Below are positions 1 to 64,000 of a DNA stretch of 64,000 bases, piece after piece. The position numbers and the translations under genes are program-made. Under the pieces are notes generated by a model, which was not told the DNA's origin, did not search any database, and saw only the letters and a list, made by a program, of their open reading frames with translations. This stretch comes from Microbotryum violaceum. Lineage: Eukaryota. Numbering within the stretch: the first letter of the stretch is position 1; each line of letters starts with the position of its first letter. The stretch is taken from positions 1,302,001-1,366,000 of the forward strand of contig CDLV01000005.1 of NCBI GenBank assembly GCA_001244265.2. Reading direction: 5' to 3'.

Positions 1-3000
1 CACGACTTTGCCTCACAATTTGAACGCGCGATTGCTGTCACGTCGGTCGCGGCGCGCTTCGAGTGGATCGATGGACCGCTGGTGCAAGCGATGAAGCAAG
101 GTCATTGGCTCTTGATCGAAGACGCCAACTTGTGCAGCCCCTCTGTCCTGGATCGACTCAACTCGTTGTTCGAACCCGAAGGCCGTCTTCAGCTCGCCGA
201 GCGCGGCCCCGTCAACGGTGTCGTGCAGACTATCGCGCCTCACCCCGACTTCCGTTTGGTCATGTCGCTCGACCCTAGAAACGGAGAACTCTCGCGTGCC
301 ATGCGCAACCGAGGCATCGAGATTGCCATGCTGCCCGTTGAAGCCGACTCTACTCTGCAAGAACGCCCCCGCTCGAGCACCGTCACCCCCTCGGAGTCTA
401 TCGCCGACATGATCGAGATCGCCTCTCGTACGCAAGAGCTTTCGCCCCTGGTCGTGGCGCAGACGATGCTCTTGTACCTCAGCCCCTTCCAATTTGGGTC
501 CGCCCTTCGACTCCTGCGCGCAACGAGACTTTGCGATGTTCCCCCAATCGAAGCTAGTATGCGTGGCATGGCGGCGCACCCACTCGTACCCGGTATTGTA
601 GCTCGTCGGAACGCCACCGCTCTCCTGCAAGAGGTTCCTGCGCCTCTGCTCGCCCTCGAGCCGATCGATATATCGCTCGTGACGCATGAGGGCACTATCC
701 AAACGCCCGCCAATTCGGTATTATCGCCGGCTTTGGATGCAGTGTGTTTACTCCTGCTGGTGTCGTCGAACCGCCCCGATCTGCTTTCGCACGTCTTGGC
801 CAAGCCGAGGAAGAGTCTGAGCGCGTGGGAGCGCTCGCTGCTGGCTCTCCACGGCAAGATGCGACTCGATGAAGACGATGTTGCAACGGCGTCATTGGTT
901 CCTGTATCGCATGCTTTGACCACTCTGGTGCGACATATGCTCGCCGCCGCCGTCGGAGATTCGACCTTTGAACAACAACAGGTAAGCTGCGGCCGCGCCA
1001 TACTGAGAGCAGGCCAATCCTTACTGACGATTGTGTCAAAATAACAGGAGTGTGTCGAACTTGGCAATCGACTCGGCAGATACGTCGCAGAGCTCGAGCA
1101 TGTTTGTTCAAGCTCAGCGCTCGATTTTTCGAGTATCCAACACGTTGCGGCGTGGATTGCTTCAGAAGTCGGACGAGCCCCTGTGGAGGCCTTCCCCAGC
1201 GCGGCTGCCGTCAAGACGGCACTGACCCCACTGCAGACCTCGCTGGCCCTCACTAGTGGCAAGGCGATGAACAATATTTGGAGGGCTTGCCTGCCTTTTG
1301 AACCGGCTTCGCCTGCAATCAACTCGGCGTATCGAGATCTGCTTGAGCGTGGCGCACGAACGGACGGGCCGGTTTGGGACCGCGCTCTCGTCGACCTGTT
1401 CCTCGAGATTGCGGTTGCTTTTGGGACTCCGCAATCGCAGCACGGTGTCGGATTCGAGGATGAGGCGTCTGTACTCGCGAGAAAACTCATTGCATCGCTA
1501 CCTCCCGTAACGACCAAAGGGAGCAGCCTCAAGGACGAAAGTACCGCGCTGGTGAACTCGTCTAATGCTGCGAGCGTGCTTGTTGCAGAGCTGGCTGCTG
1601 TTGCCAAGGTCATCACAAATGACTATTCAGTGAGCTTGCACTCTGGTGTTGATGGTGCTACTGGAGACCTACTGATGCGCCAAATGTGTGATAACAGCAT
1701 TCCGCCTCGACGAGCCTGATACGCGTTGTGCACAGGAGTCAAGCACTGTCTCTCGCAAGCATCGTCCCGATTCATCAGCTTGCGTCGTGGCCCCGAGAAT
1801 ATGGCGAGTAAATTTCGTCATCTGAACGATATGCCATCAGTGACTGATTGGTTCCGCCCCTGGCTTCCGATTACGCAGAGGGTGCCATCAGCAGCCAGTC
1901 ATCGGCCCAGTTCAAGACGTTGCTGCTGTGGAATGAGCACCTTGCACTTGGTCTTTCCCAAGTGAGCCCCTCGGATTACTTTGGCACATCAAAAAGCGCC
2001 AAACTGATCATGGGGTTCTTCTTCAGATCACTTCCCCCTACACGCCGGCCGAAGTGACTCGACCTTTCTTGTTGCGTGAGGTCGTGCAGCTCAAGTAAGT
2101 ACTCGGCTGTGACCACGATAGCATAATGACGAGGCTCATCGATCGTCTACCCTCACTCCCAGAACCAAAGACACATCTTCGCTCGGCAACCTCGTCGTTC
2201 TATCTGAAGGCCTCGGCCGGGCTGCGACAATCCAGACATGGACAGCCTCCCTTGACTACGGCTCTCGGAGGTCTGCTTTGAAATCCGTGCTGCTTGCCTC
2301 TATTGGTCTGGTAAGTTTCCTCTGCATGACCGCTGCCTCGCTTCATTTGAACTGAACATCATGAGTATCTCTCTTTACAGCTCGTCAACGCGACCAAGGG
2401 GACCCAACAGTGGGAAGCCTCGGGACTTGCAGGCTTGAGCGCCGCAGATGCCGACTCGCCGGCGTTCGGCGAGGCGTTCGATCGCTATCTTGCACCCGCC
2501 ATCACGAGTTTGGCAGACCCCGACGAAGCGAGTCTAGCTAAAATCGGACAGGGATTTGTCGCATTCTCGAGATGCCTTTGGCATCTCTACTTGCCCAACT
2601 TGCCGCTCGACCCGGCCATCGGACTCCGAGCCCGCTCGGGGTACCTCAGCCGTCAGCTCGATCACCTCTCGGGCGTCCTTCAGTCGTTGCACCTTGCCGA
2701 GCTACACCGCACGGGTAATGCTCAAAACGACAAGATCGATCGGCTCAGCAAGAAGTTGGACGACCTCAGGCCCAAGCTCGATGAGGCCAAGGTCGTTCCC
2801 GTCCAGCGCGAAGGCAACCCTGCTCTGCTGTCCAGTCTCTTCCAAGAGCTACAGTCGTTCCGCGAGCAGATCATCAGCGAGGCGCAGCTCGATACGCTGG
2901 CAAACGATCTCATGGGTGCCGCACCGACCGAATCCGTCTTGAGCCGAGAATTGAGCATGCAGCGATCGGTCGAGACCTTGCTGCATCGCTTGGACGCAGT

Positions 3001-6000
3001 CTACGGCGAGCTCGTCGACATCCTCGCGCCGTTGCGCCTGTCTCTCTGCTCGTTAAAAATCGGTTTCGCACTGCTCTCCCAACTTGCTAACCTCAAGCTG
3101 GCTAGTGCGTCCTCATCGGAACCTTTTGTAGAGCTCCTTCATCACCTCGTCAGCTTTCCCAAAGTGGCTCACAAGCATAGGATTGATGCGATCGACCTCC
3201 CGCTCACGATTAAGGCCAATCAGACACCCCTCTCACCGACGCGTGCAACATTGCTCCAGGTTACGGCCCTCATCAGCCAGCTCACGCACAGCGGCCGATT
3301 TGATCGCGATGCTTTGCGCCGCCTCACCCAGCTGTACGATCGTCTGCATTATCTCTGGACCAGCGATCGTCGCAAGGACGAAGAGGCCGCGCGTGCTGCT
3401 GAAAGCCTCTACAGATCCAAAGCCGACGTGGAGCAGATTGCTACAGATGAGGAGCTCGAAGCCGCCGAATTTGCCCAGCTGTTCCCTACGTTTGAGGATG
3501 CGCTGGACTCCAACGACTCCGTCGACAAGCCGCCGGCGACGAATGGTTCGATCACCGCCGCCAACGGCGCCACGGCCTCAACCAAGGTGTTCCATCACCT
3601 TCAGCCTCAGGACGAGGCGCTGCTCGCCAAACTGCACGTCGGTCTATTAGGAAACGGGCGGATTTACGACTTCGTTGGCAAGTGCGAGAAGGAATATGAT
3701 AGTATCCGTACTTCCAGCACCACGACACTATTGCCAGATCTTTACGCTCATCTCGACGAGGGACTTGATCGGGCCTCGGCGGTGTACCGAGTTCGCTCGC
3801 TCGTCGAGCTCAGCCAGTCAATGAAGCCTTCGACATCATCCCACCCAGCTCTGTCGCGGGACCGCGACTTCTACACTGAGCCCGACGTGCAAGAGACGGC
3901 CAAGGCTGTTCCTATCCTACTCGCCACTTCAGCGCGTCTCTCTGATCTTATCGAGACGTGGCCTGACCAGATGGTTCTGAAGAACCTCCACGAGCGCTGC
4001 CAAGCGGTGCTTTCGCTTTCGTCGCAATCTCCGATCGCACAAGTCCTAACAGCTATCGAGCAACTGTTGCAACACACCGAGGACTGGGAATCATACGCTA
4101 GTTCCGAACACTCGCTGGCGACAAACCGTGCCGAAATCATTAACCTCATCATCGAGTGGCGTCGAACCGAGCTCACGTGTTGGTCACGTCTACTTTCAAC
4201 GATCGAGAAACGCTTCAAGACCCCCGTCGCAACGTGGTGGTTCCGGTTCTACGAAACAATGATCCGCGCAGCGCCTGGCGTCGACGAAGACCCCGCCACT
4301 CCGACGCACGAACAGAAATCGCCGGCCGAGTTCAACCGCGAACTCGTGGCCCTGCTGGATTCCTTCTTTTCGACCTGCTCGATTGGGCAGTTCCAGGCTC
4401 GTCTGGAGCTGACCTTGTCGTTCGCCAATCTGGCGAGCAAGCTTGGTTCTCAATTTTATGAGGATACGGTGAGTTGCTGCCAGCCATGAAACGTGTCCAG
4501 ACCCTCCGCTGACATGAAGCGGGTACCACTTTGTTTCTACAGATCCACGATGGTGCCCGCTCCTTGAACACTGTTGCCCAGCTCCTTTTGAACATCCACG
4601 CATTCTACGATCAATTCACCCCTCGCATTTCTGCGTTCCTTTGCACCGAGCGAGCAAAGATCGACAAGGAAGTTAACAACCTCATCAAACTCGCAAGCTG
4701 GAAGGATGTGAACGTGTACGCTCTGCGCCAAAGCGCGATTCGCAGTCATCACCAGCTCTACAAGTTCGTCCGCAAATTGCGAGCGGTTCTACAGAAGCCC
4801 GCAAGCGACTTTTTCACTCGCTCAGAAAGTGCGCAGTCGACCGAATTATTGTGAGTTTCTTGAGGTGAAGCTAAGTGTGGCATTACGCGTTCCAAACTGA
4901 CAGTATGTGACCTCATGATTTGAATAGCATCGCCCCCCACCTGGCGACCCGCGATTTGGCTTTGGTTCTTAACTCGATGCCTAGCTTACCCAAAGAGATC
5001 ACCGCGGCAACGACCACGAGTCACATCGCCAATTTGGATCGCACGCTCCGTCGTCTCGCCGCGTGGCAGACGACGTCGCTCGGACCTTTCATCGGCGCCA
5101 ACCGCGCTGGACAAGTTGATGCGTTCGCCGTAGAGATTATTCGCACATCAAAGGACCTCAAGAGCGAGCCGCTTGGGGAGGAGGAGGGCCGCGACCAGCG
5201 CCTTAAGTCGCTCATAGCACGTAAGCGTCGCGCTTGGATCGAATTGTTGCGCGAGATGAAACGAGTGGGCCTGTCGCCCTCGCCCGCCCCGGCCATCGTC
5301 GACCGCCTGAAGGATGCTGGTCATGTCTACACGCTGCCATCGTCGAGGCGTGTCTTCTCCCTCGACGTCTCTCTCCTTCCCGAAGACCAACGACGCCTGT
5401 TGCGCGAGGTCGACGACTACCACTACAGAATGACGTCTGAGCTCCCTGCTCTTCGGGCGTGTCCCGCCAACCACCACGACGACGTTTCGACTCGCGAGGT
5501 GCAGCGTGCGATCGGTTCGATCGAGTCCGGTGTCGCCATGAGCTTCGACAGTCGAGTCCAGCTCGTGCCGGCAATCATGTCTGCATCCCGCCTGAGCTTC
5601 ATTGCCAGCAAGATGGAATCCGTCGGAGCCGAGCCGATCGGTCAGAGCGTTGCGACGATCAAGGCTCTCGCCGAGTCACTGCTCGAGCTCGTCTGCGAAG
5701 TCTCGAGCGGTCTGTCGGACGCACGCGTCGAGCTCAACAACCACCGTGTCGCGCTCGACGGTCGCCCGACTGACGACTTGTCGGTGGTCGCCAAGCTCAT
5801 CGATGATTCCGATCGCGTACTCTTTGATGATGTCGAGCAACTACGAGGACTGGCCGCCATCGACTCGTTCGACCCAGTCATAGGTACCAGGCAAGAGCTC
5901 GAGATCATACGAACCGCGCACACTCACCTGCGGTCGATCGTCGATGCTTTCACCATTCTCGAAGCGCCGGTCTCGGTTCGCTGTCTCGTCGACCCATTGG

Positions 6001-9000
6001 GCCGGTGGATCCGATCCCTACGCCTTCCATCGGTCGAACCTGAGACGGTCGGCGCTTCCAGCGCTGTAGCAGATCTCGACAAATTGAACACACAGCATGC
6101 CACTCTCATCGATTCAATCCTGGTCATCGCTCAAGAGCTTCGCACTCGTGCCGAAGGGATGGAGAAGGTAGACCCCGATGGCGAAACGCGCGACCACGCG
6201 ATCAAGCTCGATCATCGCTCCTTGCAGGAGACTATCGCGGTCTGGCGATCTGACGAAATTCTGGACCAAGCCGTCGCCTTGGCGCGTTCTGCTCATGCTC
6301 TCTTGGGCTCTTCGGTTTCTCTTCAGCCCGCTGTTTGCGCGCTTTTGCTACGCGTGGCCCCCTTCATTCGCCTTTTTGTGGACTTGTTGTCCGACCACCT
6401 CGTTGAGTACCTGCGCTGGATGCGAGCCATCCTCAAGCTCGCCTACGTCGCCTCCACCGTCGTCAAGGAGCTTGCCGCGCAAGGGTTCTGCCGGCCCGTG
6501 GAAGATGATGGGAAAGGTGGTGAAGAAGCGGATGGCAAGACCTCGGACGGCACTGGAATGGCTGATGGCAAAGGCGCCAAAAACGTAAGCAATGAAATCG
6601 AGGACGAGTCACAGATTGAAGGACTCGAGAACGATGTGCAGCAAGAGAAGGAGAAGAACGAGCACCAGGACGAAGAGGATGGTCAAGACGATGCAATCGA
6701 GACGAACATAGACTTTGAAGGCGATCTCGAAGACCGAGGTGATCAGGACCAGGACGATCAGGACAAAGATGACGAAGATAGCGACGAGGATGAGGACGCG
6801 CCGGAACCGGACGAGCAAGTCACGGATGTCGATCCGCTCGACCCTTCTACGGTTGACGAGAAGTTCTGGGGCGACGAGGCTTCCAAGGACGAGCCCAAAG
6901 ATCCTGCCAACGAGGAGCTCAACCAAGAGACCGAGCAAAAGTCCGGCAAGTCCGAGATGACCGCCAAGGATGATCAAGCCCCGGAGCCGAAATCAGAAGG
7001 CAAGGACTCGAATGCCGAAAAAGACCAGCCCGAGCAGCCTGAGGAGGAGAAGAGTGGGCGTGAGATGGAGCAGGATGGAAAGGACGAAGCCGAGAAAGAA
7101 GGAGATGAGGTCGAGAACGGGGAGCAGGATGACGACGAGGGGGAGGATCAAGATGCCCCACCCCAAGCCGACGACAAAGACCGATTGAACCACCAAATGC
7201 CCGAAGGCGACAATCTTGACTTGCCGGAGGACTTGAATCTTGACGGGGAGGAGGAGAAGGAAGATCAAGCCAAAGATTTGGACCTGGACGACATGGATGT
7301 CCCAGCTGGTATGTCCGGCGAACGGCCTGCCCCTTTGTGGATCAAACGGTTTGCTGATCTTTCACGTCTGAAATCTCCTACAGATCCCGACGATGGCAAC
7401 CACGACGACGGCGACGACCAGCTTGACGAGATGGGTGACTCGAACGAGGGTCCCGGCGAGGCGGACGACGCATTAGTTGCCGACGCCGACGCCGACGATG
7501 GTGAGCCACAACCCGACAACCCCGAGGAAGATGCGCCGCAGCCGGATCAACAAGCATCGCTCGACGACTCGTCTGGCGGAGCTCAAGATGGGGAACAGGG
7601 CGGCGAAGGATCCCAAGATAAGAGTGCCACCGCACCTGCCGATCCGAAGCCATCATCGACCGAAGCACCCACCACTTCCGGCGCCCAGCAGGAGCTTACC
7701 GATGCCATGGATCCGAGGCAAGCGCCAGCGGACGATGCCGAGGACCAGGAGATGAACACCGAAGACGATGCAGCCGAGGCTCACCTTTCGGCCCCTTCGA
7801 ATGCGGCGAGTGGGACGTCAAAAGAGCGATCGGCCGCCACCGACCCTCAAGCCCAATCGCAAGCTGATCGCTCGACGCCAGCCCAGCCCCAACGTAGCTT
7901 GGGCGATGCGATGCAATCTTGGCGCCGTCGATTGGAGCAGATTGCCGACATGAGCGAGGTCACCGAAGAGTCCCCTGCCGAAGTCGATCATGCCAGCAAT
8001 GACAAGGACGGCGAGGTCGAGTATGTCACTGAGGGACAAGAGCACGATGCAGACGAGCAGGCACTCGGACCGGCGAGCGAAGAGCAAGTCAAAAAACTTG
8101 AGCAGTTGCGACTTGGCGACGAGGAGGAGCCGCAAAAGCACTTTGATGCCGACGATGCAATGCAAGTCGATGAGCCACCTACCGCCGATCCGACTAACCA
8201 GCCATCGTCGACGATCAACCTCGACGGATCTTCCCTTGCCGAGACCGACGCCAAGGCCATTCCTGCTACCGAGTTGCGGGACCAACATCCCGTGGACCCC
8301 GAAGACGATTCTGCGCTCGACGACGAGAAAGCCGATCATCTCGAGGATGAGGACGACGAGCTTCGCTCAAGGACACTCGCCGCCCAGGATGACGCTGAAG
8401 CCGATCACCAAGTTGAACAGGCCATGTTGCTGTGGCGTAGTGGAGATGACCCGACCATGACTGCTGATGGTGTGTGGAGGTTGTACGAATCGTTGACGCG
8501 CAATCTCTCGTATGCTCTCACGGAACAACTTCGTCTCATTCTCGAACCCACGCTCGCGACCCGACTGAAGGGCGACTATCGCTCTGGCAAACGCCTCAAC
8601 CTCAAGAAGATCATCCCCTACATCGCGTCCGAGTTCACCAAGGACAAGATCTGGTTGCGACGAACTCGACCGTCGCAGCGCGAATATCAAATTCTGATCG
8701 CGATCGATGACAGCAAGTCAATGGCTGACTCGCACTCGGTGCACCTCGCCTTCCAGTCTCTGGCCCTCATCTCCCGCGCCTTAACTCGCCTTGAAGTCGG
8801 TGGCATCTCCATTTGTCGATTCGGCGACACAATGGACGTTTTGCACCCTTTCGAGGGCGGTCAACTCTCCGATGACGCTGGAGCTAGACTGCTCGAACAA
8901 TTTACCTTCTCTCAACGCACGACTGATGTGCGCCTGCTGGTCGAGCGATCGCTCACTCATTTGGCCCTCGCCAAGGATGCGGCCCGCTCCGGCAAGTCCT

Positions 9001-9485
9001 CGCTGGCCGCTGGTGACCTGTGGCAGTTGCAAATTATCATCTCCGACGGCATGTGTCAAGACCATGGCGCGCTCCGAGCTCTCCTTCGTCGCGCTGCGGA
9101 GCAGAAGGTCATGTTCGTATTTGTCGTCATCGACTCGCTGCACCGTCAGACCCTCGAGACCCACTCGGGCTCTTCAACCCCCGTTACTTCATCAGCATCG
9201 TCCACAGTCAACCAAAACTCAATCTTAGCGATGCAATCCGTGTCCTACTCTAAGGGCAGTGACGGTCGACTCGAGCTCAATATGAATCGGTACCTCGACT
9301 CGTTCCCGTTCGAGTACTTCGTCGTTCTGCGCGACGTCGAGGCGCTTCCCGAGGTTTTGAGTGCCACGCTGAGACAGTTTTTCGAAAGGGTCAGTGACAG
9401 CTTTGCTTTCCTCGTCGCGTCTTGCTACCCGGACCTTGTGCTGACTCGCACTCTTTATCTTCACCAGGTCTCGTCGGATCGATGA
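1..9485 (+). CDS. MDN1: Midasin (Mdn1/Rea1) AAA-ATPase, 3' part, multi-exon, 5' end outside window
   Basis: Last AAA module (GHWLLIEDANLCSPSVLDRLNSLFEP...PHPDFRL...ELSRAMRNR), long linker ORFs (2435-4489, 4531-4854), D/E-rich region and C-terminal MIDAS/vWA domain (GDYRSGKRLNLKKIIPYIAS...IAIDDSKSM...IISDG). Frame changes are explained by GT-AG introns (e.g. ~982-1048); stop at 9483-9485. Confidence 0.96.
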
Positions 9486-9867
9486 TCGTGGCCATCTATC
9501 CCAGTTGTTTTTCCATTCTACGCATAGAACGCAAAGTGAGTGCCAACTCGCGCATTTGCAAAGGTTGCTGAGATCATGCACTGATCGACCTTCGCTGAGA
9601 TCAGGTGACCGCAACATACGCAGATCATTAACATCGCATTTCGCATAGTATTTTGACTTTCCTGTTAGTAGATTGTATCACCTGATCGATTGTTGTAACA
9701 CTGTTCTCTCTCTCGCACCGCACTCCGAACACTGAATCGTCTCGCACGAGAGCGCGAGTTGGCATAACAACAGATGTAGGGTGGGAACAATCACGATGCT
9801 TTTTCCCCAAAACCAACAAAACCAAGTGAAAGCTTGCTCTCCCTGAAACGCATGTCCTTCTATTTCC

Positions 9868-12800
9868 TCAACCCTTTCTGGCCGTCGTCGCAGCGACGTA
9901 CTTGCCCTTCTCTGCATCGAAGCGACCTGTGACGCTCGCTACGGTCGGGGAAGCGAGCAAGTCGGCGACGCTTCCCGCGATGGGTCTCGAAGCCCTCGTG
10001 CCCCTTGCCCTCTCGCTGCCTTCACCAACACTTCCATCCACGACCAAGACCGACTCTGGCCGACTCGGTTCCGTCAATCTATTCGTCGCGCTCGAAGTCG
10101 AGGGCGACGCAATCGTCGATGACGAAGCCGGTGCTTGTTTGGCAGCAGCAGCGGCGAGGTATTTCTGACTAACGTATTTCCCTTTGGTCGGGTCGTAGAT
10201 CCCTGTCACGGCACCAACGCTTTCGGAATCCAACAAAGCCCTAAGGTCACCTTCCAATGGGGCGGCCAGGCGCGTTGCTCTTGAATGGGTCGGCACCGAA
10301 CGCGGTCGAGGAGGTGGGACGACGGGTGGGAGGAGCTGTTGAGCCGCTGCGGAGGACGTCGAGGCCCGAGGGGACTTTGAGGCGCGAGTAACCGAAGCTG
10401 TACGTGCGAGGTTGTGCGGTTTCCGATCCGCGAGTTTGGAATCCGAGTATCTCCTCTGCTTGGGCTCATTGACGATCAATCGACCGGGCAAAGACCTCCT
10501 CGGTGCGCCATTCGACGAAGTCGATGTCGACGCCGACATGGATTGTGAAGGCGGTTGCGGGCTGAGCAAAGGAACAGGCTTCGGAGGAGCAAGAGCGAAC
10601 AAAGGTCCTTCAATGTCGACAGGGGCACCTTTGGCGATGTAGCGTCCCTTTTCGGCATCGTAGCCTCCGCTGACTCGGAGGACCGCTGGGGCGGCGAGGA
10701 TATCGCTCAGGTTCCCGGCAAGAGGCGCACTTCGTCGTGTGCCTCGTTCACCAGGCTTGACAGGCTGCGGTGGGATGACAGGCTTTGGTTCGGCGACACT
10801 TTTGCCGAACTTGGTTTTGGACTTGGACGAGCTCGCATTTGTCGACGCGACAAGCACTTGACCTTCGTCGAGTTGCGAGTGTCGTCGAGTCGATCGAGGA
10901 TTGGCCGAAGCGACGGGAGTCTTCGAAGTCGAACTCGAAGCAGATGAAGTCGACGGTGCTGCTCCATCAACGGACATTCGACTGCGTTTGCGTTGCGTCG
11001 ACGTTGAAACCGCAGCTTTGGTCGAAGTCGTCGAGACGCGGGGACGGCGGGTCGCCTGGGCTGACGAGCCTGAGGCCGAGGATCCCGGCGCAGAAGGGGT
11101 AGGTACGTTCGACGAGTGAGCACTATTCGTCGAGTGGTCTTGATTGGTTGAAGATTGCGGGAAACTGTTCGTCCCACCGTCAAAATCAGTTTCAATTCGG
11201 GTGATGTGAGCCTCGTGCACGTTGAACTTACTTGAGCATCAACAACAGCGCCGCGGCTTCCTGCGTGTCCGTGTCCCTCAAATCAAGCGCATCAATCGCC
11301 TGCCCGTCACCCAGTCCCAACATCTCCTCATCCAGCGTCTCATCAACCATCATCGCGACACCCCCCTCGTCTCCTTCTTCCTCCCCCTCCTCAACTTTAG
11401 GCTTCACATCCTCCATAATCACATCATCGACCTTCTCTCCGTGTATTCCATTCTGCCGTCTTCGACGCCTCTCATCATCCTCGTCATCCTCATCGTCATC
11501 ATCATTCTGGCCCGCTCCACCACCTCCTTTTCGGGGCCTGGAGCCGAGCCGAAAACTTTGCGTCGCGCTGGCGCCCGCCGCGAGGGATGTTGAAGAAGAA
11601 GTCGACGTCGAAGCATGCTTCGGATCATCCCCATTGGTCGTCGTCGTCGAGGCCGAAGATCCCGAGGCGTCATTGACGGCATGGGTCGTGACGAGAGCGC
11701 GTAGTTTAGGTATGCGGATGGGCACGCCAAAAAAAGACGAGGTTGAGATGGTTGCTCGGACGACGTCCTTGTGGCTGTGTGAGTCGGAATCCATGTCTGA
11801 ATCGAGCTCGGCCGTGCTGGAGTCTCGAGGTGGGATCGAGGCGCGCGTCGTACCGGAGGTGCTTCGACGGAGGTAGGGTGGAAGCGGGGTCGGATCTCGA
11901 GGAGGCAGGCTTTGACGTCCTTTGGGACCGATCGAATGGTTGAACCTCTTTCTGGAAGGTGGCATGGGTTCCGAACCGACCTTCTCGTAAGGTGACGCGA
12001 CACTTGAGGAATCGAGAGGCGTCTCCGGGACACGACCATACGCATCGTCTTCGACAGCGCTGACTCCACCCGTTGAGTGGAGCCCAGCCTCGTCCATCGA
12101 CAAGGCAATAGGTACAAATCGGCCCAATTCGACTTCGCGATCATCGCCATTCGCGTCCGTTTTTGACCTCTTCCTTGGGCCACCTGTGACCTGTGACCCC
12201 TTGACGACGACAATCCCGACAAAAGGCTGTTCCTCGGATACGGACCTCACCTTCCGCCTCTTCGATGCCGGTCCACGGAGCTTGTTCTTGGTGGCGGCGG
12301 CGGGCGTCGAGGATTTCCTCTTGCGGGGTGACGAGGTCGCTTTGGTGACGGTGACGATCTTGGTTGATCGATTCCTCTTCCTCGGTGCCGGCTTTTGGAG
12401 TTCCTCCTCCTCTTCTTCTTCCTCTTCCTCCTCCTCTTCCTCCTCCTCTTCCTCCTCCTCCTCCTCCTCATCATATTCTTCCTCTTCCTTCTCCTCTACG
12501 GGCGCCTCTTCATCCGCCTCTTCAGGCTCTTCCTCTACAACCTTGGGCTTCCTGACCCTGGCCCTCTTCGGCTTCGGCTTCACAGTCGTACTGGCCTCCG
12601 TACTCGCTCTACTCCTCGAAGGCCTTAATCTAACCCTCTTCGGCTTCTCCGCCACCTGCTTCTCCCTCTGTTTCCCCTTCCCCTCTCCCTTTTTCCCCAC
12701 CTCCTCAACGGCACCCCCTTTCCTATGACTCCTCCTCCTCTTCTCCTCTTCCCTCCTCATTTCCTCCTCCATCCGTTCCCTCTCCTTTTTCCTCTCCCTA

Positions 12801-15163
12801 GCCGTCAAAACCTTCTTCTTAGGTTTCTGCGGAACCCTGACCAAACCCGTATAAATCGCGATCTTCTTCCTTTCGTCCCATGCGTAATCGTCCTTGTAAA
12901 CCGGGGGAGGCTTCATCTTGGGATGAATGAGCCGAGGTCCGGAACGCAATTCGAGGTCTGACAAGAGACGATTCGGGTTGAGGGTAGATGAGGAGGAAGG
13001 GGAAGGGTGGCGTGAGTTAGTTCCTCCTGCTGTGACGGAGATGGGTGTAGGCGTAAGGGAGCGATTCGCTCGGTTCGAATGAAGGTTCAAGGGTAATGAA
13101 CTTGATCTAGTTCGCGTCGATGACCGCACTTTCAAAGCGTTGATCAACTGATTCGTCACCGACGTCGAAGGGGTCGAATTCGTTCCAACACCACCACCAC
13201 CATTCAAGGAAGTCGAAGCGTGGTTGTCCGTCTCCGTTGCTCGAACAGACGACATCCTCCTCGTCCCGTATCGACTCTCCGGTCTGGGAGAACCAGGGTG
13301 AGGTGAACTCGTCGAGGATTCCCCTCCTTCGTGATCCGAGACGATCGTGGTCGTGTTGGCGAGTTTGGAGAGAGGGATCACTGGTGGGTTCACGAGAGAT
13401 GCTTGGGTCGCTTGCGAGGAAAGTTTTTTGGCTCCTCGGGCGGGTTTGGGGGTGAAAAACCCGCGTTTGAATCTGAACGAGTGGGGATGTGATGAGGACT
13501 CTTTACGTATGGAAGAGCAGAATTCTCGTCGAACTCACTTCTCGCAGGTGGCGCACATGCAGCCCATGTTGTCGCGTTCAAAGTAGTGGATGCCTGAGGT
13601 CACGAAAGGGAGATCAGTGCCTCGTGGCACACTCTGCGGCCCTCTTACTTTTCATCCCGGCACTGACCATAATGCGTAAAGATCTCCTCGTCGGGTTGAA
13701 TATCCTCGACGACTTTGAAGGACATGACGTTCCCGACGAGATAAAACTCGACGTTGTTCCTACAATCGTGCTGTCGAGTCGAAAAAAGCGCACCGTCAAC
13801 TCGATCCACCTTCTCCCAAGTACGTCCACCCCATTCCATTCCCCCGTATAAGACCCACTCACATTAACGAACCTCGCCGGTCCCAACAATAAACAAAAGC
13901 ACTTTTTCCTCTCCGACCAAAGGATGGAGAAATCGGACCTGCCTCCATTCTCCCTCATCTCATCATCATCCTCGTCGGTCAAATCGGCAATACCGCCTTG
14001 TAACCTAATGATCTCCCCCTTCTGAAAGGGCCGTGTGGCGAACACGCCTACTTCGATAAAATTATTCTTGGGAGGGGTGGGACCATGCGAAGTGGAAGGT
14101 TGGAGGAGGTTCAGAGCGATCGAAGAATCGGCGGGGGACAAACGGGGTAGGGCGACGACGCCTGCTGCGTTCGTAGGGAGGAGGGATCGGATCGAGGAGA
14201 AGGTGGACGGTTTGCGCTGTTTCTTGGCGTACCTGTATCACGAATGGTCAATCGCTCGAGCTTCGTTCGGAGGGGAATGTGCACGCTCATTCGTATGCTC
14301 ACCTGTTGGTCTCGTGGAAGGCGATGCCCGTATCGGGTCTCAAGGCCGCGGCGTAGCGTTTGAGATGGGTCTTGAAGATGTCATAGTCGTCGTCCTCGTA
14401 CTTGTTCATGAAATTTTTGAACACGTTGATGCTGAAACGTAGACCAAATCAAGTTGTCAACGATCACGCTCCGGAGCGTGGACGGGGCCCGGCACGGCGG
14501 TTTCCTCCCCGCGGCTGGTGAAGTTGAGGGCGTGGCTTGCCCGCCTCGCCTCGCCTGGACCGGGATCACTCCGATCAAAGCGACTACGCTGCTCCCGCAA
14601 GCCCATTGGGTGTAGGAAACTCACGTGCATAGTTCCTCTGTCGCTTCCGTAGCGGTCAATTCGGCTTTCCTCAACTTTGAATCACGAGAAAGATTTGAGA
14701 TCAGTGAACCGGAGCGCGATTGCCGGCGTTCGAAAAGGCCGGTCGGTGATCAATGTAGCGGAGGCAGGCGAAAGATTCGATCCCCTCCATCGTCGATCCT
14801 ACATTCAACATCCAACATCCAACACCCCAACCTTCCACTCCAGCCCAGCCCAACCACACCCCTCCGCACTCACCCTTTTGACGACTTTCAACACCTGTTC
14901 GAGGTCAGGTTGCCTCAACCTCGTCTCGGCGCGATCGTGGCGATCGATCTTGCCCGTCCTACGCCCCGACACGCGATCTTCTTGGAAAACGCAAATGTCC
15001 AAGATCACTCGACTGATTACAGGGGAAGATGGAATCAGTTCAATTCAGTCAAGATGCGCAGCGAGAGAGGAATCGACAACCCCATTCCCTCCCCCTTCAG
15101 CTCGCAGGAGGAGAACTGGCTCGGGTCTCTGGCCATTCAAAGTGACGAAAAAACGAATCAAAG

Positions 15164-15215
<52 letters not shown>

Positions 15216-15427
15216 CTCACGTGCAGATATCATCCGCATCAGCAAGGAATTTGAAATCCAACGCCGCGTTCGAGTGAAATCCCTTTTTGTGAACGCACGG
15301 AAAAAGCTCTTCTCACTAGTTAGCTCCCCCCGTGTGCCGAGATTCGGAAAGTTGATCGACGCTCTCCCTCCCTCCTCTCCCTTTGATCGCCAACAAAAAA
15401 AAAAACAGGACGTACCACGAGCGCCAT
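9868..15427 (-). CDS. SET9: Set9/KMT5 histone H4K20 methyltransferase with very long low-complexity C-terminal extension, multi-exon
   Basis: Inferred ATG at 15427 (MALV|GFHSNAALDFKFLADADDICT). SET domain DFSILWSERKKCFCLLLGPARFVN|HDC..N...EIFTHYG and post-SET HYFERDNMGCMCATCE. Spliced in frame into ORF 11228-13393, then via intron 11165-11231 (GTAAGT...AACAG) into ORF 9868-11220. Confidence 0.85.
12399..12490 (-). repeat. (GAG/GAA)n trinucleotide repeat encoding a poly-Glu tract in Set9
   Basis: tcctcctcttcctcc array; translates to EEEEYDEEEEEEEE... Confidence 0.9.
15163..15200. repeat. Poly(A) homopolymer of about 38 nt (poly-T on the sense strand, inside a Set9 intron)
   Basis: Seen directly; lies just downstream of the GTGAGT donor at ~15220 on the minus strand. 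Confidence 0.9.
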
Positions 15428-15789
15428 GACCTATTGACCTCTTCTCAAGAGTATTCCCGAGACGGATGACCAATGGTGGGAAAGGGCGCAAAGGTCGATC
15501 GGCCGAATGGATCTGAGCGGTATGAGCTTGGCGAGAGTGAGAGAACGAAGGGAGAGAGGGAGCTCCAGCCTCTCGTCCTCAGCGGCCACGAAAGCCGAGA
15601 GCCGAGCGGGCTCGAGCGGGGGCGTTCACGTTGGCGCCCGAGCTCGGTCGCAGCTTTTTCAACTTGGGGCAGAGATAGCACAGATGGCGTACAGAACCAT
15701 ACAAGAAAAATACTTAGCAACAGCGAGAAAGGAGAACAAGCTACCTAACAAGTTTCAAGCATAATCAAAAGTCGGATAATCGTGAACCC

Positions 15790-18292
15790 CTATCCGACCA
15801 TCGCACCGCCTCCACCCAGCCCACTCCCCACCACTCCGCCACTCTTCACATTCTGAATCAACTTGGTCACGACGCCGAGTGCCTTGGTCCTTCCTTCCCT
15901 GAACAAGAACCGATCCCCAACACGGATGAATTCGGCGTGTTTGATGAACCGGAATTGAACCCTGCGCGGAAGGATGGCTTAGTGCTTGGGTCTTGGTTCA
16001 AAAGCTCATGTGCGCGAACTCACGTCGCCCTGTCCCCCGTCCTGATACAAGCCTTATCGACAATAGCCTCGATCTGTACCGTCTGTCGAATAGGCCCGAG
16101 GTGCATCATGGCTGAATGCATTGAAATCGGGAATGGACCACAACCCTAGAGTCAGTCCTTGGTGGGGTGTGACGACCATACAAAGTTATTGACGTACCTT
16201 GGTAATGGGATGAAATCAAGGTGTTGTGATACAGGATCAAGACTTGACCTTCGAACCTGGAAACGGCCACGGGTGGAATCTCGGTCTTGGCCAGCAGGAC
16301 CATACCTGTCACAACCAAACCAATCATGCATCAGTGTCTTTGATCCCTGCACCCACTCGACCAACTTTGAATCGACCCACCTTTCCTAATTTGACTCCTC
16401 TTGATCCTCTTCAACGCGAATGAGACTGACTGTCCGGCCTCGGCCCTATTCACGTTGACCCTCTTCCTCTGAATACTCTTCACCGCCGTCGTCACAAACC
16501 CACCCAACGAATCCGGGCCCAACAAGACCGTATCGCCGACATTGACCACCCCACTCATGATGGTCCCACTTGTGACCGCGCCTACGAACGGTACGGAGAA
16601 TACGTCCGAGATGGAGAATTCGAAATCGGCGTCGAGGGGGAAATGGGCTTTGGAAGCGATCGGAGCGACGTTGAGGAAAGTTTTGATCAGGTTCAGTCCT
16701 TGACCGGTGACGTTCGAGACAAGAAAGATGGGGCACGCTTTGGCTTGAGCGAACGAACAGGCCAGTTCACAGGCCATACCAGGATCTTTGACGAAAACGG
16801 GGGTTTTGCGACACCCGGGAGAGCGAAGGATCTTGACGAGTTGTTTGATCGTTTGTTCGAGTACGTGCGCGGGGGTCGAATCAATTTTGGTCACCACACA
16901 CACGACGGGCACGGAAAGTGCCAACGCGACAGAGAGATGTTCTTTGCTCATCCCGATCAATCCTGCGTTCGCCCCGACGATCAAGAGCACGAAATCGGGT
17001 GAGGTCGCGGTCAGACCGAAAAGCGTGGTCTTGAGGTACCTCTCGTGTCCGGCCAGATCAGAGAAACTGATAACTTTGCTCGCCCTGGCCGAGATCTCTT
17101 CCCATGACAATTGTTGCTTCCTCAAGCCCGTACCCTGTTGGAATACGGGTGTTTCGGGCTCGGGTGATGTTGAAGCTGCGGGGATGGGGTGGGTTGATTT
17201 CTCGAGTAGGGCCGCATGAGCAGCTTCGGGCATGACGGCTTGACCTTTAGAGGTGAACCCAAGCAATTCCATCCCGACCGACGAGGTCCTGCCCGATTCG
17301 ATCTCATGCTTGTGACGAAAGAGGGAAACGCGAGCTCTCCCCCTGCCATCGTCCAAGCGTCCCTTGGTGAGTACGCCCAACAAACTCGATTTACCGGCAT
17401 CGACATTCCCGACGACGGCGACCCTGACCTCGTTCAAATCCTGTGCGCTCTCGGCGATTTTGCGGACCAAGATTCTCAGGGCCTTGTTGCTCCACCTTTG
17501 GGTGGTGGCTTCGTCATTGACTGCGCTTGGGGTGGTGGTCAATTCCGGTGGATTTGGCCGTGTATCGAGGTGTGCTTCGTCAAAGGGGTTGTGGAGGACC
17601 GAGGCGTCGGCGCCAATCTCGTGCGCAAGGGTCTGGATCGTTTCGACAATCTGCTTGACCTGGAGCGGCGTGGGTGGAGGTGGCTCCGAGTCGGCGGGTA
17701 AGGATGACTCGGGAACGTCAAACAGAGACGAGAGGGATGTAGAGGTGAGGTTGTGTGATCCAAAGTGAAGTTCGAGTTCACCGTGCTGGAGATGGAGCGT
17801 ACGAGCGAGCAGGGAGGCGAGCGCGGCGTTGGATCGCTCGGTGGGGGTGAGCAGTCGGTCCTGTGCGAGAAATGCAAGGTGTGTTAGTCTTGATCTCGCC
17901 GTGTATGGGGTTTCAGGGTCCTGACTCACCCTCAACGGTCTCGGATCCTCGTCGTCGTCGTCGACCACCTCCGCATTGTTATCGGTTTGCTCCATGAGGT
18001 GGTGCGAGTCGGCAAGTGGGGTAGCGGCATCCGCTCCCACGTTGACCTGGCCCGTTCCCCCCAGGCTCAGTTTGGCCAACTTGTCCTGCACGGTACTCTG
18101 ACTGTGGAGATGGTGATGATGAGCCTGGACCCTGGCCATGGCCTCCTTCTGGTGGGCCTGTTCGAGTTGATCCTGGAACTGCTTGAGCGAAGTCCGTTCG
18201 GTCGGCGGTAAGGGAGTCGCAGAGAGCAGTCGTTTCTCGTGCCGTGTGGTGCGAGGTGGGTTGAGCATGCTACTTGGTGTAGAGGTGGACAT
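15790..18292 (-). CDS. GTP-binding protein 1/2 (GTPBP1/2) family translational GTPase, multi-exon
   Basis: G1 VGNVDAGKS, RHKHEIESGRTSSVG, G3 DLAGHERYLKTT, G4 TKID, domain II VPFVGAVTSG, C-terminal FLFREGRTKALGVV. Stop inferred at 15790. Confidence 0.93.
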
Positions 18293-18726
18293 GGTCGGAG
18301 GGAGGACGGTCAGCGTGTACGAGCACAGGAAGCGGGAAGCAAGGAGAGGAGAGGAGCGAAGAGGCCTAACAATACTCGGCGCTGAGCGAGTTTGAATCAA
18401 GCACTAATCTATGCGCCTAATCTAAGCTAATCAACGCCTTTGACCATCGCCGGCCGGTGCGCATTGAGTCAAACCGACGGCGCGTGTGCCCCATTTGACG
18501 CGTGTGGGGGACCATTTTTCGAACCCGAACCCTGGGGCGTTTATTTTGGAGCGTTGTTTCTTCGTGTCAGAAAGCGACTCAGCACTAGAAAAGCCACTAT
18601 TAATTCCACTGCATTAGACTCGCCGCTGCCGGGGCGTGCAGGCTTCTCGATCGCGAGTGTCAGTTCAAGGTGCTCCAGATATCCGATCGCGAGCTCCGAG
18701 TCGATCACCCCCACACCGCATCTACG

Positions 18727-18897
18727 GCTCACCCCGTCGTCAGCCCCTGCTCAGCAGCTCAGCTCGGCTCAGCTCAGCTCTGCTCACCCCGTCGTCAGCC
18801 CCTGCTCAGCAGCTCAGCTCAGCTCTGCTCAGCTCTGCTCAGCTCTGCTCAGCTCTGCTCAGCTCTGCTCAGCTCTGCTCAGCTCTGCTCTGCTCTG
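18727..18897 (+). repeat. 55-bp-period duplication followed by a (CTCAG/CTCTG)n pentamer-decamer microsatellite
   Basis: gctcaccccgtcgtcagcccctgctcagcagctcagctc at 18727 and 18782, then (agctctgctc)n to ~18897. Confidence 0.92.
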
Positions 18898-18979
18898 CCC
18901 TCCTAGCACAGCCCTCACCCACCCTCCAAATGACATCACCTCCATAAGCTACTCCTCCTCTCTTCCCCCCCTTTCCACC

Positions 18980-21125
18980 ATGTCCCAACCCGGCCGTCGT
19001 ACACCCTCTTCAGTGCGAGCGAATCGATTAGCTCGAGCGAGTCAGGTCCAACTCGAAGCAGAAGAAGAGCGCCTTCCCGTGCTACAAGAGACGCAAGAAG
19101 CGCATCGCCAGCCACAACAATCGGATCCCGATCATCTCCCCCACGACAACGATGACGAAGATGATGACGAGCAAGTACCTGCTCTACCTGCTCTCCCACA
19201 TCAAGACCCAGACGAAGCACCTCCTTCGTCACCTGCCTCCCGCCCAGTAGAAAACCTTTCCCTCCCCCGCCAAGCCCTGCAAGCCCTGCAATACCTCGAT
19301 CACCAAGCCGGACAAGCCATGGCGCTCAATAGGGCCTACCAGAAGAAATTGGTCGCGAGGATGTCCAAGTTGGCCGAGAGGGACGAGCAGTTGAATAGGT
19401 TCAAGGTGCGCTCATCTCATGCGAGGTCGGACAGCGATGTACGCGCTTGTTGATGTGTACACTGTTTCCTATTTTGAAGCTCTTGTTGGACTCGATCGTC
19501 TACGACGAAAATCAGGAAGCACCACCTCAAAGCGAGGACGAAGAAGAAGGAGACGACCACGACCACGACCAGCAGGCCCATCCTCAAAACCTTCCTGCCG
19601 CCAAAGTCAAGATCGTCGCCAATGGCTTCAAAGAGGTCGCATTACCTTGGTTCAAGCATTTCCATGGTCAGGTACGTTCCGACGCAGAAGCCGTGCTATC
19701 ATCTCGCCCCGGGAAGAGCTGACTCTTTCTCTCGCGCGACACAACAGTCCCTCCCACCTAATCGAGATGCCAAAATCAAAGAAGCCTATTTAACTTTGAC
19801 CAAGTTTCATGCCTGTGCGTTCCCCAGCTGCACCGGGATTCATCGAGAGTTGTTAAGAGCTGAAATGGGTCCGTATCACACTCGCAACAGGGTCCGCCTC
19901 GGATCGTCTTCGCCTCAAACAAGAAGTCGCGACTCAACTCTCGCGTCGCCAACATTTGCAAGACCAGGATCACGAGTCAGTTCTGGACTCATTGTCCGCG
20001 CGGCAACGCGTTTACTGACCATAGAGACGGCTTGGAGCAATCCAGCAGTGCCCCGATTGATCCTCTCGACCCCAAGTGGATGGCCGATTCGATCGATTGG
20101 GATGCGATTGCCCTCGTCGTAAGTTAGAACCGACTCGCTCACCCCTCCTGCGAAAACCTAACCGCCTTTCCCTCTCCCCACTAGTTCCCACGCCACACCT
20201 CCATCGACTGTCGTCTCCAATACTTACAACACGACCACCCTCGAATCAACGTCCAACCCTGGACCTCGACCGAACTCGAGCGTCTCTACACCCTCCACGA
20301 AACCCTGCCCCGACCTACCAATCTCTCGACCCTGAGCACCGAACTAGGCACTCACCGTACCCCCTCCGATTGTCTACGCCAACTCCGTCGAAAACCTTAC
20401 CACTCCCTTCCCCGACCTTTCGACGCCTCGGAAGATGCTAAACTTTTGCAAGGTATGACTTTGTACGGTCAAGATTGGCAAGCGCTTTCAGCGTACGTAG
20501 GACGTCCCGCCAACGCTTTGATCACACGTTGGACCAAAACTCTTCAACCCAATATAAAGAAAGGTAAATTCACTCCCGAAGAAGATGAATTACTCCTTCA
20601 AGCGGTTGAAAGATGGGGGACGAAGAAATGGAAAGAAGTTAGTTCGGTCGTTAGGTTTCGTACGGACGCGCAGTGTAGGGAGAGGTGGTTCAATCATTTG
20701 GATCCGGAGGTGAGGCAAAATAAGAAGAAGAGGTGGACGCAGAAGGAAGATGAGTTGTTGAGAAGGTTGAGAGCGGAGGGGATGGGCTGGAGCTTGTTGG
20801 CCAAGAGGTTCAAGGGTAGGACCGATAATGCGGTCAGTCTTTCTTTTGAGGAAGGAGTCTGTTGGCCTGGATGTTTCAACGTTTTCTGATGATCGTGGAG
20901 TAGTTCTTTCTACAGTGTTTGGTGAGGATGAAAACTATTGAAGCGCAGGCGAAACGGGCCAAAGCGAAAGCGGAAGCGGAAGCAGCTGATCAATCTGCTT
21001 CGAAAAAGAGGACCAAGAAGAGGGCTCAAGAGGGGGAGGAAGGACGAGCGGGGAAGAAGAAGAAGAACACTCAAGTGGAGATGGAGGTGGTGGAGAGTGA
21101 GAGTGAGAGTGAGGAGAATGAGTGA
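18980..21125 (+). CDS. Multi-Myb-repeat protein, SNAPC4/SNAP190-like, multi-exon
   Basis: Myb repeats (KKGKFTPEEDELLLQAVERWGTKKWKEVSSVVRFRTDAQCRERW; KKRWTQKEDELL...GRTDNA). N-terminal coiled coil ALNRAYQKKLVARM and LPWFKHFHGQ|SLPPNRDA resemble SNAPC4 N-terminal motifs. Confidence 0.75.
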
Positions 21126-21321
21126 TGAGTGAGTAGAGTTGGCTCACGAGATAGGATTCTCTATTTTTCCTCGTGGCAGCTCACTCGCTTGGTGATCGCT
21201 TCTTTCTTCGAGTTCTTGTTGTTGGTAAGGGCTCGGCAGCGTCTCGAATTTCATTCCGAGAAATGAAAATTTGCGTAAAACAAGAAAGAAAGAAGAACAG
21301 AAAAAGAAGCCTCTAATTCGC

Positions 21322-24300
21322 TCAAACACTCAAGCTCCTCAACCCGCTCCCACTTTCAACGCGCAAAGTCGATCTCCCTCGATAAGCGCTTGGGAACACG
21401 TCCCCACCACCCACACCGTTCCCCGTGCCTACCTCATCACTGCCCCGCGACGTCGTCGTAGAAAGGTCCAACCCTCTTCGGGGGTCGTAGACAGTGCGTT
21501 TGGGTTTTTTGTAGGTCCAGCCCTGGTTCAAATGCAAGTGGCATAAAGGTCAGAGTCAGCCTCTGCCCCAAACTTGTTTGGGGGCTTCGATCCATAATTC
21601 ATGTAACAGCTCACTTGGAACGCCAACCCCTTCCTAGCATCCAACAACATCTGCCCATGCTCAACGTGCTTCAACAAGGGATCCCTCGTCGTATCGGGCG
21701 CGGGAATGCCCGGAGCAATCTCAGGCGGCGGGAGAGGGTTCTAGGTTTGGGGTGGACGGGAAAGGACCAGGTGAATCTTTGGGGGCTTCTTGGTATGAAG
21801 AAAAGGTGATAAGCTTACCGCATCGATGTCCTCCTCGAAATACCTCGTATCCGTTGACGAAGTCAAGCAAGGTACGAAAGGGGGTGTTTGGAGATGCAAG
21901 GTGGGAAAATCGATGCCTCGGAACCAAGGGTGAGCCTGTGGCAGAGGTCGAACTGGAATCAGCTCTCATTTGGTTTTACTTCCAGACCACAAAGGGGGTC
22001 AAAAGCCATCAAGCCCCTAGCTCACCTTGATCTCCTCCGCCCCATCCCCAGCCCCACCCGGTTCGGCCTGCCCTCTCATTGCTGCCCCGGTCGGACTCCT
22101 CAAGGACTCCATCATTGAATTCGGCCTATCTTTCGACACACTTCTCCTCGAACCCAGGCGATCTTCTCTCTCACAAATCAGACTCGTGATTAAATCCTGC
22201 GCTTCGCGGGAAATGCGAGGTGTCGATGGGAATCGGAGGTAGGAGCGCCAGTTTCGAATCTGGGGAATGGGAAGTGTTTAAAATAATCGGTGGGTCAGTC
22301 GATAAAAGGTAGAAAAATGATAATGGTTTTTTTGTTATACCTTTTGACGAGTTTGAGTCCGATTTTTGGACACGCTGTAAAGATGATGAGGCAGTCATAC
22401 TGAGCAAAGTTCTATCGACTGCATCTGCCATGAGAGCGGAGTGGAGAACTCACAAGGGAGGATAGCCATAGAGCATCTCGAACATGATGACGCCAAGTCT
22501 GAAACACTCGAAACAATCGGACATGATTCTTTAGCCAACCTCGACGCAGTTCCACCTCGGTGTTGGACTTACGACCACCAATCCGACTCAGCGCCATACC
22601 CATGACCCCTGAGCACCTCGACGGACATGTAATTGTTGGTCTAGCGGAATCGAGCGAGAAGATCAGCCCGTGTGCTGGAACACAGCACACTCTCCATCTT
22701 CCGGACTCACCCCAACGACCGAATAGGCCAACCTCCTTCGATTACGATCCCGCCAAGTCAATAAGCTGTCCTGAATGTCTTCAGCACCGTTCGACTCTTC
22801 TCTCTTAGGATCGAACAGGGGTTCGCCTCGAGGGAATTTACGGCCTTTGATGTTGGGTTCTTCGAGGTTTATACCGTGTTTGTAGAGCAAATCGCGACGT
22901 TGTTGGTCAAAGTAGGTGGCGTCGTGGGCCCAGTGGAAATCTGAGCGAGGAGGGGAGAAGAGAGGCTTAGCGTTGCGCTGGAAGGAAAAGCGCCTTATGC
23001 GTAAAAGGTGTACCGGTCGCAAGTCCAAAGTCAGAGATGGCAATGTGCCCATTGGAGTCAAACAGAAAGTTGTCGGGCTTGACCTGTATCACCGAATCGC
23101 AGATAAGCACGTCGGATACAACTTAAGCGCCGAGACGCACTCACATCACGATGGATCGCCCCAAGTACCGTATGCGTTTCTTGAATCGCGCAGATCATCT
23201 CGGCGATGTAAAACTTTGCGAACGGTTCCTTGAATGTATCTCGCTCGATCAGGAGGCTCAACAGATCTGTTGCGCAGCATTATCGAGGCGGTGAGTCGCG
23301 GAAGGCAGGCCTTTCACAACCGACATCTCTTCCTCACCTCCTCCTCCCATGTATGTCATTACGAGATACAAATGATCGACATCTTGGAACGAGTAGGCGA
23401 GTCGAACCGTCCATCTCGTCGATGTGGAAGCTGTCGCGAGCAAGTCCCGCTCGGCTCGAACGTGGCCTTCCTGACCTTTGCGGAGCATGCTACAGATGAA
23501 AATGACCACGAAAATCAGTAGGCTATTCCAAAAATTGTTCAAGTCTCGCACTGGTGTGACTTACTCTGCTTTCCTCAGCTGCTTCATGGCAAAAACCCTG
23601 ACCAAAGCCGAATACGAATACATCAGCAACCGTGAACTTATGAACTTGCCCCACCGACAGCACTCACTCGCCGGTCCCCCTCTCCTTGACCAAACTAACG
23701 ACCCCAAAAGCCCCATGTCCAATAGTCTTGAGTTTTACGAACGAATTGACCCCAACCCTCTGCCTCATCTCCCTCAAATACTCCGTCTCACTCAACTTCC
23801 AAGCCTCCCTCACGCATTGTCGTTGCTGATCATTCAAACTCAACCTCATCAACTCCTTCTCCAACAACAAGCGCCGCGTATCCCGATCACGAGGTTGTTT
23901 GAGGATGGCGTGGTATTTGGTCTCGAAGTAGACTTTGGCGGCGACGGCTTTTTCGATCGTCAACAGGGATGGGACGAATTTCGGTTCGGTAAAGGGCGGG
24001 TTGAGTGCATCGGGATCGTGGATGATTGTGTCGTCGTTTGAGGAGTCGTGTTCGTGCGAGAACGAGTGGTCAAAGTAGACTTCTTGTTGTGATGAAAGTG
24101 AGGAAGAACCAAAGTCGGGCAAGAGGGTTCGACCGCCGGGCGAGAAACGAGTGGTGCCCAGTCCCGCTCCAGTGACGTTATGTGGGGTGAGGTTCCGGTC
24201 ATGCATCTCCGGCTGCACGTCCTCTCCATCAAGAAAGGGCAAATTCTGTACCTCGAGCAAGCCCAAGAACGGTTCGTCCTCAATCGCCCCCGTCTCCGAA

Positions 24301-25992
24301 GGGACCGAAGAAGTGCTCAAAGGGAAAGGTGACATGGGACTCGAGCTAACGACTGAAGGCGGAAGACCGTTGACCACTTGGAGTCGACCTTCTGGCTGCG
24401 CATCGTTGCGAGCGGCTTGGACTTGGGCGATTCCGCGCGCTCGGGCTACCGTTCGTGTCGCCGCTTTAATGGGCTCGGCCCAGCCTCGTTCTGTCCGGAG
24501 AATGAGCACCAAGCTGCATTCAGGGAACTGATTCGATGAAATGGAACCCTGCGAGCGCACTCACGTCCAATCTTGCCTACCCCGTCCAGCTTCCATCGGC
24601 GCAGCAGGACCTCAGCCTGTTCAGCATCCGAGGCATGCACCAGATGGCTGCGTGGTAACTCAAACAGGTGTGGTCATTCAGTTGAAGCAGCACCCCTCTA
24701 CTCTTTTAAAGGAAAAAAGGAGAGACAACGCCGGAGCCAAAGACTCACGTAAATCCCTCGGGCCTCCCAATTAAACCCTTGTGAACCCCTTTGACCTTCC
24801 TCAACCCACCCCCATTGGGACCCCTTTGCATCTCCGGAGGCAGTGGGGCTTGATAATTCAGCCTCCTGTAACCACCTTGATCCCATTCCTGAATAGAACC
24901 ACCACCAAAAGCTGAAGGTGCGAGCGTCAGACCTGGTCCGACGATCCTCGAAAGGGGGTTGTAGAGCCTTGAACCAGTCGCGGCGAGCAGGTCCCAGAAC
25001 CCAGAGTGGACGAGGATGGAAGAGGAGGCTGCAAGAGGAATGTTCGAAGTTCGAGTATTGGAGAGTGGAGACTCGTATGCTCGGTGTAGGACCGTGGTCT
25101 CGTCCTTCAAGGGTGGTTTTGTAACTCGAGCGTTCGCTGTGGCAGAGACTTCGGGTCGGACTGGTATCGTCGACGGTGGTGGTGGTGATGGTGGAAGAGT
25201 AACAGCACACCCTCTGACGGTCGGGATCAAAGGCAAAGGGGGTGCATTGTTCCTCTGCGTCCTCGGAATGTTCGGCAAAGCACGATGAGCCAGCGAAGTC
25301 GGGCCTTGAGCGAGCTGTTGACCAACGAAGAAAGTTGATCGCGCCCCATCATCGATCGTACCTGACGAGAACCAATCACCCGGATCATTTGCAACAACAC
25401 GAGGTGAGGCCAAAGTGCTGATGCCGTAGACCGATTCAAGGGCTGTGACGGGTCGAGGGAAGCCGGGCGTTTCGAGAGGCGGACACGGCAGAGGGGGTCG
25501 TGTCGACATGGTTTGACCCCGCTTTGTGCTCGGCGAGGGACAGCGAACGCTAGACGAACCCACAGCGTTGCCAGCTGAAGTAGGGAGTTGAGGAAGGGGT
25601 CTCGAAGTGGTCCTGGGTTTGTGAAGACACGGATTCAAGAGATCGGGAGCAAAGATGCGGACGTTCGGGTCCGTGGTGCCGTTCACAGCCTTAGAGGCCC
25701 GGGCTCCGCTTCGATCGTCCATCGTTGCCGCCGGACTCGATCGCGGACTGGGACTAGCAGGCCCGGCACCGACCATGTTCGTTATCGTTATCATCGGCGT
25801 CCGTCGTAGTTCACTCCTGGTCAAGTTCTGCAGCTGCGTACTGACCGAACTGGATCCTGATGCGTCTCTTGTGATGTCGAGATCCATGTTCCCCAGTCGG
25901 TCGGGTTCGATCTGGGGTGCGACGTGGACCAGATTTGGATGTGGGGAAGGGACGGGGACCCGCCTCAATCGCCGATGGTTGGGAGTTTCCAT
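21322..25992 (-). CDS. AGC/NDR-family (Cbk1/Orb6-related) Ser/Thr protein kinase with long N-terminal extension, multi-exon
   Basis: NDR N-terminal regulatory region ([11 protein letters not shown]...ETEYLREMR), [48 protein letters not shown]. Start codon uncertain. Confidence 0.9.
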
Positions 25993-26254
25993 CTGCAAAG
26001 GCTTGTAAGAGACGTGGGTGAACGGTTGTGAGCTTGAACTCCAGCAAACTTGCAGTCATGAGCTGAAGATGCAAGTCAAGGAGATGTCTCCACCGCAGAC
26101 TCGAATGGCTCCCTCGCTCGATCGAGCGATGCGGTGCGGCAGTGCATGAGCCTCCTAACTTTGTCAGGGAGCTCCGAACACCCAAGACGCGACGCGTCGC
26201 CTCAAACGTATGATCAAGCACGACGGTACAAATACAACATACGATGAAACGACA

Positions 26255-27436
26255 TTAATTTCTCAATCGAGCAACGGCGGTGTCGAGCCAGTCATCTTCT
26301 TCCTCCGGTGGAAGGCGTCCAAAAGCCTGACTGGAGACGAAGCCTGATCCTCCGGCGGATTCCGCAAAGAAGGGGTGGTCTATAAAACGCAGTCGTCAGA
26401 TTTAGACCTTTAGTGATCGACAGTGGTTCCCAGAAGCACTTACTGAGCCTCTCTTTGTCGGATAAAACCTTGATCATCGCAACCTCGGTACCCTCCCCCC
26501 CCACTTGAGCATTCATCAGAGCTCCAACCCCCGATCCCATTCCCAACATCCTGACATGCTCGGTATTCATCTTCCTGACCGTGACATCACCTTCTTCCGC
26601 ACTGGAGCTCTTGGAGAACAAGATCATACTGCCCAACACGCTGCCAACCCCAACGACGACGGGAGTGATCTTGTCATCTGGGTTGAGGCGCACGGTGCGG
26701 AAGAGGACTCGATTGCCTACTTCTGCACCGGCCATGTAAGCTGCCGAAAGCGTCATCAACGAGGGGATACGGTGAATTGCTATTGGAAGTAGAGAGGTCG
26801 AGTTTGTCGATCCGGTAGTATGAGATACGGGACCTTTGCGAAGAATTTGATTCGCTTCCTGACGGGTGACCAGGTTGGCCTGATGCATGAAGAGCAGAAC
26901 GATGAGCAGTTTTGAGCGAAATTCGTGAATCATCTGAGACTGACCATGAAGAGAGTTGCCAGCAAGTAGTGGGTATCCTCCTTGCTCTGGATCTTGAAAA
27001 AGAACCACGAGTCGCTTAGGCCGACAAACGAATCCAACACGCGACCCTTGAGTTGATCGTCGGGGATCTTGCCAATCTCCAACAAGAGCTGATCCGGTTT
27101 TCCCTGGGAAGTGATGGGTATGATGACGCGCAGACCGTAGACAATGTCCTGGCCCGGCTGAGGTGGATAGGCGATGGCTTCGATGCGAGGAAGGGATGTT
27201 GGGCGCGTGAAGCTGGGCAGATGGAGGTAGTACACGAGAAAGAGGGCGAGGAGAAGCTTCAGGTAGGTTGACGGACGGGAGATCCACGGCGGCGTCGGGT
27301 GCTTCTCAGAGGCTGGTGATGGTGCTGACTTGGCAGGGGTGGCATTGTACTCGGGCGGAGGCGAGGCAAGTGGGGGTCGTGCGGGCGGGGATGACGTAGC
27401 ACTCGGCGCATTCAAAGGCAGACCATCGCCCGCCAT
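26255..27436 (-). CDS. Hypothetical protein with an N-terminal hydrophobic segment, 3 exons
   Basis: ORF 26930-27436 (YLKLLLALFLVYYLHL) joined by GT-AG introns to the 26292-27287 frame and a last exon ending ...DDWLDTAVARLRN*. Confidence 0.6.
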
Positions 27437-27647
27437 AGTCCCGAGTCAGACCGGAAGGAAAATAGATGAGAGAGGTGGTAATGTACCGGGGGTGAAGGCC
27501 AGGGCTACAGACGGGTACGGATGGTTGCAGATCAAGCAGAGACTAAGCAGAGCCAAGCCGCGAGCAATCAGGGGCGCTTGAGGCGGTCTGCTCTGGCTCA
27601 ACCTTGTAATATGTCTGTGCTGAGCTTGCCCAAAAAGTGAGCAGCGA

Positions 27648-28959
27648 ATGGCGCTCCTTACCAGTCTCCCAGTCGAAGTCAGTCACAACATACACATCAA
27701 TTTGGATTTGAATGCTGACCTTCATACTCACCGTTCCGCTCCGCTCCGCACCGCACGACCGCATACACTCGCATCCCCACATTCATCTACGCAGCTCATT
27801 ATCGAGATCTTGTCGCGATTGGGATGGCACACCGCACACTACTCAGATAGAGAACGCCAATCGGATCTGGCTTCGGTCGCTTTGGTCAGTCGCCCCTGCA
27901 TGTTCTACTACTCGGTATCACTCGGACTCGGACAGACTCCCCTGACCACCTCACCCCTGCTCTCTTGCGCAGACTCACCCTGCTTTTCTGCATGCGGCGC
28001 AATACCTGCTCTACTCTTCGCCATCACTTACGATCCGCAACTCGGGTCGCTCAGCCTCCCTGGCCTCGACCGTCTCGTCCAAGCCCGAACTGGCCTCGCT
28101 CATCACCTCGCTCGTCGCCTTCTCCGACAAGGATGTTAGCCATCCAGCTTCGGTGACAACCATTCTCAACTCGTGCCTTAACGTATCCTCACTCTCTCTC
28201 GGCGTCGCCATATTCAACACTTCAGAAGCTTCCAACGCTCTGAAACTAGCAGCTCTACAGAAAAACCTCACCAGGTTCACGTGGGTCGGGATCGATCTGT
28301 ACCCCGTCGCCGACCTACTTGCGGCATGGACCAACCTCCGAGACTTGAACGTGACTGTCGAAACCTCGAAGGGACTTGAAATCATTGCAATACCGCGTTA
28401 CCACCTACAAATATTATCCGTCTCGGGTAGGCCAACTCACGGAATGTTGGTGCTTGGTGGGGACTACCTCGTGCACTTGCTCGGGTCAACTAGACCGGGA
28501 ACGCTCCGAGTGCTTGAACTGCATCATATCTGCTTCGAAAGTTCGGATGACACCGCCTCGACCGTGCTCAACCCATATCTCCCATTCGTACGGTCCCTGA
28601 CCATGCGCCACCTAATTCCAAACCCACTTCTGGATTGTCTCTCCGTCTGTGAGCCCCACACCTCGCTCCGTCGTCTCGTCTACTCGCCCACGGCCGGCAC
28701 CACCCTGGAAACATTTGGAAATCCCCTCCCCATCCCCAAGTCGTTGCGGTCGATCCACGTCACGGGGCGAACGACATACCTCGAGATGGGACTCATACCC
28801 ACGCTCCAAAGCCTCGGAGTAGAAGACCATGCTCTGAGGTTGATCGAATTGAGAGGCCCCTTTGCGTCCGACCCTCGATCGGCAGTATTGCGAACATTGT
28901 GCACGGTCCAAGGGATCGAGTTGCAGGTCAGGCGGGAATTTTCCGGCTTATCTGATTAA
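27648..28959 (+). CDS. F-box-like / RNI-like LRR protein
   Basis: MALLTSLPVE|LIIEILSRL (F-box start split by an intron), then LRR-like strands (LRDLNV, LQILSV, LRVLEL, VRSLTM, LRRLVY, LRSIHV). Confidence 0.65.
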
Positions 28960-29057
28960 CACTGTGAGAGATTGCCCCGTCATTCATGAAACATGATAAG
29001 ATGCAAGGCAAATGTTTACAATTGCAACGAGAATGCAGTACATGGTAGCAAAGCAGA

Positions 29058-32000
29058 TCAAATTTTGCGCTCTACAGGGCGAATCGTTACACCCGGTTTG
29101 ATCAACACCGAAGGCAGAGTCTGGTCTCGTAGGACCTGTGAAGATGAAACATATGTATCAGTTGTCATTTTTTGCCCGCTTTCCAAGCCGCTCTTGGATC
29201 AGATAATACCTACCGTACTCGTCGACCACTCGGGTCCCATCGGCGTCCTTAACTTGTGTTCGTGCTGCGCGACACTCGTATAAGGGAACGGCAGATCCTT
29301 AAGCAAATACTTGGACGCCTTCTTGTCCTTCTTCTCCGAGATGATGACGTTGGAGAACTTGGCGTCTTGACGATCCGCGGCTTTGATACCGGGGACGTGG
29401 GTGATGAATTTGCGTTGGGGTTTCTTGGATTTCTTGACGCCTTTGCCAGACCATGCGCCCTGAGTGAACGGAAGAAGCAGATCAGCCGATGATCGAGGAT
29501 CGGACATCAATAATTCAGACGAATAACTCACCCATCCAGGCAGCGTATTATCAATCTCCTTCGGTGCATCTCTCTCGATTTCCCTTCTCTTCTCCTCCTC
29601 AAAGTCAGCAACCACATCATCGCCCGCAAAAGCCTTGGCGACCAACTCCCTCTGTTGAATTGCCGTCTTGCCTTTGCCCCTTTGAGCATCAACGTCTCCT
29701 TCCTCATCCGACGAATCCACCTCCTCATCCTCCATCGTCAACCGAGCACTCGCCTCAGTCGACAATTCGATCCCAGCCTGCTTTCCCTTCGCCTGACCCT
29801 TCTTCTGCACCTTCTTGTCCGTCGAGGCCTCAGGCGCCCTCCCAACCCCCTCAATCTCGACCCTCGCATCATCCTTCTCCGCCTCCCTAGCGTCCTCAAG
29901 TCGACTCTTCCGTCGCTCGACTTTGGACGCTAACTTGGTCGCGGCGTGTTCATCTTTTCCAAAAGCGGCTTTGTTGGGTTTGCGCGAGATCTTGGAGCCG
30001 GAGGCACCTTCGGCGGCGAGGGCGAGCCACGGATTCGATTCGCTCGTCGAGGGGCCTGAAGCCGATGTGGAGGCGAGAGGAGAGGGACGGACAGATGCTA
30101 CGGACAGAGGAGCCGATAGTTTGGTCGTGTGCGTGGACGATTTGGTCGAGGATGTTGAAGGTGTGGGCTGGGCGGAAGAAGTCTGGGTGGAGGTCAAAGC
30201 CTTTTTAGCTCCTGCAAAAAGCCAAGCCTCAATTCACTACCTGAAAAACTCACCTGAGCTAACCCCGAAGGTCCGAAGACCATTCGCCCTGTATTACCCT
30301 GAACCTGCTGCGACTGCGCGCCCGGTTCCTCGTCATCAGAATCGTCCTCATCATCATCTCGTAGTGCACCACCCATCTCATCCATCCTCTCGAGTCGGGT
30401 TCGAAGTTCGTCCGTCGATTGCTGCACCTTGCGATCCTCTCGAGCGATGGCGTCCCTCATGAACTTCATGTTGAGCACACCCTTGAGCTGCGGCCCATTC
30501 TCGGCCTTGTCCTTCTCGCGCGCTTCGAGACTGGCAAGTTCGTCGAAGGCTCGTCGTCGGATCTTGTCGACACCGCCTTCAGTGTCGTTCTCATCTTCCG
30601 AGTCGTCCGAGTCGTCGTCGTCTGAAGATTCATCGCGATCGTCATCGCCGCGGCCTTCGATTCTCCTTGTCAAGGCCTCCTTGCGCGCTACCATCTCCCT
30701 CACGGCCGTGTTCCTCTCCTCATCCAGTCCCTCCAGCCCTCCAATATTCGTCCGACTCCACCTCCCACCCTTGGACGAATGCTTAAGCGTCATCCTCTCC
30801 TTAGCCCGTAACACCTCCCTCCTCGCCTGTTCATCTTCAGCCCTGGACCCACCGTCCAACAAGTCCAACTCTTTCAACTCGTCCAAACTCAACCCATCCA
30901 GACCTTCCTTCCCACCCTTGGCCAAAGCCTTCCTATGAATTCTCCTAAACACCTTGGACTTGATCTTGGCGACCCTCTTGGCCTTCCTCTCCGCACGAAA
31001 CATCAAATCCCTCTGAGTCCTCAGCTCGGTCTGTCGCTTGACCAAATCTTCCGGATCCAACGTCTTCAATGCTTGTTGTTCAGCCTTCTTCAAATCCGAT
31101 CCCGTCATCTGTCCAGCAGCAAGCAAGCTCTGGATTGAAGCCTCGAGTTGGTTCGATGGCTCAAAATTGGCGGCCCATTCATTCGAGTTGGCGTCCCTTT
31201 GCGCATCCCCCGTAGGCGCCATGAGAGGGAGGGTCAAGCGTTCATGACGAGCGCCTTCGACGCCGAGGCCAGACACGCCCTTCATGCGTCGGACGGTCTC
31301 GTTCCACTTGTCCGTCTCTTCCTTGGTCTTGTCAAAAGCAGCTTCACGATCGATCTTGTCTTGGAGTCGGGCGGGAAGAGGAGCTGCAAGAGGTCCGGGA
31401 GCTTTGAGATGAGAGTTGGAGGAGGAGGTCGCGCCTGTCGACGCGGTGGCTTTGAGAGTTTTGCGGAGTGCGACGAGCTTTGGGTTCTTGGATTCAGCGA
31501 ACGAGGCGAGCAAGTCGTCGAGTTGGATTTTGCCTGTGTGCATGGTGAGTTTGATGAGGTCATGTTCGGGATTCATGACATAAAGTAACGACTCACCGTC
31601 GTTGGCTCCATCCTTTGCACCGACAGCCACAAATTCGCCCTCGGGATAGGCTTCAGCTTTCTCCTTGAGCACGACCCTCTTCTTCTTCTTCCCACTCGCA
31701 TCCGGCTCCCCACCTTCCAAATCATCATTCTTTCGCTTTTTGCCCGCTTCGAGTCCCTGGACGAATGCATCCAGCTTGTCGATCGCGCCTTCGTATTCCG
31801 AGTCATTGTCGTCAGAGTCGACCGAGCTCATGTCCTCGTCCTCATCGTTGTTTTCGCTGTCCTCATCGGAGGCGTCCGAGTCATAGAGACTCATGTCAAG
31901 CATATGAGTAGCGTCATAGTAGGCCGCATCGTCATCAGAATCGGCTTGCGAGTCGTCCTGGTCTTCGTCGAGGTTGATCTCGAGCGGTTTCGACTTTGAA

Positions 32001-32645
32001 GCCGAGGTGCCTTTCTTGCCCTATCGCACCGAAAGACAAAATGTTAGCCCCTCAGTGAGCATAGTATCGCCTGATCACTCAAAAACACACCTTCGTCGGA
32101 GGAGCCTCATCTATCTCAATCTCGGACTCTGTTCCCGCATCGTCCGAGTTGATGTCCTCGTCATCATCGCCACCCTCCTCATCCCCGCCCTGCTCCTCAT
32201 CCGAATCCAAGCCCATCTTCAACCCTTTGGGTTTGAACCCCGTAAAATCGACTGGTTCGTCCCCATTGAACATGGCCTCCAGATCGTCCCTATCCTGAGC
32301 ATCCATACCTTCCTCATCCTCATCGTCGTCATCGTCCCTGCGCCTTCCCTTCCCCTTCCCAACATTGGCCCTAGCGAGAGGATCTACATCTCCTCTGGCC
32401 TTCTTCTTCCCCGGTTCAAAAGAATATACGTTCAATCCCGTGCTTGTGGAAGTCCCATCGGCTTGGGACAGGACCTTGGTCTGACGTTTCTTGCTCATCG
32501 GTTTCGATTTGGTCTTGCTTTTGGAGGACTTGGTCGAGCTCGAACCACCACCACCACCACCACCACCACCACCACCACCGCCAGTCGCCGTATCACCCTG
32601 TGAGGCATGAGGTGCCGAACGTGGTTGTCGACCTGTCCTAGCCAT
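29058..32645 (-). CDS. UTP14: U3 snoRNA-associated protein Utp14, multi-exon
   Basis: ERKAKRVAKIKSKVFRRIHRK, RAKERMTLKH, FAGDDVVADFEEEK, TLPGW|GAWSG, LPFPYTS...PMGPEW. Confidence 0.95.
32544..32580. repeat. (CCA)n repeat encoding poly-Gly near the Utp14 N-terminus
   Basis: accaccaccacc array; GGGGGGGGGGGGG in the minus-strand ORF. Confidence 0.9.
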
Positions 32646-33194
32646 TTTTTGACAGGCCAAGTGTGTGTGTTTTGTGTGTAGAAGAAGCAACGATACAAGG
32701 AACTGAAGCGGAATGAGCCTCGCAAGGAGTCGACCCCCCGATCAACGTTTCGCCGAAATTTGGGCGGAGGGACGGAGGCTGCGAAGCTCGCACGGTTCGT
32801 TGCGTCAGCCCGGCGACGAGCGCGACGAGCGCGCCCAGCAGTGCACGCAAGCCCAAGATGGACGGGCCGACTTCGAAGGTCACGTGCACGACATCCGGCC
32901 ACGCCCACCCGGCCCGACAAACGGCAAGGCCCGTACAGGATTTTAGTCCCGGCTCAACCAATCACAAAGACACTTGCCCTTACCAGCGGCGGACAAAAAC
33001 TCGTCATGAACTTTGGATCTGTGAAGGTCCCCTCTCAGCCCTCGGTCCAGCGGCGGCAGTGTCTGCGTGGCCCGACCGGCGGTGGCGGGAATCAGCCGCC
33101 GGGGATTGTGGATATGGGTGCCAAGCGATGACGGGCACGGGCGCCGCGGTCCCTCCCCTTCTCGCAGTTACCGATCCTTGCTACAGTTGAAGGC

Positions 33195-34749
33195 ATGAAC
33201 CGAATTAGCACTCAAGTTCGCTCATGGGCCTCGATGCGCCCATCGTTACTCGCATGCAGTCGCAACACGTCCACAGACGCCATCTACTCCACCTCCTCGT
33301 CAACCTTACTCAGCCGTCGTACCCTATCTAGCTCCTCCGCATGTCGGTCAACCCCCAACAATGCACCACCCTATGTCTACACTTCGTTACCCACTCGCTC
33401 TTTGCTCCGTATCGGTGGAGAAGATGTCGACAAGTTCTTGCAGGGCTTGATTACGAATGACGTCGCTCGGTTGAGGAGCAGGCCAACGCATGCGTTGTAT
33501 GCTGGTGTACTCAAGGCCGATGTAAGGCTCTTTGTCACGAAAACATACTTTACACCGTTCCGATTACTTATATTATGAACGCGTAACAGGGTCGAGCATT
33601 ACACGACCTCTTTATCTACCCCTCCCCCACTCCTTCGCCGAGCTGGACCTACCTCCTCGACCACCCGACCGAAGTCTCCGACTCTTTCCGCAAGTACCTC
33701 AAAAGACACATTTTAAGATCCAAAGTCAAGTTGGCTCCAACGGCATCGACGACGGAACACGTCCAGGTTGCCTGGAAGCCGAGAAAGGGTGAGGAGGCTA
33801 CGCCCGATTTGGAGGTGGAGGTGGATCGATTGGCTTTAGAAGCGGAGGAGTGGTTGCAGGCGAATAAGGCGCTGCGAGATCCGAGGGATGGGTCAATGGG
33901 TTGGAGATGGGTTGCAGAACAGGGTGGTACCGATCAAGGCGAGTACTTTGATTTGGGGACAAAAAAGTCATTTCTTCTCGCGTCGAGTGCTCACTCCCTC
34001 CCTCGATCTCTAAAGTAGTTCCACCTCCCAAGCTTTTCCAACAAGTCACCCCACCTTATCACCACCTCCACCGCTTACTACTTGGAATACCTGAGGGGCA
34101 AACCGATCTCGCCTCCTTACCTCTCGAAGGCAATCTCGACTTCCTCGGCGCGATCGACTTCAAAAAGGGTTGCTATGTAGGCCAAGAGTTGACGGCGCGA
34201 ACGCACCACAAGGGAGTGGTGAGGAAACGACAGGTGCCCGTTCGGTTGTTCCGAGAAGGTGAAGAGTGAGTTCGAGTTCTCTTCGTCCCCTCAGTCTCTT
34301 GATCGAATCAACTGACGAGAACATATGAATAATCCATCAGCGTTCCCGAGGAACTCTACCCGACCTATTCGACCCTCAAACCCTACCCCGAACTATTCCC
34401 CCTCCCACCTCCAGGTTCTTCCCTAACTCCGCCTTCCGTGATAGGAACCAAAGCTGCCCCTCGGCATACAGGTCGTCTTCACTCGACCCTGCCCATCGTC
34501 ACTTCCTCCGGCTCGTCATTCGCATTAGGACTCGCCACGATCCGCATGGACAAACTCTCTCCCGATGCACAAGATGGTGGAGTGTTCGTGGTAAAGGCGG
34601 AATTGAAGGAAGGGGAGGAACAAGGATGGGGCGCGGGGGAGAGTGAGATGGAAGGTGAGAGGTGGTTCGCGAAGGCTTTTTTGGAGGAGGGGGGTTGGTT
34701 GAGTCGGGGTTTAAGGGAGGAGAGGGAGAGGAAAGGTGGGGACGAATGA
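33195..34749 (+). CDS. IBA57: Mitochondrial Fe-S maturation factor Iba57/Caf17 (YgfZ family), multi-exon
   Basis: Ser/Arg-rich presequence, [22 protein letters not shown], and signature [26 protein letters not shown] at ~34153-34230. Confidence 0.93.
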
Positions 34750-35447
34750 AAGGTAAGCGTTCATTGATAATAAGGAAAGCAAACTTCAGAGAACGGATGT
34801 ATCTTGGTCGGTTAGACTGTATCGCCCGATTCGAAGCGCACCCGTGAAGTTGCCTCGTACAATACGGTACGATCGGGAGCGAGAAAAGCTCGACCCCTGT
34901 CGTCGGTTTTCGAAATGAAATAGTCGCATCGGATGATCTTGGACAGTGGGGTCAATACCCCAACTCCCACAGAAAGAGCGACTATTGCAATAACAGCGTT
35001 CTCCGAGGTGTTGCAAGGAAACTCGTAGGCTCGGAGGCGGTGCTGAGCGTACGGTTTTCGCCGGGCCGGAAATCAGGAGTCCAAACCAGTCTCGCTTATA
35101 GATCCTCGGTGAAACGAAAAGCCTTTGGTCCCTCGGGGACAGCCGAAAGGGACTCGACCCCACACTCCTGCACCAATCCCCACCTCGAGCGTTTGAGACG
35201 AAGAAGTTTGCACCGCTCCGAGCTTGCGCGCCGAGGCTGTGCTGCTCCATTCTAAATTTCTTGGCCGCCTGGGTCGCCCGCGCGCGCTCGGGCACGGCAA
35301 GAGTCCGACCGAGCTGCGCCGAACTGCGCCGAGAAGCGCCATCATCGTCATAGCGGGGATGCTCCTTGCGTTCGTCCTCCTTCCTGCTACACGTCCGTGC
35401 ACACCCGCATTCAAAAGCAACCCACTTCAAAGCCCAACTCTCAAGCA

Positions 35448-35899
35448 ATGACCGTCACCCCATCCACAGCTCCCGTCGACACGATGGCCATGACCGACAT
35501 CAAGCTCGATTCGACCGCTGCGCCCAATAAGCCGACCGCAGCCTCTGCCAGCACCGCCGGAAGCATCGTCTCGCAACAACCCTCCGCGACGGTCTCTCCC
35601 CGAACGGCCGAACAGGAAGATACGATGCGTCTCCAAGGTGGCGGGGAATGCTGTCGATTGATCTTTTGTTGCCCTTGCATTGAAGTAAGTTGACTTTCCT
35701 GATTTGTCTTTTCAAGTCGCCACTCGTGATGAGGTCGTGATGGCGCCACGGCTGCGGAGCAAAGCGGGGTCAAACCCACCACCTAATGATATCAAGGATC
35801 CGAGACTGATCTGTTTCTGTCGATTCGTGTCCTTCGCAGTGCTTGATCTGCATCGTCACCCTGGGATGCGTTCGACCTCACATCGACTGCGGGTGCTAA
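35448..35899 (+). CDS. 98-aa small protein with QQP...MRLQGGG motif and Cys-rich (CYSTM-like) tail, 2 exons
   Basis: Exon 1 35448-35684, intron GTAAGT 35685-35839 CGCAG, exon 2 CLICIVTLGCVRPHIDCGC*. Confidence 0.75.
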
Positions 35900-36239
35900 A
35901 CGATCCTTTACACCCGATTCGATCACCTCAACCCACTGCAAGACGTTCAAGACCACCCCTAAAGCTCTTTTCGAGACATTCCACGCTCGAGAAAGGAGAC
36001 CCCCAACCTGCGCCACGACAACGTCACTTCGTCCCAATCCGGACGATACGTCTGTTCATTATCTCTTTGTATCATATAACGAAAATAGTGTTACGACCCT
36101 TTCTAGATCTCTGCTGTACATACGCTTGCGCGTTCCCTCGGGATAAATATGGAAAACAAAAGCTCGGATCCCGTTTTTCGGATTGCATTCCCATCGCACC
36201 TCCGTTCTTTAAGCCACCCCCCAAAGTTCTTATGGGTTT

Positions 36240-37589
<1,350 letters not shown>

Positions 37590-38120
37590 TGTGATCTAGT
37601 ATCTAAGGAATTGAGACCTGCTCACGCCAAATTAGGATGCTAGATCATGTTGAATCATCCTCGATGTTGCTCGTCGGCCGCGCATCTCGAGCACTCGAGC
37701 GATACGTTCCGAAAGCTCCGACGTGCGAACTGCTCCGGCGCCGCGGTGGACACGACACGACCTAACGATGCTCCGTGTATAAACACCAAGTCGGTGGGTC
37801 GACTAGGCCGTTTGTATCTTGGGAATCTTCTCCCCCAAGTCGCCTCTTCCAATGCTGCAGTGTAGGAAGGAACTCACGTAGGGTTGGTGTGGACGTGGTG
37901 AGGAGAGAACTCGAGAGACGAACGGAGTTAGGGAGCGCTCTCAAGATCTCAAGGCCAAGCGCTACTCTCAAGCTGAGAATTCGATTGCAGGTCAATCACG
38001 CTCCCGAAAGAGCAATCTTCTCACCGAATCATCAAAGGATGCCGCCTCCTTACTTAATTGACTTCTGTCGAAGGTCTGCTTCAATTGAAGTCTGCAAAGA
38101 TAATACACATGAAGCAAGAA

Positions 38121-39782
38121 CTACTTCTCCCCCTCCGTCCCCTCCTCCCCAACCCTTTTCACCCCCTTATCCGCCGCCGTCGCCGGTGCCGAACCCCAGA
38201 AACTCCATCCGCCCGGGGGTGTGACCTCGGCTTCCTCCCCTGCCCTATCCGAAAGCCCTAATTCCTCGATTGAAGGGGGTGGAGGTGGTTCAATCTTGGG
38301 TGTTTGGGAGGAGGGTCCGGCGGAAATGTAGGCTACGACGCAGACGACGACGACGACGATGGCGGCTGGTAGGAGTACAAGGGACCGGTTCAGTACGAGA
38401 CAGGTTACAACCTGGCTAAGACCGAGGTCCAGCCAGATGTGTGTACTTACTCATGACTCGTCTCGTCGAGATCCACTTTGTCGCCTCAATTTCCGTTCGC
38501 ACCTCCCCCAAGAGGATCGTGAATTTACTGTTCAGGTCCTGTGCGAGAGAAATGAGAGAGAAATGAGTGGGCGTTCTCAATGAAGGGTCAGCGTCTGCAC
38601 CGATGGTAACTGCTTTCGGTCCTGCACGGCTACGGACCATGATGCTGACGTCCAACTGCTTCAACTCGCCGCTCGTCTCTTCCTTTCGCGAGTTCATATC
38701 AAGCTACGGTCCAACTCGTAGATAAAAAAAAGTTAGTCGCCAGCGCTAGGTTCGGTGTGTGCCGAAGAGATAGAAACCGACCTGAATATCACTCTGCAGC
38801 CTTTGCATATCCTCCTTCATCTTTTGCGAGATCGCATCCGTTTCCCTCTGCAACACGGCCGTCATGGACCTAAGCGCGATCCCATCGTTCCTCGACTTGA
38901 TCTGCGACCCCGTCTTGAGTTCCTGCAATGCGGCGGTGAAGAGGTAGGCTTCCTATGTATGCGAACGCAACGATTGCTCAGTGAAGGTCAGTGAAGATCG
39001 TGAAGGACGACAAACCCACCTACGTTCTCTAGTTCTTGTTTGCCGACCAAGTCCTTCATCGCCTGTTCCTCCTTGACGAGCAACAACTCTTTGGTCGCTT
39101 GCATCAAGTCGATCGCGAGGGCCTTGTTGATGGAATTGTGTTCCAACTGACGAACGAAACGGTGGGTCGAGAAGGGAATCCGAGGGACGGGGATGGATTG
39201 GTGTGGTGGAGGGGGTGGGAAGGATGAGGAGTCCGAGGAAGAGTTCGGGGAGATAACCATGCAGGTTGAGGAGGAGTGGGTCGGTGAAGTTCCCGACGTG
39301 TCCGAAGCTGGTACGGCCTTTGAAGCGTTCGATGACAAAGTCGACGTAGACGCCACGGGTTCTTCCTCCGTAAGCGGCTGATCGCTACCTTCCTTCACCG
39401 CCGATGTCGAAGGCTCCATTGTCGAAGAAGTTGTTAGATCCGAAGGCGTGTTCGGGTGAACGAATCGGGCGCGATCTCTCGGATGCAACGAGCCATGCGC
39501 CTCTCCCCTCGGTGTCGAAGTCGAAGACACCGGCGACGACTTTGAAGGTGGGCCAGGTCTTGTCTTGCGCTGCGAGGGAGGGGAAGAGGGTGTGGGAGGA
39601 GGTGTTGTGCGGTCGGACGTGGCGGTCGACGAGGAGGAAACGAACCGACGCGGTGTGCGACGCGTGATTGGGTGGAGGGGAGTGCCATGGCCTGCTGCAA
39701 GGCATGAACTGGGGGAAGGTGCGGTCGAAGTGGAGGCGATACGGGACGCGTAGGACCATATTGTTCGTGAGGTGCCTGCCAT
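38121..39782 (-). CDS. DUF1640/CCDC90 family (Fmp32/Put6-Put7-like) mitochondrial coiled-coil membrane protein
   Basis: Presequence-like N-terminus, PFSTHRFVRQLE, coiled coil, ILLGEVRTEIEATKWISTRR, then a hydrophobic C-terminal segment. Confidence 0.8.
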
Positions 39783-40424
39783 GACTTGGTGGCGAACACG
39801 TTGAAAGGACGGTCTGTGCGGTCGATCGAGAAACAGCACGACGTTCGTGGTGATGTGTGAGCAGGTGGTGTCACAGAGCTGAACGTTGCAGCTTGACGCG
39901 TACCTCAGTGCGTGCCACGAGATGCGAGGTGGTGTTGCAGCGTTGTGAACGGCGGGGCCGAGTACGAGGGTGAGCTGGGAATCAGAGCACAAGAACCGAG
40001 CGAGAGCTTGGCAGTCACGTGTCGAACGAACGACGACGATCGATTCCGGCAACTCGAGTCAGAAAAAAATGAACTCAGACGGGTAAGCTCTGGGTGAGCT
40101 TTAAAAAAAATATAGTAGAGGGCTGGAAAGTGCAAGACTTTGCGAGTGCTGCGAACGGGTTATACAGTAGCAGCGAAAGGAGCTTCTTCGGGGCGACCGC
40201 CGGCCGGTTTCGGGTCCGATCGCGCTTTGGGTTCGTGCTCCTTCTCGTCTCCTCTTCTTTAAGCCAGCCGAACCGATTGTGCACCGCTTACCACTCTCCA
40301 CTTCCGCCCACCGTATTAGTAAGTTCCGCACGCTTTTAGTAAGATGACCCAGGGCAGCGCCTCCCCACTCCACTCACAAGGCTGAGTTTCCCTCCTCCCT
40401 CCTCCCTCCTCCCTCCTCCCTCAG

Positions 40425-41900
<1,476 letters not shown>

Positions 41901-42157
41901 AGCATGGACGTCCGAGTCGGAATTGCTCGCAATAGAAGGACTTGACTGCGAATAAGAATTGAGTTGTAATTGCAGACGACTACGCGGGAACGACATTGAG
42001 AAAAAGGCTGAAGAAAATGGACGAGGTGAAGGCGAGGGGGATGAAAACTTGTGAAGGAAAAGAATGCGAACGAGAAGGCTAGAATTGTACAGACTACAGG
42101 GGGTTCGAGACGTCGACGAGAAGTAGGGATCATAGAGGGCTTTCCCAGGTCGATCGG

Positions 42158-43173
42158 TCATGCATCGTCAATGACAATCTCGTCGTCATCCATCCACGAA
42201 GCTTCGACCGTGTTGCGCACCCGTTTGACGTATTCCTGTTAGAAGAGATGGCACGAGCTTCAGTTAGCTATCCCGAAAGTGAGATTCGTCCCGATTCCTC
42301 AATTTTTTCACCTTCATGTTCTCCCTGAACAACTGAGCCGCTTCAGCATTCGCGGGACTAAATCAAGACGAGACCAAAATCTTCAGCTTCTCCACTCCCA
42401 ATTCCAATCGTTTATCAAACTTTTCTTGTGTTGTCGGGCTCACCTATTCGGATTCGGATCATTCAACAAACTCTGCACCGAAGTCAAGATCGCGGCAACA
42501 TCGTACGTCGGACTCCAACGATTCTGCAAAATATCAAGACAGAGTTCCCCAGAGGCGTAGACGTTGGGGTGGAACATCTTGGAGACGAATTTGACCGTTG
42601 GGGGTTTGTTGGGGTAGGATTCGTCAAAGGAGAGCGCGAGACGGAAGGTGCCGTCTTCGAAGGGGGTTTCGGCTGGGGACATTGAGAGGCAGGATTGGTC
42701 AGCTTGCTTGTCGAGTCGGGAGGGAGGGTCGGTGAGAAGGTGCAACGTACCCGGTCCAAAGATGACGGCGTTCCAGACCATGATGTTATCGGCGCATGGT
42801 GAGCCAGAAATACCTCCTACAAGTGCGTGATGTGGTGGACGAACGCAGGACGATCAGTTCTGCACCGATCAGAGTGGAGGGGGGGTCCAGTTGCCTCGAA
42901 CAGTGAAGGAGCAACGCACCTGGAGGATCTGTTGAGAGCGCCTTGAAATCTCGGACTGGACAGACAAGGCATGAAAACGGGTCAGGATGAATATTGCACT
43001 CCAGGAGCAGTGGTAGGCCCGTTCTCAGTGCTGGGTCCACGGGTCATCCGACCGATCGGGGCGTCGTCATGGTCAAGGTGGAGGTGACTCGATCGGAGCG
43101 AGCCAGAGGCAGATGCACAGAGGAAGGTCCGAGAAGAGTACTTACCCAATCTCCTTCGTGCGGGCGTCGACAT
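42158..43173 (-). CDS. RAD6: E2 ubiquitin-conjugating enzyme Rad6/Ubc2, multi-exon
   Basis: [63 protein letters not shown]. Confidence 0.96.
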
Positions 43174-44510
43174 GATCAGAGCCCAGAGCGACTACGATAC
43201 TGGGGGTTAGGAGCGAGAGAGGCAGCGAGGAGCGCACGCGCTAACTTCGGCCGTGGCACGCGACTCAGCTACTACTCGGAGCTCGGAGGCTCGGCACCGG
43301 CGACCAGGGTGCAAAGTTGTGGATCATTGCATACACCTCAGCCAGTCATCTCATAATTTTGTTGCACCTACAGAAGTTAATCAACTGGGAAGCTAGACCC
43401 AAGTCGTATAGGCGAGCACCGCATACATCGAGTTTCGGTTAAAGCTCGGCGATCCCGGCCCGCTGCGGCGTGATTCCATCGAGTCCCCAACGACCATCAA
43501 AAAATGCGAGGCGAGGCCCGAGGGCGACTGGCAGAGGCCTCAATTCGGCTTTGCATTTCCATGGCCAACAGTGATAAATCACATTAGTATTGACTGCAGC
43601 CGGAGTTTCACTCTGATCCGGAATTTCTCGATCCCATTGCTCCGAGTCGACGAAAGCCGGGCTTCCAACATCAAACGTTTCAAACCCGGCCCCTACATCG
43701 AAAGGTCATCGGTCCGGATTTTCTCAGTCGCGGAGCTTCTTCGATCAGCAAATTTCCAGCCTCCAGGTCTTGGCGACACGCGTAGAAAGAATCGACCTCT
43801 GGTTAAGGGAAGTGGGGATGGCGCGATAAGCTGATGCAAAAAATCGAGGCAGCGTGGTACAACTCCAAGAACAGCCCCACGAGCGCGGCGGCGCTTAGGA
43901 CCGTGATGATGCCCAGATTCCAGCACAGCAGTCGACGAGGGACGCGTTCCGCGCACCGGGCTACTGAGATCGATCCCTGAAGCTCGTTAGAAGTTTTCGT
44001 CTTGGAAACTCTTTTCGTTTTGAACATTTGGGGGTCCCAGCCTCGACAATGATGCTATTCGAAATGGCCCAAATTAAAGTATTACCTTTCACGCGCGTGG
44101 CGGTTGATGTCCCAATAGGAGAGCCCGATTTCAGCCCGTACACAATATGGTTGTATGATATATGGCACTTGTTATGGTGGTCGAGCGGATCTAGCGTTTG
44201 TTAGTTCTGTCTTTGAACAAGACTAGCTGGAATTTATGACTTAGAACTTGAAACATTGCTCCCCCGGATAGGAGAACCCGGCATAAGAGCTCCGATCACT
44301 AATTCTCCCACCAGCCGCCGCGAATCGGCGCACTCAGCACTCAACTTGTGCCTCCGCCGGCAAATTGCAACCGCCTGGCTACCGCACGGTCCTCTCCTTT
44401 CCGTCTCTTTGTACTCTCCTTGGTGTAACTTGGGCCAAGTTGTCTCGCATCTACAAGACACACTTTCACACACACACCCTCAAGTCGCTTCTTTCTGATC
44501 TTGTACACCG

Positions 44511-45411
44511 CCGCACCATCGAGGTCAGCCCACAACGCTCGAATTCTCGACGACGTGTTACAGCGAGTCGCGTCTACTGCCAGCGACAGCCGGGCCTCCC
44601 GCCGCCGCACCGAACATGCACAGTGTGTGTCCGGTCTGCTCCTAGGCAACAGTACCGTGTCAGCACTCGATGTTGTAATTGTCGAATGCGGTCTTGGGCA
44701 ACTCGTGCGCAGCAGCATCAACTTCAGCGTGGATCTCCCTGACAGGAGCTTTGTCGGGCGCGGCGCACCACGTCGAAGAATAATCCAGGAGGAACCCGCC
44801 TGTGAGAGAGCTTTTCCAAAGAGCACTCCTATGGTCGTGCGATCCCAGATGTAATGCTTGTTCAAGTGGGTATGTCTTCAGACAGCAACGGGCCGCGACT
44901 CCCGTGACTCCGTGGCGCCGCGTCGTCATTGCTTCCCCAACCACAGAGTGTACGCACCAAAACCTGCTGTGGTGCTTCAGAAGAATAGCGAGGAGGTTTC
45001 AGCGATCACAAACGAACGATGCACAGACGTCCACCGCTGCAGCCCGAACCCGTCTGAAGACATACCCATTTGAACAAGCATTACAGTTGGGATCGCCCGA
45101 ACAAAGGAGTGCTCATATCTTTCACAAGCGGCTTCCTCCTGGAATATCCTTCCACGTGGTGCGCCCGACAAAGCTCTTTAAGGAGATCCATGCTGAAGTT
45201 GATGTTGCTGCGCATGAGTTGCCCAAGACTGCATTTGACGACTACATCATCGAGTGCTGATACTGGACTGTTGCGTAAGAGCGGACCGGAATACACATAC
45301 TATGCTTGATCGGTGCGGCGGGAGCGGGAGGATCGGCTGTCGCTAGTGGTGGACGCGAAGCTTAACACGTCGTCGAGATTCGAGCGTTGTGGGCTGACTT
45401 CGATGGTGCGG
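44511..45411 (+). ncRNA. Long imperfect inverted repeat, candidate hairpin RNA locus (arms 44511-44883 and 45052-45411, ~168-nt loop)
   Basis: The arms are reverse complements of each other, with mismatches and small indels (e.g. ccgcaccatcgaggtcagcccacaacgctcgaa vs tcgagcgttgtgggctgacttcgatggtgcgg). The repeat is certain; transcription is inferred. Confidence 0.6.
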
Positions 45412-46024
45412 AGGTACCGAGACTCGATGGCTGAGATGACGAATGGGTAGAAGCAAGCGAAGAGAAGCCTTATTGCCCGCGCTCGTTGAAGGTGGCGGGT
45501 CAATTGTAGTAAATTGCAGTCATCTAACTCTGCATTACAAGCTACAGTGACAAGTTCAGGCATGATGAAGCCCGAATGACAATGTGGCGGTCCGTGAACT
45601 ACTCCCGGGCTACGCAAGTGCGATCGATCCCGAGTCGCCGAGGCGCGTGGCCACGCAAAATTTGTCCAACATTCAGGAGCTCAGGAGCCTCTTGTGGCAC
45701 GACGCGGCTGATTCGGGCTGAGGCCCATAAATTGCAAACCGGGTAGAGACTATTTACCTACTTACTACTTGAAACTTTGTTTCGGATGATTAAGGAGAAG
45801 ATGACTGCTTTTGCGTCCCAGAAAAGTGGCGTAGAGGATTTTTCACGGATAGAGGAGCGAACATTATAGGTGCCGTTACGCAGGGTTCGCACTGCCGGAC
45901 TCGCGAGCACAGCCATGAGACGACTCAAAACTACATGTTTGCGCGCCCCTTTTTGTAAGATACCGACATTATCACATTTCATTAGGTATACTCGTATAAT
46001 GTCTAAATAGGGCTAGACTTCATG

Positions 46025-47550
46025 TCAACCGAGGACCCGTTCCACCGTCCGATTCGTCGATCCTGCCCTGACGCTGGCTATGGCTCGAGCCCTGATGGGA
46101 AGCTCAAGGTGCATTGCTGAGGTAAATGTACATTCCTTGAGCGGTGCCATAGTTCCACTGAGCTGACTGTAGAGCCAAGAATAGGCTATCGACCCGTAAG
46201 AGAGCTGGGTTCCGAGGTGGCCACCAAAACCTTTCTCGGTGACAAAGTTGATCTTGGCGCCATTGCGGCACCACGATTGGGCCGTACTCAAGGCCGATTC
46301 GTAAGGTATCACTTCGTCGCTCGTACTATGATACATAAACACTGAGGGTTGCTTTGGCGTTTCGGTGGCATTCGAACCCATGACAGACAGTTGCAGGTAT
46401 TTGGCGACCAAGGGGTGGTAGAGGAGCTCGGGGCCAAATGATTGGAATTCGGTGGAGAGGATGTCCACAAAGGCAAAGTGGACAATGTCCCACACCGCAC
46501 AATGCTGTTTGGCTATCGATAAATCGTCTGCCCCCTTCTTGGTGGCTGCTCGTGCATAAAGTGGTTGCAGTTCTGGATATGCCACAACTTGGCCGGCCAT
46601 TCCGCTGACTGCGAACCCCTGCAAGGACCGAAGGCATGGTGCCATGGGCAATTAATTCAAGCCCTCCGGTGAGCTTCACCACATGCCTGAAAACTTACAG
46701 CCCATATGCCCCCATTGACCTTGATCATCGTTGAAGTCACGTTCGTTGGCGTACCCCCAAGGGCAAGAGCTTGAATATTGAGCTCCGGGGCGTAGGTAGC
46801 GTGCAAAGCCGCGGACCAGCCGGTCCCGATCGCCCCTCCTGAGTACCCCGAGCCACCAATGATCACGTCTTTAGGTAGTCTCAGAAAGTTGATCGCGGCT
46901 CGATAGCCATCGAGAATCTGGTACCCTGCCTGGTGTCCCACCGAGAACGCCGAGTTGTTGCCTTCGAAATCGGTGACGATCACGGTCCAGTTGTACTTCA
47001 TGAACGCGTTCAACTGCCCGTCTTCGAACGCAAAAAAATGAAGAAGAAAAACCTCATATCAGGTCCCGAAAGGGGCCGCCAAACTGTTCCACCAGTGCTC
47101 ACCTCCGTCCGGGCAAAACGGCTGCACCGAATGTGTGTTGAAACAATAGGAAGGTGCACATTGCGGCGCTGCTGCGTCTTGGTACATGTTATAAGCAACA
47201 AGATACTGCGGAGAAGATCCACTATTTTGCATAATCGTCGTGACGGTCGTAGTCGGATTGTGATGTGCATCATTGGTACGGAACAGAATCTGAGTGCCTG
47301 TCCGCCCCGAACCTGGGTTCGCTGCTTTGCGCGACCGGTAGACGGTGCCAGGCTTATCCTTTCGAATTGAGGCTGGTGGGATGTAGAAAGGGTCTTTATC
47401 CGGATGAGCGAAGCTGGCCCCCCCGCCCAAAAGTGACGATGCAGTGATGCCAAAAAGTGGAGCCGAGCACGCCGGCGTCACGGACGCGAGGCCCAGACAG
47501 GAGGTCAGCAGCCGTGTGAGCAGTCGGACTGCGTCAAGCCGCCGGACCAT
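46025..47550 (-). CDS. Secreted lipase (secretory LIP family), copy 1, 3 exons
   Basis: Signal peptide, PDKDPFYIPP, CAPSY, GYSGGA nucleophile, YAPELNI, DEVIPY and GGH catalytic Asp/His; introns 47022-47102 and ~46620-46698. Confidence 0.9.
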
Positions 47551-48222
47551 GGTGTCACGACCGATGGGCAACGACAACTCTGAGAAGAAGAGTGGAATTG
47601 AGTCTGGAGCTGGGCGCTTGCCCCGGAACGGTGAATGCACTGCCATTGCCACAAGGGCGGTCGCCGACGAACTAGGCCGGCAACCGAGACGCGGTGCGAT
47701 CCAACCACTGCACCGAACGAACTCGGTCTGGAGACGAGCGACGGTGTTGAGTTATATATGGGCTCCCAAACAAACTTTCGTGTGTCAAACAGTCTAAATC
47801 AATAAAATAGCTGCCCAAGCGTGCTCCCGCACTTGTATGCAGACAGGCGCCGCTCGAGCCCCGAATGCACTGACCCGACGTCCGTGTCCACGCACGCACG
47901 CGAAGCAGTCGCAGCTCAGTGTGGTGGCTCCTTTTTACAGTAAAATAGTGTCGGTTCACAAGCAAACGCATCTTTTCGAGTTGCCGGGCAATGTCCCCTG
48001 TCGACTGCGCATCAATTGCCACCCCGTCCTTTCAACCTAAGTTGGAGTCGATTGAATGCCACATCTAAAGACCAGAAAACTGAAGTCTCGTGATCGACAC
48101 TCGGTATCGCAAAAGTGGATTTTTATACGATGTTATGGGACGAGGGAAGACGTGGGGGTTATGTCTAGATCAAATGCGGCTGATCAGATCGATGACGAGG
48201 GTATGCGAGGGCAAAAGTCCGG

Positions 48223-49752
48223 TCATTTCTGAATCTTGCGAGAATAAGATCGCAAAGTATGCATGCGAGAGCGTTTCCTGATCGGCAACGAAAGACTAAA
48301 CCCGGAAGTGAAGGAGCATTTCGTAAGGGGAGCGATATCCCCTCGCAATTCGCCATCGAGCCAGGCGAGGGCGGTGTCGCCATAGGCCATTTGAGTACCC
48401 ATATGCCCAGATATGCCCTTGAGGGTCACGAAGTTGATCTTGGCGCCGCGGCGACACCAGGCATGAGCGGTCTTTTGCGCAGCCTCATACGGGATGACTT
48501 CATCCATGTTGCTGTGGAACATGCAGATTGATGGTTTCGTGGGCGTTTCGGACGACTTGGTACCCATTACGGATTTCTTGAGGTATTTGGAGAATACGGG
48601 ATCGTACAAGAGATCTTCGCCCAGAGACTGGAACCTCGTCGAGAAGATGTCACTGAAGGCAAACTTCAAGAGTGCGTAGTTTGCGCAATGGCTTTGCGCA
48701 GCACTGATCTTGGAATGGCCGAACCGTGTCGCGATTTGGTTGAAGCGAGAGTTCAAATCAGGGAATACCGCCAGTTGTCCCGCCAGTCCGGTCATCCCAA
48801 AGCCCTGTGTCAGATCGTGAGAGCACGGGCCGGACCAGACAGTGAGCTGGCGCGTCTGGTGACTGTGTGCCGCCGGGGACCGCAACTCACGGCGTACAGG
48901 CCACCATTGAGGTGCATCAAGGTCGAAGTCACATTCGTCGGAGTGCCGCCAAGCGTGATTGCTTTGATATTGAGCTCGGGAGCATAGGTATTGTGCAAAG
49001 ACGCGGCCCATCCTGTTGCGAGTGCACCACCGGAGTAACCGAAGCCTCCGAGAATGATCTTCGGAGGCAGAGAGAGAAAGTTGATCGCAGCTCGGTATCC
49101 GTCAAGAATGTGGTAGCCGGCGAGGTGGCCCACAGAAAATCCCGAGTTTGTGCCTTCGTAGTCGGTTACGATCACTATCCAGCCCTTTTGTATGTAAGAC
49201 AATAACTGGTCATCTAAACAGCACATCATCGTGGTGGAGGTTAGTGACTGCGCCTTTCCAGCTGACTGAATGAAAAAAGCACATCAACTTGCCTACATCT
49301 GGACAGAAGGACTTCCCAAGATCGGTATTGAAGCAGTAGGATGGGGCACATTGTGGAGCCGCGGCATCCTCGTACATATTCCAAGCAACCAGATACTGCT
49401 TCTCGCCGGTCGGCGGGTTCGCCTGCAAGATCGTCGTTACCGTCGTCGCGGGTTTGCCCTCGGCGTCGACCGTCCGGAACAGAACCTGAGTGGCGGTCAG
49501 ATCCGAGTGACCGGGGTTTATGGCATAGCGGTATTGATAGAATGTGCCGGGGGTATCATCCGCAAAGGTACTAGGTGGGGTGTAGAACGAGTCGGCGTTA
49601 GGGTAAGGAAAGTCGGATGTCGAGCCAGCATTCGTTGGCCAGAGGCCGCCCAGCAAGGACGTGAGTGACTTGGCGCGAACGGGAGGCAGCGCTATGAGTA
49701 GGGCCAGGAAGACGAGGTAACGAGCGAGGGACCACTTTCGACGAGATAACAT
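48223..49752 (-). CDS. Secreted lipase (secretory LIP family), copy 2, 3 exons
   Basis: Signal peptide MLSRRKWSLARYLVFLALLIALPPVRA, CAPSY, GYSGGA, YAPELNI, DEVIPY, SGH; introns at the same positions as copy 1. Confidence 0.9.
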
Positions 49753-50726
49753 GTTATGGTGGATGAGAGGGAGAGAGCGCTGTAGAAGAAGAGTGATTCC
49801 TGCACGTATCGAGCGGTGTGGCCGTCGCAGACTGTGCACCGCCGCGCACTCCTTTCACGTGAGGATTCGGACAGCGGGTAGGCACTCGGATGTGGGGAGT
49901 TTGAGCTGCTTGGGCCTGAGATGTCTCTGGGTTACCTGGGGTACTGCACAAGATAACGTCTCGGCCTTGTTCTAGAGTGTCCTAGCTCGTTCAATACCGA
50001 GTCTAGCACACGGACACAGCGGCCTGAGCTCTTAGGCCCACCCAGCCTTGAGCTGCCCCCCACCGGCCGGCTGTGGATCCCGGGTTTGTCGGCGCCGCCC
50101 CGTACGACACCGCCATTCGACTTGTGGTATTGTGCTTTATTTACGATCTTACAACATTGCTGGCTGTTGGTAGTACAGAATCCTGATTCAGAGAAAGACT
50201 GACCTCTGCGTTCGCGCTGAGTAACACGAACTTAAGACCATTGGAATTGGGCTGCAGGCCGTCCGCCCGCGTCAAAACCGGACGCCTGTTGTAGCTCTGG
50301 AACTCAACGAACACGATGAATCCGGCGCAAGCAACTCTCTTCACCAGACCAAGCATCTCTTTCAAGTTGCTTTGTCCAGCCGAACACGGAGCTGAGCGAA
50401 CGCAACACCCCGCGCATGTCAGTGGGATAGAAGTCCCCTGTTCCTCGACCAGCGCAGAGCGAAACGATTCTCGACCTCTCTTTCCGAATCTTCTTCGCAA
50501 GGTAAAAAGCAAAAAAAAAGAAGTTCAAGGCCATTGTCCATAAATAAACGATAGGAGACGTGAAAAGATCAAGAGAGAACACAAGCTCATGAAATGTGCT
50601 TAGATCGTTATACACAACGGGAGAATGGAACTAAACCCCAGCACCACCGACGCAAACTCCACTCTAATGTTGCAACACGACACGGCCTCGAGTCCTCGGT
50701 GTCCCGATCGCCTACTCATCGTTGGG

Positions 50727-52226
50727 CTATTTGCGGCGACCAAGATCCTTTGATCGGCGCGCCTCAACGGCTCTTGATCTGGAACCTGCAGCCTCCTGGC
50801 TGTTTGCGCTCCGCGACGTTTCGAACGATCCACGGTCGACCGAAGACTGGCTGCTGTTGGTGAGTGCGGAGAGTACGCCCGAGTTGGTCGATTGACCGGT
50901 TGATCGTGAGATCTGCGATAGCCGTGCCGACCTGTTGTTCACTCGCAAGCGCGACGGATCGTCCTCTGGGTCATCATCCCCCGTTAACATCGCACTCCCG
51001 AGCAGGCTCTGCCCGATATCGATGTCGCTCGTTGCAGGGGCCGTGCCACCACCGACCGACAATGCGGCCGGGTACGACGAGGGTCGAGAGCGCGAGGTCA
51101 GGTGACCTTGATCACCCGCAACAGCATAATCCGCGCTGTGTCGTTCACCCTGGACGCGTCCGTGAGAACGACTACGAGGTTGAGGCGCAGCATTGGCGAG
51201 AAGTCCCGAGGGGCTGCCGTCGAGGGAGGTGCGCGTGCTCGCTCGCTCGTCGGGGGTCGTGTAGCCGGTGTCGTCGCTTGCGCCCGAAATTATGCGTCGG
51301 TGCTCGGACCGATCCACGCCACGGTGCAGCGGCAACGGCCGGTAGGCCTCGGGATCGAGCGATCGTTGCGGCGACTCGGCATCCGGGTGGACAAAGTACT
51401 GGTTGTGGCGCCGCGGCGAGCCATGGGAGGCCACCCCACGTAAATCGGCCGGCGGCAGCGGGGCAGGGTAGTCAGTGGGACGGTAGTCGTAGTCGGAGTG
51501 CTCGTTCGGCTTGACCTTGTCCGAGTAGTAGTTCGACAGGATACGCTCACGGCCATCGCGCTGTCCTGTTTGCCTCGCCGGCATGCGACTCGGGTGCAGT
51601 CCTGCCTTTTCGGTCTCGAGCAGCATCGCAGCCGCAGCGGCCTTGTCGTTCCTAAGCTTGGATCGCTCGCTCTCGGCGTTGCGGGTGGTGTTCGAGTTAA
51701 CGCGGTTGCGATGGTGTTGCTCACGTTCGCGCTTCCTTCGCGCCGCGCGCTTCCTCCAACAGCAGCAGGCCACGATCACCGTCAAGAAGATCGCACCACC
51801 GACACCAGCACAAACGGCGGTCGCCCATACGGGCCAATGAAAACCGCCTTTGTCTTCGCTACTGCTGCCTCCTCCTGAGCCCGAACCGCTACCTGCCTCC
51901 GCCGTCGCCAGGGCTATCATCGAGGCGTAGCCGTTCGTCGCTTCGACGCCGCCAAAGGTGTTGGGCGTGCGGGTGTAGACGGGAACGTCGCTGAAGGTGT
52001 AGGCTAGCTGGACCTGGTGGGCATACTGCGACGGGAAGGGGACCATGATCTGGGGCGTCGCGAATGAGCTGAAGGCGGACTGGGTGATGGCCAGCCTCCG
52101 GGTCGACGTCAAAGCAGGCACGGTGCCCATCGCATTGTTGAAGTTGTAAGCACCGGTGCGGGTGTTGGCGGTCGCTATCGACGCCTTTGCCCTCGAGGTG
52201 GGGTTGCCGACGATGGTCGAGGCCAT
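50727..52226 (-). CDS. Single-pass membrane protein (S/T-rich ectodomain, TM plus Cys cluster, disordered cytoplasmic tail); true start probably further upstream
   Basis: 499-aa ORF; TM WATAVCAGVGGAIFLTVIVACCCW followed by RKRAARRKR; the frame stays open ~35 codons upstream of the ATG. Confidence 0.7.
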   Translation of the reverse strand: MASTIVGNPTSRAKASIATANTRTGAYNFNNAMGTVPALTSTRRLAITQSAFSSFATPQIMVPFPSQYAHQVQLAYTFSDVPVYTRTPNTFGGVEATNGYASMIALATAEAGSGSGSGGGSSSEDKGGFHWPVWATAVCAGVGGAIFLTVIVACCCWRKRAARRKREREQHHRNRVNSNTTRNAESERSKLRNDKAAAAAMLLETEKAGLHPSRMPARQTGQRDGRERILSNYYSDKVKPNEHSDYDYRPTDYPAPLPPADLRGVASHGSPRRHNQYFVHPDAESPQRSLDPEAYRPLPLHRGVDRSEHRRIISGASDDTGYTTPDERASTRTSLDGSPSGLLANAAPQPRSRSHGRVQGERHSADYAVAGDQGHLTSRSRPSSYPAALSVGGGTAPATSDIDIGQSLLGSAMLTGDDDPEDDPSRLRVNNRSARLSQISRSTGQSTNSGVLSALTNSSQSSVDRGSFETSRSANSQEAAGSRSRAVEARRSKDLGRRK

Positions 52227-53405
52227 GGGGTAGGAAGGGTATTGGGTGTGTGTCCCGGATCGAGCGCCAAGCCGACGATGGGCGTCACGGCAGCCGAGGA
52301 GCGGGCAGCGTTGGTATGGTGTTTGGGCTCAGAGCGCTGACCTGGGTCGGTACGATCGTCAGGCGGACCGTGTAACAAGCGTTGAGAGCACGTCAGACCG
52401 TCGAACGAGGCGAGGTGCTGGGGTATCGTTTGATCGTTTGCCTCGGTAGATGGCTAGCTTCGTAGATGGCTGCAGGAGGAATTGAAGGACGGGTCGTTCG
52501 CGATCAGTGCCAGGCCGAGCGCGCGTCAGAGACCCTGAAAATCATCAACCCGCGAGCGGTGCAGTAGCCGGACGCCGGACGCTCGACGCAATCGCCCCGT
52601 GCCATTGGGCCGAGCATTTTGGGCCCAACAGGGCGCTGCAGCCATCGCACGAGCGTCGAGCAAGAGTGCCCATCAATCAACTGCATGCACTCACCACTGG
52701 TCGATCGTAGGGGTCCGGTGCGGTGGACGATATAGGAGGCCAGCCAATAGATGCTCCAAGATTGGTGCGGAGAGTCACAGAGAGCACTTGAGGATCTGGT
52801 AGGTACGGTAGGTAGATGAGATGGTTGTGGATGCCGTCAAGAGCGCTGATTGATGTGACAGCGCCGCGAGCGTCCAGAAACAGTCCGAGCCCAGACAACG
52901 GCCTGCCTCTCGGGCTCTGCTCGATTCCAATTTGGGACCCGCGCGCGCGCGCGTGCGGTGCGCATCTCGCCATCTCCCCTGGTGCCCGTCCACTCAAACC
53001 CTCACTGCCTCGATGCATTCCTAGGGCGAAACACATCTTCAAGGGCGCACATTATCGTTGCTACCGCCTAGTGTCCATTCCGAGAGAAAATAAAAAACAG
53101 CCCCCTAAGTAGTATTACTGATATAAATCAACGAGAGCATATACCTGCTCCCCAAAGTTTGATTGAACGAACACGAGAGAGAAAACCTCAGACCAGAGCT
53201 ACATCCCAAGACCAACCGTCGAATTTTGCTTCGACGTTTGGTGAACATGAACAGTAATACACGATCGAGTTGACGCCACGGCAACATGCATGAAGGAAGG
53301 TCGGTGACAGCGGCGTGAGGCCTCCGCCCCCCCCCCGATTCTCGGACTTGTCGAAAATAGGGGCACGTGCAGTGATCACGCTGTCGTGGCGGTCAACCTC
53401 AGCCT

Positions 53406-55724
53406 TCACTTTCGTATTGATGCGATCGACACGTGATTCGTGCCATTTCCATGATCGAACCGTGGACACTGCATCGCAGGTGGCGTAGTGGAGTTTCGTT
53501 TAAGTGACGGTGGTGACTGCACTGCTGGCTGCGGTGATCGTGTTGGAGGTATTGCGGGCAGAACTGGTAGGGGCGGCACTGGAGCCGAAGCCGCCAGACC
53601 AGGGGCGGCGGCAGCTTGGCTTGTAGACGTGTTCCGATTCGTCGACAGGTTCCACCCAGCGTTTCGATAAACAAACTCGTTCGGATCGGCGAGGCCGATC
53701 GTCGTCGGAGCCTGCTCTGTGTCGCTCCCACTTTCGAGCATCAACGCCGAGTCGGTCGGGATCAGCAGCTTCGGCACGCTCGAGCGATGCGCGTGTCCCA
53801 AGCTGGTGCCCATGTCCGGTGAATCGGGCCCTCCCCCTTCCGATCCACTCCCTGGAATTGCCAACTGCATCAACTCGACCGAACTGTCGCCCGCATTGTA
53901 GTTGCGAGTCAAGGTGTCCGAATGCCGCGGTTTGCTGACGACGTGTGGCGGCTTCCTGAGCTTATCCGGCATGGTGGTCCTCGGATCTACCGTCCCTGAC
54001 AATGCGACGACAGTCGACAACGCGCCATGCTCATTCATATACCCATTGCCGTGATGAATCGACATCTCCGCCTTCGATAGTTGAATCTTGGACTGCGAGT
54101 GGACGGGCGTACAATTGCTCGGTAAGGAGCACGAGGAAGGCCCATCGGGTTTGATGATCGTTTTCGAGCCCGTCTGTACTCGCTCGTCCATCATGCTCGA
54201 GCCCCGTAAGACTACACCTCGCCACCGCCTCATTTTCTGAGCGAGCAAATTACGTTTCCTGATCGCGAGGACGCAGAGGATTAAACATATGAAGCCGATC
54301 ACTGCCGTGGGGATGATCAGTTCGAGGTGAAAATTCCGTCGCGTCGCCACCAAGTCCGAGTCGGAGAAAGAGTGCTCTATACTATTGTCCATCGTATTGT
54401 TGCATGTCCCCGGGAACCCGAGCTTGTATTCACCCGTGACCTGGGATCGCACTAGATTCTTGTCAACGGCAAACACTATCGAGGGTGAGATCGGCTCGTA
54501 GGGCACATTAGTCTTAGCAGACAGAGCAATAGCAAGAAGATAGACGGTACTAGACTCACTGACAATGGTGGAACCCGGATCGCTGATGTTGGTCAGTAAC
54601 ACAGTCGATGTGGTATCTACGGATACATCTGCCCATGTGCCTTTGTCCCTACGAATTCCAACAAAGTCGGAGCAGCATCCACAACGCGTATCAGCATTGT
54701 GAGACAAAAAATCACCTCGTGATGAGCACACCCAGCCAGACCACGCCCGCAACGCACGGATTCAATATTGTCAAAGTATAGGGACCGTGCCCACCCTTGA
54801 TCTGTAGCAGGAGATAATTGCACGGGTTCGACGGAGGGTAGAGCACGAGTTCAATCGGCGTCGATAGCTCGGCCGCCATTTTGCAAGGCGGGCCGGTCTT
54901 GTTCTTGGGATTGTTGGTACTTGTCAGGGCTAAAGTTGGACCGGTGATGATATCTGGTTGGGAAAGCAAAGTCATTGTAGCCGGACTCAGCTGAATTCGA
55001 TGCGCCAAAGTCGGAGGCGGCTTCGTCCGATCCTGGCTTACATGGATTTCTGGTCAAACCACCGTAGTGACCGTTGGCGTCGAAAAAACCAAACAACACT
55101 CGTTGACCCTGCATCGAGAAAGAAAAGCTCCCTTTGTTGGACTGGGTGGACAAAAGGCCAACCGCAGGCCAAACTCACCACGGGCAGGTCGGCATCCCAG
55201 TGGGTTCCGTCGCCGCATTGCGAGTCACTTATGTATCGAGTCGGCTGCACAATTGGATCCAATGACTTCTCAAACTCAGCCTTTCGTTCAATTGAAGAAA
55301 ATACGAACCTCGATAGGCTGGGAAAAAGTGCACTTGCATATGTCTTGGAATTGATGGGGACGACCATCAGGATCATGGGCACAGTGTTTTCACCGGAGAC
55401 GCAATTGTTCTGCCACGCGATGAGGGAGCATTGCGGTATCGAGAAGGCGATCGGTAAGCCCAGAGCTGGACTTGTCGGCGGCGTCGAAGAGAACAACGAA
55501 GCGTTGGTAAACGTGAACCAGAATTGTCGGTCGTAATAGATGGGAACGCGGGGGACTAGTCGCTCGTTCGCGACGTCCGATCCGAGCGAGCCAACGGGGT
55601 TGACATCGTCGGCATCGTCGCAAGGACTCTGCGTCGAGTTGGTCTGATCCGAATCGTTCATTTTCGGGAGCGCCGACGGGAGGACGACGAGCACAGATCC
55701 TGTTGATGCGGCGGTCCCTTGCAA
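53406..55724 (-). CDS. Single-pass membrane protein with a Cys-containing, beta-strand-like ectodomain, multi-exon; start uncertain
   Basis: ORFs 55038-55724, 54851-55153, 54712-55008 and 53406-54752 can be linked by GT-AG introns. Motifs FTFT..PQC..IAW and IKGGHGPYTLTIL; TM LIIPTAVIGFICLILCVLAI followed by RKR. Confidence 0.6.
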
Positions 55725-56930
55725 CGGCTAGTCTCGATTCAGGTCTAATAGAGCCTTCTGAAGCTTGATAATCGGCAGCGATAGGACCAGGGTGGCTGCC
55801 GCGCTTCAAGGGGAGGAGTCTGGATGCGGTCGCCCGTATTAGACCGGCGTCGCGAAAGGTGATTCCGCGTTAATTTCTTAGGGGCGCCAGCGTCAGCGCT
55901 ATAGCGCGCGCGGAAATCGCCCCTCGCGACTTGCGACTTCTTGCGAACGTGCACCAAGGTCGACGAGGGACGCGATAGGTATCAGCGTTTGGTCAACACA
56001 GTCCAATATGAGGGGATTGGGGAGCCGGGAACTGGTGAGGAGAGATAAGCAGCAGCTTCGTCAGCAGATACAGAGCAAGGAACCGCCGCGTCAGCGTCAG
56101 TTCTTTGACATTCAGCCGAGGCCGTCGCTGCCCTAGGCTGCCTGTCGCACTGCATATTCACTCACCAAGCGACCGCCATCCACCCAGGGTACGTGTGTTG
56201 AAGAGATCAAGTAAACCCGTTCACTGCCAAATGATTGATGCACAGGGTATTGCGTCCCAGTGACGAAAGGTGAAGGGGGGGCCGACTCCCGTCGGCTGAA
56301 CCTTGGCGTGAGTCGCAGCTGACGGTGAGGGCGCTCTGGGCAAGAAACGAACAAACGAACAACCAATGCCCTGCCCCCTCTATTGTTGAATAGTGACGGG
56401 TGACTTGAAATCGAAAACACGGCGAAGGGACAGAGACAACCCCGAATGCCCCTGGCCCCCCCCATCCCGCCCCAGGCTGAAACGGGTCTTGCGACAGGGG
56501 TAATGGCGGAGGGGCCCGCTCAAAGCTGACTTTGAACGCCGAGCTGGTTTCGAAGGCGCAAAATCCGTAGGGTGGCGAAGCAAATACACCGGCAACTGAG
56601 CGGCTCTAGTCCAGTGTGCATCTCCGCCTCGGTTCCTTCGTCGGAAGAGGTTCTCTTAGCATTTATTAGTTTTGTCGCCAGTCTCAGGTGGCTCCTCGAA
56701 GCGCGCTCGAGTGCATCCGTGCCAAAACCAGGCGTAAGGCTCCGACCGACTAGACCGATTCGGTGTTTTATCGCCGGCCGGAAATCACCTCCTCGCCCTG
56801 GGAGCTCTTTGGGCTTTGGGCCTGACTAGCCTGACTCCTGAGCGGGATCTGACGATCATCTCCGTCCACTCGCGGTTCCGGGTCTGACCATCGCAACAGA
56901 CAGCTGTGCTGCACCGGGGCACACCGCATC

Positions 56931-56962
56931 CGGGGCGAGGGGCGAGGGGCGAGGGGCGAGGG
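56931..56962 (+). repeat. (GGGGCGA)4 tandem heptamer
   Basis: ggggcgaggggcgaggggcgaggggcgaggg seen directly. Confidence 0.85.
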
Positions 56963-57146
56963 ATTTGCTTCACTGGCTCCGACAAGAAGCGAAAAGGCCG
57001 TCGACCACGCCTCGCGCCGACCGGCGGTGAAAAGCACTCAAATACGTGATGGTACTTCCAACATCATTAAAACTTATATCTAGAACAAACCTTATTTAGT
57101 GGAGGGGGTACTGAAAACATACGTTCAATGCCGTGTGACAGCCTGT

Positions 57147-59550
57147 TTAAAATATAAAGGTGACGAAGAGACCCTGCTGCTCGAGCGTTTCCTTCCAGTC
57201 AACGGGCCATCCCCGCTCATCCGTCAGTTGCCAAATGCGTTCTACTGCAGCCAGATTCTCGTCGGCCAACCTGGGTGGAGACAAAGTCGCCCAAGTCAGT
57301 ATCTTTTCCTAGCCAATTTAGGTTTCCCCGCACCCCTCAGACTTACTTTTGCGGCCGACACCTTTTTAGCGCCTCCCGACAAAGACTCCTCTCCTGATGG
57401 GTCAACGCGACCGTAGCAGCCAAGAACCACGGTGCAGCGCGATGCGAATGAACGCTCGAGAAGTGCAGGTCCTCCTCCATCCTTCGTTGATTGTCTTCCT
57501 GACTTCTCCCTTCGCCCATCGGGACCGCCGAGTGGTGGATGTGAGGATCGGGGACGTCGCGGCACGTCGTCGCCAACGTCTCGACCGTCCGACTACCCAA
57601 CGCCAAGGACTGCTGCAATGCGCGCCGAATGGGGACCGCCAAAGGACCCGCGCGATAAACGGTCTGGTGAAAGTAAATGATCGTCGCTTGACGCCACATC
57701 TCGTGCGTCGTCAGGTCGTCCATCCGTCGGACGGCGTCGTCCGTCATCGAGCCTAAAGGGATCCAGTCGTTGATCGCCACTTCGATCAGCATTGCCCGCC
57801 GCTCGTACTCGTCGGGGTCAAGTGAAGGTCGCTCGTATGCGAGATTGCTGGTCGCGCCGAGGCAGAGCATCAAACCCATCGGAAGGCCACCGAGTAGATG
57901 CAGAGCCTCTGTCGTGACGATCGGATCTGGTGGGTCCGGCGAGGTTGACGAATCCGGTTCGGAAGGTGGCATCCCTGGCGCTCCGACGAGATGAAACAAG
58001 GTGGGATGGGATCGAAGGCAAACGGAGCGTAGCACGTCGGCGTATGCGAAAGAGCGAAGCAAGACTGAAGATGGGCCCGACAGGGTGTGCAAGTCGATCT
58101 TCGGCTTCGGTCCCATCGCCTCGCTGACAAAGTAGTCGCCCAGGAGCAAGATCGCATACGACGCAGCAGCCCCCCACTGTTCGAGCTGGTACATTTGGAG
58201 GTCAAATACGGCGAGCAATTGCGCCTCGAGTGGAATACGGCTCGTTTGGAGGTGCTCGACGGCTTGCTGAAAGTAGGCGTTGGACTGAGCGATCAACCTC
58301 TCCCTCGTCTCGGTCGAGCCTTGATCCTCCATCGTCTTGGCTCGAAACAGCAGGCATAGAGCGAGGCACGCCGATTTGCCGAGCGATGAAGAAAAGGCGA
58401 CGTCGGTCATGCGATGCCGCAATATGTCGCGCACGGGCTTCGGCATCGACGAGAAGAACGCATCGTTGAGCGCGTTGTAAATTGGGATCGATTCGAGTTG
58501 CGTCAACGCCTCGGCGAGGGACGCTTCCTCTTCGACCTGGGCGGAACCTATCATGTTGGTGGCAGGCATTGACGACGGTGTCGTGTTCGCCGATGGAGGT
58601 AAGCTAGGGCTCCCGTGACGTGGGTCTATAGCCGAGACCGTGACAGGAGTCGAATTTGAAGGAGTCGAATGCGCCATCGAGCTTCCCACGGGAATTGACC
58701 AGTCGGCGGTGAGGTTCGAGGCATCTATGGCCGGATTCAACGATTCAAAGAAGGATTCGATGTCGTGCATCTGCGACAGGTCGGTGATAGGAGCAAGCGC
58801 CGAATCGAAATACGCCGTGGGCGGATACTCGGTGCTCGCCGGCAGAGTTGTTGCGTGGGGTGGCGGTAAAGACTGAGAATGGTAGGGAGTCACAACGACG
58901 GGGTAGTTGGTGCCATGGATCGAGGATCCGGCGTGTACGGGAGCGATCGGCGAAGACGGTGCGTGGATCGAGCCGGCCAATATGTGCATAGGAAGCGCCG
59001 AGGCAGGTACGCCCGCGTAGGCCAACGAGCGGGGTATCGGACCATAAGACGGCGGGGTGTAAATGTGGCTCGAGGTCGATTGCACGGGGGACGCACTCGA
59101 CGAGGGCGAATGGTGTTCGTAACGGGACAAGGCGATCGGTGTCGGCGATGAAGGTTCACCCTCATTGCGAGCTGTCGCCGTCGCACTTGATTCGACTCGA
59201 GCGCGACGTCGGGGTATCGGAGTTCCGTCGGACGGTGGCGCGGGCACGCACACCGAGTTGTTGCTCTGACATCGCTGACAGGTCCCTTCGTGATTGTAGT
59301 CACCTGGACACCTCTTTGGGTATGATGGAGCCAGTGGAGGGCACGCGAGGGCATTAAGTACCGGCACGATCGAGATTGGAATCGGGCAACTCGGCACGTT
59401 CACGACGGCGAGCGAGCGGCAGCCAGCAGCGAATGCTAAGATACAACACCGACTCACCTTCTTCCTCCTTCGGCAAGTCAAACAACCCGTTTTCGTTCGA
59501 GTGAATTTGGGTTTTGCTTCCGGCGAGGATCCAGCATCAGGATTCGACAT
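57147..59550 (-). CDS. Zn(II)2Cys6 transcription factor with C-terminal fungal-specific TF domain
   Basis: RTKTGCLTCRRRKK|RCPGDYNHEGTCQRCQSNNSVC; C-terminal FAYADVLRSV, HEMWRQATIIY, PWFLAA, VERIW...WPVDW. Confidence 0.9.
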
Positions 59551-60547
59551 GATGCTACTTACAGCCGACTAGACCAGTTCGAGCAAGTTGATTCGGCGAC
59601 GAGAGCGCGGGGGACGTCTGCAGGCGTTCGCGGTGTGGGCGATCCCAGACAGACGGATATGAGAGCGAAAGTGCCAGTCGGTCGTCGTCGACTGCAAGCG
59701 GTTGACCACCACAAAGGGGTTAAAGACAGAGGGGTTTGGCCTTCGGGCAGCGTGATCGATTGCCGTACCACGCGGCCAATCGGGGAATCTGAGTGGGCTG
59801 TACGGCCCTCCCCCTCCCCAAGATCTTTGCGTGGAGAAACGGTCCACTATAGCCGAAGAACGACACTGGACAGGAGAGAGAAGGGGCGACGGCACTGGAA
59901 TGGAAGCCCCTTCGATCCGCGGCCGTAGCCAGCGGGGCCAAGCTGAGGCAAGTTATATATTCGCACCAGCCCGTGCAGCTCATAGAATCCCCCAGATGCG
60001 CTCACGTGATTGGTTGACGGTGTTAAGCGCGCCACAACTTGAAGAGACCTGCACTCTGTGCCGCGCGAGGTTACTGCAGAGTTTCTTGACCAAGTTGAAT
60101 TGAAGGATAATAATGAGAACTAGGGCTCGTATACGCGAATTTGAAATTCCATCCAGCGTACGAAAAGAGGCGACGCTACTAATAGAGCGTGAGCACACTA
60201 GCACAGTCGCTCCTGTGCAAGTCCGCCGTCGCTCGACAGATCGACCCCTCTGCACCAGCTTTAGACGTCCGCGCCAACAGCGCCAAGTCCGCACCCTTTT
60301 TTTCCGAACTACATTGCCGAACTCGCCATCGCCATCGCCATCGCGTTCGCGGTCCTGCCCTTTGTACGACTAATACATAGTCCGCTTGCTCTCAGACCTC
60401 GAGTCGTTGTCGGGGGCCACCTACGAGCTCCTGCATCCACCACCACCGCTGGCATTTAGGTCGGCTCGCCTCCTGTCTCCTCACGTCGAAGCCCCTGGAC
60501 AACCGTTGGTTAGCTCGACATCGCCTGCCTTGTAACGACATATCGAC

Positions 60548-61857
60548 ATGACGCTCGTCGACGCGCACCTGCAAGGCGTGTCCGACCTTGACAAGCTGTG
60601 GAACCTGCTCGTCGAGCTGTCATCGCAGCTGTCCCACAACCGACAGCAGACCGAGGAGTTGCACAGACGTGCAGAAGAGCTCAAGGTGGGCTCTTTGTGT
60701 TGGGAATCTTGTCGACGGAGTAACGTGCACTGACCCTCATGGCTGCTGGCGGCATTAGACCCAAGCGATCCACAACCAGACCGGCTACACCCTCCGCCGC
60801 TTCAACTTGGACGTCAGCAGTGGTCAGTTTATGCTCCATCTTGGATCAGAGACCCGCACCGTCTCACATTCACATCGCATTTGGCTCTCGTGATGGCACG
60901 TGACGCGATCGCAATCCCACAGTCGAGTTCGACTCGGAGCTTGAACGACAGAACATTAACCTCGTCAACGAGAACCAGGCACTGCACCACGAGAACCGGG
61001 CATTATCGATTCTACTCAAGGACTATGAAGCCACACTGGAGAATGTGATGGGCAAATTTAGGGCTCACGCGGTCAGTAGAGATCCTGGTCCGCCCAGGTC
61101 CCCCACCTCGAGGGCGGGTTGAGCTGATCAAGTCGAGAATTGCATCTCCCCCCGTTTTATTCCTTCATAGGCCGCAACGCAGCAACACCACCTCGATCTT
61201 GTGCGACATTACGAGTCGCTCCTTCTCAACCCGGACCCTTCGTCTTCGGCGGCACTGGACGAACGTGGCAACTCAATCGACCCTGCCTCGCCCGATTCGC
61301 ATCCCGGCTCCTCGGGCGCTATTGACCCTCTGCACCTCAATTTGTCCCTCTCCCATGTTACGTCTTTGATCCGGAAAGCCGTGCGAGCAATGAACGGCGA
61401 GGACCCGGACTCGATCGACTCACCTCCTCTATCCCCGATCGATCCCTCGGCCGCTTCTTCTTTCTCTGCCGCAACCGCCTCCGAATCTTCGGCTGCTTCT
61501 TCGGCTTCCACATGCTCGGACACGTCGTCCAGGAGCAGGATTCCCCAAACACGACCTTATGATGTCACAGAAGGAGGTTATATCGGGAAAGGAGCGACGA
61601 GCGAACCGCATTACCTGCCCACGACGTCGACATCGAGTCTCGTCCAAACACCCCCTCTGAACGCGGTCGACGCGCAACACAAAACCATGGCAGGCCATGC
61701 GTTGCACAGGAAAGAGGTGCTGGGACCGGTCGACGATGCGCTGGAGAAGGAAATTGAGATCGCAGCATTGAGAAAGGAGAATCGTGAATTGAGGTATGCT
61801 CTAGGGATCGAGGAGAGAGAGCAGTCTCGGGAGGAAGAGGAACTCGGTGGTCCGTGA
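60548..61857 (+). CDS. SIKE/FGFR1OP2-like coiled-coil protein (putative STRIPAK small subunit), multi-exon
   Basis: Spliced DLDKLWNLLVELSSQLSHNR...|GYTLRRFNLDVS|EFDSELER...ENQALHHENRALSILLKDYEATLENVMGKFRAHA; C-terminal EIEIAALRKENRELRYALGI. Confidence 0.65.
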
Positions 61858-62564
61858 GCGCGAGATCGGGGTCGGGGTCGGAACGCGTGTGTATGTATTG
61901 CTGTATGAAAACGGCAGGTTTTTATCCCATCATACGTTTAATTCGGTGACTTGAGAGATTTGGGGTACGCCTCCGAGTCGCTGAGGGGGCTCAAGCGGAG
62001 GTGCCTGCTGTATAGTAGTTCGTCGGTTCAGTGCGATTGATCTAATTGATCTAAAATTAGGTGCGCGTGATCGAGCGGGTCGTCGCACGAGAAGGGACTT
62101 GGCTCGGCTCGGTTCAGTTCACTCCGAGGCCCTCGCCGAGAAAGACGCCGCAAATCGCCGCTCGCGGATCGCTGTCCGTCTCCCCCCTTCATCTGCTACC
62201 GAACATAGAACACACTACTAATATCAGAAGCCGCACACAACTCTCGAATCGACTCGACCAGACGTTCAGCAAAGCTGGCCTCGACTCGAGCGTAAAGCGC
62301 TTGTCCGTCACGTCGCACAGAAGTGGTTCGGCCTTCCGTCATCCGCTACGAATCTCGGACTTGGGGTCGTACGAGATCACAACTGCATCGACACACGCGC
62401 CACACCAGATCAGCAATGCCACCGGCCCGGAAAGCGACGAGTGAACCCATCGATTCTGTAAGTTGTCCACACATCAACGATTTTGCAAAGTATCTGGTAT
62501 CTGATAACGCTCAACATATCTTTTGAAATCCCAAATCTCTCGACACCGCCCGCACCTTCACGCA

Positions 62565-64000
62565 TGTCACAGGATCACGAACATGAAACGGAGGACGAGG
62601 AGCATAGAGGAGATGGTGGCAAGGGCAAGGGGAAGAAGACGACCAAGTCAAAGTGCGTTGCAAACCTCACTGCGTTGCAGCATCTGGACCCTCGCCCGTC
62701 GGTTACGTTACCCGATCCCCGACTTTCGCGCGGAGCAACCGGCTCGGGACTGGGGTGACCGCTTTGAAGTACTGACACCTGCTTGCTTTCCTGCACTCAA
62801 TCGAGTAGAGAGTCCGCTCAACGTAAACAGCAGAACCGACTAGCCCAACGTGAATTTCGTCAGGTTCGTCCACACCTCGACCCTGTTCGGGGAGCGGGGG
62901 GGGGGGGGGGGGGGCAGCGGCCAATTCTCACTATCGCATCAATTCACCGCTAACGCCGAACATCCCTGCTGGTCCCCCTTTGACCTGGGCCAATTCAGCG
63001 CAAGCAAGCCTATGTTAAAGAACTCGAAGTTCGGGTCAACCTCTTGGCTCGGTCCAAAGATGATCAGTTGGAAGGGATGAAATTGGTCGGTCCATCGTGG
63101 CTTCGTAAATTCCACGAACGACCGACTGTATACTGACCTCTTGATGGGTCGCAGACGATTCGTACGCTGTTGGATGAGAACCAAGAGTTGAGAGAAGTGC
63201 TGGGTCATTTGGGTCGATTTATCGTACGTTACCGAGCATTATCGTCGATATCATGGCAGGACTTTTCTTGCCTCAACTCCGAAGGAGTCGGTCACTGACC
63301 TCCACCTCTACATTGTCATTGTCGCGATACCGCAGGGCTCGGGACTTGGTGGTTGTCTGCCCGAAATTGGCCTTAGCCCAGAAGGTCAGTAAATGATGGG
63401 ATGGTTTGAGCTCTTTAGGAACGTTCTTGTGTTGACCAGAGTGCGATAGCCATATACAGAGCTCAAGAGGTTGGCCACCCGAGGTCGATTAGATGCCGTT
63501 CACAAGATCATGGAGCAGATGGATCGAAAGGATTCGAAAGATCAAGATCCATGGGCTCGTAAACGGAGTTCGAGCCAGAACGGGCGAGCGGAATCGTCGC
63601 ACGCAAATGCCGTCCACGGAACTTCCGGGCAGACCACCGCGACGACGAGCGGTAGTGGCGACGTCACCGAGTCGGACAAGTCTAAAGGGAAGAAGAGGGC
63701 CCGAGCCTTGGATTCGATATCGAGCCTTCCGTCGCAACCCGCCGAAGTCGATGCGATGGACGACTTGAATGGGTACTTTGCCATTGACCCGACGACCACA
63801 ATGGCACCTTGGAGTCAGGGCTTGCAAGACGAACCGAATGGATCCCTTGGAGATGTCTCATTGGTGCCGAGCAACGGCCAACGAATCACGCCTCAGCAGA
63901 TTGTCCGCCGAGAACGACAACTGCCCGAAGGGTACCCTCCCGCCCCAGCGACGACAACATCAACTACATCAGCTTTCGGCATCGGAGGTATGTCGAACCA
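62565..64000 (+). CDS. YAP-type bZIP transcription factor, 5' part, multi-exon, runs off the window
   Basis: Small exons give SAQRKQQNRLAQREFRQ|RKQAYVKELEVRVNLL...|TIRTLLDENQELREVL (basic region plus zipper). Not visible in the ORF track. Confidence 0.8.
62896..62914. repeat. Poly(G) run inside a bZIP intron
   Basis: About 19 consecutive G. Confidence 0.9.

Follow-up and report, generated by a model that had tools for sequence, protein, structure and literature searches.

A class-restricted repeat module at the C-terminus of Set9 in Microbotryomycetes and its putative role as a nucleosome tether

The Set9 locus and its C-terminal repeats

The window (the whole stretch of 64,000 nucleotides of Microbotryum violaceum DNA that we analyzed) carries a Set9 gene on its minus strand, modeled from 15427 to 9868 as 10 exons with nine GT-AG introns, one stop, and a product of 1,485 aa (Table 1). 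Eight of the nine introns were matched by joints in the assembled contigs of sequencing run X10. The joint that attaches the repeat exon (11164/11232) was seen in runs X10 and X3 and was absent from the unspliced run X6; run X1, guessed to be RNA, gave no joints at low depth (the types of runs X10, X3, and X6 are not on record). No single contig covers the whole gene, and the contigs break at the poly-Glu stretch. We infer the intron at 15220-15013 from homology only, and a spliced X10 contig (14874-15105) reads through part of it, which suggests intron retention or another transcript start. The neighboring open reading frames lie at 4911-9485 (+), a downstream gene that converges on Set9 and presumably resembles the C-terminal part of midasin (acidic tract, vWA-like end), and at 16331-18403 (-), which we take to be a GTP-binding protein of the GTPBP1/2 type. 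Within Set9, the EAAxxLLxL motif that closes the long exon recalls, as we take it, Sin3-interaction helices.

Table 1. Features of the Set9 gene, by position in the window
Feature	Positions	Strand	Remarks
Repeat 1, residues 1194-1230	10636..10746	-	Basic RxTR head, then predicted helix-helix-beta-hairpin; column identity to orthologues 0.59
Repeat 2, residues 1349-1385	10171..10281	-	Mean identity to aligned orthologue columns 0.42
Repeat 3, residues 1441-1477	9895..10005	-	Column identity 0.43; ends 8 residues before stop codon
Lone NPRSTRR motif, ~50 residues upstream of repeat 1	10882..10902	-	RxTR head without folded body; in orthologue consensus
Last coding exon of Set9, three repeats and disordered linkers	9868..11164	-	Open frame; joint 11164/11232
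Conserved EAAxxLLxL motif, end of long exon	11260-11234	-	Also in orthologue consensus
Long low-complexity exon, post-SET tail	11232..13472	-	Open frame; no Pfam family
Poly-Glu tract in one open exon	12469-12401 (stretch where contigs break: 12396-12496)	-	
Conserved PPPxY..DYxWD motif, otherwise disordered middle of Microbotryomycetes Set9	12910-12875	-	Orthologue consensus; no Pfam family
Post-SET CxCxxC zinc site, residues 300-305	13561-13544	-	Set9 model translation
SET domain exons	13539..14232	-	Splice joints; 70-83% identity to Microbotryomycetes Set9
5' exons, N-terminal domain of Set9, start ATG at 15427	14303..15427	-	One intron by homology only

The gene had been read as Set9/KMT5, and this assignment held. 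Its SET part is 70-83% identical to 36 proteins, among them relatives named Set9/SUV420H, and all the named ones are from Microbotryomycetes. A profile of these relatives matched SUV420H1/H2 chains and nothing else in the PDB (10 of 10 matches, E 2e-23 to 6e-19). The sequence features that place a protein in the Set9/KMT5 (Suv4-20) family are present: a SUV4-20-type SET domain (with GPARFxNHDC at residue 248), a post-SET CxCxxC site, and an N-terminal domain, which lies before SET within the first ~310 residues that align to named Set9 at 51-54%. By analogy with the family, the enzyme would methylate H4K20. In fungi, a single Kmt5 is described as making all H4K20 methylation (PMC10553808), and a survey of fungal SET proteins describes the Set9/KMT5 group as carrying only the SET domain (PMC9692433).

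One open frame, 9868-11238 (-), holds three 37-aa stretches, which translate exactly as the sequence-only reading gave them and which lie, as it proposed, at the extreme C-terminus, the last copy stopping 8 residues short of the protein end. The linkers between them are long and disordered (118 and 55 aa, 48% and 42% S/T/P/R, pLDDT mostly <55). The claim that the protein was kept while its DNA diverged was borne out by pairwise comparison: 17, 21, and 18 of the 37 residues are identical vs. 52-61 of the 111 DNA bases, third codon positions are alike in only 8-12 of 37, and different codons encode 13-15 of the 17-21 residues that are identical. In comparison with orthologues, the mean identity is 0.14-0.17 in linker columns vs. 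0.42-0.59 in repeat columns. Selection on the repeat is thus supported by the pattern of sequence conservation. In run X3, synonymous differences made up 7 of 9 in the repeats vs. 5 of 12 in the linker and tail, which is not significant (p = 0.18; 21 differences used, from 40 listed of 226). The description of the copies as ungapped applies to this genome, where the three align without gaps; it does not extend to the orthologues, whose copies have indels of 1-4 residues (helix 2 tolerates the loss of 4 residues, and single-residue indels are tolerated as well).

When the 33-Mb genome was searched with repeat 1, only the three copies came back. A second genomic match (E 0.04, with a stop) was set aside as chance. 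With the three-copy window profile, the true copies score 8-52 bits, and in the chance control profiles reached at most 1.1 bits on reversed and at most 6.3 bits on shuffled proteins.

Conservation and distribution of the repeat

The sequence-only reading was to be given up if orthologues in related species lacked the repeats, but all 28 full-length Microbotryomycetes Set9 that we examined carry 2-4 copies: 21 have three, 4 have four, and 3 have two. This tally joins 23 proteins from the SET search with five more full-length proteins. Of the 36 SET-similar proteins, every one above 1,100 aa (23 in number) has 2-4 copies; no repeat is seen in ten fragments of 117-332 aa or in three models of 701-724 aa, one of which (P0019) is apparently half of a split gene model. 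P0019 (712 aa) and P0041 (631 aa, three repeats) come from the same strain, Microbotryomycetes sp. JL221, and from contigs of equal length, and are seemingly a single Set9 gene divided between two annotated proteins. The named carriers belong to Sporidiobolales, Meredithblackwellia, Phenoliferia, and unplaced Microbotryomycetes.

Copies can also be lost from gene models through an intron in the hairpin Tyr codon. In one locus (L020, 9736-9950), a 73-base intron splits this codon of repeat 1, and for P0018, modeled with two copies, a 99.5% identical locus reveals a third that an intron conceals. Four Sporidiobolales-like open reading frames (P0008, P0044, P0048, and P0053) are interrupted at that residue too, in repeat 1 or repeat 2, a hint that repeat and intron were duplicated together. 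A tree of 64 copies (48 columns) was poorly resolved, with first copies in Sporidiobolales forming a clade (support 100/100) and later copies mixed, a pattern that points to an old duplication followed by further gains and losses of copies.

Over 128 distinct copies, the repeat follows the pattern R-x-T-R-[RK]-S-x-P-[IML]-xxx-L-x-D-[LVI]-[VLI]-...-G-G-[WYF]-D-xxx-G-[RK]-Y. The RxTR head is present in 121 of the 128, and conservation is highest at the two head arginines (98% and 99%), Gly (99%), Pro (97%), Thr and Tyr (95% each), followed by Ser (84%) and the helix 1 Asp (74%). The mean charge is +3.0 for the head and -0.7 for the body (124 copies), and copies are spaced 49-246 aa from start to start (100 pairs).

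Building a profile of the three repeats had been proposed as a check. Searched against 1.84 billion representative proteins, this profile gave 39 matches: 12 SET-bearing Set9, 20 SET-less open reading frames with whole repeats, and 7 unrelated repetitive proteins (P0049, P0059, P0061, and P0064-P0067), the last dropped as chance because they hold short pieces only, at <7 bits per copy; the profile consists of the three window copies only, and more distant relatives may be missed. Thirteen of the 20 SET-less frames can be linked to Set9, either through its middle region or through a named Set9 to which they are highly identical, and the other 7 matched no other family at the cut-off. Among the best 120 of 208 matches, we examined 84 further Set9: one, a Rhodosporidiobolus protein, has three copies, and the 83 from outside the named Microbotryomycetes set have none (scores of at most 4.2 bits). 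These 83, of which 68 are at least 600 aa long, come from smuts, Melampsora, Agaricomycetes, Mucoromycota, Kickxellales, chytrids, and unnamed entries; the named entries do not extend to other Pucciniomycotina classes, Tremellomycetes, or ascomycetes, and the named Set9 retrieved include none from Cystobasidiomycetes, Agaricostilbomycetes, Mixia, or Microbotryum.

A metagenome scan with the SET pattern found three loci, two with three repeats downstream and a third whose contig ends ~1.1 kb past the SET match and shows no repeats. Scanning with the repeat pattern yielded 277 stretches, 0 of them confirmed. A word-indexed search with the three-repeat alignment returned 5,471 candidates, none of which scored; we count this as a false negative, because strong copies turned up in orthologues afterwards.

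The module had been called unrecognized, a claim to be withdrawn on a match to a described domain, and none matched at the cut-off in Pfam, PDB sequences, or folds. One PDB sequence search with the repeat gave 0 matches and another gave 1, at E 1.6. Fold searches on both repeat models gave a best Foldseek E of 2.2 and 8.1 and no Z of 2 or above among 48,161 chains, and the ESM Atlas returned no usable feature match for either query, its structure rows reaching TM 0.31 at most. Because such searches are weak for a fold of ~40 residues, we do not claim a new fold. Two described families came nearest and were rejected. DUF4585 (PF15232) scored 17.5 bits on repeat 2 vs. a gathering cut-off of 27, and matched 0 of 21 orthologues at E up to 1. 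The Plectin repeat (PF00681) had no Pfam match on the repeat-bearing proteins scanned, reached an hhalign probability of 7.6% over 14 columns, and differs in array form, being a contiguous tandem where the Set9 copies are spaced. Each shares a short D-x-x-x-G hairpin word with the Set9 repeat, and a plectin-repeat protein matched profile positions 28-40; we treat the likeness as convergent hairpins.

In full-text literature on fungal Set9/Kmt5 and H4K20 (subscription journals, InterPro, and supplementary files were outside the scope), we found no description of C-terminal repeats, nothing on Set9 in Rhodotorula, and no account of basidiomycete H4K20 methylation. The module is confirmed as real, class-restricted among the Set9 sampled, and apparently undescribed, on a known enzyme.

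Predicted structure and candidate functions

AlphaFold2 returned the anatomy that had been foreseen (an Arg anchor, a helix, and a beta-hairpin), with an unstructured basic head, two short helices, and a two-strand hairpin. One copy alone, the prediction first proposed, reached pLDDT 76 and pTM 0.33. Modeled together on a 27-sequence alignment, the three copies had bodies at pLDDT 75-87 and heads at ~50, with a pTM of 0.22 and no packing between copies. Each module is predicted to comprise a disordered RxTR[RK]S head (~+3), P-hydrophobic, two short helices, and a GG-aromatic-D-xxx-G-[RK]-Y hairpin. The variable spacing, the tolerance of a deletion in helix 2, and the low pTM suggest that the copies are independent beads that may fold only on a partner, and beads so spaced are suited to avidity.

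The lack of predicted packing between copies also speaks against the idea, which we consider the least likely, that the repeats putatively fold back on Set9's own SET domain, N-terminal domain, or acidic tracts, or self-associate, and thereby regulate activity or condensates. Long poly-Glu and other acidic tracts could bind the basic heads; however, one SET domain does not need 2-4 copies, and the residue after RxTR is Arg in 63 and Lys in 13 of the 128 copies, so the repeat is not a methyl-lysine pseudo-substrate. A histone-tail mimic was rejected on the same excess of Arg over Lys. The cohesin motif F/YxF was also considered and rejected, as it occurs in only 5 of 128 copies.

We favor, at somewhat less than even confidence, the reading that the C-terminal repeats are a putative multivalent nucleosome tether, additional to the post-SET anchor. 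The last ~300 residues of Set9 appear as a flexible string of three independent ~37-residue candidate binding modules. In such a tether, the arginines of the head would reach into an acidic surface of the nucleosome, the simplest candidate being the H2A-H2B acidic patch that the sequence-only reading had raised, and the helix-hairpin body would fold on or beside the histone surface and give specificity. Two to four copies on long linkers would provide avidity and reach to neighboring nucleosomes, and this avidity could lengthen residence time or spread H4K20 methylation. The near-invariant Thr and Ser of the head may, by inference only, act as a phospho-switch.

Catalytic docking would still fall to the basic motif that directly follows the post-SET zinc site, with the repeats as an addition and not a substitute. 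We found an R[ST]xR or Rx[ST]R word 15-65 residues past the post-SET Cys in 58 of 101 Set9, vs. 15 expected from shuffles (median offset 40). Human SUV420H1 is described as having its acidic-patch anchors, R352/R357, shortly past its post-SET site (PMC10697951). With the word enriched near that place, catalytic docking is probably located there and the repeats are extra. The window Set9 has no such word at +15 to +65, its first lying ~75 residues past the Cys. Since words of the RSxR kind occur widely where disordered regions are basic, the repeat head resembles the post-SET motif only weakly.

The repeats do have what an arginine anchor needs, a conserved Arg in a flexible segment, although this feature is necessary and not sufficient, and acidic-patch anchors are described as carrying no sequence signature (10.1101/2024.06.26.600687). 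The same source names arginine-rich DNA binders as known false positives that mimic acidic-patch binders in predictions. This bears on the unlikely alternative that the repeats are putative small non-specific DNA-binding modules, with the RxTR head in the minor groove and the helix-hairpin on the linker DNA backbone. The charge of the head, the conserved R/K in the hairpin, and the +12 charge of linker 1 would suit such binding, whereas the slightly acidic body, the conserved helix 1 Asp, and the absence of any matched DNA-binding fold (in the fold searches above, weak at 40 residues) argue against it. A complex prediction of repeat 1 with the core exons of the genome's H2A (103 aa) and H2B (75 aa) scored 0.00 in two runs in which the partner stayed below pLDDT 50, the controls were unfolded, and the repeat alignment was unused; it weighs neither for nor against the tether.

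One argument against the tether is that most of the conserved positions lie in the near-neutral hydrophobic body, which an arginine anchor alone does not explain and which a dock for a protein partner fits equally well. Each repeat would then be a putative fold-on-binding dock for a non-histone partner (HP1/Swi6-like, a PWWP protein, a remodeler, or a repair factor) that targets Set9 like Pdp1 in fission yeast or the HP1-binding region in KMT5C, the head serving as an auxiliary contact or phospho-switch. We regard this as possible but doubtful. Tolerance of the helix 2 deletion and of 1-residue indels is as in motifs that wrap a partner, and the genome holds candidate partners in one PWWP match (L018) and one chromo-shadow match (L019); the two most conserved non-glycine residues, however, are the arginines of the disordered head. 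Only one of the 128 copies has a PxVxL-like word (the HP1-binding pattern), and only one a His/Cys pair, which makes the HP1 chromo-shadow route of KMT5C unlikely. Short motifs in the disordered tail of KMT5C are described as cooperating with HP1 (PMC11723951), and S. pombe Set9 as needing Pdp1, but the only PWWP protein of Zymoseptoria is reported to be dispensable for H4K20me3 (PMC10553808). Finally, a universal acidic patch contrasts with a module that all 83 other Set9 examined lack (among the best 120 of 208 matches), a distribution that fits a lineage-specific partner.

Comparison with known tethers and other Set9 tails

How fungal Kmt5/Set9 finds its targets is described as little known outside fission yeast (PMC10553808). 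In Rhodotorula toruloides, a genetically tractable yeast, the module offers a handle on this: it is compact, can be deleted, is found class-wide, and sits at the very end of the enzyme. With the repeat come a new profile family for Pfam/InterPro and corrections to gene models that are truncated or split. Should it bind nucleosomes, the acidic-patch binders would gain a folded variant. The reach is limited to a single gene and, among the fungal classes sampled, to a single class.

Other fungal Set9 tails have their own duplicated motifs, unrelated to the Microbotryomycetes repeat. In smut-type Set9 (P0078-P0097, P0117, P0120, P0126, P0134, and P0153), 17 proteins have an LA-x-[YF]-W...RR pair as their best self-match (18-25 bits each, close to background when taken one by one). 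Rust tails of Melampsora type (P0119, P0121, and P0124) carry a KR..YWI..K..QLG pair (28-41 bits), and Mortierellaceae tails (P0108, P0115, P0116, P0154, and P0155) an ELExLxEWTI pair (24-36 bits). In Coemansia and Haplosporangium (P0129, P0151, and P0116; Kickxellales and some Mortierellaceae), the C-terminal part of Set9 holds an MSL3-like chromo/Tudor-knot, and P0151 has a PWWP domain too; the presence of such recognized chromatin readers in other Set9 speaks for the tether reading. A joint reading, to which we give low confidence, is that the Microbotryomycetes repeat is a putative new mini-domain for nucleosome binding, in which an arginine anchor is joined to a helix-helix-hairpin of ~30 residues; through it, one Set9 would bridge two to four nucleosomes and do without a reader subunit of the Pdp1 kind, whose place the repeat would take. 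Several such tail inventions would have arisen independently, with smuts, rusts, and Mortierellaceae each duplicating an unrelated short aromatic/basic motif and Kickxellales fusing chromo/PWWP readers. If this is true, fungal H4K20 targeting would evolve by swapping tail tethers.

Among known tethers, the SUV420H1 anchors (Y349/R352/R357) are, like those of the repeats, arginines in a disordered segment C-terminal to SET, and are described as binding the acidic patch (PMC10697951). That anchor is single and lies ~33 residues past the post-SET Cys (the Cys placed by PDB alignment), and its fungal equivalent is probably the post-SET basic motif, whereas the Set9 repeats lie ~890-1,140 residues downstream and have a predicted folded body. 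The PST repeats of MDC1, ~41-aa units in a disordered region, offer a precedent for the tether and are described as binding the acidic patch by avidity under a phosphorylation switch (PMC6858307, 10.1101/2025.01.10.632395). Both repeats are ~40 aa long, sit in P/S/T-rich disordered regions, and are lineage-restricted. In mammals, however, PST forms 13 contiguous tandem copies, in contrast to the 2-4 spaced copies of Set9 with their predicted helix-hairpin. Judged against the PST description, membership was rejected, as the Set9 copies are not contiguous and an S/T-P dipeptide occurs in 57 of 128 only; the whole-library search gave no sequence link, and the likeness to MDC1 would be a functional analogy only.

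The heterochromatin retention domain of KMT5C (Suv4-20h2) likewise joins short conserved modules by variable linkers in a disordered C-terminus, and is described as working by avidity (PMC11723951). It uses hydrophobic HP1-binding motifs and His/Cys, patterns that are each confined to a single Set9 repeat of the 128. Within its own family, the window enzyme shares the N-terminal domain, SET, and the post-SET CxCxxC with Set9/Kmt5/SUV4-20H (KMT5B/C). It differs by a long tail of ~1,180 residues after the zinc site that ends in the repeats, and its full-length Microbotryomycetes relatives carry 2-4 copies of the same module.

Follow-up and report, generated by a model that had tools for sequence, protein, structure and literature searches.

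The Microbotryum violaceum window analysed here (64,000 nt of contig CDLV01000005.1) carries on its minus strand a gene for an NDR/LATS-type kinase, the N-terminal part of which contains a CRIB motif that is only assembled upon removal of intron 1. Judged from sequence comparison, this motif is a divergent CRIB homologue and not a member of PF00786, and the kinase represents an ancient pan-fungal subfamily, the third of the fungal NDR/LATS kinases and a little-studied one, rather than a one-off fusion. Both the motif and the kinase family are known; their combination was found nowhere described in the literature searched. We consider it likely that the CRIB is inherited and functional, and that Cdc42/Rac recruits this Mob-dependent NDR kinase to polar sites.

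Gene structure and splicing of the motif

The features of the gene are given below (positions in the window).

21322..25992, minus strand: coding sequence of the NDR/LATS-type kinase, 15 exons, 14 GT-AG introns, 1193 aa
25992, minus strand: first in-frame ATG of the coding sequence; public models of relatives begin at this ATG or at Met36
24749..25992, minus strand: exon 1, long Pro/Ser-rich disordered N-terminus with the first half of the CRIB at its end
24772..24807, minus strand: basic patch preceding the CRIB, 4 K/R in 12 residues
24648..24748, minus strand: intron 1, 101 nt, from the donor GTGAGT (24748) to the acceptor ...CACGCAG (last base 24648)
24629..24771, minus strand: CRIB core I408-G-R-P-E-G-F-T/H416-L-V-H419-A-S, with intron 1 inside
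24404..24628, minus strand: family-specific two-helix extension after the CRIB, DAEQAE.LL.RW..DG.GK...W..PIK, with invariant columns in the alignment
24564-24491, minus strand: intron within the helical extension, cutting the conserved helical element behind the CRIB
23742..23960, minus strand: NDR/LATS N-terminal regulatory (Mob-binding) region, NTR, from alignment to the NTRs of Cbk1, NDR2, and LATS1
21819..23741, minus strand: AGC kinase domain, with G-loop at 23720, VAIK Lys at 23590, HRD at 23153, and DFG at 23032
22725, minus strand: activation segment YSVVGTNNY, preceded by a long VII-VIII insertion
21510..21626, minus strand: hydrophobic motif LAFQ/GWTY, broken by intron 21614-21523

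Intron 1 splits the Thr codon ahead of His416 (GGA TTT AC + C CAT CTG), and the spliced motif is read in the same frame as the 5' ORF and the kinase. The first-pass annotation had proposed exactly this splice and the resulting CRIB-like peptide, and the joint 24647/24749, at which 101 bases (CT..AC) are skipped, was indeed observed in contigs of three out of four runs (X2, X4, and X10, from two studies), with a likeness of 90-95% for X2 and X4 and of 99% or more for X10. Run X1 gave no coverage of the joint, and some of its contigs keep introns. None of the runs is recorded as RNA, but the contigs that lack the introns are cDNA-like. Over the whole gene, 13 of the 14 introns are present as contig joints and the remaining one is implied by a 32-letter micro-exon. 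An upstream GC-AG intron (26053-25993), which would add Met-Thr, was rejected since the X10 contig is unspliced across it.

That the motif is a splice artefact or a chance match, or that the 5' ORF constitutes a gene of its own, is extremely improbable. The motif is absent from the six unspliced frames of the 64-kb window (0 matches) and intron 1 lacks a textbook branch point near the acceptor, but against this stand the exact joint in the three runs, one single X10 contig that spans the 5' ORF together with the kinase exons, and orthologs across the fungi that bear the same motif. Of the 1801 GT-AG splices that are possible across the gene region, one alone creates the motif, namely the intron 24748-24648, and in shuffles of the 699-aa pre-kinase region the motif arose in 10 out of 200,000 cases (a rate of 5e-5). 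Furthermore, motif and kinase are situated within one protein in the NCBI models of three Microbotryum species; the closest named protein, from Microbotryum silenes-dioicae, is 98% identical and has the identical splice. The motif is invisible in the ORF track, as had been remarked, but it was already contained in public gene models, and in some orthologs automatic annotation marks it.

Concerning the neighbourhood, a Utp14 gene lies at 29199-32020 (minus strand), and the ORFs at 26292-27445 (minus strand) and 27946-28959 (plus strand) gave no Pfam match. A spliced transcript starts at approximately 26379-26444, just upstream of the kinase gene.

Fit to the CRIB consensus and homology of the motif

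The CRIB core consensus is I-S-x-P-x(2-4)-F-x-H-x-x-H-V-G according to the accessible part of PMC8847673. The Microbotryum copy matches five of the eight consensus residues exactly (I, P, F, H, and H), with consensus spacing, and departs from it by S>G, V>A, and G>S. The fit with Gly in place of Ser, as first noted, holds, but the copy departs more strongly at its end, where A-S replaces V-G, two positions which were absent from the consensus used at that time. Gly at the second position is common in the family (42 of 125 strict-motif proteins, with Ser in 83). Both His residues, a lack of conservation of which had been named as a refuting condition, are invariant in 24 out of 24 and in 83 out of 83 aligned sequences, the 83 full-length proteins having been picked as motif-bearing, so that invariance is judged within that choice. 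Pro and Phe are kept in at least 90% of the aligned family proteins. In the motif profile A1, built from 24 basidiomycete segments, the invariant columns are H22, H25, A26, S27, D28, L36, R38, W39, G45, and W52. In Microbotryum the lead-in RISxDM (family consensus KKRISxDM) has degenerated; the basic patch is retained.

The scan of the spliced protein with the PBD profile, suggested earlier as a check, turned out negative: it stays below the PF00786 gathering cut-off of 21.3, and neither the segment nor the full-length Microbotryum kinase gave a PBD match at E<=10. Likewise, Pfam detected PBD in none of 12 full-length basidiomycete proteins and in none of the single exons of the kinase gene. 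Half of the A1 members (12 of 24) match Pfam PBD weakly (best E 0.01), and one matches the ACK-type GTPase_binding family. Five chytrid orthologs (Entophlyctis, two Batrachochytrium, Phlyctochytrium, and Dinochytrium) exceed the PBD cut-off at 25-36 bits, and these same five possess two to three tandem CRIBs. In case of the Mortierella, Rhizophagus, and Pneumocystis orthologs the motif reads ISxPxxFxHxxH. A search of 1.84 billion proteins with profile A1 retrieved unrelated multi-CRIB proteins, of which all 11 scanned exceed the PBD cut-off. Within the Microbotryum genome the motif is closest to the WASP-type CRIB, with an HHalign probability of 93% (E 3e-7), compared to 67% for the PAK CRIB. 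Matches of A1 to solved CRIBs are non-significant (WASP 1cee E 0.31, N-WASP 0.34, PAK6 1.0), and in the PDB search with the motif artificial alphaRep repeats, which are artefacts, outrank the solved CRIBs. The assignment to the CRIBs rests on the family as a whole, i.e., on the weak PBD matches, the chytrid orthologs above the cut-off, the profile retrievals, and the alignment with the WASP-type CRIB.

Six of the proteins retrieved with A1 (P0160, P0165, P0169, P0171, P0186, and P0198) are 500-1000 aa long and contain four to seven tandem CRIB-like stretches, and no further Pfam domain was found in them above its cut-off. A second short conserved element of 11 residues is situated at 24990-25017 (minus strand), approximately 80 residues N-terminal of the CRIB. 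Its strict pattern occurs in 12 of 165 family proteins, a looser form, HxGFxDLL, appears in the A4 consensus, and the predicted structure shows a low-confidence helix at this place. The PAK (Cla4-type) CRIB of the genome was found in equal-scoring copies at G000:C1:1635592 and C2:1638997, as was one small GTPase at C1:3341k and C2:3932k; two homologous chromosomes assembled apart would fit these duplicates.

Kinase domain and related kinases

The best PDB matches of the kinase are Cbk1 (3e-96), STK38/NDR1 (4.5e-82), and MRCK (1e-63). With Cbk1, Cot-1, Orb6, and Ukc1 it has in common the NTR, the VII-VIII insertion, the activation-segment Ser, and the hydrophobic motif; this group is also the nearest solved relative. 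The insertion is long, with DFG at residue 837 and YSVVGTNNY at 915, the latter aligning with AYSTVGT of Cbk1. The hydrophobic motif F-x-x-[YFW]-T-[YF] is present as FQGWTY once the intron is removed as in X10, and orthologs are alike in this respect. For the family NTR profile, E-values of 1.5e-13 (Cbk1), 1.8e-12 (LATS1), 6.7e-10 (NDR2), and 3e-4 (Dbf2) were obtained. Due to the retention of this Mob-binding region, as seen in sequence comparison, the CRIB would add to Mob control and not replace it. The genome has two Mob loci for three NDR kinases. At the APE motif (22640-22620, minus strand) members from the Microbotryomycetes show SVE/AVE (YMSVEVL), compared to YMAPEVL in most of the family.

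Separate genes for Cbk1 (G000:C17:581k) and Dbf2 exist in the genome, to which the kinase is 49% (Cbk1, over the kinase region) and 37% (Dbf2) identical. As the first-pass annotation had stated for canonical NDR kinases, no CRIB occurs at these two loci in any frame or trial splice. The CRIB-free Cbk1 further differs from the clade by GTPDY in place of GTNNY. An identification as the Cbk1/Orb6/Cot-1 of this genome was rejected because of the separate Cbk1 gene and the clade split (UFBoot 100), and one as Dbf2/Sid2 because of the separate Dbf2 gene, the 37% identity, and the position of Dbf2 outside the clade.

MRCK/Genghis khan is, like the clade, a CRIB-bearing AGC kinase of the NDR/DMPK neighbourhood. 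In MRCK, which is absent from yeast, the kinase is N-terminal and C1-PH-CNH-CRIB are C-terminal (PMC8847673, accessible part), whereas the clade has an NTR and bears its CRIB in the N-terminal part; the MRCK match also scores far below that of Cbk1. MRCK/DMPK/ROCK was dismissed as an identity of the kinase, since its kinase domain is C-terminal and Pfam domains of the coiled-coil and C1-PH-CNH types are absent. We infer that the CRIB was acquired independently in MRCK and in the fungal NDR clade. PAK/Ste20/Cla4 and WASP resemble the clade in that an N-terminal CRIB is followed by a conserved helical element. Compared to PAK, the kinase is of the AGC/NDR and not of the STE type, and no similarity was detected past the CRIB core.

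Occurrence in the fungi

The family was collected by searches starting from the Microbotryum protein and from a chytrid ortholog. Members were found in the Pucciniomycotina, Ustilaginomycotina, Agaricomycotina (with Kwoniella and Naganishia), and Pneumocystis, and furthermore in the Glomeromycota, Mortierellomycota, Blastocladiomycota, Chytridiomycota, Neocallimastigomycota, and Gonapodya. Of the 165 family proteins above 550 aa, which were not selected for the motif, 125 carry the strict form ahead of the G-loop; among the 40 proteins without it are many seemingly 5'-truncated models. In a subset of 94 proteins, GTNNY is present in 84 and a CRIB-like pattern before the G-loop in 72. Also among the 40 are rust orthologs, which have lost the motif Phe and retained both His residues, and some chytrids with Leu or Val in place of the Phe. 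Members from the Ustilaginomycotina have an insertion of two residues, still within the consensus spacing P-x2-4-F (PMC8847673, accessible part). In the Neocallimastigomycota and Gonapodya models of the family no motif was found.

Trees were calculated from 30 sequences and 405 columns, comprising 26 of the 165 family proteins and four outgroups only (the genome's own Cbk1 and Dbf2, a plant NDR, and Rim15), none of these an ascomycete, animal, or LATS sequence. The 26 members form one clade (FastTree 0.99, UFBoot 100), which bears out the earlier proposal of an NDR paralogue distinct from Cbk1 and Dbf2. Branching within the clade roughly parallels the fungal phyla. Pezizomycotina, Saccharomycotina, and Mucorales do not occur among the best 120 matches listed, and the kinase was likely lost from these groups. 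For Cryptococcus neoformans H99 the kinome table, in the accessible part of PMC5052723, labels only CBK1 and DBF20 as NDR, plus RIM15 by KOG; given the Kwoniella ortholog, a loss of the CRIB-NDR kinase from C. neoformans is possible.

Relation to LATS/Warts

With the family NTR profile LATS1 reached 50.8 bits, NDR2 42.6, an NTR fragment of Cbk1 41.1, and Dbf2 24.4. Where the aligned spans are comparable, LATS1 is thus 8-10 bits ahead of NDR2 and of the Cbk1 fragment; full-length Cbk1, aligned across more residues, reaches 54.3. If the Microbotryum NTR alone is used instead of the profile, NDR2 and Cbk1 stand above LATS1 by 2-4 bits. A long N-terminus is shared by LATS1/2/Warts and the clade. 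The Asn (in GTPNY) and the Trp (in F.W.HD) are likewise found in LATS, which is not known to carry a CRIB. In the trees, the genome's own Cbk1 and the plant NDR group together, apart from the clade (UFBoot 88), which fits an old split as judged on these sequences, without naming the sister group of the clade. One Warts each is counted for Spizellomyces and U. maydis in the accessible part of PMC7035326. It is tempting to speculate that the clade represents the fungal LATS/Warts, i.e., the true Hippo effector kinase, which would have persisted from chytrids to basidiomycetes and Pneumocystis and disappeared from the common yeast and mould model species, and that its N-terminal CRIB is a switch through which Cdc42/Rac acts on it directly. 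We hold this idea to be rather unlikely as it stands. If true, it would change which fungal kinase is to be compared with animal Hippo signalling.

Structure models

A complex model of the CRIB segment with Cdc42-GTP-Mg reached an ipSAE of 0.88, compared to 0.01 for the best control, whereby peptides and disordered chains lie outside the calibration of the scoring tool. Among microbial pairs, 51 of 78 solved ones and 2 of 108 mismatches attain the mark applied; for eukaryotic pairs the counts are 39 of 65 and 2 of 126, respectively. Runs of the model have at least 75% of the contacts in common, and the partner pLDDT is at least 62. In the model, the CRIB Ile is placed on Cdc42 residues 45-46/170-174, and Pro and Phe on 41-44. 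The modelled Cdc42 is a stand-in (P0281), which is the same as the genome's own protein over residues 41-101 and has Val for Cys at the interface position 174. Since similar complexes have already been solved, the score conveys a predicted likeness to solved CRIB complexes only and does not separate Cdc42 from Rac1. The genome's own Cdc42 (G000:C5:585k, L037:1040-1123) has Cys174, and Val is found in most fungal Cdc42 matches; residue 174 contacts the CRIB Ile in the complex model.

In the AlphaFold2 model the N-terminus is mostly below pLDDT 50 and the CRIB core is disordered. The helices after the CRIB (residues 388-401 and 409-437 of P0001) have a pLDDT of 78-92 in the full-length model, where they are the sole ordered island among approximately 570 N-terminal residues, and the two-helix module folded alone reaches 75-84. 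Comparing full-length model and isolated module, pLDDT gave no sign that the module docks on the kinase. A fold search with the full model matched residues 599-1110 only, with AGC kinases tied at Z 36-38, and the ESM Atlas returned only kinase clusters for the Rhizophagus ortholog.

Proposed mechanism and alternatives

Mob binding and upstream phosphorylation are established behaviour of NDR kinases. In the model we favour, GTP-loaded Cdc42 and/or Rac1 would bind the CRIB by beta-strand addition to switch I/beta2, with the CRIB Ile predicted to enter the alpha5 pocket and the two His residues to lie at the effector loop of the GTPase. The bound GTPase would direct the kinase towards polar growth sites. 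As expected from the NDR family, Mob would bind the NTR and a Ste20-like kinase would phosphorylate the hydrophobic-motif Thr; the activation-segment Ser may be autophosphorylated. The active kinase, working in parallel with Cbk1, would then affect hyphal growth and the integrity of the cell wall. As to the role of the GTPase, we lean clearly towards recruitment and leave a substantial minor share to a release of autoinhibition via the helical extension.

An ancestral CRIB may instead have been repurposed in the Basidiomycota (or in Microbotryum and the rusts), with GTPase binding weakened or lost and the HxxH-ASD two-helix module serving another partner or an intramolecular role. Conservation in A1 is indeed highest at H-x-x-H-A-S-D and the helices, above I-S/G-x-P, the V-G is substituted throughout, and the helices fold confidently without a GTPase; the rusts that dispense with Phe yet keep both His, and the lead-in gone in Microbotryum, point in the same direction. 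We nevertheless judge this unlikely, given Pro and Phe in at least nine tenths of the aligned proteins, the retained basic patch, an insertion in the Ustilaginomycotina that respects the consensus spacing, and a Cdc42 model that passes with the exact Microbotryum sequence.

Somewhat less improbable, but still doubtful, is a PAK-like switch, in which CRIB and helices would autoinhibit the kinase or its NTR and the GTPase would be a direct activator; it overlaps with recruitment and differs in mechanism. In PAK and WASP the inhibitory switch is a helical element directly after the CRIB, and such an element is conserved at this position from chytrids to basidiomycetes, forming the lone ordered island mentioned above. 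Against the switch stand the pLDDT of the module, which is only slightly higher in the full-length model than alone and gives no sign of docking, and a linker to the NTR of 150-300 disordered residues, which is variable in length. Recruitment of a Mob-dependent kinase by an inherited CRIB thus remains the reading we prefer.

Relation to U. maydis Ukc2 and published annotation

The U. maydis protein um02741 (ukc2, Cbr1) is a second Cbk1-like NDR kinase, 45% identical to Ukc1. The gene is induced 4-fold in filaments, and its deletion results in fewer filaments, halved appressoria, and Congo-red sensitivity; it is also needed for full tumour formation, and its upstream pathway was left open by the authors (all from the accessible part of PMC4102580). 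In a teaching screen, no phenotype was seen for an analogue-sensitive allele of um02741 (PMC6268829, Table 2); the accessible part of this paper gives the gatekeepers as M798 for um02741 and M398 for Ukc1. In ten clade members of the Ustilaginaceae the gatekeeper is located at 760-811, a range that includes M798. Judged indirectly, from where the gatekeeper lies, how similar the kinase is to Cbk1, and how many paralogues there are, the kinase is probably the ortholog of Ukc2/Cbr1.

The word CRIB does not occur in the main texts of PMC4102580 and PMC6268829, and the accessible parts of PMC7761452 and PMC13712771 make no mention of it. Reviews, as far as represented by the accessible part of PMC8847673, list only PAK, MRCK, MLK, and ACK as CRIB-bearing kinases. 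The literature searched, which mostly excludes subscription papers and theses, contained no paper in which an NDR/LATS kinase bears a CRIB, so that a printed mention is possible. Among database entries, UniRef labels a Kwoniella family fragment as CRIB domain-containing protein, and 5 of the best 120 family matches listed come with a precomputed PF00786 assignment. The known action of fungal NDR kinases on Cdc42 is an indirect one, by Orb6 via Gef1.

The arrangement, which is conserved from chytrids to mushrooms and smuts, suggests that the polarity switches Cdc42/Rac are linked directly to the NDR kinase family. If this is true, Cdc42/Rac gain an effector kinase not seen in the yeast models, and the CRIB gives a direct test of the pathway to which U. 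maydis Ukc2 belongs.

What the first reader, a model, noticed from the sequence alone, without database searches (positions are those of the whole stretch)
44511..45411. ~370-bp imperfect inverted repeat with strand-biased G:U pairing: candidate long hairpin RNA (siRNA/milRNA precursor)
Seen: two arms (44511-44883 and 45052-45411) are diverged reverse complements around a ~168-nt loop, with probable extra pairing outside them (tcgcttctttct ~44485 vs agaagcaagcga ~45449). In my manual alignment, transition mismatches that form G:U wobbles in a plus-strand transcript outnumber those forming A:C by roughly 17 to 7 (approximate count). Known: such asymmetry is typical of selected hairpin RNAs, whereas neutral decay of a DNA inverted repeat should be strand-symmetric. 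No transposase, short terminal inverted repeats or target-site duplication are evident, and indels break the shared reading frame. Inference: a Dicer-substrate hairpin locus beside secreted lipase genes, possibly silencing a gene or TE family in trans, or host transcripts.
Basis: partly seen in the sequence, partly recalled or inferred. Interest (0 to 1): 0.85.

Follow-up and report, generated by a model that had tools for sequence, protein, structure and literature searches.

The report
Decaying inverted repeat in Microbotryum spacer
A real, roughly 0.9-kb fold-back of two diverged mirror-image copies lies between genes of an anther-smut fungus, but the sequence gives no solid sign that it is a selected hairpin-RNA gene rather than an old, decaying duplication.

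Summary
The inverted repeat is real. Arms 44507-44896 and 45039-45415 are 81% identical (blastn E 2e-103), have 8 indels and are separated by a 142-nt spacer. It is the only long inverted repeat in the 64-kb window.

An arm bias is stronger: the right arm carries A/T at 20 of 27 transitions, p=0.019. Both strands fold equally well (-677 and -657 kcal/mol).

One 60-bp plus-strand duplex without mismatches exceeds permutation nulls (p 0.004-0.045, post hoc). Five of its 6 changes are CpG transitions, which suggests clustered deamination.

The arms have no protein relatives, no match elsewhere in the window, no target-site duplication and no lipase relic.

The host is Microbotryum, whose sequenced species is reported to have expressed Dicer, Argonaute and RdRP genes, so dicing is possible. 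No RNA data could be laid.

Best reading: a decaying non-coding inverted duplication or fold-back relic. A functional hairpin-RNA gene is about 15% likely.

The parts
44507..44896 (.). Left arm of the inverted repeat (390 nt, GC 0.585). It is the GC-richer and apparently better-preserved copy.
   Evidence: Local alignment, blastn, the repeat finder pieces I1-I8, GC content.
44897..45038 (.). Unpaired spacer or loop (142 nt, GC 0.57).
   Evidence: Lies between the alignment ends. Folds only into small local stems in the MFE structures.
45039..45415 (.). Right arm (377 nt, GC 0.536). It carries the A/T allele at 20 of 27 transition differences.
44679..44738 (+). Left half of a 60-bp stretch, pairing with 45182-45241, that has no mismatch in a plus-strand RNA (54 Watson-Crick pairs and 6 G:U). 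Five of the 6 differences are CpG transitions.
   Evidence: the longest run is 60 on plus and 20 on minus, permutation p 0.004 to 0.045. CpG vs non-CpG inside the block, Fisher p=0.007.
45182..45241 (+). Right half of the same 60-bp stretch. It holds five C-to-T-type differences on the plus strand, four of them at CpG.
44660..44929 (-). 89-aa ATG ORF that starts in the spacer and runs outward through the left arm. The right-arm counterpart has no ATG and a shifted frame. Probably not a gene.
   Evidence: ORF; codon score 0.073 against off-frame ORFs at mean -0.095, sd 0.129, so ambiguous; no relatives.
44485..44496 (.). Not above chance.
   Evidence: 32% of shuffles score as well.
42440..43173 (-). 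Left neighbour: a ubiquitin-conjugating enzyme (E2) gene. Its first exon begins MSTPARRRL near 43173, so its promoter side faces the repeat.
   Evidence: Pfam UQ_con, E 5e-34. ORF 42982-43191. The exon structure is inferred.
46025..47751 (-). Right neighbour: a secretory lipase (LIP) gene whose 3' end faces the repeat. A tandem paralogue lies at 48223-49854.
   Evidence: Pfam PF03583, E 6e-17 and 2e-18. Direct repeat D1, 72% over 299 nt.

Best explanation
This is an old, non-coding inverted duplication that is decaying by ordinary point mutation and small indels. It has two arms of about 380-390 bp and a 142-bp spacer. It lies in an unusually long (about 2.85 kb) gap between an E2 ubiquitin-conjugating gene and a secretory-lipase gene of a Microbotryum anther-smut fungus.

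Its origin is either a local fold-back or template-switch duplication, or the insertion of a fold-back-type non-autonomous element. I split these roughly evenly.

Since then the two arms have drifted to 13% mismatch (Jukes-Cantor 0.145). The right arm has lost G/C faster, and that includes a burst of CpG deamination in one 60-bp block. This bias, not selection for RNA pairing, produces the modest excess of G:U-compatible differences on the plus strand.

Shown: the structure, the divergence, the mutation pattern, and the absence of coding signal, of window-internal targets and of duplicated insertion sites. Inferred: neutrality and the mode of origin. If read-through transcription crosses it, the RNA would fold and probably be diced as a by-product, because the RNAi genes are reported present, but without a selected target.
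For: - The repeat is real and unique in the window.
- The two arms differ at 49 of 371 aligned sites and by 8 indels. Transitions to transversions are 27:22, which shows no sign of pair-preserving substitution.
- G:U vs A:C is 18:9, p=0.12.
- The arm asymmetry is at least as strong: 20:7, p=0.019, with GC of 0.585 against 0.536.
- MFE is -677.3 kcal/mol on plus and -657.1 on minus, with z-scores of -34 and -38.
- Five of 6 differences in the only long G:U-tolerant run are CpG transitions (Fisher p=0.007). A run of 5 identical G/A differences has p=0.036.
- No frame shows a synonymous excess.
- No Pfam family was found for 6 arm ORFs.
- Three frames had no protein relative. The single phmmer hit among 1.84 billion representatives is a summed 13/44 match to an 8-fold tandem-repeat protein.
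- There is no similarity to the rest of the window and none between the flanks.
- Intergenic regions in M. lychnidis-dioicae average 502 bases, and 14% of the genome is TE, including 438 TIR, 39 MITE and 1,942 unclassified copies (PMC4469406, passages read). A relic in a 2.85-kb gap is therefore unremarkable.
Against: - The plus strand has a 60-bp uninterrupted duplex against 20 bp on the minus strand. Runs of 19 bp or more number three on plus (33, 60 and 34 bp) and two on minus (20 and 19 bp). That exceeds label-shuffle nulls: p=0.004, or 0.022 for plus and 0.045 for either strand when transitions are re-oriented. Some selection for plus-strand pairing is therefore not excluded, though the test is post hoc.
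- With one alignment setting the G:U bias reaches p=0.023.
- Overall, transitions are not enriched at CpG (8 of 27 against 61 of 186 unchanged C/G sites; Fisher p=0.83) or at TCG (2 of 27 against 18 of 186). A deamination or RIP-like process explains only the central block.
- An inverted repeat has survived to 14.5% divergence without deletion.
- Neutrality is inferred, not shown. Copy number in the genome, the orthologous loci and all RNA data are missing.
Confidence: 0.6

Rival explanations
1. It is a selected long-hairpin RNA (hpRNA) gene. A plus-strand transcript folds into a roughly 370-bp imperfect duplex, and Dicer cuts this into siRNAs that silence a gene or transposon family elsewhere in the genome, or host transcripts.
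For: - The hairpin folds strongly.
- The G:U excess has the predicted direction (18:9).
- The plus strand has three duplex runs of 19 bp or more (33, 60, 34 bp) against two (20, 19 bp) on the minus strand, and the 60-bp run has p 0.004-0.045.
- RNAi genes are reported present and expressed in M. lychnidis-dioicae (PMC4469406, passages read).
- In the stripe-rust fungus, of the same subphylum, 14 of 33 gene-associated sRNA loci were long inverted repeats (PMC4578785, passages read).
- It sits in a gap far longer than the reported average intergenic length.
Against: - The bias is not significant (p=0.12), and an arm-biased GC-to-AT decay plus a CpG cluster explains it as well.
- The minus strand folds almost as well.
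- The window holds no target: no exact match of 14 nt or more, and the best tblastn E is 0.05 among 29 peptides.
- The arms show no trace of a parent protein-coding gene, which is the usual origin of such loci.
- There are 31 non-wobble mismatches and 25 bulged columns.
- Well-supported fungal hairpin sRNA loci are short (PMC9757828, passages read).
Confidence: 0.15
2. It is specifically a dead non-autonomous DNA transposon with long terminal inverted repeats (fold-back, MULE-like or MITE-like), one of many dispersed copies. This is one of the two origins allowed under the best explanation. The confidence given here lies inside the 0.6 given there and is not additional to it.
For: - The repeat has sharp ends and unrelated flanks.
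- The outermost 50 columns are the best conserved, at 94% against 68-87% further in.
- There is no coding capacity.
- The genome annotation lists 438 TIR, 39 MITE and 1,942 unclassified TE copies (PMC4469406, passages read).
Against: - No target-site duplication is seen, though 14.5% divergence could have erased a short one.
- There is no second copy in 64 kb.
- At 909 bp in total, with roughly 380-bp arms, it is larger than typical MITEs (recalled).
Confidence: 0.28
3. The left arm holds a small orphan gene (the 89-aa ORF at 44660-44929, minus strand), and the right arm is its decayed head-to-head pseudocopy.
For: - An ATG ORF with a stop is conserved in position in both arms.
- Its codon score of 0.073 and GC3 of 0.62 lie within the range of real genes in the window, -0.036 to 0.318.
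- The left arm is the better-preserved copy.
Against: - The score is only 1.3 sd above off-frame ORFs.
- In the 111-nt block containing its 3' end, synonymous to non-synonymous codon differences are 6:7.
- It has no relatives at any length among 1.84 billion representatives other than a spurious repeat hit.
- It has no Pfam family.
- I see no hydrophobic N-terminus (by eye).
- Its start codon lies inside the 142-nt spacer, which leaves no room for a promoter outside the other arm.
Confidence: 0.06

Closest known systems
Inverted-repeat small-RNA loci of the stripe-rust fungus Puccinia striiformis (pst-sir loci; PMC4578785, passages read)
   Same: Same subphylum (Pucciniomycotina, recalled). 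Both are long inverted repeats of several hundred bases that would give a long hairpin if transcribed through. The RNAi machinery is reported present.
   Different: The rust loci are tail-to-tail pairs of expressed homologous genes with near-perfect complementarity and mapped 18-22-nt reads. This repeat is non-coding, only 81% identical, has its ORF remnants head-to-head, and has no RNA evidence.
Drosophila hpRNA genes and plant inverted-repeat siRNA loci or young MIRNA genes formed by inverted duplication of a target gene (recalled; no paper read here)
   Same: Arms of several hundred nt, imperfect pairing, a single-stranded loop, and an origin by inverted duplication.
   Different: Those loci keep recognisable similarity to their target genes and are defined by Dicer-dependent small RNAs. 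Here no parent or target was found, in the window or among proteins, and small RNAs are untested.
Fold-back or long-TIR non-autonomous DNA transposons (MITE and TIR classes annotated in M. lychnidis-dioicae; PMC4469406, passages read)
   Same: Almost the whole element consists of two inverted arms. It has no coding capacity, sharp ends and an intergenic site.
   Different: There is no target-site duplication and no second copy in the window. Genome-wide copy number is unknown.
RIP-like hypermutation of duplicated DNA in Microbotryum (reported for TEs: PMC4469406, passages read; the TCG target is recalled)
   Same: A duplicated sequence of about 390 bp with an excess of C-to-T-type differences in one copy, and a block where 5 of 6 changes are at CpG.
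   Different: Across the arms, transitions are not enriched at CpG (8 of 27 against 61 of 186) or TCG (2 of 27 against 18 of 186), and 22 of 49 differences are transversions.

Membership tests
Long-hairpin RNA (hpRNA / inverted-repeat siRNA) locus | Inverted repeat able to form an intramolecular duplex of more than 100 bp | tested here: met
   On the plus strand, 322 Watson-Crick and 18 G:U pairs over 371 aligned positions, MFE -677 kcal/mol, z -34. The minus strand is equally capable (-657).
Long-hairpin RNA (hpRNA / inverted-repeat siRNA) locus | One transcript spans both arms on one strand | not testable with these tools
   No reads could be laid and no genome or transcriptome is held.
Long-hairpin RNA (hpRNA / inverted-repeat siRNA) locus | Dicer-dependent 20-24-nt small RNAs from both arms | not testable with these tools
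   Two searches of the held library listed no Microbotryum small-RNA study. RNAi genes are reported present and expressed (PMC4469406).
Long-hairpin RNA (hpRNA / inverted-repeat siRNA) locus | Extended complementarity to a target gene or transposon | tested here: inconclusive
   None within the 64-kb window: the longest exact match is 12 nt, and no k-mer of 14 nt or more is shared. The rest of the genome and the host could not be searched.
Long-hairpin RNA (hpRNA / inverted-repeat siRNA) locus | Substitution pattern that preserves pairing on one strand | tested here: inconclusive
   18:9, p=0.12. Range p 0.023-0.185 over 6 alignment settings. A local 60-bp run has p 0.004-0.045, post hoc, and consists of CpG transitions.
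microRNA-like (milRNA) precursor | Short stem-loop with one precise duplex | tested here: not met
   The structure is 909 nt long with roughly 380-nt arms. The only Rfam match is MIR828 at 30.6 bits against a gathering score of 69. Supported fungal milRNA hairpins are short (PMC9757828).
MITE / fold-back DNA transposon | Target-site duplication flanking the terminal inverted repeats | tested here: not met
   The longest shared direct word in the end zones is 4 nt, and 91% of shuffles do as well.
MITE / fold-back DNA transposon | Multiple dispersed copies | tested here: inconclusive
   No other copy in the window. The whole genome is not held.
RIP-like hypermutated duplicate | Transitions concentrated at the preferred cytosine context (CpG/TCG) | tested here: not met
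   Whole arms: 8 of 27 transitions at CpG against 61 of 186 unchanged sites (Fisher p=0.83), and 2 of 27 at TCG/CGA against 18 of 186. Met only inside 44679-44738 (5 of 6, p=0.007).
Protein-coding gene or pseudogene pair | Coding signal or protein relatives | tested here: not met
   No synonymous excess in any frame. No Pfam family. No credible relatives. The codon score is ambiguous.

The most novel reading that the evidence does not exclude
The locus is a genuine endogenous long-hairpin RNA gene of an anther-smut fungus. It would be transcribed on the plus strand, perhaps from the promoter region it shares with the divergent E2 gene, and diced into siRNAs from its 33- to 60-bp perfect stretches. 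Those siRNAs would act on a target outside this window, possibly a host Silene transcript. It would be the first natural hpRNA described in Microbotryum.
Probability: 0.13. Interest if true: 0.6.

Novelty: new member of a known kind. Interest (0 to 1): 0.25.

Why it matters
If it is only a decaying inverted duplication, it matters little. It is one more relic in a long intergenic gap, and a reminder that a G:U excess between hairpin arms can come from biased C-to-T mutation, here arm-biased and partly at CpG, and not only from selection on RNA pairing.

If it were a transcribed and diced hairpin, it would give Microbotryum a concrete endogenous siRNA source. Microbotryum is a model for host specialisation and sex-chromosome-like evolution, its RNAi genes are reported as expressed, and I found no published small-RNA map for it. 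The locus could then be tested by deletion. Inverted-repeat sRNA loci are already described in a rust fungus, so even then it would extend a known kind rather than found a new one.

Tried and rejected
- RNA evidence. The look-up of sequencing runs listed 20 holders from 7 studies under four coded organism labels, and no RNA holder was listed. This says nothing about expression.
- Laying reads. No reads or contigs were laid, so I have no strain comparison and no polarised substitutions.
- Whole genome. None is held for this window.
- RIP-like origin of the bias. Rejected for the arms as a whole and kept only for the 60-bp block.
- Coding origin. There is no synonymous excess, no Pfam family for 6 arm ORFs, and no relatives for the 89-aa, 178-aa and 141-aa ORFs within 0.55-1.75 times the query length (longer or shorter forms were not searched there). 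phmmer of the 112-aa ORF against 1.84 billion representatives gave 1 hit, which I rejected. It is eight copies of one 13/44-identity match in a tandem-repeat protein, each at about 27 bits. The other frames of the right arm were scanned against Pfam only.
- Lipase relic or lipase target. Rejected.
- Relatedness of the flanks beyond the arms. Rejected: scores of 26 and 24 against a shuffle mean of 21.8 and maximum of 30.
- Extra outer pairing. Not above chance.
- tRNA and tandem repeats. No tRNA, and only trivial tandem repeats.
- Rfam. Only a sub-threshold MIR828 match, expected for any hairpin.
- Metagenome scan with a 20-nt stretch shared by both arms. It gave 5 loci, all bare 20-21-nt chance matches.
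- Earlier notes of this scan. Nothing on this genome or sequence, and the 8 word hits concern unrelated prokaryote and phage features.
- Literature. Four searches listed no Microbotryum small-RNA, hairpin or fold-back study. The A-to-I editing paper PMC13608869 has no occurrence of hairpin, dsRNA, inverted or intergenic. Supplements were not opened. The TE and expression tables of PMC4469406 might say whether this locus is annotated or expressed.

Full report
WHAT IS THERE

The sequence at 44300-45650 holds a genuine imperfect inverted repeat. The repeat finder breaks it into eight gap-free pieces of 80-100% complementarity. A gapped local alignment joins them into arms 44507-44896 and 45039-45415. 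That alignment has 396 columns: 322 matches, 49 mismatches and 25 gap columns in 8 indels of 1, 1, 2, 3, 3, 2, 5 and 8 nt. Blastn of the region against the window finds only this pair, at 81.3% identity and E 2e-103.

A scan of all 64 kb finds no other long inverted repeat. Apart from pieces of this one, it reports only two pairs of 41-46 nt at 71-72% complementarity, 5-8 kb apart. The spacer is 142 nt, not about 168. The p-distance is 0.132 and the Jukes-Cantor distance 0.145. Identity in 50-column bins is 0.94, 0.74, 0.80, 0.84, 0.84, 0.80, 0.68 and 0.87 from the outer to the inner end.

THE STRAND-BIAS CLAIM

In a plus-strand RNA, 18 transition differences give G:U and 9 give A:C. The two-sided p is 0.12 and the one-sided p is 0.061. 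Over six scoring schemes the counts were 18:9, 18:8, 18:8, 18:10, 18:6 and 21:12, with p from 0.023 to 0.185. Transversions number 22 of the 49 mismatches.

The same 27 transitions split 20:7 by arm: the left arm has G/C where the right arm has A/T (p=0.019). GC is 0.585 in the left arm and 0.536 in the right. If the changes ran from GC to AT, which is unpolarised and so an assumption, then "G:U excess on plus" and "C-to-T excess on plus" are the same count. The statistic therefore cannot separate selection on pairing from a biased mutation process.

Folding gives -677.3 kcal/mol (z -34) for the plus strand and -657.1 (z -38) for the minus strand over 44480-45460. Either strand would make a long hairpin.

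A LOCAL SIGNAL AND ITS LIKELY CAUSE

The plus-strand duplex has uninterrupted Watson-Crick plus G:U runs of 33, 60 and 34 bp. The minus strand reaches only 20 and 19 bp. The 60-bp run (44679-44738 with 45182-45241) contains 6 G:U pairs.

Shuffling the mismatch classes among the 49 mismatch positions gives a run that long in 0.4% of trials. Re-orienting each transition at random gives it in 2.2% of trials on the plus strand and 4.5% on either strand. The test is post hoc. Five consecutive differences there are of the same type (left G, right-arm complement A; p=0.036).

Five of the 6 changes in the block are at CpG. That is 5 changed against 6 unchanged CpG-context sites, compared with 1 changed against 23 unchanged other C/G sites (Fisher p=0.007). 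This is what a burst of cytosine deamination on one strand of the right arm would leave.

Across the whole arms there is no CpG or TCG enrichment: 8 of 27 against 61 of 186, p=0.83, and 2 of 27 against 18 of 186. A RIP-like process, reported for Microbotryum transposons (PMC4469406, passages read), therefore does not explain the divergence in general.

CODING POTENTIAL

Both arms carry a similar ORF tail ending in a stop at matching positions. An 89-aa ATG ORF (44660-44929, minus strand) starts in the spacer. Several tests argue against a gene.
- No frame shows a synonymous excess, and the indels shift the frame between the arms.
- A codon score trained on nine long ORFs of the window gives 0.073 for this ORF. 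Real genes score -0.036 to 0.318, and 95 off-frame ORFs score a mean of -0.095 (sd 0.129, maximum 0.202). This is ambiguous.
- Pfam finds nothing for six arm ORFs apart from one sub-threshold RD3 match (E 0.019, 15 bits against a cut-off of 27).
- Word-index searches of three left-arm frames find no relatives within the searched length bands.
- phmmer against 1.84 billion representatives returns one hit. It is a weak 13/44 match repeated over eight tandem repeats of an unrelated 1343-aa protein, and I reject it.

CONTEXT

The neighbours are:
- a quinolinate phosphoribosyltransferase-type ORF and a ubiquitin-conjugating E2 gene whose first exon begins near 43173 on the minus strand;
- two tandem secretory-lipase genes on the minus strand at 46025-47751 and 48223-49854.

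The repeat thus lies in a gap of about 2.85 kb. It is 1.3 kb upstream of the E2 start and about 0.6 kb beyond the lipase stop.

One window protein is found exactly in the public collection, and its 90% cluster holds proteins named from Microbotryum saponariae and M. silenes-dioicae. The genus is therefore Microbotryum. For M. lychnidis-dioicae, PMC4469406 (passages read) reports:
- mean intergenic length of 502 bases, and UTRs of 183 and 253 bases;
- 14% transposable elements, including 438 TIR, 39 MITE and 1,942 unclassified copies;
- seven secretory lipases, four of them apparently partial;
- one Dicer, two Argonautes and one RdRP, all expressed.

The gap is therefore unusually long, the repeat lies beyond typical UTR reach, and dicing of a hairpin is possible in principle.

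TARGETS, MOBILITY AND RELATIVES

- Nothing else in the window resembles the arms. The longest exact match is 12 nt, no k-mer of 14 nt or more is shared, and the best tblastn E is 0.05 among 29 peptides. The adjacent lipases are not targets by complementarity.
- The flanks are unrelated to each other, and the gap holds no lipase relic.
- There is no target-site duplication, no tRNA and no Rfam family. MIR828 matches at 30.6 bits against a gathering score of 69.

No related DNA could be obtained.
- No genome is held.
- A metagenome scan with a 20-mer gave five chance matches.
- The scan's earlier notes hold nothing relevant.
- Twenty public runs from 7 studies under four coded organism labels hold the stretch, 19 of them with at least half of its sampled words. 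The locus is therefore not peculiar to one assembly.
I have no strain comparison and no RNA evidence in either direction.

INTERPRETATION

I think the most likely account (0.6) is a non-coding inverted duplication that is simply decaying. Its origin is either a local fold-back duplication or a fold-back-type non-autonomous element. The right arm has lost G/C faster, and a CpG deamination cluster creates the one long G:U-tolerant stretch.

A selected hairpin-RNA gene stays possible (0.15).
- For it: the fold, the direction of the bias, the 60-bp run, the reported RNAi genes, and the precedent of long inverted-repeat sRNA loci in Puccinia striiformis, where 14 of 33 gene-associated loci were of this kind (PMC4578785, passages read).
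- Against it: the weak statistics, no parent or target found, many mismatches and bulges, and the finding that well-supported fungal hairpin sRNA loci are short (PMC9757828, passages read).

An orphan gene with a pseudocopy is unlikely (0.06).

NOVELTY

Four searches of the held papers listed no Microbotryum small-RNA or hairpin study. Inverted duplications, fold-back elements and inverted-repeat sRNA loci are all known kinds. At best this is a new member of one of them. The tests that would decide are given in the decisive next steps.

Noticed in passing
window 46025-47751 and 48223-49854 (minus strand): Two tandem secretory-lipase (PF03583) paralogues, 72% identical over a 299-nt stretch at a spacing of 2192 nt. 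Each is split over several frames, by introns or by decay. The published genome paper says four of the seven lipases of M. lychnidis-dioicae look partial.
   Followed up: partly
window 43173-46025: The intergenic gap of about 2.85 kb is more than five times the reported mean of 502 bases. Apart from the inverted repeat I found no ORF with a family, no tRNA and no Rfam match in it.
   Followed up: partly
window 18727-18896: A 55-nt unit repeated twice, followed by a run of 10-nt GCTCAGCTCT-like units. This is a minisatellite-like array in or near an ORF.
   Followed up: no
window 40425-41791 (plus strand) and 42440-43173 (minus strand): Spliced genes for a quinolinate phosphoribosyltransferase-type protein (QRPTase_C, E 8e-21) and a RAD6-like E2 enzyme (UQ_con, E 5e-34). 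The E2 promoter side faces the inverted repeat.
   Followed up: partly
window 44851-45084: Sub-threshold Rfam match to plant MIR828 (30.6 bits against a gathering score of 69) across the tip of the hairpin. I take it to be a by-product of any stem-loop.
   Followed up: yes
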